A stretch of 64,000 bases of DNA from Leptogorgia sarmentosa. Its lineage: Eukaryota. Positions 1-64,000 of this stretch are shown piece after piece; the first letter of the stretch is position 1; each line of letters starts with the position of its first letter. The position numbers and the translations under genes were made by a program. Location of the stretch: assembly GCA_964658305.1 (NCBI GenBank), contig OZ210885.1:24242001-24306000 (forward strand), given 5' to 3'. Under the pieces are notes generated by a model. It ran no database searches. It saw only the letters and a program-made list of their open reading frames with translations, and was not told where the DNA came from.

Positions 1-891
1 CCTTGTAACAGAAGGAAAAAAAGAAATGGAATGTTTGTCACGTGTGGTGTCAATTGGGTATGGAGTCTTGACGGGCACGACAAGTTGATGGGATTCCAGA
101 AATGGAATTTCCCACTCGCTGTCTATGGGTGTTATGACACAGCTTCAAAAAAAGTACTGTTCATTAAAATGTGGAAATCCAATTCTGATCCTAATCTAGT
201 TGGAGGCTGGTATTTTGATCACCTCTTTAACACACAAGTTATCCCATCGAAGTTACGAATTGATAGAGGTACAGAGACTGGGCTTCTAGCAACGCTGCAT
301 GTCTTCCTGCGTCAAGATCACGGTGATATGACCCCAGAAGATACTGTAGAGTATGGCCCTTCCACTAGCAACAGAATCGAGTGCTGGTGGAGGGAGTTGC
401 ACGAAAGACTCGAAAAATTCTTTAAATTTCAGCTTCAGCAACTTCTAGATCAAGGATTTTATGACCCTGAAGATGAAGAGGACCGCAACATGCTTGCCTA
501 TGTTTACATCCCAATTGTTCAGAGAGAAATTGATTTGTTTGTCGAGTTATGGAACAATTCAAGAACTCGATTACAACGAAATACATTGATGCCTGATGGA
601 ATACCCAATGTAATACACAATTGTCCAGAGGAATATGGAATGGAAGACAAAGGGTGGCCATTAACACATGATGAACTTGCCAAAGCTGCAGAGGTTTCTG
701 GTGTGCTTGATGTAGCAGATGCATACATTGATGAAGATTTTCAAAGAGAATGTGCCACTCACTTGGATGATGTGCTTAGTATACAAGCTAAGGATGCAGC
801 AAGAAAATACAGAGAATTAAGAAGGGCAATTAAAGGTTTAGACAAAACCCTGAGACATAGTACAATGTTTGGGAACAAATCCAAATTCTAA
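1..891 (+). CDS. Integrase-core (IS3/IS481-like DDE) transposase, 5'-truncated by window edge; IS3EU-like
   Basis: Frame open from base 1; motifs WSLDGHDKL, YGCYDTAS, LRIDRGTE, STSNRIECWW, WNN typical of eukaryotic rve-like transposases. Confidence 0.8.
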   Translation, partial: PCNRRKKRNGMFVTCGVNWVWSLDGHDKLMGFQKWNFPLAVYGCYDTASKKVLFIKMWKSNSDPNLVGGWYFDHLFNTQVIPSKLRIDRGTETGLLATLHVFLRQDHGDMTPEDTVEYGPSTSNRIECWWRELHERLEKFFKFQLQQLLDQGFYDPEDEEDRNMLAYVYIPIVQREIDLFVELWNNSRTRLQRNTLMPDGIPNVIHNCPEEYGMEDKGWPLTHDELAKAAEVSGVLDVADAYIDEDFQRECATHLDDVLSIQAKDAARKYRELRRAIKGLDKTLRHSTMFGNKSKF

Positions 892-1425
892 TAAATACAC
901 GTTATTTATCTAGTCCTTGTAACACTTGCATCAACATTTGTATAGTTATTTTGTTTAAATATTTTTATCACTTCTTTGTAATGTTTAGCTGACCATGCAA
1001 CTACAGTATGTGATACCTTGAAAATACAAAATGACAGCAGAATGGCATGTATGATCACCCCAACTTATGTTGTATAGCCAGAAAACCCAATTCACTTCCT
1101 GCCAACAAAACCAAAATGGATCCTTTTACAGTCAAATCAAACAGTTTTAAACAATTTATTCATCACATAAATTGTATGAACTTGAAAGTAATTAGCAATA
1201 ACAAAATATTAACTAAACTATGTATCAGAATAGTGTTAATCATCCCCAGAATGAACAGATGGAGTATGGCACCATTAACTATACCGATCATAATGTATAG
1301 TCTTTATATTAACAAATTGGTTAACAACAAAACTACCAGTTTGACCACATCTTTACAGATTTTTTTAGCTCAGTAAACAATGAATAGTACTTTTTCAACA
1401 AAGTCTATAGATGTGTGTCATATTT

Positions 1426-2771
1426 CTACAAAACATTACTATGTTCTTCCAATTTAAGTTCTTTGCAGTAGATATTACAACGGTGCTGCTCCAAAAACAA
1501 CTCTATAGCATCTTGTGACAAATTCCCAATACAAAAATTGAGTTTGTTTCCCTCACCATCATTACTCACAAGGTCGGCACTTGCAATTTCAGGGTCACAT
1601 AATTGGTAGCCTATGCCTTGTATGTCAACCAACAAAAATTTACCTTTGCTGACCTGATATGAAAAATGAGCAAGTGCTTCCACCTTCTGCATAACAATTG
1701 TGGTACGATCATGGAGAATCTCTCCAGTATTATTCAAGTATTTGACAAATGGTTTTCCTTCAATAAATTGCTCAATGGTAACACTTTCTGTGGTGTTTTC
1801 ATCTACTTTTATTTTCCCAAAATATATTTTGTTGTAACGAAGTGTCTCTCCAAATTCACTGCCAGCTTTCTTTGCCAATTGATCAGCAATGTTTTTAGCC
1901 AGGTTATGCATTTGTGTCTGTTTACGTGCATGTTCCTCTTCACCCATTTTAAGAATCTGTAAATCAGTTTTGGCTTTTTCGTTGTATCTCTTGAGCAACC
2001 ATGTGCCAGGAAAGTTTTCATCGCAGCTTGTGCATTTGTATGCTTTTCAAAAAGCACCTTCGGCAAATTTCTTGTTTTCAACATGAAATTATATTTTCCT
2101 TGACGGGTTTCAGTCATTGTTGATATCAAATCCCTGGACTTGTATTATAGTTTCCTCCTTGGGATTGATTAGTCGTCCAAGCCTCATCATTGCTGTAACT
2201 GAAATGGTGCAACAGGCTTTTGTGCTGTGGCAGTGCTAACATTCTCAGCTGATTTACGTATTACTTTTGTGGGACTGCTATGAGCAGGAGCAGGTGCATG
2301 TGGCCGTACCAGTTTAGGCTTCTTTCGGCGAGAACGTAGATAATCAGCTTCAGGTAATTCATCACTTTCAGAATCAGACAAAGTGATTGTTTGATTTACA
2401 AATCTAACAAATATAGTACCGTTTAAGTTCTTTATATCATCCACGCTTTCAATAGAGGGGCCTCTTTCAGATTCAAGAATGTCACAAGACATATCAGTCA
2501 GGTCAAAGCCAGCGATACAAGCACGTTGAATGGCTTCGATGGAAGCAGCTTTGCACAAATCATCTTCTAAGATTTCAACACGTTTAAGAGGGCCCATTCT
2601 AGCGTATTTTTGTTGCGAACAGCCCTTCACTTGTGCAGCTAAGCGCTGTATTGTTAATTTTTTTGGCAAAATGCGTTCTTTTCCTTTGGCCAGTTTCGTT
2701 CTTTCCACTTTTGTTTGCCTTTTTTGAGCCATTGCAGCTGCATATTTCTTAAACTGTTCTTTTTCCGCCAT
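1426..2771 (-). pseudogene. Alpha-kinase (eEF2K/TRPM-kinase-like) gene with N-terminal extension, disrupted
   Basis: FAEGAF*KAY, IEQFIEG..FVKYLNNTG, AHFSY, LLVDIQG..YQLCDPEIAS, GNL...HRCNIYC zinc motif; internal stops/frameshift ~2050-2190; likely start aacATGGCG at 2771. Confidence 0.85.
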
Positions 2772-2867
2772 GTTGTTAACATCACATGGTACTATTATTA
2801 TTCCATTTATTTCCATCATTCAGAATGCTCTTTGCAAAGTGCATGCTGGAACTGTCTCCGATGGGAC

Positions 2868-5800
2868 CAGGGTTGCCAGATTGTGAACAAAGTTCATAGT
2901 TCTATGAACTTTTCCTTTTATTTTTTCAATTTTGTGAAGATATATATTTTTGTGAGCATTCTATGAACTTTCTTAAAAAATATGAACATTTCATGAACTA
3001 GTCACTTTCAAACGTTTTTACGTCGCTTATCTGAGCAGTATTAAGAAATAGTGGAGGAAATGAAGATAAGCTAGCGAGTAAAAGAAATAGAGGATTCCTA
3101 GATCGACTAAGATCGTTTAGTTTGATAGTTTTCCAATTTCCATGCTCCTAAGGTCGTTCGGGCAATCTTTGCCAAGTATCGCTTCATCGGAACATTACGC
3201 AACGTCGCGAATCGCGATTTTGAATAATTGAATTTTCAATTTTATCACTTTCACAATATGAATTATTGAAAACTGGAAAGTAAGGCCTATTTATAAAAAG
3301 TCTAATTTATATCGATATTATGATAAATGGAGTCAGACTCGGACAGTGATGAAGAAGTGAACCAGCCCAAGAGAGCTAGGGTAAAATTTTGAATAAGTTA
3401 CATCATATAAATATTTTAATATTTAATATTAAAATAATATTGTTAAAACAAACAAAATTACCAAAAGTAGGATAAAAATATTCAAAATAGTGTTTTGTGT
3501 TTTTGTACTCATTTGTACTGATAACATTCAGACATTTAAGCACAAACAGTAAACCAAAACAACAAGCAACGAAAATAGATTATGTTATCGTATATTGAAA
3601 TACATGTATAGCTAGTAATACATACATTACACAGCAAGGAAGAGTTTTACTACACAACGATAGAGTAAGAATTAACATTTGTTACAGTTATATATAGTAA
3701 TACTCTGCTGTTTAGTGTACGTTTTGACTTTTGATAATGGAACAGATATTTTGTATTGCATATTATAGCAATCCAATCAGACAAGCGCAACACCAAAGTC
3801 AAAATATTATAAACAAAAGTACCATAAAGCGTGGGAAAAGGATTCCTTGTTTAAAGGATGGTTACTACCGGTGGAAAAGAAACCGGACAAGGCATACTGC
3901 AAAGTCTGCAAAAGAGAACTTGCAGCGGTTGTGACCACATTAAAAAAGCACTCTGAAACAACTTACCACAAGGAAAAAGTTAGTCTCCTTGTGGATCCTA
4001 AATTGAAACGAATTGAATCAATGCTAGTTGAAACTTCTTGCGGTGACAGTGTACGTGATGCAGAGATGCGAATTGCTGCATTCGTCTGCGAACACAATTT
4101 ATCTTTGAAAATCATGGATCACTTTAGTGATCTTTTACCCAGGCTTTGCCCGATTCAAAGATAGCAGCTCAGTTCCAGTCAAAACGGACAAAAACCAAAT
4201 GCGTTGTCCAAAATGTATTATCAAGTGCCAACTCTATAATTTGGTAGAAGTTCCACAAGCTAATGCAGAAACGTTATTCAATGTACTTTTGAAGGCGTTT
4301 GATGATCACAACATTCCTATTGATAATATAATTGGGTATGCGTCTGATACCACGAATGTTATGTTTGGCCAGTTCAACAGCGTTGTTTCTTGCCTGAAAG
4401 AAAAGCTTCCCAATATTTTTATAATGCGTTGTATTTGTCATACCGCTCACTTGTGTGCATCACATGCCTGTGAAAAGCTTCCTAGAACAGCTGAAGAGCT
4501 AATACATGACATTTGCAACTATTTTTGGCACAGTGCCAAGCGACAGGAGCAGTAACCTCACAGATTACTTCGCCCCTGCCAAACAAGATGGCTTTCTCTG
4601 CACTCCTGCGTAGCTAGATTAATCGAGCAATGGGATGCACTTATGGAATACTTTAAAGCAGTTGCAGTTGTTGATAAACTGTTAGCCTCAAACAAGATCT
4701 TATCCATGCTGCAGAATCCCATTTCGAAATTATATTTCTATTTCCTCGACTTCATGCTGCCAAGATTCACGCAGCTCAATGTGATGTTTCAAAGCGCTAA
4801 GACATCTGTGCATTGCCTTCACAAAGGTCTTCATTCAATCTACAGAGAATTCCTCAGCTGCTATTTATCAGATGCCTACTGGAGACACATGCCACTAAAG
4901 GATATTGATCCTACCAGTAAAGTTAATTTCTTACCCTTGCAAAAAATGTATATGGGTGCTATGATAACCTTGTGTCTTGCAAAAGAAGAATATAAACAAA
5001 AACCAGGAGATGTCCACCACTTCTTGAAATGTGCGCAAGAATTTTTTATGGAAGCAGTTTCTCAGATTAAGAGCCGCTTTCCGATTGGCGACCCTGTAAT
5101 TGAAATGCTTGAAGTTTTAGACCCTTCTGTAGACCATGCAAAATTCCCCTCATTGGTCCCCCTTGCTGCACTTTTTCCTAATCTGGTACCACAGTGTAAG
5201 CTTCAACAACTTGATGACGAATGACGTAGACTTTCTATAAGCACCTTGCCATTTGAAAGTGAAGATATGGCGCCCGAAGAATTCTGGGGAAGAATTGGCA
5301 ACATCACAGATGGCACGGAAACACCACAGTTTCCTTTTCTATCCGATTTCATGCAGAATCTACTTTGTCTTCCCCATGCAAATGTTGATGTGGAAAGAGT
5401 TTTTTCCTCCTTATGTGCAATCAAAACCAAGGCAAGAAATAGATTGCACACAAAGTCCGTCTGCGCCATTTTGAAAGTAAAGCAGGGAGTGAAAGAGTCA
5501 GGAGGTTGTGTGAAGTTTTCTCCTTCCATCGAAGCCAAACAACGAATGACATCCAACATTCTCTATGCCACGGATTCGGACAGCGAATCTCATTCCGATT
5601 AACTTGCTGGTGTTGACAATGAAAACTTACTGGTATCTCCTAGCATGTTGTATTGTGTTATAAGTTACGAAATTATAACATTGCGGTTATTTAATTGCCC
5701 GTTTTTTGTTCATTCATAATTAAGTAACAAATCGGAAATCCTAATTAGTATTTGATAATTCATTCAAATTTTTCTAGAAATAAATCTATGTATTACCAAT

Positions 5801-5977
5801 ATGAATAATGAGTGAAAAATGGCACACCTCCGGACACACTCCAGTAAAAAAAATGTGATAATATGAAAAATGATCTTACTTGATACCGCTGACCAGTTCT
5901 GTGAACATTCATTGATTTTTTGTGAACTTTTGAGCATGCGCAGCATGAACATTTAAAAAATCTATTTGGCAACCCTG
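2868..5977 (+). mobile_element. hAT DNA transposon, internally deleted and defective
   Basis: TIRs CAGGGTTGCCA...TGGCAACCCTG; 8-bp TSD GATGGGAC at 2860-2867 and 5978-5985. Confidence 0.95.
3847..5602 (+). pseudogene. hAT transposase fragments (BED finger, catalytic core, dimerisation domain)
   Basis: CKVC..H..H BED finger; ASDTTNVM, CICH, TRWLS (4583 region), LPHANVDVERVFS; several stops and frameshifts. Confidence 0.9.
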
Positions 5978-8900
5978 GATGGGACAAAGAAATAGAAAAT
6001 AGAAAATTTGCTTTGTTTTTAAACACTTCTAAAGTAAATATAAAATGTAATGATTTTAAACAAGAATTAAAACAAATTAAGTTAAAATGAAAACAAAACT
6101 ATAAATATTCAATAAAATAGAAAAATATATAAGAATTTTTAATGTCTCTCGTGGGACACCATAGTAGAGAAAACATTTGGTTTAGATGCCTGTGTTATTA
6201 CAGAACATAATTTAGTTCAACAGTTGATGATATACACCGTTTTTCATCACCAGATAACTACTGGGTCTTTGACCTAGAACGAGCAGTAAAGCGGTATGTA
6301 AACCAATCAACAAATCATCGTAATATTGAAAAAAAGTACAGTGACAGTGAAACAAGGTGATAGTACAATGTTTGGGAACAAATCCAAATTCTAATAAATA
6401 CACGTTATTTATCTAGTCCTTGTAACACTTGCATCAACATTTGTATAGTTATTTTGTTTAAATATTTTTATCACTTCTTTGTAATGTTTAGCTGACCATG
6501 CAACTACAGTATGTGATACCTTGAAAATACAAAATGACAGCAGAATGGCATGTATGATCACCCCAACTTATGTTGTATAGCCAGAAAACCCAATTTACTT
6601 CCTGCCAACAAAACCAAAATGGATCCTTTTACAGTCAAATCAAACAGTTTTAAACAATTTATTCATCACATAAATTGTATGAACTTGAAAGTAATTAGCA
6701 ATAACAAAATATTAACTAAACTATGTATCAGAATAGTGTTAATCATCCCCAGAATGAACAGATGGAGTATGGCACCATTAACTATACCGATCATAATGTA
6801 TAGTCTTTATATTAACAAATTGGTTAACAACAAAACTACCAGTTTGACCACATCTTTACAGATTTTTTTAGCTCAGTAAACAATGAATAGTACTTTTTCA
6901 ACAAAGTCTATAGATGTGTGTCATATTTCTACAAAACATTACTATGTTCTTCCAATTTAAGTTCTTTGCAGTAGATATTACAACGGTGCTGCTCCAAAAA
7001 CAACTCTATAGCATCTTGTGACAAATTCCCAATACAAAAATTGAGTTTGTTTCCCTCACCATCATTACTCACAAGGTCGGCACTTGCAATTTCAGGGTCA
7101 CATAATTGGTAGCCTATGCCTTGTATGTCAACCAACAAAAATTTACCTTTACCCGGTGTTGACAATGAAAACTTACTGGTATCTCCTAGCATGTTGTATT
7201 GTGTTATAAGTTACGAAATTATAACATTGCGGTTATTTAATTGCCCGTTTTTTGTTCATTCATAATTAAGTAACAAATCGGAAATCCTAATTAGTATTTG
7301 ATAATTCATTCAAATTTTTCTAGAAATAAATCTATGTATTACCAATATGAATAATGAGTGAAAAATGGCACACCTCCGGACACACTCCAGTAAAAAAAAT
7401 GTGATAATATGAAAAATGATCTTACTTGATACCGCTGACCAGTTCTGTGAACATTCATTGATTTTTTGTGAACTTTTGAGCATGCGCAGCATGAACATTT
7501 AAAAAATCTATCTGGCAACCCTGGATGGGACATAGAAATAGAAAATTTGCTTTGTTTTTAAACACTTCTAAAGTAAATATAAAATGTAATGATTTTAAAC
7601 AAGAATTAAAACAAATTAAGTTAAAATGAAAACAAAACTATAAATATTCAATAAAATAGAAAAATATATAAGAATTTTTAATGTCTCTCGTGGGACACCA
7701 TAGTAGAGAAAACATTTGGTTTAGATGCCTGTGTTATTACAGAACATAATTTAGTTCAACAGTTGATGATATACACCGTTTTTCATCACCAGATAACTAC
7801 TGGGTCTTTGACCTAGAACGAGCAGTAAAGCGGTATGTAAACCAATCAACAAATCATCGTAATATTGAAAAAAAGTACAGTGACAGTGAAACAAGGTGAT
7901 AGTACAATGTTTGGGAACAAATCCAAATTCTAATAAATACACGTTATTTATCTAGTCCTTGTAACACTTGCATCAACATTTGTATAGTTATTTTGTTTAA
8001 ATATTTTTATCACTTCTTTGTAATGTTTAGCTGACCATGCAACTACAGTATGTGATACCTTGAAAATACAAAATGACAGCAGAATGGCATGTATGATCAC
8101 CCCAACTTATGTTGTATAGCCAGAAAACCCAATTTACTTCCTGCCAACAAAACCAAAATGGATCCTTTTACAGTCAAATCAAACAGTTTTAAACAATTTA
8201 TTCATCACATAAATTGTATGAACTTGAAAGTAATTAGCAATAACAAAATATTAACTAAACTATGTATCAGAATAGTGTTAATCATCCCCAGAATGAACAG
8301 ATGGAGTATGGCACCATTAACTATACCGATCATAATGTATAGTCTTTATATTAACAAATTGGTTAACAACAAAACTACCAGTTTGACCACATCTTTACAG
8401 ATTTTTTTAGCTCAGTAAACAATGAATAGTACTTTTTCAACAAAGTCTATAGATGTGTGTCATATTTCTACAAAACATTACTATGTTCTTCCAATTTAAG
8501 TTCTTTGCAGTAGATATTACAACGGTGCTGCTCCAAAAACAACTCTATAGCATCTTGTGACAAATTCCCAATACAAAAATTGAGTTTGTTTCCCTCACCA
8601 TCATTACTCACAAGGTCGGCACTTGCAATTTCAGGGTCACATAATTGGTAGCCTATGCCTTGTATGTCAACCAACAAAAATTTACCTTTACCCGGTGTTG
8701 ACAATGAAAACTTACTGGTATCTCCTAGCATGTTGTATTGTGTTATAAGTTACGAAATTATAACATTGCGGTTATTTAATTGCCCGTTTTTTGTTCATTC
8801 ATAATTAAGTAACAAATCGGAAATCCTAATTAGTATTTGATAATTCATTCAAATTTTTCTAGAAATAAATCTATGTATTACCAATATGAATAATGAGTGA

Positions 8901-9438
8901 AAAATGGCACACCTCCGGACACACTCCAGTAAAAAAAATGTGATAATATGAAAAATGATCTTACTTGATACCGCTGACCAGTTCTGTGAACATTCATTGA
9001 TTTTTTGTGAACTTTTGAGCATGCGCAGCATGAACATTTAAAAAATCTATCTGGCAACCCTGGATGGGACATAGAAATAGAAAATTTGCTTTGTTTTTAA
9101 ACACTTCTAAAGTAAATATAAAATGTAATGATTTTAAACAAGAATTAAAACAAATTAAGTTAAAATGAAAACAAAACTATAAATATTCAATAAAATAGAA
9201 AAATATATAAGAATTTTTAATGTCTCTCATGGGACACCATAGTAGAGAAAACATTTGGTTTAGATGCCTGTGTTATTACAGAACATAATTTAGTTCATGT
9301 TGTTGATGATATACACCGTTTTTCATCACCAGATAACTACTGGGTCTTTGACCTAGAACGAGCAGTAAAGCGGTATGTAAACCAATCGACAAATCATCGT
9401 AATATTGAAAAAAAGTACAGTGACAGTGAAACAAGGTG
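5609..9438 (+). repeat. Tandem amplification, 1539-bp unit joining segment 858-1648 to segment 5609-6360
   Basis: Identical ORFs at 6550/8089, 6929/8468 and 7310/8849 (offset 1539); hAT right TIR+TSD repeated three times. Confidence 0.95.
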
Positions 9439-10444
9439 AGAAGTGCTTCAGAATTTAGATTTTGTTAGAAAAAGACAAACTGTGCCTTCATTCACGCAGG
9501 AGGAACTTGAAAGGGCTGTTGTTTCGAAACATGTTTCTTCGTTGCAAAAAGCTTATGAACTTGTTGCCCATGTGGTGAAAAACAATTTAGCAGATATTCA
9601 GAATGGCATATTAATTGGTGGACTGAGCAAAGGATTTTGTGAAATATCCAGAAGCCAGGGGCTAGAAATATATGAAGATATAAGCTCTTGTGAAATAGAA
9701 TTGGAACATTCTGTTTCAGATTACTCCACCACTAAAATTTGCAGGAGTGTTCTAAAACCTGCAACAGAAGCAAGTAGTCTTCACGTCTTGTACAGGAAAG
9801 GAGAAGATGTGATTTATGATGCAGGTAATGTGGAAGCAAAAGGCAGGATAAATAACATTCATTCAGTAACAACTGAAGATGAGGACGGCAGAAATATTGT
9901 ACATCTGTTTGTCGAAGTTCAGGTGTATGAGAATGTTGAAGATGACGAAGGCGAGATCAAAGTTCATTCTGCAACTCAAAGTGAGTATCTTCAATTGTCT
10001 TCAACTTTCAGGATGGTGAACATCATTTCTGTTTTAAGAAAAGTTATATTGTACCCAGACCCAACTGCTCCTCAACAGCATATCTTGATAGACTTTCAGA
10101 GCCCTTCTCTTCCACCACATAAAAAGTTCATTGTAGTTCCATTTTACCCGGAGAAAGATGATATGGTACTTATTTTGAGTCAAGATGATAACAAATGGAT
10201 AGGAAAAGTTATCTCCGTTCAAAAGGATGATAAAACAGTTAGTGTATACTTTGTTAAAGAACATCCAAGGTGGCCAGGTGGCAAAAAATTTATCAAGGAA
10301 AGCTCTACGCTGCATAGCGTACATTGGAATTGTATTGTTAAAGGACTGGAAGGACGATGGATTGTAAAATTGCAACTAAAATTTCTAAACATATTTGACC
10401 GTGTGTTGCATGTTGTGAACTATTTTCCGAATTTGCGACGTTAA
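9242..10444 (+). pseudogene. CACTA/EnSpm (CMC)-type transposase, C-terminal part
   Basis: Manual translation from 9242 gives VEKTFGLDACVITEHNLVHVVDDIHRFSSPDNYWVFDLER (H..L.H..DDI.RF.P..W.F..ER signature), then one TGA at 9437, in frame with ORF 9443-10444. Confidence 0.75.
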
Positions 10445-10536
10445 TTTATCAAGACTTTACCAACTACCTTGTTTTAATTACGGAGCGTTTCTCAAGCATG
10501 GAGATTTGACAATGATACATTTAATTTTGACAAAGA

Positions 10537-11020
10537 TTTTACCAAAGTTTTACCATTTACAACGTCTGAAAAACCAATCATTTCCCAAGTTTGGGATTTT
10601 GATAGTAATATGTTTAATAGTAGCACACATTTTACCGAAGTTTTACCATTTGCAACGTCTGAAAAACCAATCATTACCCAAGTTTGGGATTTTGATAGTA
10701 ATATGTTTAATAGTAGCACACATTTTACCGAAGTTTTACCATTTGCAACGTCTGAAAAACCAATCATTACCCAAGTTTGGGATTTTGATAGTAATATGTT
10801 TTATAGTAGCACACATTTTACCAAAGTTTTACCATTTACAACGTCTGAAAAACCAATCATTTCCCAACTTTGGGATTTTGATAGTAATATGTTTGATAGT
10901 AGCACACATTTTGCCAAAGTTTTACCATTTACAATGTCTGAAAAACCAATCATTACCGAAGTTTGGGATTTTGATAGTAATACGTTTGATAGTACCACAC
11001 ATTTTACCAAAGTTTTACCA
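10537..11020. repeat. 93-bp tandem repeat (~5.2 copies), subterminal repeats of the CACTA element
   Basis: Unit starts at 10537, 10630, 10723, 10816, 10909, 11002; internal CCCAA-N-TTGGG palindromic motif. Confidence 0.9.
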
Positions 11021-11245
11021 ACTACTAATGCAAGAACAAAGTACTTTACCACGTTTAAAAAATGCCAATGTTGGGATTTAAAGTTTGCATTTCCCAAATT
11101 TATACCAAATTAACTTGGGAAACATAATTATCGAAAAAAATGTCCGTACCTGTACCAATTTGGGGATTTCTTAAATTGGGAATTTATTGGGTCTTACTTG
11201 GTAATTGCATAATACGAAATATTTACCAGTGTTGGGGTTTTAAGC

Positions 11246-11257
11246 TTTTTTCCTGTG
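11246..11257. repeat. Probable right TIR of the CACTA/EnSpm element (TTTTTTCCTGTG; reverse complement CACAGGAAAAAA)
   Basis: CACAG-A-run terminus typical of animal EnSpm elements, placed after the transposase and subterminal repeats. Confidence 0.6.
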
Positions 11258-11789
11258 CTATTCAGTTCAATGAGCTGTACTAAACAGCAAGTTGTCTAGC
11301 CAGTCTAGGGACAGAATGCTATTAAATAGTAGGCTGTCTAGGACATTAATTAAGCTCTAAGGAATGGCACATTTTTGCATCATATTCGAACCATTGAAGT
11401 ATACTGTACTAGCAACCAGCAGAGCCTTTTCACCTCAAATTTTGTACAGTTGTGTAATGAATATTTGCTTTATTTTATAGCAGCTTTCTCTGTTTTACTT
11501 TGACATGTATTGATAACTATGTCAATGGAAATGACCTTATTGTCATGTTAATCATTGACATGCAAATATTTCACTATTTTGCAATAGCTACTGTTGCCAG
11601 GTTCCATTTTAGCCCTAGTACCAAGTTGGGGTAATAATTCCATGTTCTACATACACCAATATATAGCAGAGACCCTAAGTATCCATAGGGATACCGCCAT
11701 CACTAGTTATCCACAGTAATCCTACGTAACCCATAGCCATTTGCAGTTATTTATAGTCACCTACAGTCATTACCTGTCTTATCAGTCAT

Positions 11790-13385
11790 CCACTGTCCTT
11801 ACCAGTCATCTACCGTTATTTCCTGTCATCTACTGTCATACACTGTCATCTACTGTCATCTACTGTCATTCACTGTCATTCACTGTCATTCACTTTCATT
11901 CACTGTAATCTACCGTCATTCACCGTCATTCACTGTAATCTACCGTCATTCACTGTAATCTACCGTCATTCACCGTAATCTACTGTCATCCACTGTGATT
12001 CACTGTAATCTACCGTCATTCACTGTAATCTACTGTCATTCACTGTAATCTACCGTCATTCACTGTAATCTACCGTCATTCACTGTCATTGACCGTCATT
12101 CACTGTCATTCACTGTAATCTACCGTAATTCACCGTAATCTAGTGTCATTCACCGTCATTCACTGTAATCTACCATCTTTCACCGTAATCTACTGTCATT
12201 CACTGTAATCTACCGTCATTCACTGTCATTGACCGTCATTCACTGTCATTCACTGTAATCTACCGTCATTCACCGTAATCTACTGTCATTCACCGTAATT
12301 CACCGTCATTCACTGTCATTCACTGCAATCCACCGTCATTCACTGTCCTTTACCGTCATTCACTGTCATTCACTGTAATCTACCGTAATTCACTGTAATC
12401 TACCGTCATTCACCGTCATTGACCGTCATTCACTGTAATCTACCGTCATTCACTGTAATCTACCGTCATTCACCGTAATCTACTGTTATTCACCGTCATT
12501 CACCGTCATTCACTGTAATCTACCGTCATTCACCGTAATCTACTGTCATTCACCGTAATCTACTGTCATTCACCGTAATTCACCGTCATTCACTGTCATT
12601 CACCGTAATTCACCGTCATTCACTGTCATTCACTGCAATCTACCGTCATTCACTGTCATTGACCGTCATTCACTGTCATTCACTGTAATCTACCGTCATT
12701 CACTGTAATCTACCGTCATTCACTGTCATTGACCGTCATTCACTGTCATTCACTGTAATCTACCGTCATTCACTGTAATCTACCGTCATTTACTGTCATT
12801 GACCGTCATTCACTGTAATCTACCGTCATTCACCGTAATCTAGTGTCATTCACCGTCATTCACTGTAATCTACCGTCATTCACCGTAATCTACTGTCATT
12901 CACCGTCATTCACTGTAATTCACTGCAATCTACCGTCATTCACTGTCATTCACCGTCATTCACTGTCATTCACTGTAATCTACCGTCATTCACTGTAATC
13001 TACCGTCATTCACCGTAATCTACTGTCATTCACCGTAATCTACTGTCATTCACCGTCATTCACTGTAATCTACCGTCATTCACTGTAATCTACCGTCATT
13101 CACCGTAATCTACTGTCATTCACCGTAATTCACCGTCATTCACTGTCATTCACTGCAATCTACCGTCATTCACCGTCATTGACCGTCATTCACTGTAATC
13201 TACCGTCATTCTCTGTAATCTACCGTCATTCACTGTCATTGACCGTAATCTACTGTCATTCACCGTCATTGACCGTCATTCACTGTCATTCACTGTAATC
13301 TACCGTCATTCACCGTAATCTACTGTCATTCACTGTCATTTACTGTAATCTACCGTCATCCACTGTCATCTACTGTCATTTACTG
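11790..13385 (+). repeat. 10-bp satellite array (CACTGTCATT/TACCGTCATT/CACTGTAATC variants), left arm
   Basis: Directly visible 10-bp periodicity. Confidence 0.98.
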
Positions 13386-13702
13386 TACTTGGTTCTACCA
13401 ACCAATTACTGTCAAGGTATGTATCCGGGTATTTCTCTGAGTGTTGTATGTCGTGAATATTATTGAAATATCAAATACTTGTATTTTGATAATCTGGTCA
13501 TCATGAGTCATATGTTTAATTTTGTGTTGACTACAATTATATTTCAAGTTTTTTTGCTGTTGAGTAGCGGTGAAGCCATTAATGTTTCAGGCTACACTAA
13601 AGAGAAAATTGCTAAAGCCATCGAATTGTTCGTAAAGGGTGACCGTTTTGAAACATTGATAATTCGTGAATATCCATCTTCCTACTCGCAGGATTAAGTT
13701 CC

Positions 13703-14160
13703 GTGCAGCAATTAAATGCCGATAATATCAGCAAGATGAAAGCAGTGATGTCTTCATCACTAGATTCTCGTCAATCAACATTTGAAGATCACGGATATTC
13801 CTCTGAGGATCAGCAAAAAAACACAACTGCTGTATTAATCGCACTTGATGGTTTAACCTTTTATGAAATGTATCGAGGTCTCGAGGAACTCGGCTACGCG
13901 CGATTTCTTTCAAAGACTAATCTCCCTAGCTCTATTGGTATTGGCATGCACTCTCACAGAAAATTAGCTAGTGTCAGTGCTAATAATGCCCATGATTTGA
14001 TTAGCACACCTGGATACGTTGATTATGTAGACAAAACTCTCGAAGGGCATCTCGAAGCTTTTGGTTTAGAACAAGTGGCTATTCCTGGTGACGGCAATTG
14101 TTTCTTTTCTGCCGTTGCTTTCCATTTGTCTTCATTATTAAGTTCACCTGGCACACCCAA
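13703..14160 (+). pseudogene. Fragment with OTU-like cysteine protease motif
   Basis: VAIPGDGNCFFSAVA matches the OTU catalytic Cys box; truncated before the His box. Confidence 0.55.
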
Positions 14161-15213
14161 CTCAATCTTTGCTACAAAAAAAATGCAACTGATTAGGGCC
14201 AAGTTTAAATTTGTATTTTATTTTCTCTCGCAGCAGCATATATATATGCACCCATCAATAATGCATCCTGTAAATTAGAGAATCGCAATACAAATTGATG
14301 GTGTTAACGGGCAATTCTACATCAAAACAATGTGAAAATGGGCCTTGCGGCAGAAACTTGCGCATAGATTTTGTTTTCATTGAATGAATTCCACAATTTG
14401 AGTTTCACAACTCCAGTAATTAAAGCTTACATTGGTTTGATTTGCAAATATTGTACACGTTTAATATGACTTACTGTGAAGGACCATTTTCGGAACTTGC
14501 GTTGAGGGGATCAACAACAGCGAGGTCGATCCCTAAAATATATCCTGTCACATTTCCATGGCCATCTCCGACATAGCCAGACACACACAAAGAAAAGTTG
14601 GTCACTTCTTCAAAGCCTCCTGGTTTTTCGAAACCAAGCGCCTTTCCAGGAGCATTGAGCGTCAGCCTATTTGGGTCAACTTGAACCACAATTTCTTCTT
14701 CTATAGCGTCCATTTTCGTCGTGAACTTAAAACACTCAACTTGAAACATGTGCTTCGAAGTTCGAAATGACGTTGATTTTTATACGTTGATTTTTATCAC
14801 GTGGTTATGACGTTTTTTGCATGATCCAATAGTAATCGACTAATTCATACAAATGACCCGGCCCGGAGGGTCGGCGTTAGATCATATAGAGTTAACGTAC
14901 CATGACGTCATGATTTTAATATAATATGGATGTATTTTTAGTATATATGTATTTTTATTGTCTTTTTGTCAAATCAATGAGTCGCGGGAGAAATTTTATA
15001 TCTAGATGCGTGCATTACGCTGTTATAATGCACGCTCATTAGCCAATCATGTTGCAGATTTTACCCTACTTATATTATAAATAGTATTAGTATTAGCTGT
15101 GAACTAGTTTTATATAGACTAAGATCCCAACCCAAACCCTAAATACTAACCCTGACCATAAAGGTCAGCAAACTATTGAGGAAAAAAAGTTTTAACTTGA
15201 ATTCGCCAACGCG

Positions 15214-15290
15214 AAAAGTGTCGCACCGGGGCTTGAACTCTAAAGCAGCAACGCGAGCACCGCGTGCCTAACCTCCTGAGCCCATTTCGA
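15214..15290 (-). ncRNA. tRNA-like / Pol III promoter module (tRNA-derived, not a canonical tRNA)
   Basis: Minus strand: A-box-like GGCTCAGGAGG, hairpin ACGCG-gtgct-CGCGT, B-box GAGTTCAAGCC, then TTTT. Confidence 0.45.
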
Positions 15291-15354
15291 GCTCGCTGAA
15301 AACTGTCGTCAAAAAACATTTTCAGAAAACTCCGCGAGAAAAAGAAAGAAAACT

Positions 15355-18300
15355 ACTGAATGACAGTAGATGACAGTGAATGACGGTAGATTACAGTAGA
15401 TTACAGTAGATTACAGTGAATGACGGTAGATGACAGTGAATGACAGTGCATGACAGTGAATGACAGTAGATTACAGTGAATCACAGTAGATGACAGTGAA
15501 TGACAGTGAATGACAGTGAATGACAGTGAATGACAGTAGATTACAGTGAATCACAGTAGATGACAGTGAATGACAGTAGATTACAGTGAATGACGGTAGA
15601 TTACATGAATCACAATAGATGACAGTGAATCACAGTAGATTACAGTGAATGACGGCACATTACAGTAGATTACAGTAGATTACAGTGAATGACAGTGAAT
15701 GACAGTAGATTACGGTGAGTGACGGTAGATTACAGTGAATGACGGTCAATGACGGTGTATGACAGTAGATGACAGTAGATTACAGTGAATGACGGTAGAT
15801 GACAGTGAATGACAGTGAATGACAGAAGATTACAGTGAATGACGGTAGATTACAGTAGATTACAGTGAATGACGGTAGATTACAGTGAATGACAGTGAAT
15901 GACGGTCAATGACAGTGAATGACGGTAGATTACAGTGAATGACAATGAATGACGGTGAATGACGGTGAATGACAGTAGATTACGGTGAATGACGGTAGAT
16001 TACAGTGAATGACGGTAGATTACAGTGAATGACAGTGAATGACGGTGAATGACGGTGAATGACAGTGAATGACGGTAGATTGCAGTGAATGACGGTGAAT
16101 TACGGTGAATGACAGTAGATTACGATGAATGACGGTAGATTACAGTGAATGACGGTGAATGACACTAGATTACGGTGAATGACGGTAGATTACAGTGAAT
16201 GACAGTGAATGACGGTCAATGACGGTCAATGACAGTGAATGACGGTAGATTACAGTGAATGACGGTAGATTACAGTGAATGACAGTGAATGACGGTCAAT
16301 GACGGTGAATGACAGTAGATTACGGTCAATGACAGTAGATTACAGTGAATGACGGTAGATTACAGTGAATGACAGTGAATGACGGTCAATGACGGTGAAT
16401 GACAGTAGATTACGGTGAATGACGGTAGATTACAGAGAATGACGGTAGATTACAGTGAATGACGGTCAATGACGGTGAATGACGGTAGATTGCAGTGAAT
16501 GACAGTGAATGACGGTGAATTACGGTGAATGACAGTAGATTACGGTGAATGACGGTAGATTACAGTGAATGACAGTGAATGACGGTCAATGACAGTAAAT
16601 GACGGTAGATTACAGTGAATGACAGTGAATGACGGTCAATGACAGTGAATGACGGTAGATTACAGTGAATGACGGTAGATTACAGTGAATGACAGTGAAT
16701 GACGGTCAATGACAGTGAATGACGGTAGATTGCAGTGAATGACAGTGAATGACGGTGAATTACGGTGAATTACGGTGAATAACAGTAGATTACGGTGAAT
16801 GACGGTAGATTACAGTGAATGACAGTGAATGACGGTCAATGACAGTAGATTACGGTGAATGACGGTAGATTACAGTGAATGACGGTAGATTACAGTGAAT
16901 GACGGTGAATGACGGTCAATGACAGTAGATTACGGTGAATGACGGTAGATTACAGTGAATGACGGTAGATTACAGTGAATGACGGTCAATGACGGTGAAT
17001 GACGGTAGATTGCAGTGAATGACAGTGAATGACGGTGAATTACGGTGAATGACAGTAGATTACGGTGAATGACGGTAGATTACAGTGAATGACAGTGAAT
17101 GACGGTCAATGACAGTGAATGACGGTAGATTACAGTGAATGACAGTGAATGACGGTGAATGACAGTAGATTACGGTGAATGACGGTAGATTACAGTGAAT
17201 GACGGTAGATTACAGTGAATGACAGTGAATGACGGTGAATGACGGTGAATAACAGTGAATGACGGTAGATTGCAGTGAATTACAGTGAATGACGGTGAAT
17301 GACAGTAGATTACGGTGAATGACGGTAGATTACAGTGAATGACGGTGAATGACACTAGATTACGGTGAATGACGGTAGATTACGGTGAATGACGGTAGAT
17401 TACAGTGAATGACAGTGAATGACGGTCAATGACGGTGAATGACAGTAGATTACGGTCAATGACAGTGAATGACGGTGAATTACGGTGAATGACAGTAGAT
17501 TACGGTGAATGACGGTAGATTACAGTGAATGACGGTCAATGACAGTAAATGACGGTAGATTACAGTGAATGACGGTAGATTACAGTGAATGACAGTGAAT
17601 GACGGTCAATGACAGTGAATGACGGTAGATTACAGTGAATGACAGTGAATGACGGTCAATGACAGTGAATGACGGTAGATTGCAGTGAATGACAGTGAAT
17701 AACAGTAGATTACGGTGAATGACGGTAGATTACAGTGAATGACAGTGAATGACGGTCAATGACAGTAGATTACGGTGAATGACGGTAGATTACAGTGAAT
17801 GACGGTAGATTACGGTGAATGACAGTGAATGACGGTAGATTGCAGTGAATGACAGTGAATGACGGTGAATTACGGTGAATGACAGTAGATTACGGTGAAT
17901 GACGGTAGATTACAGTGAATGACGGTAGATTACAGTGAATGACAGTGAATGACGGTCAATGACAGTGAATGACGGTAAATTACAGTGAATGACAGTGAAT
18001 GACGGTGAATGACGGTGAATGACAGTAGATTACGGTGAATGACGGTAGATTACACTGAATTACGGTAGATTACAGTGAATGACAGTGAATGACAGTGAAT
18101 GACGGTAGATTACAGTGAATGACAGTAGATTACAGTGAATGACGGTAGATTACAGTGAATGACAGTGAATGACAGTAGATTACGGTGAATGACGGTAGAT
18201 TACAGTGAATGACGGTGAATGACACTAGATTACGGTGAATGACGGTAGATTACGGTGAATGACGGTAGATTACAGTGAATGACAGTGAATGACGGTCAAT

Positions 18301-19170
18301 GACGGTGAATGACAGTAGATTACGGTCAATGACAGTGAATGACGGTGAATTACGGTGAATGACAGTAGATTACGGTGAATGACGGTAGATTACAGTGAAT
18401 GACGGTCAATGACAGTAAATGACGGTAGATTACAGTGAATGACGGTAGATTACAGTGAATGACAGTGAATGACGGTCAATGACAGTGAATGACGGTAGAT
18501 TACAGTGAATGACAGTGAATGACGGTCAATGACAGTGAATGACGGTAGATTGCAGTGAATGACAGTGAATAACAGTAGATTACGGTGAATGACGGTAGAT
18601 TACAGTGAATGACAGTGAATGACGGTCAATGACAGTAGATTACGGTGAATGACGGTAGATTACAGTGAATGACGGTAGATTACGGTGAATGACAGTGAAT
18701 GACGGTAGATTGCAGTGAATGACAGTGAATGACGGTGAATTACGGTGAATGACAGTAGATTACGGTGAATGACGGTAGATTACAGTGAATGACGGTAGAT
18801 TACAGTGAATGACAGTGAATGACGGTCAATGACAGTGAATGACGGTAAATTACAGTGAATGACAGTGAATGACGGTGAATGACGGTGAATGACAGTAGAT
18901 TACGGTGAATGACGGTAGATTACACTGAATTACGGTAGATTACAGTGAATGACAGTGAATGACAGTGAATGACGGTAGATTACAGTGAATGACAGTAGAT
19001 TACAGTGAATGACGGTAGATTACAGTGAATGACAGTGAATGACAGTAGATTACGGTGAATGACGGTAGATTACAGTGAATGACGGTAGATTACAGTGAAT
19101 GACGGTAGATTACAGTGAATGACGGTGAATGACGGTAGATTACAGTGAATGACAGTGAATGACAGTAGAT
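15355..19170 (-). repeat. 10-bp satellite array, right arm (reverse complement of left arm)
   Basis: GACAGTGAAT/GACGGTAGAT/TACAGTGAAT units. Confidence 0.98.
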
Positions 19171-20035
19171 GGATACTTAGGGTCTCTGCTATATATTGGT
19201 GTATGTAGAACATGGAATTATTACCAGTTGGGGTAATAGAAATGAAACCCTTTGTGGATATTATCTGATCACAGGTGATGACATTCCCATCATCACATAG
19301 GAGTAATCACCTGTGGTTACCAGGCAAACTAAAATGTTAGAATCTGCATCAATCCTATTTTTGAAATGACTAGTCATACCATTTGTGCAGTTATAAATTT
19401 TTCTCAAAATAAACCCTGATTTAGACTGAAAGGTCGTTTTCTAAACTTAAACTGATCAAGAATAACATTCGATCTTCAATGGGACAGAAACGTCTGAACT
19501 GCTGCAAAACCTTTCAGTTTCATCGCTGATGAACGATTTTGCAATGAAGAAATCGCGTAGGCACAACATTTACAGAGCATCATCTGACTAAATGGAGATA
19601 AACTCTAAAACTGCAGTGTAGTGGACAGTGCTTGTGTATAATAAATATGTACAGTAACGGTTACTATATCTAATTTGTGTTATATTCGTGTTAATTTTTA
19701 GCCATATGTACCCATGTTGACCGTTGACATTTTGTTATCCGTGTTCCTTTTGTTATTTAATACTGAAAATGAATATGGAAGACAAATTCAAGTTTATATT
19801 AGTCATAACAACGTACAAATAACAAATGGTTCTCCAGTTTAAAATTATAATGTGTGACAACAGTCACAACACTGTTTGCAATAGAGCAGCACATTTGATT
19901 GCAAATACTTACAGCATTGACTTTCTTGGCCAGGCTTTTCCCCCCATGCCATACATCGTTCTGGTGCACAACATTCTGGTACTTTTCTTCTCTTTCTATA
20001 TCATAGAAAAGAATCTAATTATCTGATGCATGTTG

Positions 20036-22153
20036 TCAATAATTAGATAAGATATGATTTATGACCACCAGACATGTTCCCACATAGGTCTGTCTATAAG
20101 CCAATGGACGACCACAATCTACTCTTCCACAAACACTCCCATGCACCGATTTGATCAATGCCATAAGAAAGTGTATAAAATGCACTTTTGCATACTTATG
20201 GCTTCTTGTGGGGTAACATCCTCCAAAGTAGAAATGTACTTTCCTGCTTCCACTTCCATCATCAGGTTCATGTCCATCATGCCCATTTATGGTGATGTTT
20301 AACATGTCATCACAGGATTCTTCAAAAGCAACATCTAGTCTAAAATGGCATTAATTCTGTATTATGTGTATGCCACAAACATAATGTTTAACTAATTGTT
20401 TTTGGTATATTTGATCATCTATGACAGTCACTATGTTCTTCAATGTGTTTTGGTTGCTGACCTTTTATAGAAGGCCCCTGGTTAATAGCTTTTCCTCTAA
20501 ATGCCAGAAACCAGAACACTGACAAAATTGCAGTTCACCAAATATTTGGCCTTTACAATTCAAGCTGCCTTCACATCACCACAGAGTTTTTACAATTGTG
20601 TCTAGATAGGATTTAAAGACAGTGACACTTACTGAGGAAGCTGTTGGAGAGTTGGTTCAGATAAGTCATCACCAGAGGCAACATCATCATCACTTTCTCC
20701 ACTTTCAGCAGACAAGGTCTCCTCATCAAATCTGATAAAACCATAAACATAATATAAAATATCAAATCACATATACAGGGTGTCTCAAAAAAAAGGTAAT
20801 CGAACTTTGGCATGCCATTGTGCGTTGATTACTGGGTGTATGAATGTGATTTTTGCATGGTCATAAAGATCAAGGTCTTAGCAGTTGAATGACATATTTG
20901 TTGTACGATATGGAAGAAAATCAGGCAAATGCGAGCGTGTTGAAAAATCTCGGTGAAAAACGTGTCATGATAACAAAGATTTTATCAGGATTATTAATAA
21001 TTATGCATAATCAGGTCGATTGTTGAAGGGAAGGTCGTCATCTTCGAGTCCCAGAGGGAGTTAATTTTGAATAAGTTTAGCTGCAATTCTCAGAGGTGAA
21101 AGAATGCGTTTTTCACCGAGATTTTTTCACTCGCATTTGCCTGATTTTCTTCCATATCGTACAACACATATGTCATTCAACTGCTAAGACCTTGATCTTT
21201 ATGACCATGCAAAAATCACGTTTGTACACCCAGTAATTAACGCACAATGGCATGCCAAAGTTGGATTACCTTTTTTCTGAGACACCCTGTATACTACACT
21301 AATAAACTATTGATTTTCCTACAAAATCAATGCCACAAAGTCTTGTCACAAAACATGTGGATTTGATATTATGACACAGTAATTTGACACATTAGACAAT
21401 GAAACACAAACCTCGAACTTGAAGACAATGTAATACTGTCTTGCTGTGACTCAATCAATCTTCGTTGTGTTGATAGTAATGGGGTGGAAGACATCCCAAG
21501 TTGAATCAAATGTAACTTCAGTTGATCTGAATAATATACAGAAACAAATGATGCATAAGTTATGGTTTTGTAAGCAAAAAATGTAAAGTAGAGCACGATT
21601 ATATGCTAAACAAACCTCATTTCTAACGTTCGTCGACTTGATCGTAGAGTCATACTATGTCGGGAGGCCGAGCTTGCCTCTGCAGAAGAATTAATAATAA
21701 ATAAAATTTACTGCATATATTAAAAAAAATACAATGAGATAAAACAAAAAACGTAAGCATTTGAGTGACACCTGATATTGGTGAACAAAACATTGCTTTT
21801 TGAGCACAATGGGGTTGATTGTTCTCCAGACAATGGCCACATTGTTATTCCTCCATTTGTCTGCGTTTCTTCATTGCTACAATCACAGAATATACAAGAC
21901 AAAGGGCATGAAAAATTAAAATCATAAAAGACAAACCTAGAGGTCCACTTCGTTACTTGATCGCTTACCTAAACGTGTTCCTTGCAGCATAAAAATTTAG
22001 AAGAAACTCTGCGACATTTTGGTCTGTTTAGAGGCCATGTTCACTCTTGATGCGTCTCTTTTACTTTTGTACCACTTTCAAGCCTCAGATCTGCTAGAAC
22101 TGATTTTGCTAGAAGGATTCTCGCATGAAGTTGATGCGCCGGAAACAGCCATC
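20036..22153 (-). pseudogene. Multi-exon transposase remnant, possibly Kolobok-like
   Basis: LIKSVHGSVCGRVDC...YVGTCLVV resembles the Cys-rich region of the Kolobok ORF at 57609; short exon-like blocks with splice signals. Confidence 0.35.
20776..21289. mobile_element. Tc1/mariner MITE with long (~170-200 bp) TIRs
   Basis: TA-CAGGGTGTCTCA...TGAGACACCCTG-TA; arms inverted over most of the length. Confidence 0.95.
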
Positions 22154-22330
22154 ACTCCAAGACAATGGCCGACCTAAGAGTGAAATACGGCAGCGCACAT
22201 ACAGTAGGTGCCACAAGGTAGGTTCCAGTTAGTATTAAGTAAATAATTTTTAATATATAAATTTTAATATTTTCAATATTGTAATCCGTCACACAACAAT
22301 TCGTAATTTTACTTTGAAATCAAATAAATA

Positions 22331-22440
22331 TCAGTATTTGGTGTGTCCTCCCTTCGCTTTTAAAATAGCTTGAACTCTTTTTGGCATGGATTTGACCAGA
22401 TTTTGAAGAGTCGATGGTTCAATACTATTCCAGCATTGCA
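22331..22440 (-). pseudogene. Tc1 transposase C-terminal fragment
   Basis: Manual translation QCWNSIEPSTLQNLVKSMPKRVQAILKAKGGHTKY*. Confidence 0.8.
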
Positions 22441-22572
22441 AAATTCACTGAAATCAGGAAAACATTCTGAAGTCCGACTACAAGATAAACTGGTGCACTA
22501 GAACAGTGGTAATTCATCTTGATTTGTAATTGTCAGCAAAATAATTATAACTATAACCTCTGTTTTCATGTT

Positions 22573-23935
22573 CATGTGTCGAGATCGAGCACTGTAGCTG
22601 ACCACTGTAGCACATTTGCACTGAGTGAAGCAAAAGACAAATGTTTCAGTAGTACTTGCGACCATACACACGATAACGTGTGTCCACAGTGTGAAGCCCT
22701 CGACAATGTGCTGGCCGATATTGAAGATATCTTCAATAAAGATACCATTGCCATTGCAGAGGATGAACTAGTGGATCTCCGGTACACCTGCCAGAAAGCG
22801 ACACAAGATGTCAAGTCATGGAAAGGGCACCAACTTCGAAGCATCACACAATATGAGTCTAGATTAGACATTCTGAGGCGGCTTGACCAGTCATCTGTGC
22901 TTATCACAAACGACTGGGCAATGACGTTTCTGCCTCAGAAGTACAGGGAATCACAGTCAGACTGGTTTGCAAAACGAGGGATCTCCTGGCACATCAGCCT
23001 GGTTGCGAGAATGTTATGGAGACACAAACCCCTGTGCACATAGTGGAGAACTGCACTCAAGATGCTTCAGTTGTGGTCAGGATCACGAGCATGTTTTGAA
23101 CAAACTCACCAATGCATACATGACCACATGCACGGCAGTTTAGGGATGCCATAATGTCATCGGGTGGTGTACTGGGCGTCAGGGCAGGTCTTTGTGACCC
23201 ACATGTAGAATGGGATGGTATCGGCCGCCAGAACAATTTCGAGTTCGGTGATGGAAAAATTACGGCATGGGAAGCCCATGGTGTAGGAATCGGCAGGGTA
23301 ATGCAAGAAAGCGACACTTGGGGTTAGTATATTATACTACAAAATCAGCAGTTACTAATGTTCAGTTACTACAATACAAAAAAGTTGCAAGTACGACAAT
23401 GAACCTTTTGGGAGGGCCGTTGTGTTTGAATAATATTCCAGTATGGCATATCGTGTTCACTTTGTGTGTTTCATTTGTTTTGGCATTATAGCTCAGCCCC
23501 TCCAGGATACATTTGACTCTCCATTTACACCTGGTGGTTTTGTTCGTAGTTCAGCCAAGATCAAGCGTAGTAATGAGACCGTATCCAGTTGCCCTTCACA
23601 ACAGAAAGAGAATATGGTGGATGGTCTGTTCCACTGCAGCAACGAAGGATGTGTGAAGTGTACCAGACTAATGCTGCCTTACAGAATCACTTGCAATTTT
23701 GGACCTGTGTGTGACCTCAGAGAAGAGAATGCCGCTCTCATGGACAGGCCAAAAAAGCTCTATCATGACAAGCTCATCGAAGGCACCAGCAGCACAGTAT
23801 CGGTGGAGGAGAACAAGAAACAACAACCATCAAAGGATCCTTTGACTGAAGGTTGGGCACTTAAGAGCATGCGAGCATCAAAGCGTTTCAACGAATCTCA
23901 ACGATCCTACTTGGATGCAAAATTTGCAATCGTAA
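22573..23935 (+). pseudogene. Sola3-like DDE transposase remnant (family assignment tentative)
   Basis: DHCSTFALS, DWAMTFLPQKYRESQSDWFAKRGISWH, GWALK..KRFNESQRSYL; paralogous to 34811-38240. Confidence 0.6.
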
Positions 23936-24879
23936 GGCACCTTACATAGCCTTGTTGTCACAAGCAGTCCAACAATGTAGTTGTCAAAAATAGATCGTTT
24001 TACTCAGCCATTTTATAACAACATTTCTTTGTACTAATATCAACTAGTTAAATGTATACTGGTTTGTTTTTGTTAAGTGACCTGAACAATGGATAGTTCA
24101 GATATATTTTTGCTAATTATCGCATTATTGGGTAGCTTCTCAACAAAACTTTTGAAAACACTCTAAACCCTGTGCTTGTACTCCTTCCAACCAAACATAG
24201 GAAAATTACTTTGTTATTTAATGGAACACTAGCACAAGCTGTCAGGTTTATACACTGACGAGGTCGTAATAAACATCTTTATCGTTAATCGGCATCCCAT
24301 ATACATAACTTGTAGTACAAAACAAAAAGTAAACCTTACGACTGTGTCCACCACTTTGGGTGACTGTGTAAGTAATTACATAACGTGTCGTTATTGTTGT
24401 TTACAATATTTAATTTTGCCAAACACTGAGTTTCACAAATTGCGGTACAAGTCTCAGCAACCTAAGCTGTGAATGACTGTACGGAATGTAGATGTAGCAA
24501 AGGAAAGAACCGAAATATTCTGAAGGATGTTGAACTGTCGCGCAGTAATTGATAATTACTTACAAAGTCTCAGGCCTTTATAGTTAGGTAAGAACTCATA
24601 TAATGTACATTTTCTTCGAATATTGATACTACAATTGACCACACTGAATTGTTTATGAATTATTTGAACTGTGGTTGTCGCTTTGTCCATTATTTCTACC
24701 AAGAAAATTATTTTTGAGCTATGCACTGTGTGTTTACAGCGAGTGCCATGTTTATCTGTATCGCGGTTATTTGTTGAATATAAACGCTATTGTTAAAAAA
24801 GCAGGGCCCTGTGTGCTTCATCTTTACAAAGAAAAGTCCAAGACTCGAAATGCAAATCAGGAAAAAATAAAACTCGGTC

Positions 24880-26718
24880 ATTCGTGAAATGTCTTGTGTG
24901 TGCTGAATATGAAGGGAGGCAAAACGATTTTCTACCAACCATCAGGTGTATCTTGCGTACGGTGTTCGCTGTGACGGGAAAAAGAAAATGCAGGATGTTG
25001 TGGATCATTTACTCAGTGCCGCCCATGACGCTGCAATTAAGTTGAAAAATCTTTCCACTCAATGGGCTACAAAGGCTCCAAATCATCCCTGGTTACGTAC
25101 GCTAAAGAATCACGATTCAAGCGTCATCAGGACACACATATGGCTGTTGACATCTATAACGACAGCAAATTGCTGACATCTGCTGCCTGGTCCTGGGGTT
25201 CATGATCGTTGTCTCAACTGCATGCAGAAGAGCAATCTGTCAAGTATACGAATGATTCTCCTGAAGGTGGAATGCAATTTTCTGAGTTTCAACCACAAGC
25301 AATCCAATTGCATTACCAAGATCCTGTACATTATGCTGAAATGCTTCACATTCAAGGTGATCTTGAACGACAAAAGTTGAATGAGGAACTTCGAACATGC
25401 TTCGGTTTGCGGTTCAAATAGACGGATCCGTAGACACAAAACAGCAGGACAAGAAATTTGTTTGTTCGTTTGAATTCTGAAGAAAACCCACTTTCAATTC
25501 AAACATGTTTGGTAAGTGTTAAGCAAGTCGAGAAACGCAGTGCGCAGGGTTTGTTCGATGCTGTTGTTTCTTCATTGAAGGATGTTGGGCTCGATGATAT
25601 GGACATCAAAGCAAAATATTCCGGACTTGCCACAGATAGTGAATCCGCAAACACAGAATAGACACAAAATCGGGTCTATGGGTGCGAATGGATGAATATG
25701 TTGGGCATCCATCATTTAACCTATGGTGTGCTTGTCACAGGTCAGATTTGGCCATGGAAGATCTTGTTGCATCAGTTCCAGAGTTGACAATTTGGAAAGC
25801 TAATGTTGTCGCCGTTGCAACTTATTATCGTACATCTGGTCTGCGCACCAAAGAGCTAAAGACCTTGTTTCCGGGAATGAAATCATTTCCAGCACACCAC
25901 GAAGTAAGATTTGGACAACACCTTGTACAGTTGTGTGAGGCGGTCCTTTACAACCTTGACAGCTGTCGTCTCCACTGGCAGAAAGTTGTTGATTCCGATC
26001 CCCGGGACGACGGTTATGGTAAGAAAGAGAAGGAGAAAGCAAAAGGATTTCTCAAAACCTGGCTTCCTTCAGGCATTCAATTATGGCTTACTGCTCTTAT
26101 GGTCGATGTCTGCTCCATCTTCCAGTATATCGAGAAAGAGTGTCAAAAAGAACACATCCTCCCTGATGTTCTCAGATACAAAGACGTGGCAATGCAAAAA
26201 TTGGTTCTGATGAAGAATAAGCCATACTCAGGTAAGGTATACACAAACTTGCGTAAAAACGTTTGTTGGTGGCATATCAATCAATTCACTTTGATACCTT
26301 AGGCGGTCAAGAAGAACAACATCAGAAAAGAGTGTCTGGCAGGACTGATGCAGAAAGTGAGCAAAGGCGGACTACTCATTCGTTGGTGACCACGTTTCGC
26401 CATGGAAAAGAACCGATTAGAGTTGAAGTTATAGCATCCTCAGAAAATTTTCTCAATGTAAATATGTAAAGTTACAAATAACTGAAATTACAAATATGTA
26501 AAGCTATCAAAAGATTATAAAATGATATGCTTATTCATGTCTTTGTTTGCAACTCATTTTTTTAAACTATAGACTCAGCTAAATGACAAGCAAAATGAAG
26601 TTGTCAGGCAGATGAGAGAAATCATAACAGCCACGACGGCTATCAAGTTCATTAATGTATTATGTAACATAAAAGACCAAGACAAGTTCGTGAATGCAGT
26701 TCTTGAAAATTTCGACTC
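24880..26718 (+). pseudogene. hAT (ZNF862-like) transposase remnant
   Basis: IDGSVD (25418), LATDSESAN, WCACHRSDLA, EVRFGQH; broken by stops and by the Harbinger insertion. Confidence 0.7.
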
Positions 26719-29089
26719 AGACTACGTTAACACGAGACCGGACAAATTCGAGACTGTGCCCAAATTCGTTCAAATCGACCTTGCGTTCACACGGGGCCAT
26801 TGAAATCAGACGAATTCGAGCACCATTTGCCGGATGAATTCGCGACCATGAAGAGCTAGGTCTGCTTTTCAGCCAGTTGAGTTTTAAAGTTTGACAGGCT
26901 CGTGTGAACACCGAAACTGGTCCTTTTCAATGCCATTTTGAAATGAAAAGTAGTAATTTACATGAAGTATAGCAATTGAATGTAAACAACAACTGACATA
27001 TACACTTGACAGAGAAATGAAATAAAATATTTTTATAGAAATGAACGAGAAAAAGGTTTTGTTCTGTCACTGTTGTTCTGTCACTGTTGTCCTCGATAGC
27101 TGGGATCATACAAATTTCTGTTTTGCAGATGGCTATGATTTCCCAGTATCGAGGACAACGTAGACATCAACAACAATTTCGTTTAACATGTATGTCTGTG
27201 GCCCGAAAATGGTTGACGACATGCAAGAAAAAACGACGAAAACCAAGGAGATTAATGTGGATTAGACCTGGACAAACGTCAATATGGTGGGACAATTTTA
27301 TAAACAACGTAATGATTGATGAAGAGTGGCAAGAAAACTTCAGGCTATCGAAAGTAAACTTCTTCAAGTTGTGCAACGAACTTGAACCATATCTGCGCAA
27401 GAACAGTACGAATATGAGAAAAACCATTTCTGTTGAAAAGCAAGTTGCTGTTACTCTTTACTACTTAGCTGACGAAGGTAGATATCGTAAAGTTGCGAAC
27501 ACATTTGGTTTGGGAAAGAGTACGGTTTCTGGAATTGTTCAAAGGACTTGTGGTGTGATATCTGCTGTGCTTGTCCTAAATACATAACATTACCAAAAAC
27601 TAAGGAAGAAGTACAAGAAGCAGTAAATATGTTTTACGATAAGCATGGATTTCCTTAGTGCATTGGGGCCATCGATGGTACTCATATTTTCATCAAACAG
27701 CCGCACCAAAATCCAACTGATTACATCAATAGAAAGAATCGACACTCAATCAATGTCCAAGCTCTATGTGATTTTAAATATTGTTTCACAGACGTCGTGA
27801 TTAAGTGGCCAGGGAGCGTGCATGATACCAGAATATTTTACAATTCAGCATTGAAAGATATGTTACACAATGGAACAATCCCCCCATTCTACCAAATCGT
27901 AGTTACGTACTTCCGGTTAACATGAGATGCACACTGTGCGTTGCCGTGAATCAGTACCAGTTGTGAAGCCGTGGTGTCAGGACGTGTTCGCTTTGTAAAA
28001 AGAAAATTTGAGGTACGTGGTTTTCGAAATTCTTGCAACGTTTACCGATTATGATCCTTCGCTTTATATCCCTTTAGATCAGGCAAGCAACAACCATTCA
28101 TATTACCAACGCTGACTGTGAACAAAATTTATCGTTCATAGCCGCCTGAGGCCATGTGGGAAAGAAAGTTAGAGTTTCCCATGTCAGCTCGCTCTAACGG
28201 GAAAGAAAGTTTTAGTTTCCCGTTGCAAAATCTGTAAGGGAAAGAAAGTTATAGTTTCCCGGCGGTTATTTGCCAGATTTGAGGCCATATTTGCGCTTGA
28301 AGGGAAGAAAGTTATAGTTCCCTTGCAAATGCGCACCAATCAAGTGTGATGAATACCCCATACTATACATGGTGAATATTCACTCATTGCAGCAGTGAAT
28401 ATGACGGTCCGACAAATATCGGACAATCTGTTGATTTGACCACAGATAGTACAACTAATTTGAGAGAATCGATGGCTGCAATGATGCCTGACATGATGTT
28501 GATCATGAAAGACGACATATATGCTCCGACAGTTGGAGGAGTACTTTGCTGCTCCCGAGCCGAGGCACACAGTGGCGATGTTGAGGATCTCAGCCGACGT
28601 GAGTTACTGCGGCCAAGTCTTAATGCTAAATATACCACCCTCTGTAATCCATCAACACCCATAACCTCTGAAAGCAATAAGCTTTCCAATTCGCGCAGAG
28701 GCGGGGGGCAACGATATCACCCATATGCAGGCTCACCATCGCCAAGCTACAGCAGTACTGGGCCCATGAGGGGTCATGACAACAGAGCTTCTGTTCCTAG
28801 CTAGAAGTTTTTCCTCTTTAAGGCTCCTATCGACGAGAGGTCCGAAGTATGAGGTTTATCAATTTACATTTAGCTCCGCGGCTCAGAGTGGTCGTGGAGT
28901 TATACGTCCCCTCAGCAACCAATTGACCTCTTAACCGAATGGGAGCCAAAATGGGTGCCACATAGACGAAAGCCTTTCGAAACTAATCAACTAGGTCAGT
29001 TACATACAGGGAACAAATAGATAAATTAGTTAATAACCAACCACCGTTTGTTGGGGGGCAGTTGAAATTTCACGTATAAAGCCATGACA

Positions 29090-30640
29090 GGACATTACAT
29101 CCGATCCCTTTGTTTTGAATTGTGTTAGCAATTGTGCAATTGAATTTGATTTTGAACCTATGCCAGCAAGACAAATGTCCAATCCAGAAGATAAATTTTC
29201 ATCCGCTGAGCAACAGGCCAGTTATAGCAAAATTGGGGAATTTTTAAACGAAGTATTGAGCAGTCACATTCTGAATATGGGGAAATTATCTCTCCAATCC
29301 TTTTGTGGCCCAAAAAAGGAAACTGGTTAAGTTTGAGTAATATTTAACCTCAAGCACCTCAATTAAGCTGTGACCTATCGTAAATTTAAAATGGACACAC
29401 TGGAATCAGCAATTAAATTAATGAAACCGGGCTGTTTCATGACGTCTAGACCTGTGTGATGCCTACTATAGCGTTCCTATCACGCCAGAACACAGAAAAT
29501 ATCTTAAATTTATGTTTAAATAGGATTTCTACTCTATTCTCGTACCATGACAGTTACACTATAACCAGCAAGAAAGTAACAAAAATAGTTGCTGCATGTG
29601 AACATTTACTAAAATAGACGTCGATTGCTATCCGAGAACTGGCATCATTAATTGGAACTTTAGTTTCCACGTTTCCAGGGGTGGAGTTGGGGCCCCTACA
29701 TTATCGCAAATTAGAGCATGAAAAGGTCCAATGGTAATTTCGATTCTGAAATGAGTTTGTCTCCACCCAGTATTGATGATTTGAAATGGTGGGTCTCTTT
29801 CCTTCCGAACGCGTATAGGACAATCGATCATGGTACCCCACATATCACTATGACAACAGGTGCTTCCTAGGTAGGCTGGGGAGGCCACAGTAGAGGGAAA
29901 CCACACACAGGGACTATGGGACTCCCATGAAACACCATTGCATATCAGTATTTTGGAACTCTTCGCTATCCAGTTTGGGTTATTGGCTCTTATAAGTTTC
30001 ATGACCAGCACATCAGGATTTATGTCCGACAATACGACAGCAGTCTCCTGTATAAATTCGCTGGGCGGATGTCAGTCTCGAGACTGTGATAATATAGCTA
30101 GAGACATATGGTCATGGGCTATTGCTCTGAATACTTGGCTCTTACACCCCAGGGAAACATAATATTGCAGACAAACTGTCTCGGGAGTTTAACAGAACAT
30201 TGGAATGAAAATTAAACCCTGCACTAATTGAAAACATGTCGCATTTCAGTAAACCCAGTATTGGTCTTTTTGCCAGCAGGATCAATCACCAACTTGATAC
30301 TTACGTTTCATGGAAGCCAGACCCAGGGACGTCATTTGTTGATGCATTCACCATCAACTGGGCCCGGTTAACTAACAGTTTTGCTTTTCTGCTATTTTGT
30401 TTGATTACTCGATACCTTCAGAAAGTGGTTCAAGAGCAGGCGACCATGCTTATTGTCGTATCAATGTGAACCACACACGTATGGTTTACTCGTCTTCTAA
30501 GTTTGCTGATAGACCACCCCAAAGTTTCAAGGTCACCAAGGATGTTCTATCCAATCCTTTTCTGGGCAATCATCATCATTAGCGCCACAACTTGGTATTA
30601 ATGGCATGCAGAATATCCAGCATATTCCTTCCTTAACCTC
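29090..30640 (+). pseudogene. DIRS pol remnant: RT, RNase H and Dam-like methyltransferase domain
   Basis: KFKMDTL..AIKL, DAYYSVPI..EHRKYLKF; HISILELFA, SDNTTAVSCIN; LFASRINHQL..YVSWKPDP...DAF. Confidence 0.85.
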
Positions 30641-30659
30641 AAGATTTCTCCGGAAGTTA

Positions 30660-31560
30660 CCGACGTCATTATGTGCTCCTGGAAATCCAGCACTCAGAAA
30701 CAATATACAACTTACCTTACAAAATGGGCCGAGTATTGTATAAAACGAAAACTTGATTCAACGTGACCTACTGTGAATAATGTTCTTAACATTCTTCATA
30801 CCTTGTACGCAGAACAAGACTTGTCTTATTCAACTAGTAATGCGGCTCGTTCAGCTTCATCTGCTTGTTTACTGGATACCACTTTTAGCGATACCAATTA
30901 TACTATAACGAATCATCCGTTGCTGATTCGGTACATGAAGGGTGTTTTCAACTCTTGGAAACCAACACCCAAGTACTATGAAACTTGCAACGTAAATACA
31001 GTATTAAATTATTTGGCAAAATTGTTCCCGCTGGATACCTTGTCCTTAAAGGATCACTCCTTTAAACTTGTTATGCTGTTAGCCCTAACTTCGGGTCAAT
31101 GGTGCCAGACGTTGACACACATATCTTATCACACCGATTATTATGTATACCAAATTTACTCAACACATAGAACAGAACCGACCGGGAAATGTATCTTCTA
31201 CTTTTCATATTGGCAAATATCATCAGGAGGAGTTATGCGTCTATCACACCTGGAAGTCCTATTTGTACCGACCAGCGCCATTAAGAGGTAGCACATCAAC
31301 TAGACTGCTTATTTCATATGCGAGGCCTCATGGTACGGTTACTATACCAATATACTGAGTAGATGGATCACACAAGTACTTATTTCCAGTGGCATCGATA
31401 CTTTTATATTCAAGGCCCAAAGTATGCGGTCAGCGAGTGTAACCAAAGTTAGTAAGTTCATACCATTAGATCGTCACATCTACAGTACATGTGATACTCA
31501 AACATGTGGGATGGTCGTTGGACTGTGTGTTCCAGCAGTTCTATAACAAGCCTATTGTGG
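30660..31560 (+). pseudogene. DIRS tyrosine recombinase remnant
   Basis: HPLLIRYMKGVFN, KLVMLLALTSGQ(R)CQTL, FKAQSMRSAS (HSxR box). Confidence 0.85.
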
Positions 31561-32157
31561 ACGGAAGTGTATTTCAGAAGGCTGTGTTACAATCAATGTG
31601 TTTGCATTATGTGTCGTTTGTTGTTGGTTGTGTCCACCATTGCTTTGAAATCTCATGTTAACCGGAAGTACGTAACTACGATTTGGTAGAATTAAAAATT
31701 AAACAAGACTTACCTGTAAGTTGAAGTTTGATGATGATTCTACCAAATTCGTAGTTCTACTGAGGGTTAACATGCCCGTCCCTGGGCCCTCCCCACTTAA
31801 ATGCGTGTCTGTTATGGTGTCCACAACCTCGTTCAAAGTCTGATTCACGGCAACGCACAGTGTGCATCTCATGTTAACCCTCAGTACAACTACGGATTTG
31901 GTAGAATCATCATCAAACTTCAACTTACAGGTAAGTCTCGTTTAATTTTTAATTATATCACACCCTTGTGCCTGATACCATACAAGTACTTGTTTGTATT
32001 TTGGGTGACCCAGCATATCCTCTGTTACCTCACCTTATGAAGGAATTTCCTGGTGGCGGAAAGAATGTAAAAGAACAATTAGGCTATCGACTAAGTTCTG
32101 CTAGGATGGTCATAGAATGTGCCTTTGGAAGACTGAAAGGCAGATTTGGTGCCCATA

Positions 32158-34601
32158 GTTGACCATCGGGGGGGATGGTTGGGAGAGTGCTGGTTTGGTG
32201 GGATAAAGATTGCGTGGCCATGATTGAATAGTTTAGCCATGAACGCGATGTAGTCTTTCTTCATTTCTGGTTTCTTCTTGAATGTGCGATGCAAGGCGTT
32301 CAGTCGATTGAGTGCCTGTGTTCGATTATTGGGCAAGTTCGGGTTGCAGGATCGAAATGGTAGTGGCATTTCCCAGTTGCCTTGCTTGTTCTTGTGGATA
32401 CTTCTTTCCATGGTCTCTAGGAAACGACGATCTTCTCGTGACATTCCGATATCGGTATCGTTGGCCGTTGTTTGGTAAAGGTCAGCATCGGTGGTTGTCA
32501 GGTTCCCTTTGCTTCCATGGAGGAATCTTTCTTTGATCTCAAATTGGTTTGGGCATTGTGCAACTTCGCCTGCGAAGTTGTGACGTGCACAATTGTGCAA
32601 TTTCGCCTACGTTGTGACGTGCACGGCTCCACCCACTCTGTCCAGTCAGACCTGTCCAGATATTGTCCAACCTAGACCAAGCTTCTGGGCCCATGGAGCT
32701 CCGTTGGGTCCGTTTATTGAGGCTCTGACCTTCATTAACTCCGGCGCATCCCGACCAATTAGGATTTGAATTTTCGCGTCGGTATCTAATGGTGGGATTT
32801 CGCTGGCAATTCGTTCGAGGTGGGAAAATCAGTTGGCTATTTTGGGTGTGGGAATTTGCAACTTGTCTTGGGGAATATGATCACATTCGACCAATGTAGG
32901 CAACTCTGATAGCTTTCCATCAAGTGATCTTGTTAAAAGGCCGGTAATTCGGCGACCATATCTCACTTCCCTTTCAACGCTGCAGGTTGTCAGTAGATAT
33001 TTTTCTTCTGGTCCACTGAAATCTAATTTTTTGATTAGGTCGGGGCTGATCATTGATCATTTTGATTAGGTCGGGGTTGCTCGGTTTTGATGTGTGCCTG
33101 CTCTGGGACTTGTGATTGTTTGGGTGTGTTTGTGCAAGTTCTAGCTGTTCAAAGCGTTGTTCTTGTGATTGGTTGAGGGTATTGATCCATGTTTCTGTGC
33201 GCAGTTTGCTGTCAAAGGACTCACTTATATCGTCTAGTAATAAGGCGAGTCGTTCTTCTTGGATTGCTTGCTCTATAGCGTTGAGCTTTGCGTCTGCCAC
33301 TGCTTTCTCCTTGTTAGCCGTTAGTATCGCTATTTCCAGGTCATGTTGTGCTTGCAGTTGTTCGCGATGTTGCAGTTCTTCTGCCTCTATTTGCCGTTTT
33401 TCGTGTTGTTTCGGGGCCATAAGAATGCCGTATTGGGCTCGTTCCATCGCGGTTCTCCTCGCCGTACTCAAAGATGAAGAGCATCTTGAGGATGATGTTC
33501 AATGCGATTGTCTTGTTTTTTTGTGATCCATTTTCGGAGTAGCTGTCTTGTCTCTCGGTTGCTTCGCTGATAAGCGCATATATTTTCTCAAATCTTCCTT
33601 TGCTATCTTCCCTGGTTAGACTGGCTTCGTTTTCAAACTCACCCCATCTACGTTGTTGGTAGAGTGTTTCAAGCTCGTCGATCCACTGCTTATAATCTTT
33701 AGCCGAAATACGTAGGGCTGGTAGTACTTCGTTTACACGAGTGTTGTCTGTAAGACTCTTGGATAGTTCGTCATATTTTCGCATGAGTGACTTCGTTTTA
33801 CGCTCGAGCTCTGAACATTTTTCTAACACTAAGTTTTGAAATGCTTTTCTCGTGAGTGACCGCTGTCTCTTGTCGTTGTCCGATACTTCGTGCGCTACCG
33901 ATCGAATTGTATTTGTATTTCCATTTTCGGGATTTTCTGCCTTTTCGGCGTTTATCTTTATATTCTGCAGCATCGAATTTGCTTCTGAAGCGTTTGAATC
34001 TTGTAGGCACGTTTCCAAGGTCTCAGTAGTGTTTGTACGTCTCATTTTACCGCAAGACTATATATCCTCTGTCGAATAATATCGCGGAAATGTAAGATTT
34101 TCACTGTCGCGTTCCCAAGCTGATGTTTTTCATAATTTAGGGGAATATTATTAGCCGGCGTGGAGTTCGCTAGTGTTCAACCATATTCAGGAAATAACTG
34201 AATGAATGCGAGACATAGTTGGGTTTTTACACTCTTTTCTTTAATCCATGAATACGGTGAAACTAAATTACACCAACAAGTAAAGAATCTAAATTAATAA
34301 CAACTAGTTGAAGCTATAACGATAATTGCATGTTTACTAAACAAAGGTACTAAACGATACTCTGTTCGATTGTGTTTGAGCTATAAGACTAGTATAATTT
34401 ATTAAGAAACTTACATCTATAACACCACAAATCTTCGACTGTAAACGGCAATATGTGGTTGAGTACTTGAATATAAACTTGTATCTATCGCACATGCTCT
34501 GACCCGCACAGTGTCAGCTTGCCGACCGGAAATATGGCATTATGACGTAACTCAAACAAACGTAACAGTAACTTTTAATGTAAACATACACCACCGTCAC
34601 A
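32158..34601 (-). mobile_element. BEL/Pao LTR retrotransposon, 5' half with LTR
   Basis: MSREDRRFL...GNWEMPLPFR and protease-region fragments typical of BEL; coiled-coil gag fragments; LTR TG...CA at 34601-34105 followed by GTGAAAA. Confidence 0.8.
34105..34601 (-). repeat. 5' LTR of the BEL element (~497 bp)
   Basis: Minus strand starts TGTGACGG and ends GCGACA; ATTAAA signal inside; single copy, so the outer boundary is inferred. Confidence 0.55.
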
Positions 34602-34810
34602 GTAATAAACACAGTATAATAACAACACAAGATGACAAATACAGTTCATGCTAGACTGGTTGTGCCTCCTAGATTTTAATGAAAACGTGAATAGTTCTAC
34701 TCAAAAACATACCTGTATTCTCGTCGAACTAATTTATATTTATAGCAACCTTGATATCCGTATTATAATTTGGTTTTCTTTTGTTCATTTCGGCATTTAT
34801 ATCTATTATT

Positions 34811-37800
34811 TCATAACTTCCGGTCCAAGCACACTATTGCTAAAATCAAGAAGTGGAGCAGTCGCATTCTCTTACTAAGTCTGAGAGTTTTTCCAGAAAA
34901 ACAGCCTTTTGTCGCATGCTTTAAAGCAGATTTCAAAATGTTCTTTAGCATTGGGATATTGAACAAGTTTAATTTTCCTTCTTGATAGTATTCACAAATG
35001 TCGAAATTTTCAAAAACTATTGGGTACTTTAACCCAATTTCTTCTCTCAAATTTGTCAATACCTCATCCCGCCTTATCTCGTCTTCAAGATTAGCAGCAT
35101 CTTCTTCGAGTTCAGTCTCATTCTCCTCACAGGCACTGGACAGCTGTTGCACCCTTCCTCTTTTTCGAACTGCGGCCAAACGAGAAAAGTAGCTCTTGAT
35201 TTGGGCCTTCGTTAGCCAATCTTCACGAGTTAAAATCTGTTGGCCAGTCTCATCTCTTGCCATTCTCATATCCACTGATACTTGCATTGGATCAGCCTTC
35301 CTACCTGTAGCTTTACTCAAGTCAAATTTTGCAATCAGGTATTCCTTATCAGCTTCTGAAAACCTTCCTCTGGATGTTCTCTTCTGGAGGGCCCAACCCA
35401 TGGGAAGTGTTTTGCTGTCCTGGCTACCTTCACTAAGAGTTGACTGCGCTGTAATTACTGTCAATTGTTGCAAACCGCCCGACCCAATCCCGACGCAATT
35501 TGTCGAAAAAACCTTCGCTGGTCGTGTTTGGTTTAGAATGACGATCAACGGCAACGTGCATCTCCAATTCATCAAGCAATTTTGTTAGGCGGAGAGATAT
35601 GAGTTGTTTTCTTCATCTTTTTCAGGTGCGATGATTTTATCGGAAAGAAACTTTCTGTTGTTGTCATATTTGTCGGACCCCGATTCTCATTGAAAATGTT
35701 GGAGTAGGGAATAAATTTTCCAGTTCCGATATTATATGATTTCCAAACTCGTAATCTGTCCTTGTTCGTATGAAAAGTTATTGAAATGACTAAAGTTAGA
35801 AAGTTTATTCACTTCCAGAGTACACTTTGTTGTATTGAGCGTACAAACAGCTGCTGTAGTTGCGCGTACTGGTCTTTCCATCATTGCCTTCCTCATATCC
35901 ATCGCTGTCAATGTCAATGTCATGTCCTTCATTACAGTACATGCGAATTGAGTTCTTCATGGGGCAGATAATTATATCACAAAGGTCTTTGCCATGTTGT
36001 GGCTCGGAGAAATCATATTTTTTTATTGTTATTCCAACTCTGCATCCAATATCACGGATACCAGTGACGAGAAAGTTATTGCGATAACAACCCGCTTGAT
36101 GTGAGCATAGAGAAACGACTGGAAAGGCAAGCAAATGTTCTAATGTTGCTGACGCCACATTCGTGATATGGCCTGATACGCCTTACTTTGGAACCCTATA
36201 ACTTCACTTCAAAAACATTTCAGCACTTTGTATTTATATATTTTGATCAAGAACGGCAATGTCAATGCACATATCAATTTTTAAAACTCGTTTGGGATAT
36301 AACAAAGCTAATAACCGACACTTAATTCTAGTGTTTTTTTCAATTACCGAAATATCGCCATTATGTCATTAAAAAAGTGTTATGTAAAACATTCAGCGCT
36401 GATTTTTTGTCTCGTTTACTACCGAAATAGCTTCAAAAGTCGATAGATGCACACTCATTTCTGTTCTGGTTAAAACTATGTCAATACGAAATCCTGGAAT
36501 GGATTTAATGTTAAGTTACAGGGTTCCAAATAAAGCGTATCACGAATGTTCGGCAGTTTTAGCATGCGTTTCCACTCCATTCCTTTGATGGTCTATGGTC
36601 TGAGCAAAGATATGCTTTTGTTATATGAGGCTTCTCTCTGTATTTCGTTCAGCAGATTCTCTAGAATAGATAACACTGTGTACCAATTGTTACGCCACAG
36701 CTTTCTAACTGCTCTGACTCTGCAAGCTCACCAACACAGTTCCTGTTGCACACACACACCTTTTAATCATCATTCAAGCTTATATACACGAGTATTTACA
36801 TAATTACATAATTGCTAACTATGGATGAACGCATTTACAACACAATCTTGGGCACACGAAACAAATAAATGAGCATAAGAGACGACATCAAATCTTCCCG
36901 AATCTTGTTTAAAAATACAGCTGCTAATATGCCAGTTGAACCCCCCCCCCCTTGCCAAACCAATCAGTTTGCTTCTCGCGATATTTTATTGTAAGAATTT
37001 CATAGCCCAGTCACAAACAATAAAAACGGAGTTATTATCCAGTTCATCAACCACATTGTGCTTTGCTTTATCTTGGTTTTGAGACCGCAATATGTGGGCT
37101 TTCCATTGTTCTACTTGTGCGCGAGCATTGGAATAGTCGTAGAGTAAGTCCTCCTGCTGCTCTTTGCTATACATATTTGTAGATAGGCTTTTTATAACTT
37201 TGTTAATATTGTCCAATGTTTCTTTAAGGTTTTTGCAACTCGTACATGAACTGCAATGGGAATGTGAACAATTTTCCTGGAAATCAATATCTAATGGATC
37301 ACTTAGCGCGAACATACGACAATGATCAGCACATGTACTATCCGCTTCTTGGCAATGTGTCACGTAACTTGTCTTAAAATAACGTTTGGCTTCTCTAAGA
37401 GATTTCTTTGTTGCATCAGCCCATTCTTTAGCCACTCCAAAATTTTCTAGTTCTTGGATGATATTCTCTAGGCTTTCATAAGGTGCTGCCCCATCTGAAG
37501 CGATGTTGTCAAGCCCTTGCAATGACTTTCTTTGTGAGGCTTCTCTTACATCCAGAATTCTGTATAGGGTTGATCTACTGAGAGGCTCGAAATTTTGCTC
37601 CTTGCAGAGCTCCAAGTACTGAAAGATCATTGTCGATCTCGTTACTGTGCGGACAATGTTTGGCATGGTTAGTTGCTCTCCGGAGTCAAGTTTGAGTTTT
37701 CGCGTACCAAAGGAAACATCTTGATAAAAGTATGGTCAGTTGATAAAGTTGATAAAATGGTCCGATTTTTCTGTATTGATGTGAACTCTATGGTGCTTTA

Positions 37801-38280
37801 GTTTTTCTACAGGAATACCTGGACCAACTTTTTTTGCATGTGCGTGTGCTTGTTTGATTTTCCATTTTGTCAGACGTTCATACTGCTCATGAAGTTGCAT
37901 CAGTTTCTTTGCTGTGTAGCTATAAGCGTACAAGCTTAGTATCTGCAATTTCAGCTTCCTTGATGCTGCTTCTCTATAAGATGTCATCATAACAACAAGT
38001 TCGCCACCTATTGGTTCCTCTCGTGTTGGTTAATGGCTTCAAAAAGTTCTTCGGCTGCATCTTGGGCAATTACTTCACAAACAACTTGACATGCCTCAGC
38101 TGCCCTTTTTACGCACATTTCCTTGACATCTGGCTTAATTTGTTCCCAGTTGCAACATACTCTTTGCTCAACAGGGGAAAAGCTCACAACAGATGTTTTA
38201 CCGGCTATTTTTGACAGAAATTCATTATAATTCTTCAAAACTTCCTCATCATCACTGTCAAGGCACCCGATCCGAACGTT
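34811..38280 (-). pseudogene. Sola3-like DDE transposase, fragmented (family assignment tentative)
   Basis: LQGLDNIASDG, DWAMKFLQ, AGCY, YDFSEPQHGKDLCD, GWALQK, GRKADP. Confidence 0.65.
36157..36549. mobile_element. MITE with ~35-45-bp imperfect TIRs, inside the Sola3-like gene
   Basis: ACATTCGTGATA...TTGGAACCCTATAACTT vs AAGTTACAGGGTTCCAA...TATCACGAATGT; TSD unclear. Confidence 0.7.
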
Positions 38281-38491
38281 GTACCTAATAAACTAATAGA
38301 TATTATATGCACATTGTGTCCAATAAGTTATTGGGAATTGTTAACTGTACAGGGGGGGGGGATACGTTCATGCTCTCGCTGCGGTATCTTCAAATAAGCA
38401 AGATGGCGGATGACTGAGTGCATAAAATACAATGTATTTTCAGAAAGGAAAGAAGAAAGCTAACTCCACCTTTGACGTTCTTGATGTGAGG

Positions 38492-41400
38492 CAGAGGCGC
38501 CGGAACCACGGGGGCAGCGGGGGCAGCTGCCTTTTGCTGACGGGGGCAGTTTTGCCCTTTGGCTAGAACGGTTGAATTATTTTATCACCCTAATTAAATT
38601 AAAATTTTGCGAGCCATGTGCAATGAATCAATGAATCGGAAGTAACCGGTGGTCGTCGTCACTCGTCAGTCGATAATTGACAAACGATCTTAAATGAATT
38701 ATTGATAAAAGGTAAGCCCATACATTTTAAAATTTGTTTAGAATTACAATACCAAAGCGTGAAGGTATAATAATGCGTCATATATTATGTGATATTAATT
38801 AATATTCGAAATGCTAAATGCACAAAAGTTTAATTTTTATTGCATTATCTTACGTCTTTCTGGGAATATACAGTAAAAGCCGATTCGTATATTTGTAAAT
38901 AAACCAACAAGTTGGTTCTCCATTCGTCAAGATACATTTTAATTATGTCTCACTATGTAATTGGGTGTAGTTGCGATAATAACTATCGAAAAAAGCCAAA
39001 GACAAATGCATAAAAAATATATATTCGAAGCACATTAGAGGTAGGTAGAAGCATTAAGCAAAACACGCTGATTGCCGATATTTTGGTGGTGAGTCAGACT
39101 TGTCAACTAATCATCATTTTTAAAAAAATCATTAATTGCAGTGAAAATAGAATGCCGAGAGCAGATCGCTTGCAAAGCTCTACTAGAAAGCAGCTCTTGG
39201 AAGCTTCAAAAGCAAGAGGCCAAACTAAACTTTCAATTTTCCAAGCAGTCTGTGGCCATTGATAACACTGAGTCTTCCACAGAAGAGAGACATAGCAGAA
39301 TCGATGAGGCTGGTGAAGGTGAAGCCTCTACCTCAAATCTAAGATTGAGTGATGAAGCAGACGATCCTTGGATAAAGGCTGCAAACTCTGAATTGTGTTA
39401 TTCATCTACTGTGAAAAGAAAAAGCATGAACAAAGGATGGTATTTTCAAAAGAAGTGGGTTCAACATCATAACTGGTTGTGGTATCACCAAGAAAAAATT
39501 GCTGCGTTTTGTGGCGTATGTACCATGTTTCGACAACCACACGACTCCTCGCTGTTCATTTTTTCTGATACAGCAGATGGTTTTAAAAATTAGAAAAAAG
39601 GCAAAGAAAGAATAGAAGAACATGAACGTAGCCAAAACCATCGAAATGCTTTAAAAGAATCGAGAAGAGAGCAACCTGATCTAGCATGCCAAATAGACCA
39701 TCAGCATCGAGGGCGGCAACATCTGAGATGGTCTGGTTTGATAGCTCATTTGAATACTATGAAAACTCTGTTAAGGCAGGGACTTGCAATTCGAAGCCAT
39801 CAAGATGACGAATCAAATATTTTTCAATTTAATAAGGATAAAGCGAAAGATAATACCGGGTTGCACTTCCTCATGAGTGAAAATCAATATTTTTCTCACG
39901 ATATTCTAAGCGAGCAAGAAAGATTGATAGTGTTAGATGCCAGGCGAACATTGGTTGAAGAAATTAATTCAAACAATTTCTTTTCTATTATATGTGATGA
40001 AGCAAGTGACATTTCAAAACCGGAACAATTGTCATTCTCAATCCGCAGTTGCAACAACAGTTATGAGACGTTCGAAAACTTCATTGGCATACTCTCATCT
40101 GACGACCAAGGCCTGACATCAGACGCTTTGTTGACGTATATACAAGACATACTGTTGCAATGCAATATGGACACAAGAAAGCTTGTTGGCACAGCTTTTG
40201 ACGGAGCTTCATCCATGGAACGACTTGCCGCACTCATGAAAAAACATTTTAGAGATAACATAATCCATACACGCTGTTTTGCACATTGTAATGAACTTGT
40301 GTTTAAAGATGCCACCTCACTGTCTCCTTTAATTTCTGAAGCACAGGACCTGTGTGAAGATTTGTATGTTCTAGTTGGTGTCAGTCCTAAACGTGTACTC
40401 CTTTTTGAGAACATACGGAAAGAAATTGCTGATTCCTCCGAATGCTTCTCGGATATTCTGAGATTAAAGAATCTATCTCGAACAAGATGGACAACAAGAG
40501 GATCAGCAGCTGAAGTGGTCATTAAGAAAACCCCAGAGTTGCGAGAGACGTTAGAAACATTATGGAAGACCACAGCCTCACTCCCGAGTGTCGTGCAAAA
40601 TCATGTGGTTTGCTTGAGAAAGTTCGGTCGGTACGATATTCCAAGTCGTGGTTATGTATGAGCTTGCAAATTTGCTGGAAAATAACTCCAAGAAATTGCA
40701 ATCCGCATCACTTACCGCTGAAGAAGCAGTCTATTGTATAAAGAAAATGCAAGTGCGTTTACAGGAGATGCGGTCAACAGAAGAATTTCAACGTCTGTAT
40801 GACAAGGCAATAAAGTTAGCTGACTCACGCAAAGAAAATGAGACGCAAAAGTCGAAAAGACAAAAATCAGCTCCACGTCGTCTGTCTGACTATGTTGCTC
40901 ATTCGAGTTTCCCATTATCAGTAAACGAAATGGATATTACAACAGAATTATTGCGTCTTTATTATGAATCTGTTGATTCTGTTCTGGAGGCACAACGGCG
41001 TCGTTTTCGTCAAGAAGATTTACAGACTCTTGAAGCAATAGAGTCATGTTTACTTGCGGCAGTAAACAAAGAAATTTCCTTAGCAGAAGTTCGACCAAAG
41101 TTAAAAGGTCTACCCGCAGTTATCAATATTGATATTTTGGTGGAGCAGCTAGCAGAGTTACCAGTTGTTCTAAAGCTTTATAATGCAGAATGTGTATTAC
41201 CTGTTAAGAAGGTCACAAAGCTATCGACCCTTTGTGAAATATTCAATCATAGAAAGAGCACCAAAGAGTGTCTTTTCGAAGTACACAAGGTGTTAGCATT
41301 CTACATGTCTATTCCAATTAGTTCAGCGACAGCAGAAAGAAGTTTTAGCATTATGCGTCGTATTAAGTCCTGGCTCAGATCTACCATGTCCGAGAACAGC

Positions 41401-41748
41401 CTAAATAATAGAATGTTTGCTGCTATCCACAAAGAACGTATTGATGCTGTACAAAGCGAATACATTGCCAAATTGTTCATAACGTCAAACGAGCGAAGGC
41501 GGCGTTAGTTTGGAAAATTTTAAATTATGAAAACTATTATGTTTGTATTGATATTTTGGCATATGGTTCTTATTTTGTTCTTGAAATTCTAATTTATATA
41601 AAATATTGCCGAAAGCATTAGTTCCATGTCAGTCCATATTTCAATTATAGTTTTAAAGAGAGGCAGTTCTGCTTATTTGCCAATGTAAAAAAAAAGCCCT
41701 TTATAAAGATGTTGCCCCCCCTGCCCTGGATTGCTTCCGGCACCTCTG
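38492..41748 (+). mobile_element. hAT transposon (ZMYM1-like), defective
   Basis: TIRs CAGAGGCGCCGGAA...TTCCGGCACCTCTG; 8-bp TSD ATGTGAGG at 38484-38491 and 41749-41756. Confidence 0.95.
39141..41523 (+). pseudogene. hAT transposase (TTF zinc finger, DUF4371-like, dimerisation domain)
   Basis: WL.Y..AFC..C, ICDEASDIS, AFDGAS, CFAH, TRW, SSATAERSFS; stops at 39593 and 41508, frameshift ~40570-40650. Confidence 0.9.
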
Positions 41749-44700
41749 ATGTGAGGAGTAATAAGAAAGTACGTTTTAAAGTTCTTGCTTCAAATTCATC
41801 TTCGGAAACTGTCAGCGAGACCGAAGAAGGGCAAGGTTTGATACGAGACGTAGAGGAACTGGAAGACCAACCAAACGCGATCGACGATAACTTTCTACCA
41901 GATGACGATTCATCTGACTGCGAAAGCGAGATACGAACGTCACGTTCATATAAAAGAAGGAAGGAGAGGTTATGTTCAAACTGGGACAAAATAAGGGTGC
42001 AATTAATCTGTACTTCGCTAGCTAGTGAAGGGTTTTTACTATCTGAATGTAACGTGTCATCATGTGGCAAACCTGTGAAAACTCGCTGTAGAGATTGTAG
42101 CTTTTCTGCATATTATTGTCAATATACACAGGGACAAGCTACAATTCCATGTGTGCGAAATCTTGCAAGTAAGCTTTAGGACTAGATACTGCAAGGAAAT
42201 GTACTGTTCTTTTGTATATTTACTGTATCATTAATCTGCAATGCATCCCATGCTTGCTAATACTATAAGGCTGATTTATGATGATTATTGTGATGTGCTA
42301 AACTCAGTGAAACATTTTATTGTTTGTGTTTAAGTTTCGTACTACAATATTTGTATTACTTTTGAAGCATGGTTCATGGAATCAATATGTTCCTGGACGA
42401 ATTCTTCACAATCATGCCGGAACTCACTTAAAGCCAATCACAGTTGTGGATCTGAATGGTGAGTTATGAGCAGTTCATTGATTGTTTTGAAGGATACAGG
42501 TACTGGACATACCAATGTACTACAATTAAACCTGTTTATCTGAAGTACATACATTACCCACTAATCATATTAATATTGTGTTCAAATAAAGTACTGTACA
42601 ACTGTAGGTTTAATTTGAGGGCTAGAAGGGAATATAGTTGTGAGGATGAAGGTATCAATAATGTTGCAGTAGAATGTCCTGCCTGCCCAAAGGTATAGTA
42701 CACACATATTGAAATATACTTCATACTGTAATTATTGTAGTGAAGGATTTCAATAATGTCTTAATAATGTATAATTGTTTCATATTTTTCATAGACTGGT
42801 GGCAAATGCTTTATTTCAGCTGATGCTTGTTTTGGTTTGCCAAGGAAGAAGTCATCAGGTGTCAGTTCTCGACAGCCTTTGAGTGCTAATATGTACTTTT
42901 ATGACCAGCACAATGTTGATGAATTTATGTCCTCATACCCAAAGTCCGCCAATGAGTCACAGCGGTCTAAGGTAATGAGTATGTACAGGAAATACATTCA
43001 TGCTGAATTAAGGTGGCATTCCAGATTCTTTTAAAAATATTTCGCATTGCATTGGCTGGCATGTTTGGAGCAATGACCTTCACAAGTAACTAGTGACAAA
43101 CAGTAGTTGAGATTCATCTACTGATACGTACTTTCAATTTTTGAAATTGCTTGATCCCACTTTATTCCATATTTTGTCCCAGATTATTATGTAGCTCTCA
43201 AAATTGTAAGAAAATATTTGTTCTTGTATTTTTAAGGACTGTAGTGATTTCTAAGCTGGATCAGAAATTCGATCGAAAGGGCGTTATGAGGCTCTTGACG
43301 AGACAGCTGTTTGTGGGTTAAGCTGCAAACGTGGGATGCCTATGAAGTTTCTGAATTTGAAAGGGGGGAGAGGTATAAAACTACAGTACAATATATAAGT
43401 ATATTTATATACCATGTATGCAAAATGCAAATTTAGCATTCTAGCATAAAAACATGATTGATCAAACTTACTGTACCTACCAGAGTTACTGTAGGTAGTG
43501 TATTTTACGAATAATTGTTATTTAAACGATCAAAAATAACCATTAATGACATTTTAAGGCTTGGTTATGCTGTTTATATGCTGAAGGATATGGTCAAAAG
43601 GAAAACCGATGATATTGATGTCTACTTTATGTACGATATCTGCTGCTTGTTCCAAGAACATCTCAAGGTGAATTTAAGTGAAGTTGTGAAATTAAGTTTA
43701 TAAATATAAGCTTATAAATATAAAAACTATAACTATACACGTTGTATATATAAAATATATTGTTGTTAAAATTGGTATTTCCTGTGGCTGTACCAGCAAA
43801 CTGTAACTACATGTCGAGTATCTTCGTAATGAAGATATGGTTAATAAATCGATTAACATCACCCTACATTATGACATAATTATACTCATGTTCACAATCT
43901 TAGTTTGATAGTAACAGCATATAACTGATTTTATTTCTTTAGAAGCAAAATATGGATGCTCTTCTGAACAAGATACATATACGGTCATGGTGCAACTTGC
44001 CAGGTGCATATTTTTATGATTTTATCTCCGATTTTTTGACGATGTTTAGTAGATCTCATGAAACAAAGTGCTAATGGTAACTTTTACATTGTACATGCAA
44101 AATACTTGTATTATTATACTACTCTTCTTTGAATTTTTCTGACATTTTATTCTCTTTTAATCCAACTTAGCTATTGTACAGTCTGAGGCATCTTGAAGGC
44201 TGGGGTATGGTTGATGGAGAGGTGTTGGAAAGACTTTGGTCATATCTTCGACTATTTAGAAAAATGACGAAAGAAATGACAGCAAGTCATCGGGGAAGAC
44301 ATACTATCAGATGGTTTGTTTTTTATGCCAAGAAGCAAAGATCTAAAATAGGTAGAGGCCACTTTTTGATACACACACGTAGTATTGATAGTGTTATTAT
44401 TACTAGTTTGCCTACTCAGTAATGTTTAATTAAATATGCTTGAATTCCTATTCATAGTAGTGTTACTAAAAGCGCAAAAGACAAGGTGTGCTGAGCTGCT
44501 CAAATTTGCTGGTTCAGAAATTGATGAGCTGCAGGATAACTCGCCTGGTAATTATAGATGCATACATTAGTATTTCATTTCATTTCATTTACGACATGAT
44601 TAACATGTGCTAATAAATTTTTTAAAAGGATATGGAATCGCTCCTTCACGGGTGTTTTTAAAGTGTCAGCGATGTTAATGATAGAGAAAATGGCCTTTTC

Positions 44701-47424
44701 ACAAATTTCTGTTACCATATGTTTTGTAGTTCCAATTACAGACAGTATGATCCAGAAGTGGAGGGATAACGAAAGTGAAATTATCAAAAGATCCAAGCCG
44801 ATGAAGGTTTGTTATTAGAAAAAAGAATTTCGACTACGTTGCATTCCAGTGGATCGTCATAGCATGACGATGGCAGATTTCTCTGCATTATATAATTCTA
44901 TATATTATAATTGTCAAAATGAGCACTCTCTTGGATTGGGTGGAGAGTCTCTATATGTAGAACTTCACTATTTGCACTATGCATGGCTCACTGCTTGCAT
45001 TTTTTCCACAATGCAATCCTTCCTCACAATGTGTAACCGTACATCCTGTGCCCATGTTTGTTACACATTGTTATACATTTTGTATTATTATAATTCTTAT
45101 GTATATATGTTCCATTTTTAAGTTGATCTTGGTGCACATGGTTGGGTGTTGTCCTATTTTTCTGTTCTACGTCAGTATTACTCAGCAAGGTAATCAACTA
45201 TGGTGGGGAAAACTAGATGGCGGCATGAAAGCCAAATAAGTTGATTTCATAAACCGGAAAAAAGGAAAATTATAGCTTAAGCCTTACGAACGATTTAAAT
45301 ATAGGAAGAATAACGAAAAAATCAAAAACATGTCAATTCACGTGAACTATTTAGAGCACAATGAAACAGTTACTGTAACAACCATTTATTTTATTGGGCG
45401 AGCATTCAACTAAAAAATGTAAACATTTGTATTTGCCGGCAATGTTCTTAAAACATCCAACTCGCTTTCAATTTTGCATGACAAATTTTTTAAATTTGAG
45501 TAGGCAAAGTTGAATGGAACATGGATCCGACGTGACAATGAAAACTCGACAACGTTCTACATTGGTTATTAATTTCCGCGGCTTGTGGTCATAATACTAT
45601 ATTATAAAGTAATTGAACCACTCGCTTTTATCGTACTGTACGTGTCATAAAGCACATTTGGCAGATCTGCATGGCATTCTCAAAAGTAGTGCTGTATACT
45701 AATTGCAGAAACCAACTAGCTGATGATGCCGGAGTTAACCAATGAAGCCATCTTGAAGTTTCAATGAACAGGTACATGACAGTCTGCTCTATGCAACAAT
45801 TTCTGGTTTTTAGTGTTAACATTGGATGTTATGTTGATTTTTCATATTTCTTCTAATGTATATGGTACAATAGTAATGCTACAAATCCATGTAATTCTGT
45901 ATTTAGACTAAATTCGCGTTTAATTAAAATGGAAAGGCAATGTAATGTGACAAGAAGGTGGAATCCGACAGACCAACAATATATTTCCTCATTAATTATG
46001 CAAGAGGCAGTGAATGCTAAGCAGACAAGGGACATGCTTTTAGTGTCTGGTCGAAGACGATGGTTTCTTTTATCACTGAAGAAGAAATATTCTGGTATTT
46101 AGAATTTTCCATATCCATTTTACACTGTGGTGAACATAGTCAATAGGAAACAACAAGTCACCTTAGTGGTATCTTACCGTTATTATATGTACTATAGTAA
46201 GTGATGTCTCATTTGTTTTTAAGACGGACAAAAACAAGCAAAGAGACTTGCTAAGAGTATAACAAGAAAAAGTGGAAATTTGCGGAAGCTGCTGAAGAAA
46301 TATAATTCGTCTGTTGAAATCTTACGACAAAATGGCTATGGCGAATTCGTAGATCTAACATGGGAAGCTGCAAGCGATGTTAGCAACAACATATACAGCA
46401 TCAACATTCCAAGTGAAGACGGTATTCCACTTTCAGTTAAAAGAACGGCAGTTGACGCGATGAATCTGCTAGAAAGACTAAATGAAGAAGAACAGCATCA
46501 CAAAGGAAATGGAGAACTGTCTTCAAAGTTTTTATTGTTCGTGTAAGGATTGCGAGGAAAAGATAAATGGCATAAGTGATGGTAACAGTGATCTCATAAG
46601 AGGTGCATGCTCACTTGAGAGAAATCATCTTCATGAGGACCGCATTAACTTGTGTGTTGCGTTTAATTTATTCCGAGAGTATATTGCAATAGATAACGAT
46701 GTTTCAAGTTATGTGGAGGAACAATGTCAAATACTCGCTGATTTTTACGATACAGACAACGAGGTTCATACAGAAGATGATGTTGAAGATTATGATGATG
46801 CTGACAACCGGAGCGACTCCTGACACACTGGTGATACAGTGGACATTGATGTAGTGATCGTAGTGATAATGTAATGATAGAATATTTTGGTCTTTTATCT
46901 TACCTATTTTGTAAAATAAGCATTATAAGCAAGCAATATTTTTTTGTTAATGAATGAAATCGTGTTGTGCATATTGTCTAATTTCTGCGGGTGCCTTGTA
47001 ATTTTACACAATGACTTAATAACTAATCAAAATATCGCCTACCTTTTTTCGTTTGTTGCCTCGATCTTTACCGCCTTTGATTTCGTAATGTTCTCACGAG
47101 AAAGAAACCATGACTGGAGCTCACGGCTGGTTCGATTCCTGCCCATGGTAACATGTGATAGGTGTGCGCAAAAAATGAAAAGTTTTGGGAACGGTGAATT
47201 ATGGATATTGAGGGTTGCAAGGTTTCTAATTCGATGCCCGCATATAAAAATTGGAGGTTGATATCGCGTTTTCCTACAGTTCTGGTAAATCCCAATATGA
47301 ACTGAACTAGACTAGTTTTGAAAAAACATATTAATATAATAAAACCACTTATTTAAATGTATATATCTTCACTGTTCAATTGAACAGGCCTTAACGCGCT
47401 AAAGTTCTCTATAAAATTGCATAG

Positions 47425-50400
47425 TGGAAGGGAGGAATTAATTCGAGATACTGAACAGTATCGGGAGGAATTAATTCGAGATTCTTTTATCAATGGCTTA
47501 CTATCCCCATTAATTCGTCAGCGTCTTCTGGAGAACAGTACGCTAGACTTAAAATCTGCTTTTGACCAAGCTAATGCTTTAGATTTAGCACAGAAAAACG
47601 CGGAAACGTATACTATGCCTACTATTCCTGCAGTCACAACGGCATCTGTTTCAGTGACCGAACCGACCTTGAAATCTGCTGCTTCGGATGACGATGCCCC
47701 TCTTGCCGGAACATTTACATCAAAGAAATGCTTCTTTTGTGGGAATTCAATCCATAATAGAAGAAGTTGTCCTGCCCGAAATTGTGTATGTGATAATTGT
47801 GGTAAAAAGGGGCATTATGCAAAAGTTTGCAGGTCAAAAGCTTCTACGGTTGCTTCAATATTTTCGCCTTCACTTTGTGCAATCGTGGCTTCTTGTCCAA
47901 AGTCTTTGAAACAAGCATCTGTAATGGTCTCTGTGGGAAAGAAAACGTTGACTGCACTTGTTGACTCTGGAAGTTCCGATAGCTATATAAATGGAGCATG
48001 ATCAAACACCTTGACCTTTGTATTCATCCATCAACGCAAGATGTATCTATGGCTCTAAGCTCCCTCAAGTCACATGCTGTTGGTCACTGCTATGTAGATA
48101 TTGTTTTGAATGAACAGGTGTACCCATCCTGTCGTCTCCGGATACTTAAAGATCTTTGTAGCGATATAATCCTGGGACAGGACTTCCAAAAACAGCACAA
48201 GAGTGTTATTATCAAATATGGTGGTCCCAAACCAGAGCTATTAATTCCGAAGTCCACTCCTGTTTGTGCACTCTCTGCTGCATCAGTTGAAGAGCCATCT
48301 CTTTTTGCGAATCTTCGCCCCGACTGCAAACCCATTGCAAGTAAATCGCGACATTTTTGCAGGGAAGACCAAGATTTTATACAACAGGAAGTTAATCAGC
48401 TTCTCTCAGAAGGGATAATTGAACCCAGCAATTCACCTTGGAGAGCACAGGTTGTTGTTGTTAAAGATTCGTTGAATAGACATAAGAAGCGGCTCTGCAT
48501 AGACTATTCACAGACGATTAATCAATATACTGAGCTTGACGCCTATCCTCTACCACGGATTGATGACATGATTAACAAACTTGCTGGCTATAAAATTTTT
48601 TCAACTTTTGATCTTAAAAGTGCCTACCATCAAGTGCCAATAAAGGAAACTGATCAGAGATATACTGCATTTGAAGCTAATGGAAGACTCTATCACTTCC
48701 GACGCATACCTTTTGGGGTTACAAATGGAGTAGCAGCCTTTCAAAGGGCAATGGATAAGTTTGTCGATGAGGAGGGACTCAAAGACACCTTTCCATATTT
48801 GGACAATATAACAGTCGCTGGGCGGGATCAAGAAAAGCATGATGAAAATGTCCAGAAGTTTTATGAAGCCATCCATCGAAGGAATTTTACACTTAATGAA
48901 ACGAAGTCTGTGGAATCCAAGACATCTATAAATTTACTTGGAAAATTTACTTGGATATGGAATTGGACATGGGGTAATTACTCCCGATCCAGAAAGGCTA
49001 CGCCCCCTCCAAGAGTTTCCACCACCAGAGAATGCTCGAACCCTTCAGAGAGTAGTTGGCATGTTCGCCTATTATGCAAAATGGATACCCCATTTTTCTG
49101 ACAAAATCAAACCTTTACTGAAGGCTACCACATTCCCACTGGACCCAAACGCCCTAGCTGCATTCAATACCCTCAAGAAAGAACTTGAGAATGCAGCTCT
49201 TCAACATATTGACGAGAGCCTTCCATTTGTGGTTGAATGCGATGCTTCGGAAGTGGCGCTTTCTGCGACATTAAATCAAGCTGGTCGACCTGTGGCATTC
49301 ATGACGAGGATGCTCCACGGTAGTGAATTACACTATCCTGCGGTAGAGAAGGAAGCAATGGCTATCGTAAAAGCGGTTCGCAAGTGGCAGCATTTTCTTG
49401 CTCGTCGTCACTTTACTCTGAAAACGGATCAACGTTCGGTAGCGTTTATGTTTGACAGTCGAAAGCGTACCAAGATAAAAAACAATAAGATCCAGGCTTG
49501 GCGACTTGAGCTTGGTTCCTTTAGCTACACAGTGGAATATCGGCCTGGAAAGAATAATGTTGCTCCTGATTCATTCACACGCGCATTCTCTGCCTCGATG
49601 TCATCAAACAACCTTGAAGAAATCCATATTGGGTTGTGTCATCCCGGTGTAACTCGAATGTTGCACTTCGTCAAGTCAAAGAACCTTCCATATTCCACTG
49701 AAGAAGTTAAGAAAGTATGTTCAGCATGTCGAAGCTGTGCCGAATTGAAGCCTCAGTTTTATCGTCCGCCGCAATCTGGGAACCTCATTAAAGCCACACA
49801 GCCTATGGAGCGACTTAGTATAGACTTCAAGGGACCACTACCTACTGCTACTCGTAATGCATATATCCTCACTGTTGTAGATGAGTATTCCCGTTTCCCA
49901 TTCGCGTTTCCATGCCCAAATATGCAGTCCTCCACCGTCATCAAGTGCCTGGATCAAATATTTACTCTTTGTGGCATACCGAATTATATTCATTCAGATC
50001 TGGGTACCTCATTCATTTCGCGAGAACTAAAGGATTATTTGACAAAACGAGGAATTGCAACGAGTAGGACTACGCCGTATCATCCAAATGGTAATGGTCA
50101 AGTTGAGAGATATAACGGTATCAAAGGCAGTTGGTCTTGCTCTAAGATCAGCTAATCTCCCAGAGTCAAGCTGGGAACTCGTGCTCGCTGATGCTCTTCA
50201 CTCGATTAGATCACTTCTCTGTACGTCAACTAATGCAACTCCACATGAAAGGTTTTTTAACTTTCATCGTAGCTCATCATCTGGTGTGTCTTTGCCATCA
50301 TGGATGCAACCTGGTCCCGTATTGCTACGCCGATTTGTGCGAATGAGTAAGAACGACCCACTTGTCGATGAAGTGGAATTAACAGATGTTAACCCAACCT

Positions 50401-50678
50401 ATGCACGTGTACGTTACACTGATGGGAGAGAATCATCTGTTTCTCTGCGTGATCTGGCTCCTTGCCCGGCTCCTGCCCCCTCTGAACCTCAACATCTGCA
50501 ATCTCAGCGTTCAACTTCACCTACAGTTGATAGATTACCTATAGCGCAAAACTCTACGACCCCGCAAGTTCCTGACCAGTTGGAAGTGGATAACGTTGAA
50601 CACGAACCGCCAATTGAAGGAACTGGTTTAAGGCGTTCTACTCGCGTGAGCAGACCACCAGCTCGTTACGGTTGGTAG
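47425..50678 (+). pseudogene. gag-pol polyprotein with three frameshifts
   Basis: CFFC..H..CPAR..C..CGKKGH; RT SPW, LCIDY, FDLKSAYHQ, YLDN; RNase H CDASE; integrase HPG, IDFKGP, HSD, GQVER; frameshifts ~48000, ~48940 (short duplication), ~50120. Confidence 0.92.
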
Positions 50679-50838
50679 GTTTGTAGAGTAGGAACGTTGT
50701 AAATTAACTATACAATTTGAACCTTATTATTAGTTAGTATTTATATATGACAATTATTATTAATTATAGAATTTAACAGTATTATTAATGTAAATTATTT
50801 GGAATTTTCTATTGTTTAGAACTTCTAGGGAGGAAGAA

Positions 50839-51034
50839 TGAGATAATAACTATTGGTTACATGAAGGACTTAGGCATGACTTATGAGCCAGCAATTATGT
50901 AACATATATAAGTCAGTGACTGTCCGCCATTTTGTTTATTTTTCTTTTGAGTTTATATAGTAAGGTTTTAAGTTGAATAAAGCCTAATTTTATTTAGTTT
51001 TATAATTATGGTTTTGACAATGGTATACAATAAC
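50839..51034 (+). repeat. Gypsy 3' LTR
   Basis: Starts TG after the PPT; TATATAA and AATAAA inside; 3' end approximate. Confidence 0.7.
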
Positions 51035-51825
51035 TTCTGAGGATTGGAAATAGCACGCTGTACCCAAGCACCCTATACCCATGTCTGAGAAAAAGCACCC
51101 CATATAACCGAGTATTCTTCCCAATAATATTTCTGCGTGATTTTTTGCACAAACATTTCTTTCAGTGAATGCAATAACATATTTCAATTTCAAATTCATA
51201 CGACCAAAATTTGTTTGTCTTCAAAAATGAGTGATTTCTAGTATTTATTTATTTAAAAATTTATTAGCATGACCTAAGTTTACAGGTATTGCCAAAGTAG
51301 TGGCACTATCTATGTAAATAAGTAAGATAGTAATAACAGAACAGAACGGAACGTAGGAAAATGAAAGATATTAGTGTGGTTAATTATATTATGACTACTG
51401 AGTAGTTCATAAATCGTTTTTTCTAGTAGTCTATAGCTACGTAGATTAACCTGTTGGTAATGACAAACCATGCGTTATTAAAGAGTAACCGATTTGTTGT
51501 TGCGCTAACGATTTCCAGTCAAACCGTTCCAAACATAAATACACACGCAAATGAACAACACTCGCACGCATGACGTGATGGTAGCTTCCAAACAACAGTA
51601 TTTGAACTAAAACATTGAAATAGCGAAATTATTAACATTCATTAAACGCATAAAGCGACATACTCACCAGTACAATACTCGACGTTGATCACAGGAAAGA
51701 GGAAGCGAGACCTTCTAACAATATAAATAAAACAAATTGTAATTGTATTTGCAAAGCATCCGGCAATCAATATCCTTTGTTGTTGCACTAATTAATCTAT
51801 GCAAATTTATTCTTGTGCAGTATTA

Positions 51826-51843
51826 TGTGAAGTATTACTCACG
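51826..51843 (+). promoter_or_regulatory. Putative rolling-circle origin: nonamer AAGTATTAC in a short stem-loop
   Basis: TGTGA-AGTATTAC-TCACG; nonamer 51830-51838 fits the CRESS NANTATTAC consensus; 63 bp upstream of the rep ATG on the same strand. Confidence 0.55.
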
Positions 51844-51901
51844 CAGACTTTATGACTATTTTCGAATTGTCGTTTAACATTTATAGCTAGTAATATTTAT
51901 C

Positions 51902-53257
51902 ATGTCTGAGACAGAATTAAAAGATCCATGCTCAGGAAGGCGCCAATATCTCATAACCTACTCTCAAGCTGATGAGCAGAAGTTCCCAACGAGAGAAAGT
52001 GTTGGCAATATGCTGGAAACTGAATTCAACGCTGGAAATAGTCAAGTAAAGGTTTCACACTGGGCCTGCTGTAAAGAAGCCCATGAAGAAAATGGCTTCC
52101 ATTATCACTGTTGCTTGAAGCTGACTGGAGTTAAAAAGTGGTCAGGCGTCAAGAAGGCTATCACGAAGAAGTATGGCATAGTGGTTAACTTCTCGGACCA
52201 TGATCAATATATTTATGCGTACTGTTATGTCTGCAAAGCTGATAGGAATGTTGCCCACAGCGAAAATCATCCTGATCTTTCACAAGTAGGATCTCCGCGC
52301 ACTAAAGCTTCAACTTCAGCTCTGCGAGAAGCTTCTAGAAAAAGAAAGTCAGCAACAAATTTCAACGAGGAGTCCACACTCCGTGAAAAAAACAAACGAA
52401 AAAGACGTCTAAGCAACCTTGAAGTTGCAGATTTTATTGTTGCCAAAAATATAACCACAGTAGAACAGATATTTGCTAAGGCTGAAGCCAGAAAGCAGGA
52501 GGGTGAAAGCGACTTGGCCAATTTCTTGTTTTCGCGAACCCAGAAATCCATTGAAGAGCTTATCAAGAAGTCGTGGATGTTAAAGCAAGCGTCATCCGAA
52601 ATACAGCGAGACGACACTACCAGAATTGAGAAAGTAAGGAATGCGGCGATAAACGCCTGCGTCGATGGGTGCAACGGTAGTTGGCTCGAGGGTGCCCTAG
52701 AAGTGCTGTCGCTGAATGGAATGGAAGCGGCTGTCTTTGCCTCGTATATATTTGAACTTCTTGCTCAAGGTAGGGGAAAGTTCAGAAATGTAATGATTTA
52801 TGGTCAAACCAACTGCGCGAAAACGTTCATGCTGAAACCACTGAAGTGTATCTTTGGCGATAGATTGTTTGACAATCCTGCAAATGACAAGTACGCTTGG
52901 GTTGGTGCCGACAAGGCAGACATGATCCTCTTGCAAGACTTCCGTTTCTGCAAAGACGTCATAACATGGAAAGATCTCCTTCTCCTTCTCGAAGGGGAAA
53001 CGGTCAAGCTACCGGCCCCAAAAAACCATTTTGCTACTGATGTTGTGATATCTTCAGATGTCCCAATTTTTGCAACCTCAAAAGCACCCATAGTGTTCAA
53101 AGGGCCTTACAATGTGGAAGACGAGTGTGAGACAGAGATGATGAACAGTCGCTGGAAAATGATCCGATTCAAACATGCATTCGAAGAGAAGGATCAAAAG
53201 AAGGTAGAGCCATGTGGTAGTTGTTTTGCTAGGCTTGTACTAATGGTGAAGAAGTGA
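51902..53257 (+). CDS. rep: CRESS-virus-like replication initiator: HUH endonuclease + superfamily 3 helicase (intact, 451 aa)
   Basis: Motif I YLITYS, motif II HYHCCL, motif III YVCK; Walker A GQTNCAKT, Walker B ILLQDF, motif C IFATS, Arg finger NSRW; intronless. Confidence 0.9.
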   Translation: MSETELKDPCSGRRQYLITYSQADEQKFPTRESVGNMLETEFNAGNSQVKVSHWACCKEAHEENGFHYHCCLKLTGVKKWSGVKKAITKKYGIVVNFSDHDQYIYAYCYVCKADRNVAHSENHPDLSQVGSPRTKASTSALREASRKRKSATNFNEESTLREKNKRKRRLSNLEVADFIVAKNITTVEQIFAKAEARKQEGESDLANFLFSRTQKSIEELIKKSWMLKQASSEIQRDDTTRIEKVRNAAINACVDGCNGSWLEGALEVLSLNGMEAAVFASYIFELLAQGRGKFRNVMIYGQTNCAKTFMLKPLKCIFGDRLFDNPANDKYAWVGADKADMILLQDFRFCKDVITWKDLLLLLEGETVKLPAPKNHFATDVVISSDVPIFATSKAPIVFKGPYNVEDECETEMMNSRWKMIRFKHAFEEKDQKKVEPCGSCFARLVLMVKK

Positions 53258-53372
53258 TTATAAAACCCGGTTAAAAATGTTACTGCGTACATTACAGTCT
53301 TGGCCTGTTGTGGACCAATTTAGGTTGTGACGCTAGAGTTGTGTTAGACTAAAAAAGTCCCTTGATATATTC

Positions 53373-53601
53373 ACGAGTTACCCATGGGTTACCGTTAGTA
53401 GCGATGTGATTTTTAGTATGCTATAAGAGTTACCACGAGTTACCAATATTGATATCTAAAAAAAATGATAACAATTTTTTTTTCATTTCTACTGGTAACT
53501 CGTGGTAACTTGTTACAGTATCATAAAAACCCTATTAATCTTAACGGTAACTCATTGGGTAACTTGTTGGTAACTCGTTGGGTAACTTGTTGGTAACTCG
53601 T
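53373..53601. repeat. Imperfect long inverted repeat rich in (G)AGTTACC units
   Basis: Arm 53373-53445 aligns to the reverse complement of 53493-53601. Confidence 0.8.
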
Positions 53602-53717
53602 CGTTTGAATGCACTAGTGTTTATTGAAATAATAATGTGCATGAAATTTACATTGCAATTCAGTTGATTCGAAATGTCACAATTACTATACAATTAAAAA
53701 AAATTCAATGATGATAA

Positions 53718-54828
53718 TTAGTATTTTATACGCTGTCCTTTTGACTTAATTACCATGTCAATACGTCGGTCCATGGATGCAATTGTTTTATCAATAATTT
53801 CTGGCAAATAGTTGAGCAAAGTTTTTTTTGACGCGAGCACAAAATTGCGAAAATGTCTCTTTGGTAATTCGCTTGCTCAGTGCATCATCTTGCAATTGCC
53901 TCTTAACATTGTGAAAAATGTTCTCAATTGGATTCAGGTCTGGACTTCGAGCAGGAATGGTAAACTTTTTCGCACCCACTGCAGAAATTGCTTCTTGTGC
54001 TTTTCGGCTGTTTTGGCTTGGGTCGCCATCTTGCAAAAAAAGCGTACCTTTCTCGTTACTACTATTTTCGAACAGTGTCGGAAATTGTTCGCGTACAAAA
54101 TCGGCAAATTTTTGACCATTCAAGTGGCCTTCGTATTGCTCAGCAAGAATAACACCCTTATTGTAAGCTATAGCGACGATAAAATTTGCCGTTCGTCCAC
54201 CACTGCCTTCGTGCGAGCCTTTAGACGTTTGATTAAAACTGAGACCATCAGAGGGTTTCCGCCAAGCCATAGTTCGTGGTGCTAACGACTGATCGTGAGG
54301 GTTATATTTGTGCGTAAAGCCAACACCGTCCAAATAAAATGAAACACCTTTTGTCCACACACTTGGATCTAATCTCTTACGAACTAGCTTCGCAAATTTG
54401 AGCCGAATTTCTAAATCTCTTCTGCTAAGCACCCCCTTTTTACGCGAATGTGTGTATTTGAAGCCATTTGCCCTAAGAACTCGTCTAATTGTTTCGTCTG
54501 AAATATCTGCACATATGCCAGCAAAAACCTTGAGTCACTTGGTTGTAAAATACCCGTAATCTCTGTGCAGTATCTCAACTTGTCTCATAATATTGCGTTT
54601 ATCCCGTTCTGATAGTTTTTGAGGTCGCCCTTTGTTGTGCTTTCTTTTGTCCACAATAGGATCGTCGATTTTTCGTCTCATATGTCTGCAAATAGTAGCT
54701 TTGGAGTACTTCTTATAATCCTTCATACTGGCTATTTCTTTCCATGTTTTCATTTTATCTTGATGGAGGTAGCGCCAATGAAGGGATGCAGCGAAAGGAA
54801 CTCGTTCGCGTTTTTTCGTTGGGTTCAT
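53718..54828 (-). pseudogene. Atypical Tc1/IS630-like DDE transposase (one stop, one frameshift)
   Basis: GRPQKLS HTH linker, SDETIRRVL, FYLDG, FLQDGDPSQ, SPDLNPIEN, C-terminus SMDRRIDMVIKSKGQRIKY*; in-frame TGA at 54535-54537, frameshift in T-run ~53825. Confidence 0.88.
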
Positions 54829-55705
54829 TTTCCTAAGTTATATGTATCATTTTAAAATTCCTTTCAGCTTTTAATCATCGGCTTTATATTAATATATCAT
54901 GTAATTTTGGTAACTAAACATGTATATGGTATAAAAAATTGCGCGTTTGTTCTTTCGAGGTGTCCTCTACATTATTAAAAATGCAACATTTGCAAAAGTA
55001 TACCTAGACCTACAAACGTATATTTAGACCTACAAACGTTTCCCTTCTTACCTACTCACTTAAAGGTGACATGAACCGATTTTGCTAAAACACAAATTCG
55101 GTTAGCATTATGCTCATGAACATGTAAATCAGTAGGAAATTTAAGAAGAAGCACACGATAGTCATATAAATCATGTATTTACGCCTTTACTTTTATCAAT
55201 CGTTTGATCCGCATTATGCGCGGCCATGATTGCATAATTCAATACGTGTGACGTCAATTTGTTTGCACCTTCACCTGATCATCGTGCTGCAATATGGAGG
55301 CCAGTCCAGCAACTAGAAGAGGCGGTCGATATTGTGTCGCTGAGACACCGCAAAAACGTAGTTGTAAAAATACATCTTACACAGAGGGAATAAAAATGCA
55401 TTCCTTTCCAAAAGATCCAGAAATACGGCAAAAATGGGTGAGGTTTGTGCAGCGACACAGTGTGGATTTCAAGAAGCCAACTAAACACGCATCGCTTTGC
55501 TCGGCACATTTTGAAGAATCCTGCTATCTACGGCGATTATCCCCAGACAGTTCATGCTATCGAGTTCTGGAGAAAGGATCAATCCCTACAAAGGATACAT
55601 CATTTCTCGAAGAAAGCCCAAAAGACCTGACGGAGCGTGAAAAGCGAAAGGCTAAATAAAAATGCTGATTACCATTTTTGACGCTATTAAATTTTAATTT
55701 AAATA

Positions 55706-55888
55706 CAGGGTGAGTAAAAAAAAGTGATGGCCTTTGTTATTCAAATTTGTTGCGAGTTACTTGTTGTCGAAATTTGACAATGCAAATTTCTATAGTTTTA
55801 TCAATTAACGACAGCTAGTAAACCCCACAGGTAATTACATTTGCGTTTTTACATACCTAAAAGCATCACACTTTTTTGACTCACCCTG
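55706..55888. mobile_element. Tc1/mariner MITE in Kolobok intron
   Basis: TA-CAGGGTGAGT...ACTCACCCTG-TA. Confidence 0.88.
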
Positions 55889-56825
55889 TATATTGAAGCA
55901 AAAATGCTACTTGAAAACTCAATTTTGAAATTTTATTTTGTTTGAATTTACAGATACTACGTGATTTAATTGCGAGGAGGCCCTGCAAATTGAGAAAACT
56001 AGACGAACCAGTCTCAGAAATGAGTCTAGAAAGTACTAGTAATACTCACTGTTATCGAGAATAAACTCAATCACAATGACATTGAATGTGGTAGCGTAAA
56101 GGCTGACTCGCCGTTGGAACTTTCTTCCAGTCCAATGCCAATGGACATTGAACTTTCAAATCCCATGGAACGTTCTTCAAATCTGGTACGAAGTATTGGT
56201 ACTAGTACTTCAACTGATTCTCTTGTGGATTTCAAGTCAAAGTACCACTGTAAGTTAAATGAATGCAAGCTTCTTCGGAGGAGAATAAGAAGAATGAAGA
56301 GTAAACGTCGACACAATGAAAAGGTACTACATATTATTATCTACAAACAGTACCTGACTGTTTATATATGAAAATTAAACGGTATTGTCTTTTTTCAATC
56401 ATTTGAAGGAAATCTCATGTCCAAGCCAAGACATACCTGATGGTCAAACAGACGGCTGTGAAGACCAAGACGAATATGGTGATAGTGATGAAAATGAAGA
56501 GTGGAGTGACCTAGAAGCCTTGCCCGAATGTGAGACTGATAGTGATAGCCTTGGAGATGATACATTGTATGAGGATTGTACAAGTGATGATTGTACAAGT
56601 GATGAGGAAAAAGAACCTGATACAAATCGAAGTTTCAAGTAAGTTTACTCACTAATATTAATGAGTTGAAAAATATTTGTGGTTTATATGGCTACATCAT
56701 AATAGTTCCCTTGTCTTTTAGATCCCTAGAGATTGGTTGTACTTGTACAACATGATTGTACATTGTAATAGTGTGCTGAATTGTTCCACCTTTCTTTTTA
56801 GAGTCACAGCTGGCACACCAGTATA

Positions 56826-57638
56826 CAGGGTGTATAAAAAAAAACGCAATCCTACGTTCAAATGCAATTTTCATAACGAAAAGTATTAGAAAATAGGCTA
56901 TATTTACCACCGTTAGAAAGCTCTATCATTCCGCTTTCTTAAGACTGCTTGTTTGTTAAATTTGAGTTGGAAATGAGCGAGTAATCATATTTTTAGTAAG
57001 TGTGATTGGACAATTTAAAATTTGAGATAGCTTGAATTTATTAAAAATTTAACTTTAGTTGGTTACAATCATTCAACGTGGCCTGGCTTTCTTACCACAC
57101 ACAAATCACTTCGACGTTGCATTTCCCGTGCAACTCTTCTTATTAGTTCATGATTTCCATGTAAAGCATCTGCTTCAAGCTGTATCTGCCGGTATTTAAG
57201 TACGTTACGCCAAACGGTCGTCGAATTTGGGACTTGTCGATCCGGGAAAGCTATTCGAAACAATCTTAAAACTTCCTGAATACTTTTTGTTACAAAGTAA
57301 CCTTCAACAATAAAAGTTATTTCTGCTGTAGTGAGCTGTGGCATGATGCCTAAGACTTTAAAATTATTTCGCGAAAATATTTCAAACAAAATATTCGCAT
57401 GCAACGATAACGTCCCCTTCGGAATTAAGAACGTCGAATTAGAAGCATCTAAAAATTACTGCTTGCAGTAAATCACTTATTTTGAAGTCCTAAATGGCCT
57501 AAAAAGTCATAATCAACCACTTATTGAGTAGAAAAAAGATAGGGCTAAAACATGAACTAAAAGTTAAGACATGGAAATCTATATTATTTTGGTTATAAAG
57601 CCTTAAACTTGGATTGCGTTTTTTTTTTATACACCCTG
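56826..57638 (-). mobile_element. Internally deleted mariner-like element
   Basis: TA-CAGGGTGTATAAAAAAAAACGCAATCC TIRs; ORF 57069-57344 fuses a DUF4817-like HTH N-terminus directly to the C-terminal RR..LC...GHVE*. Confidence 0.9.
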
Positions 57639-58808
57639 TACAAAGAACCATCATTTCTGGTGTTTTACAGTATGCTCCTCCAAATATTTACACTGTTCTG
57701 TTTTAAATGCAAGAATGACAGCCCAAAGATCAGCATGAAGCAGAATGGGACTATGGTGACTATTTTTCAACATTGCAGTAATTGTGGAAAGAATTCATTT
57801 GTATGGCGATCACAGCCTTTTGTTTTTGGTCAGCATCCACTTGGAAACCTGTTGCTAAGCTATTCAATCTTGGTTGCTGGAGCAACCATAAAGAAAGTTC
57901 AGCTTGTATTTCAACATATGGGACTACTTATATATTCCACAAGGACATTTTTTACTCACCAACGAAAATTCTTGTTCCCTGTAATTCTAAGCTATTGGAG
58001 AAATTACCAGCAAAGTCTCCTTTCTCAAATTAAAGGACTAAAAGAACCATTGTGGAGTGGTGATGGAAGATTTGACTCCATGGGCCACTCAGCTAAGTAT
58101 GGAACATATAGCATGTTTTCTAATGATCTCTCAAAGATTGTTCATTTTGAAGTTGTTCGGGTAATTATGTGTGCTGTGTGCATGTATTTTTATATTTGGA
58201 CCTGCTGTACTTTATACATTTTTGTATAACATTGTAATGGAGCATAACCATTCCTAATTTATCAGTGATGGGGATGCCCTCTTTTGCACCAATACAATTT
58301 TCAGTGACAGCCCCAGTACCACAGATTTTGCATACATATTTATGTAATACTATTTCTATCTCCCCTTCTTGGTCTTCACAAAGTCAACATTCCCACCCCC
58401 AATTTTTCCAGTGTAGAATGTCTGCCCCACACATAAGTCATGGATGGATTTTCTGGGGAGGGGGCATGCACTTCACCCCCCTAGTTTTTTTTACACCCCC
58501 GAAAAAGTTAAAAATCAGATAAAGGCCATAAGCTTTGTGTACATGGTCTAAAGAGGAAAACATATTTTATATCAGAGTTCAAAAAATTCAGGAGGTGCAT
58601 GCATTCATCCTGAAATTTAGCCCCCGAGCAAATTCTGAAAATCTGTCATTACTTAAGTTGTTTAATTAAGAAATGTTCAGTTCTTGACTATTTTTTTAAA
58701 AAACCTTCTAGTCCAATGAAACTGGTGGCAGTACCCAAATGGAGCTGGAAGGAGCAAAAAGATGCTTTTCATTTATTCAAGAGAAGGCCAAATTATCTAT
58801 CCCTGTTT

Positions 58809-60465
58809 TTATTTCTTGATCTGTTCTTCATTGGCCTTTTGTGAGGAGCCTTCTACTGAGTGTTCCGGGCACATGATTGAAAAAACATAATTTGCATCAA
58901 CCACATTCTCATTGTCTCCTTTCACAAACAAAGATTTCATAACACCTGGATGGGCTCTAATGGCTTCAAGTACGCCAAACAGTTTCATACCTTCTGCAAA
59001 TTCTTTGAGGTATAGTAACCTTTTGCCAATCAGATTTACCATTATTGTGCCAACAATGTCTTCCTTGTGGTCACTGTCGATGACCCCAGTGTAGCCATTG
59101 TCAATAATTATGTCTGAGTCTGCACTGACATCTTCCTTTACAGTGGTTAAAAGTTGCCGATCAGATTCAGTGAGATGTTCTTCTGGATTTAAAGCAGAAA
59201 GATCAACATTAGGCTCAACAAGCATTTTGAACACATTTTCATGTAGAAAACAGGGTGGTGGCCCTCCTTGCACAATTGACGTTGCAACGAACTCGCCACA
59301 AGAACGAAGCTTTCCATTCTGAATGTTGTAAACCGAATCTACCGGTGAACCATTGGGGAACATTTCAGCCCCCAACTGGGGAATGGCTTGCGCCAAACAC
59401 TCCTTCGACAAGGCACCACTATCGATTCCATATTCACCAACATACTTCACACGAAGAACTTTCTCAGGCGAGGTTCTCTTACTTTCTCTTTGCCATAATG
59501 TGAGCAGTTTTTGAAATGTGATTCCTCTTCTTATTACTAGGAAAAATTGACCTGACTGATCTATGTGTTCTTCTAAATATTTAATTATAGTCGAGAGGTC
59601 TTCACATTTACTTAAATTTGTGTTTTTTGCTGACTTCCTCTATTTCGCTGGCTGGATGACTGTCGAGTTCTAACTGCAGTTCTCTTGCAAGCATCTCATC
59701 GCTGTTTATCTGAGATGTAGTAGCAGACGCACTGTGATTAGAATCAGCCTCCATTTCGAGCTTAACTTTCTTAACACCAGGTTGAACAGGCTCCACTACA
59801 CAACTTATGGCTTCATCGTCATCTATATTAGAGAAGAATTCGTCCAGTGTGCGTGTTTTACCTGCACAGCTTGTTTTAGGTACCGGGAAATCTACAGTGC
59901 TTGTGCTTGGAAGGCTCTCCTCCTCATCATCTGATATTTGCTCTGTTTCAAATTTCAGATAATCGCTCCTTGTGCAAAGGTACAATATTATTTTGTTATA
60001 GTCTTCACCCAGTTCTTCGCGGTACCTTTTCAGTGAAAAGAATTCTCTACAGGAACCAGGGAGAAACAGTGCTTCCTTACAATTTTCTAGCAACAGCATG
60101 TAGTCTTCCTCTTCCGCAAAACAATCGCTATGAAAATCCTTCCATTTTTTAACAGCCTTCTCACGCAGGCGGGCATATGGTTCTGTACTTGAAACCAGCA
60201 GTGCCATTCTCTTCCCTCTTTTTGGCTTCAATCGTCCTTCTTTGGGATGCCATTGATACAAGCCAATTGTAATAGTCACATTACTTTCTTTGGCATGGGA
60301 CTTTGATGACTGTTTTCCAGCCGGTTTTGACACCAATGATTTCCATTGTTTTCCTTTTGATGTTCGAAAATCTTCATAAGACATTACATTCTTAGCTGCG
60401 GTCACTCTCTTAGAATCATTTGTGGAAGATGATGAGGTTGATGAGCAGATACCTGTACCTAGCAT
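58809..60465 (-). pseudogene. G2E3-like HECT E3 ubiquitin ligase gene, disrupted
   Basis: VKYVGEYGIDSGALSKE, ATSIVQGGPPPCFL, F.EGMKLFGVLEAIRAHP; N-terminal ORF 59608-60465; stop/frameshift ~59480-59610. Confidence 0.8.
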
Positions 60466-61168
60466 GAAAATTCTGATGCAATTTAAATGGAAGGGGATAC
60501 AACATTCTCGATGGAAAATATGACAAGGCCCAGTTCTGCAATTGTGCTATGTAAGAGAAAAGGGGCGTTTTTCAAAAAAGGAAGCATCAGTGACCAACAC
60601 ATGTTTCCCAGCTTTAAGTGGAGTGTCTATGTTAAGGGAGTTTCCTAAATGGATGATATTCACTTAGCTAATATCTTACGAATCATATTAAATGGGTTAT
60701 TCTACTGTATAAAAGGTTGTTTGATACTTGTTTTTCCCAATTGCAAATATTGCCATATGCATTTACTAGTGGAAGGATATGATACTGATATGATATGATT
60801 TCTAATTTTAAGAGACAATTAGCCACGAAAAGCTACCTAGTTATGGGCTGTAATAAGGATAAACCCACATTGCCCAAAATGTGATTGTCTCATTTTTGTT
60901 TTGATTCTAGAATACTTAATTATGAATTCTTCAAATAAACACAGCATCACAGACTAACTACACACAGAGGTCTAACCAAACATTGAAAAGTAACATTTTA
61001 AAAAAAAATACCGTGCATACCTGCAACGGAGCCAGTGATGGTTGACAAGCAACATGCTTTAAGCGCGCAATGAAGCGCATTGCTTGAAGTACATTCCCGG
61101 TCGTACAGTGTTAGCCGCTGACCGAGTGATGAGCCAAGGCCACTGGAATTGGAATTTGATGTGACCGA

Positions 61169-61282
61169 TTTGAATTTGATGTGTGCGATTTAGATTTGAT
61201 GTGTCATGAGTGCGATTTAGATTTGATGTGTCATGAGTGCGATTTAGATTTGATGTGTCATGAGTGCGATTTAGATTTGATG
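61169..61282. repeat. 27-bp minisatellite (GATTTAGATTTGATGTGTCATGAGTGC)
   Basis: Two exact copies plus partial/degenerate flanking copies. Confidence 0.9.
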
Positions 61283-61373
61283 CGAGAAATTTTAATTTTT
61301 GCTGTGGCGAATTACGATTCGACAAAAGTGTTTTGGTAATACAGTCATTGATTTTAATTCAGTGTTTGATTTA

Positions 61374-62258
61374 TTATTGATGTTGCACTTGTGGGCCACC
61401 GTACATTTCAATATCATTAGATGTATTGGTGTCGGGTTCATTTATAGACTGGCCAACATCAATCCATGTAATAATTTGGCTGTGATCGGATATGTATGTA
61501 GGAGGTTTGAAGTACTTAGTTTTTTTAAAGAGTTCTTGATCACACATTATATAGTCCACGGTACTGACCCCCTTGTTACCGTGGAAAGTTACTCTACCAA
61601 AGGAATCACCTTTGGTGCGACCGTTTAGGATTCTCTTGTCCGAGTTTTTACATATGTTAATTAGTTTCTGGCCATGGTTGTTGACTTGGTTATCAAAATT
61701 TAGTCTGTTTTTTGGCCGTATACTGGTTTCAGTTATGAAATTATTTCCATCTTTTGAAATGAAGTCCTCTAGTGTATTAGTTCTAGCATTGAAATCACTG
61801 AGGATCATTATGTTCCTTTTTGGGGAAAAGAGTACTATATCATTTTCTAATTCATCAAAAATTTCATCTTCAAAGTAAACAGATTTTTCAGGTGGAATGT
61901 AAATACCACAAATGAGCAGGTCATTGTTATCATTTAAAATATCTTTTGATATTTTGCACCATAGCAGGATTTTTGAATTTTTGATAATTGAAATATATTT
62001 TTCAAATTTTGTTTTGGCAAGTAGGGTGATACCACCCGATTTCCGACATGATCGGTTGGTATGTGGTGGTGTAGTATCAGAGATAAAAGCCCTGAAACCT
62101 GGAATTTCAATAGTTGTGTCACACCAGGTTTCATTAAGGAAAAGGAAGTCAATATGGTTTATACAGTCAATGAAGTCCTTGTTTTTAATTTTATCACCAA
62201 GGACATTATTTGTAAGACCATGGATATTCCATGCACTAAATGAGAGTTTGTGGGGCAT
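61374..62258 (-). pseudogene. Non-LTR retrotransposon ORF2, APE endonuclease only (RT lost)
   Basis: WNIHGL, LNETW, GIYIPP, DFNAR, NGRTKGD, VDY, SDH. Confidence 0.9.
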
Positions 62259-62439
62259 TTGTATTGAGAGAGGAGTGATAGAATTATAAGGAGGTTGACC
62301 TAGTTTTCACTGGAATATCAAAATTTGAGTATTGGGAAAGGGGAGTTTTAGAAAGATGAGGGGGGGGGGATGAAAGATATATATATATAGATTAGGAATA
62401 AAAGAGTATTATAGGAAATAAGAATGTAGTACTATGTCT

Positions 62440-64000
62440 TATTACTAAGTAAGCATTTAAATGACATACCGACTCAGATCTTTAATGAGTTCACAGATTT
62501 TGGTCTGAATTTCTGGTCTTCTTTTTTCCCTTCTTGGATGATTGGTGACTCAGGATTGAAGGTGTGGTTATAGATGGGATATTGTCTTCCACTGGAGGGG
62601 ATTTTTCTGTAGATGTTATGTTGGTTTGGGTGTGTTGAAGGTGGGTTTATGTGGTTGGGTGTTTGGTATGGAGCTGGTTGATGTGTGTATGGGAATAGAG
62701 GTGGAGATGGTAGAGGTTTGGTTGGAGGTGGAGGAGCCCATTGGTATTGCCAAGGTGGTTTGAATTGGGAGTTTGGCTTTCTTGGGAAGGGTTTCCTTCT
62801 GGTTGGAGGGGTCTTATAGAAGGCACGTTTTAGGTTTTGTGCAAAACATTTGACTCCATGGGCATTCAGATGTTTTTTGTCCTTAAGTTGATCTTTTCTT
62901 ATGTTCAGGTGTTCAACATGTGTAACATTTTTCTTTGTGGTGTTGACCTGGGCGGTGTTTATTCATATAATCCTGTTAGAACTACGTGACGGATTTCTTT
63001 TGAAATTAATTCAAATACAACTGATTTGAAAAGAAATCTGTCAGGCAGAACATGAATATATGAATACACCTCTCAATTAATGCTCTACCTACTGCCCTGA
63101 AAGCAATTAATAATTGTTATATCTAGAAACATCGATCCATCACAGTATATACCACACTGTATACTATAGATCTAATTTCTGTCTGTGACAATATTTATGC
63201 TATTCTATTTCTAAATTGAAGACTGTAAACATTTAAAACTTACAGTAATTTTAAATTAGAATCAACTTCAGAATCTATATTCAATATATTATGGAGTATT
63301 ACCTTTATTGTTTGTTCCTCAAGCGCAGTACGGTCAACTGCCTTTTTTATAAGATCTTTTCTCTTCAAAGTTGTCATTCCCTCTTCGCATAAGCCTTCCA
63401 GAATTTCTTTTTGTTCACTTGTCAAGTGATTTCTAGCAGACATCTACAAAATTAATTAAAATATGCTAATTTTCAAATTTGACATATGTGAAAGTAATTT
63501 CTGTTAACTTTTGCAAGAATGCGCAAGTTGATCTTTTCTTATGTTCAGGTGTTCAACATGTGTAACATTTTTCTTTGTGGTGTTGACCTGCTGGTCCAGA
63601 GTGTCTCTTCTTGGGAGGAGTGATGAGACAATTATGTGGCAGTTTGGGTGATTGTTTGACACGTATTCAACTATATCCTCTGTGGTCTTTGTGACTGTCT
63701 CGCTTTGAGCTGGGTGTTCCAGGTCATTGGTGCCGGTGTGAATGATGATGGTTTTTAATGAGGTAAATTTAGTTTTTTCTGTGATTTCCTTTGCCTCTGA
63801 TAGGGTAGGACATCTGACATATTTAGTTTGGCCATTTGGGCACAATAGTTTTGGGTTTAGGTGACGGCCATTGCTATCGCATAGAATAACATTGTCAGCT
63901 TGGATCTCTTCAAGGTCATTGTTTGTGGGTGGAGGTGTATTTTCAGGGTGTTGTTTTTCAGGGTCATCCGGGATGAGTTTTGGTTGGTCTTCAAGTTGTT
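62440..64000 (-). pseudogene. LINE ORF1 with SGNH/GDSL esterase-like domain (RTEX/CR1-group-like), interrupted
   Basis: ILCDSNG, IIIHTGTNDL, VSSLLPRRD, DKKHLN, Pro-rich tail directly upstream of ORF2. Confidence 0.75.
63303..63443 (-). pseudogene. Isolated exon encoding a divergent (HDX-like) homeodomain, helices 1-2 and start of helix 3
   Basis: RNHLTSEQKEILEGLCEEGM...TALEEQTIK; ttttgtag acceptor before the ATG, GT donor right after IK. Confidence 0.6.

What the first reader, a model, noticed from the sequence alone, without database searches (positions are those of the whole stretch)
51826..55040. Candidate hybrid element: CRESS-type Rep-helicase paired with a Tc1-like DDE transposase instead of a capsid
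Seen: an intact intronless HUH+SF3 Rep, convergent with a nearly intact Tc1-like transposase only ~460 bp away. There is no capsid ORF and no recognisable Tc1 TIR/TA boundary pair around the transposase. Known: HUH+SF3 Reps define CRESS DNA viruses, Helitrons use SF1/PIF1 helicases, and Replitrons lack a helicase. The transposase is also unusual (FYLDG first Asp, long insert before the second Asp). Inference: a single element that amplifies by rolling circle and integrates by DDE transposition. I know of no described family with this architecture.
Basis: partly seen in the sequence, partly recalled or inferred. Interest (0 to 1): 0.9.

Follow-up and report, generated by a model that had tools for sequence, protein, structure and literature searches.

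The report
Composite transposon pairing Rep with Tc1
This is a decayed copy of a widespread marine-invertebrate jumping element that carries a virus-type replication protein and a cut-and-paste transposase; its relatives end in a short repeated module, and it likely copies itself with the first enzyme and inserts itself with the second.

Summary
The pairing is real. Of 52 relative loci, 18 of the 19 long enough to tell carry the same DD34E transposase in the same orientation, and most share the ~230-bp palindrome after the Rep gene.

Relatives reveal the ends that the window copy has lost: a 171-434 bp module (B) with ~26-bp inverted termini (5'-CAAT...ATTG-3'). B's left end follows the transposase after AGA (12 loci) or non-element DNA after CTA (4 loci); jellyfish contigs show the right end joined to TAG, and B excised. 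The inferred element is TA-B-rep-palindrome-transposase-B-TA, with multimers or circles sharing one B. This is KolobokP architecture with different enzymes.

The Rep folds like AAV Rep68, parvovirus NS1 or papillomavirus E1 rather than CRESS Reps. No capsid gene or conserved nonanucleotide was found. The transposase 'insert' is only 4-9 residues.

Rep-driven amplification and free circles are inferred, not shown, and no single contig holds both host junctions. The scan noted this gene pair twice before on other DNA (e1-7140875, e1-9746370). Ten paper searches found no description; Repbase could not be searched.

The parts
51902..53257 (+). HUH endonuclease + helical bundle + superfamily 3 helicase (Rep), 451 aa, intact frame
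   Evidence: motifs; model, pLDDT 89; fold matches AAV2 Rep68, E1, NS1
53373..53601 (.). Palindrome A: outer and inner short repeats mirrored around an AT-rich core; candidate origin (function inferred)
   Evidence: z -8.9; same layout after Rep in 19 of 24 segments tested
53718..54828 (-). Tc1-type DD34E transposase gene, broken by an in-frame stop at 54535-54537 and a frameshift near the 3' end
   Evidence: intact relatives match Pfam HTH_Tnp_Tc3_2 or DDE_3, SB100X, Mos1 fold
51030..55059 (.). Largest possible surviving internal segment (INT) of the element; both terminal B modules are absent; the limits of the non-coding arms are inferred
   Evidence: no B motif at either end of the segment; bounded by the two insertions below
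50839..51029 (+). Neighbour, not part: probable 3' LTR of a Gypsy-like retroelement (ORFs 47615-50678) that cuts off the left arm; no 5' LTR partner in the window
   Evidence: LTR limits read from sequence (purine tract, TG...CA)
55060..58229 (+). Neighbour, not part: THAP-bearing DNA transposon starting at TTAA that cuts off the right arm (Kolobok-like by recalled signature); its other end was not found

Best explanation
The window holds the decayed internal part of a composite-like DNA transposon whose full form is inferred to be TA-B-rep-palindrome-transposase-B-TA, and which likely inserts by its Tc1-type DD34E transposase and likely multiplies by its own HUH-SF3 Rep. Shown: (1) the two genes and palindrome A travel together in a fixed order; (2) a 171-434 bp module B with inverted termini sits at the 5' side of both genes; (3) B's left end is found after host-like DNA ending CTA and after the transposase arm ending AGA; (4) B's right end is followed by TCT towards rep and, in jellyfish contigs, by TAG and other DNA; (5) B can be missing at its exact ends. 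Inferred: (6) the transposase pairs the outer ends of two B copies and inserts the whole unit at CTAG, duplicating TA, and can also excise or move a lone B; (7) Rep binds the repeats of palindrome A, nicks, unwinds and drives rolling-circle-type replication; (8) this yields (B-INT)n multimers or one-B circles, which supply fresh two-B substrates and offset the loss of units by solo-B excision.
For: Linkage: 18 of 19 loci with room, or 15 of 16 after dropping near-duplicates L002, L015 and L051; the exception L034 is itself a left end with other DNA beyond B. Identical longest-contig lengths recur in the Rep and transposase hit lists, e.g. 393455, 814826, 31680, 30496, 15997. B's inner inverted motif occurs in 20 of 52 loci, against 2 hits in 2.8 Mb of shuffled DNA. 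Of 18 left ends, 13 follow AGA, 4 follow CTA and 1 starts a contig; of 17 right ends facing rep, 16 are followed by TCT (TA background 0.07). L011 and L047 are one family (96.7% over 1023 bp) with the same B left end after the transposase in one and after unrelated DNA in the other. In jellyfish runs, contig ends pile up at B's two boundaries with differing flanks, and one joint skips B. L052 has two 95%-identical B copies 6010 bp apart. One sea-cucumber gene model strings four Rep copies. L025, L027 and L032 close on themselves at 4061-4510 bp. Rep catalytic residues are near-invariant. Rep and transposase distances correlate (Spearman 0.50, p 0.0008, 11 loci; 0.41, p 0.015 with 9).
Against: No single contig shows both host junctions, so the TA duplication is assembled from separate left and right ends. 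The right junction rests only on loose ends of Logan contigs (2 contigs in each of 2 runs, agreement 0.63), which overlap B by ~30 bp and could be solo B. The window copy has neither B. Three of the four CTA ends have only 229-550 bp of flank. Deep branches of the Rep and transposase trees disagree, which suggests module swapping or poor resolution. Five of 24 segments lacked the palindrome within 400 bp after Rep (L005, L041, L043, L049, L052), and L016 has 1046 bp upstream without a B motif. Self-closing contigs cannot tell circles from collapsed tandem arrays. Nothing here tests Rep activity or places a nick site.
Confidence: 0.68

Rival explanations
1. Same structure, but Rep only nicks the chromosomal copy and triggers unequal crossover or local re-replication, as proposed for the KolobokP nuclease; no free circle exists.
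For: L052 and the four-Rep gene model point to chromosomal multimers. KolobokP makes multimers without a replicase (PMC9587614 passages).
Against: A full SF3 helicase and an origin-like palindrome with mirrored repeats are kept across 40-90% divergence, more than a simple nickase needs.
Confidence: 0.13
2. It is mainly a nuclear plasmid: a one-B circle kept by Rep, with chromosomal copies as occasional by-products of its transposase.
For: 13 of 18 left ends are the internal type. Whole 5.0-kb units assemble in one piece through B in two runs. Many homologues lie on ~4.1-4.6 kb contigs.
Against: Rep clusters have many members on contigs of 0.1-4.5 Mb. Collapsed tandem arrays give the same assemblies.
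Confidence: 0.11
3. It is a satellite, or one segment of a multipartite DNA virus whose capsid is encoded elsewhere.
For: The Rep folds like parvoviral NS1 and AAV Rep. Repbase's DENSOV_HM from Hydra was called virus-like (PMC3198968 section 8).
Against: No relative in viral contigs with three queries. No conserved third ORF. TA-flanked transposon ends.
Confidence: 0.06
4. An endogenous viral Rep and an independent Tc1 element are chance neighbours in repeat-rich DNA.
For: The window is dense in unrelated transposons.
Against: Fixed linkage in 18 of 19 loci, shared palindrome, shared termini, correlated divergence.
Confidence: 0.02

Closest known systems
KolobokP composite-like DNA transposons (PMC9587614; abstract and passages read)
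   Same: Internal region with a DDE transposase plus a second nuclease, between long terminal direct repeats that have their own short inverted ends; multimers and repeat-excised INT-INT junctions.
   Different: Here the transposase is Tc1-type DD34E with TA-flanked ends, the repeats are 171-434 bp instead of ~450 or ~660 bp, and the second enzyme is an HUH-SF3 replicase with an origin-like palindrome instead of a His-Me finger nuclease.
Tc1/mariner transposons (SB100X, Mos1; ISY100 in PMC2170065, passages)
   Same: HTH plus DD34E transposase, ~26-bp TIRs reading CA...TG, TA next to the host-side ends.
   Different: The transposase gene is not between a single TIR pair; both TIRs sit back to back in module B, and the unit carries a Rep gene.
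Geminivirus-like Rep plus transposase element of Tuber melanosporum (PMC3198968 section 8)
   Same: A viral-type Rep and transposase ORFs in one repeated element.
   Different: One fungal family with a geminivirus-like Rep, 37-bp TIRs and no obvious TSD; no direct-repeat module described.
Teratorn (PMC10175614 passages) and Polintons
   Same: DDE integration joined to a viral replication module; Teratorn's proposed origin uses a concatemer flanked by two transposon copies.
   Different: Teratorn is a ~180-kb herpesvirus-piggyBac fusion; Polintons use a protein-primed polymerase. This unit is 4-6 kb with two genes.
Parvovirus NS1 / AAV Rep68 and papillomavirus E1; DENSOV_HM of Hydra
   Same: Best fold matches for the Rep; Pfam PPV_E1_C in 16 and Parvo_NS1 in 9 of 65 homologues. 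[quoted passage not shown]
   Different: No capsid gene; the palindrome is internal, not terminal; sequence identity is only 10-16%.

Membership tests
CRESS DNA viruses | Y1 HUH endonuclease fused to an SF3 helicase | tested here: met
CRESS DNA viruses | Capsid gene | tested here: not met
   longest Met-started ORF in the 5' intergenic stretch of 9 relative loci is 98 aa, none conserved; closed units show only the two genes
CRESS DNA viruses | Conserved nonanucleotide origin (motif recalled) | tested here: not met
   1 and 3 of 28 upstream segments per strand, about 2 expected by chance
CRESS DNA viruses | Circular single-stranded genome in particles | not testable with these tools
   self-closing contigs only
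Parvoviridae | NS1-like Rep | tested here: inconclusive
   fold match at 10-16% identity, shared with E1
Parvoviridae | Capsid gene and terminal hairpins | tested here: not met
   no capsid ORF; the palindrome is internal, between the genes
Helitrons | Y2 Rep fused to an SF1B helicase (PMC10288648) | tested here: not met
   SF3 fold, 451 aa
Replitrons | Rep without helicase (PMC10288648) | tested here: not met
   helicase present and conserved
Tc1/mariner superfamily | HTH plus DD34E transposase | tested here: met
Tc1/mariner superfamily | TA at the host-side ends | tested here: met
   4 of 4 left ends joined to non-element DNA; right end; both ends never seen on one contig
Tc1/mariner superfamily | Single TIR pair enclosing only the transposase | tested here: not met
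   both TIRs lie in module B, 5' of the transposase
KolobokP | Long terminal direct repeats with own inverted ends; multimers; repeat excision | tested here: met
   solo repeats with a TSD not demonstrated
KolobokP | Kolobok transposase and His-Me finger nuclease | tested here: not met
   Tc1-type transposase and HUH-SF3 Rep
DENSOV_HM (Repbase) | Sequence similarity to the Repbase entry | not testable with these tools
   entry not held; only its tree label was seen

The most novel reading that the evidence does not exclude
A large undescribed class of self-replicating animal DNA transposons: a capsid-less, parvovirus-like replicon that cycles between a Rep-amplified one-repeat circle or concatemer and a Tc1-integrated, direct-repeat-flanked chromosomal form, a DNA-only counterpart of the LTR retrotransposon cycle.
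Probability: 0.5. Interest if true: 0.92.

Novelty: new variant of a known kind. Interest (0 to 1): 0.8.

Why it matters
It would add a replicative route to Tc1/mariner, the textbook cut-and-paste superfamily, and give a clear case of a small-DNA-virus replicase turned into a transposon engine. The Rep family is large: 838 representatives at 50% clustering with E up to 1e-30, with named hits in an octocoral and a sea cucumber and a relative in jellyfish runs; the transposase link was checked only in the 52 fetched loci. It also makes testable an open question left by KolobokP, namely how composite-like eukaryotic transposons keep two terminal repeats, because here the suspected amplifying enzyme and its candidate origin are both in hand.

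Tried and rejected
No host genome is held for the window, so its own copy number and ends could not be read. Rep scans of viral contigs and genome contigs, and tblastn of plasmids and phages, found nothing. A transposase scan of viral contigs found nothing; in genome contigs it gave 15 loci, 14 distant IS630-like and one close 1.8-kb contig (L053) too short to test linkage. A transposase-anchored linkage count in metagenomes was therefore not possible. Sequence search of the PDB with the Rep was blank. The ESM Atlas gave no answer. The 'longer' search found no Rep-transposase fusion, which is weak evidence.

Rejected ideas: (1) The inner CAACATTG pair as the TIRs: no TA beside it and contigs do not break there. 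(2) Palindrome A as a TIR-TIR junction: the chromosomal window copy runs through it and host junctions map to B. (3) The AAGTATTAC before the window's Rep as a CRESS origin: not conserved. (4) The L034 MACPF-Hint gene as cargo: it lies beyond a CTA junction, so it is more likely host flank. (5) L052 as a circle: its two B copies differ and the second is followed by unrelated DNA. (6) RNA-library presence as expression: whole units including non-coding DNA are covered, and DNA may be in those libraries. Contig depths were not used as copy numbers.

Full report
Observation. The window is repeat-rich animal-type DNA with no held genome. The Rep ORF (51902-53257, +, 451 aa) is intact. The transposase (54828-53718, -) has an in-frame stop and a late frameshift, and the two stops are 460 bp apart. 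A Gypsy-like element ends at about 51029 and a THAP-bearing transposon begins at TTAA 55060, so at most about 4.0 kb of the element survives.

The proteins. In 65 aligned Reps the HUH histidines, the YxxK motif, Walker A Gly and Lys, a Walker B Asp, an Arg finger and two CxxC-type pairs are conserved in 64 or 65 rows (motif names recalled). The model (pLDDT 89) matches AAV2 Rep68 over both domains (E 1.9e-12), then papillomavirus E1; in the viral library parvoviral NS1 and E1 lead and the first named CRESS Rep is rank 41. 'CRESS-type' is thus not the best label. The window Rep is 91% identical to a set of near-identical database copies. Transposases from relatives are 360-370 aa with DD34E spacing in 16 of 17 sequences scored (one DD34D) and 94-99 residues between the first two aspartates, against 90 counted for SB100X. 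They fold like Mos1 and Sleeping Beauty.

Linkage. One metagenome scan gave 52 Rep loci. Nineteen have at least 1.3 kb after or 2.6 kb before Rep, and 18 of them carry the transposase on the opposite strand; dropping three near-duplicates gives 15 of 16. One shorter-flanked locus (L037) has a fragment too. The palindrome follows Rep in 19 of 24 segments long enough to test, against 10 of 150 random windows, with a shared layout of mirrored short repeats around an AT-rich core. Rep and transposase distances correlate (0.50, p 0.0008 for 11 loci, four left out for short Rep stretches; 0.41, p 0.015 after removing one of each close pair), but deep branches disagree. No third conserved ORF was found.

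The ends. An inner inverted motif (C-run, CAATGTTG, 18-113 bp spacer, CAACATTG, G-run) occurs in 20 of 52 loci and almost never in shuffles. Laying jellyfish-associated runs on L002 showed that contigs break not there but 100-250 bp further out, at 2446 and 2881, with differing flanks, and that one run has a joint skipping the whole piece. These points are the ends of module B, 171-434 bp long, with ~26-bp inverted termini starting CAAT or CAAC. Of 18 left ends, 12 have the transposase to the left and follow AGA, one more follows AGA, one starts its contig, and four (L013, L034, L047, L049) follow CTA and lead through B and TCT into rep. Of 17 right ends facing rep, 16 are followed by TCT. Ends were picked by pattern and by match to the partner end; one search's pattern presupposed GA/TC, one search's did not. 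L011 and L047 are the same family and show the same left end in both contexts, with homology stopping at the boundary. The host-side right end reads GATTG then TAG in two runs. Together these give TA-B-INT-B-TA and a CTAG target; that IS630 prefers CTAG is recalled, not confirmed. The limits are that both junctions were never seen on one contig and that solo B was not separated from composite right ends.

Multimers or circles. L025, L027 and L032 close on themselves at 4088, 4061 and 4510 bp with one B each. L052 has two B copies 95% alike and 6010 bp apart, followed by unrelated DNA, and a sea-cucumber gene model contains four Rep copies; both point to chromosomal tandem arrays. Rep clusters have many members on contigs of up to 4.5 Mb. 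Free circles are neither shown nor excluded.

Mechanism. Integration by the transposase at B's outer ends is strongly implied by the TA-flanked CA...TG termini and by the B-less joint. Because the transposase can also remove a single B, units would decay unless two-B substrates are regenerated. The conserved nickase-helicase and origin-like palindrome are the likely means, by rolling-circle-type amplification into (B-INT)n. This last step is inference from established HUH-SF3 biochemistry and was not tested. The role of B's inner motif is unexplained; inner transposase sites or a two-way promoter are possibilities.

Comparison and novelty. The architecture is that of KolobokP (PMC9587614, abstract and passages) with different enzymes. 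A Rep-plus-transposase element was reported once in Tuber, and DENSOV_HM of Hydra may share the Rep (PMC3198968: passages, section 8, supplement search and one part). Teratorn is the conceptual parallel (PMC10175614 passages). Helitron and Replitron definitions are from PMC10288648 passages. Passages of PMC13595969 and 10.64898/2026.04.17.719288 held nothing on this pairing. Ten searches found no description of a Tc1 plus HUH-SF3 element; subscription papers, Repbase and bioRxiv supplements were not searchable and may hold one. The scan's own notes record the gene pair on two other genomes; the lines shown to me do not mention the terminal module or the target site.

Verdict. A real, widespread and apparently undescribed group of composite-like Tc1 transposons with a parvovirus-like replicase; this copy is a truncated relic of it.

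Noticed in passing
L034:1-1941: An open frame of at least 647 aa with MACPF (E 3.7e-12) and Hint (E 1.5e-38) domains lies just beyond the element's left junction; probably a host gene.
   Followed up: partly
window 11785-13386 and 15357-19170: Two satellite arrays of related 20/50-bp units in opposite orientation, with strong mirrored GC skew.
   Followed up: no
window 47425-51029: Gypsy-like retroelement with frameshifted pol and a 3' LTR but no 5' LTR; a short duplication marks its truncated start.
   Followed up: partly
window 55060-58229: THAP-domain transposon starting at TTAA, with small CAGGGTG-ended inverted-repeat insertions at about 55703-55891 and 56824-57640.
   Followed up: no
L049, L050, L044: Internally deleted variants keep module B (L044 and L049 also palindrome A, duplicated in L049) while losing the 5' part of rep, as non-autonomous derivatives would.
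   Followed up: partly
L030:1752-1953, L033:1186-1478, L042:1323-1440, L010:4435-4514: Additional smaller palindromes between palindrome A and the transposase stop, differing among families.
   Followed up: no
window 1047-1376, 6550-6879, 8089-8418: Three near-identical copies of a repeat giving the same 109-aa frame.
   Followed up: no
L053: A close transposase relative with the palindrome repeats sits in a bacterial MAG on a 1.8-kb contig, probably a binning contaminant.
   Followed up: partly
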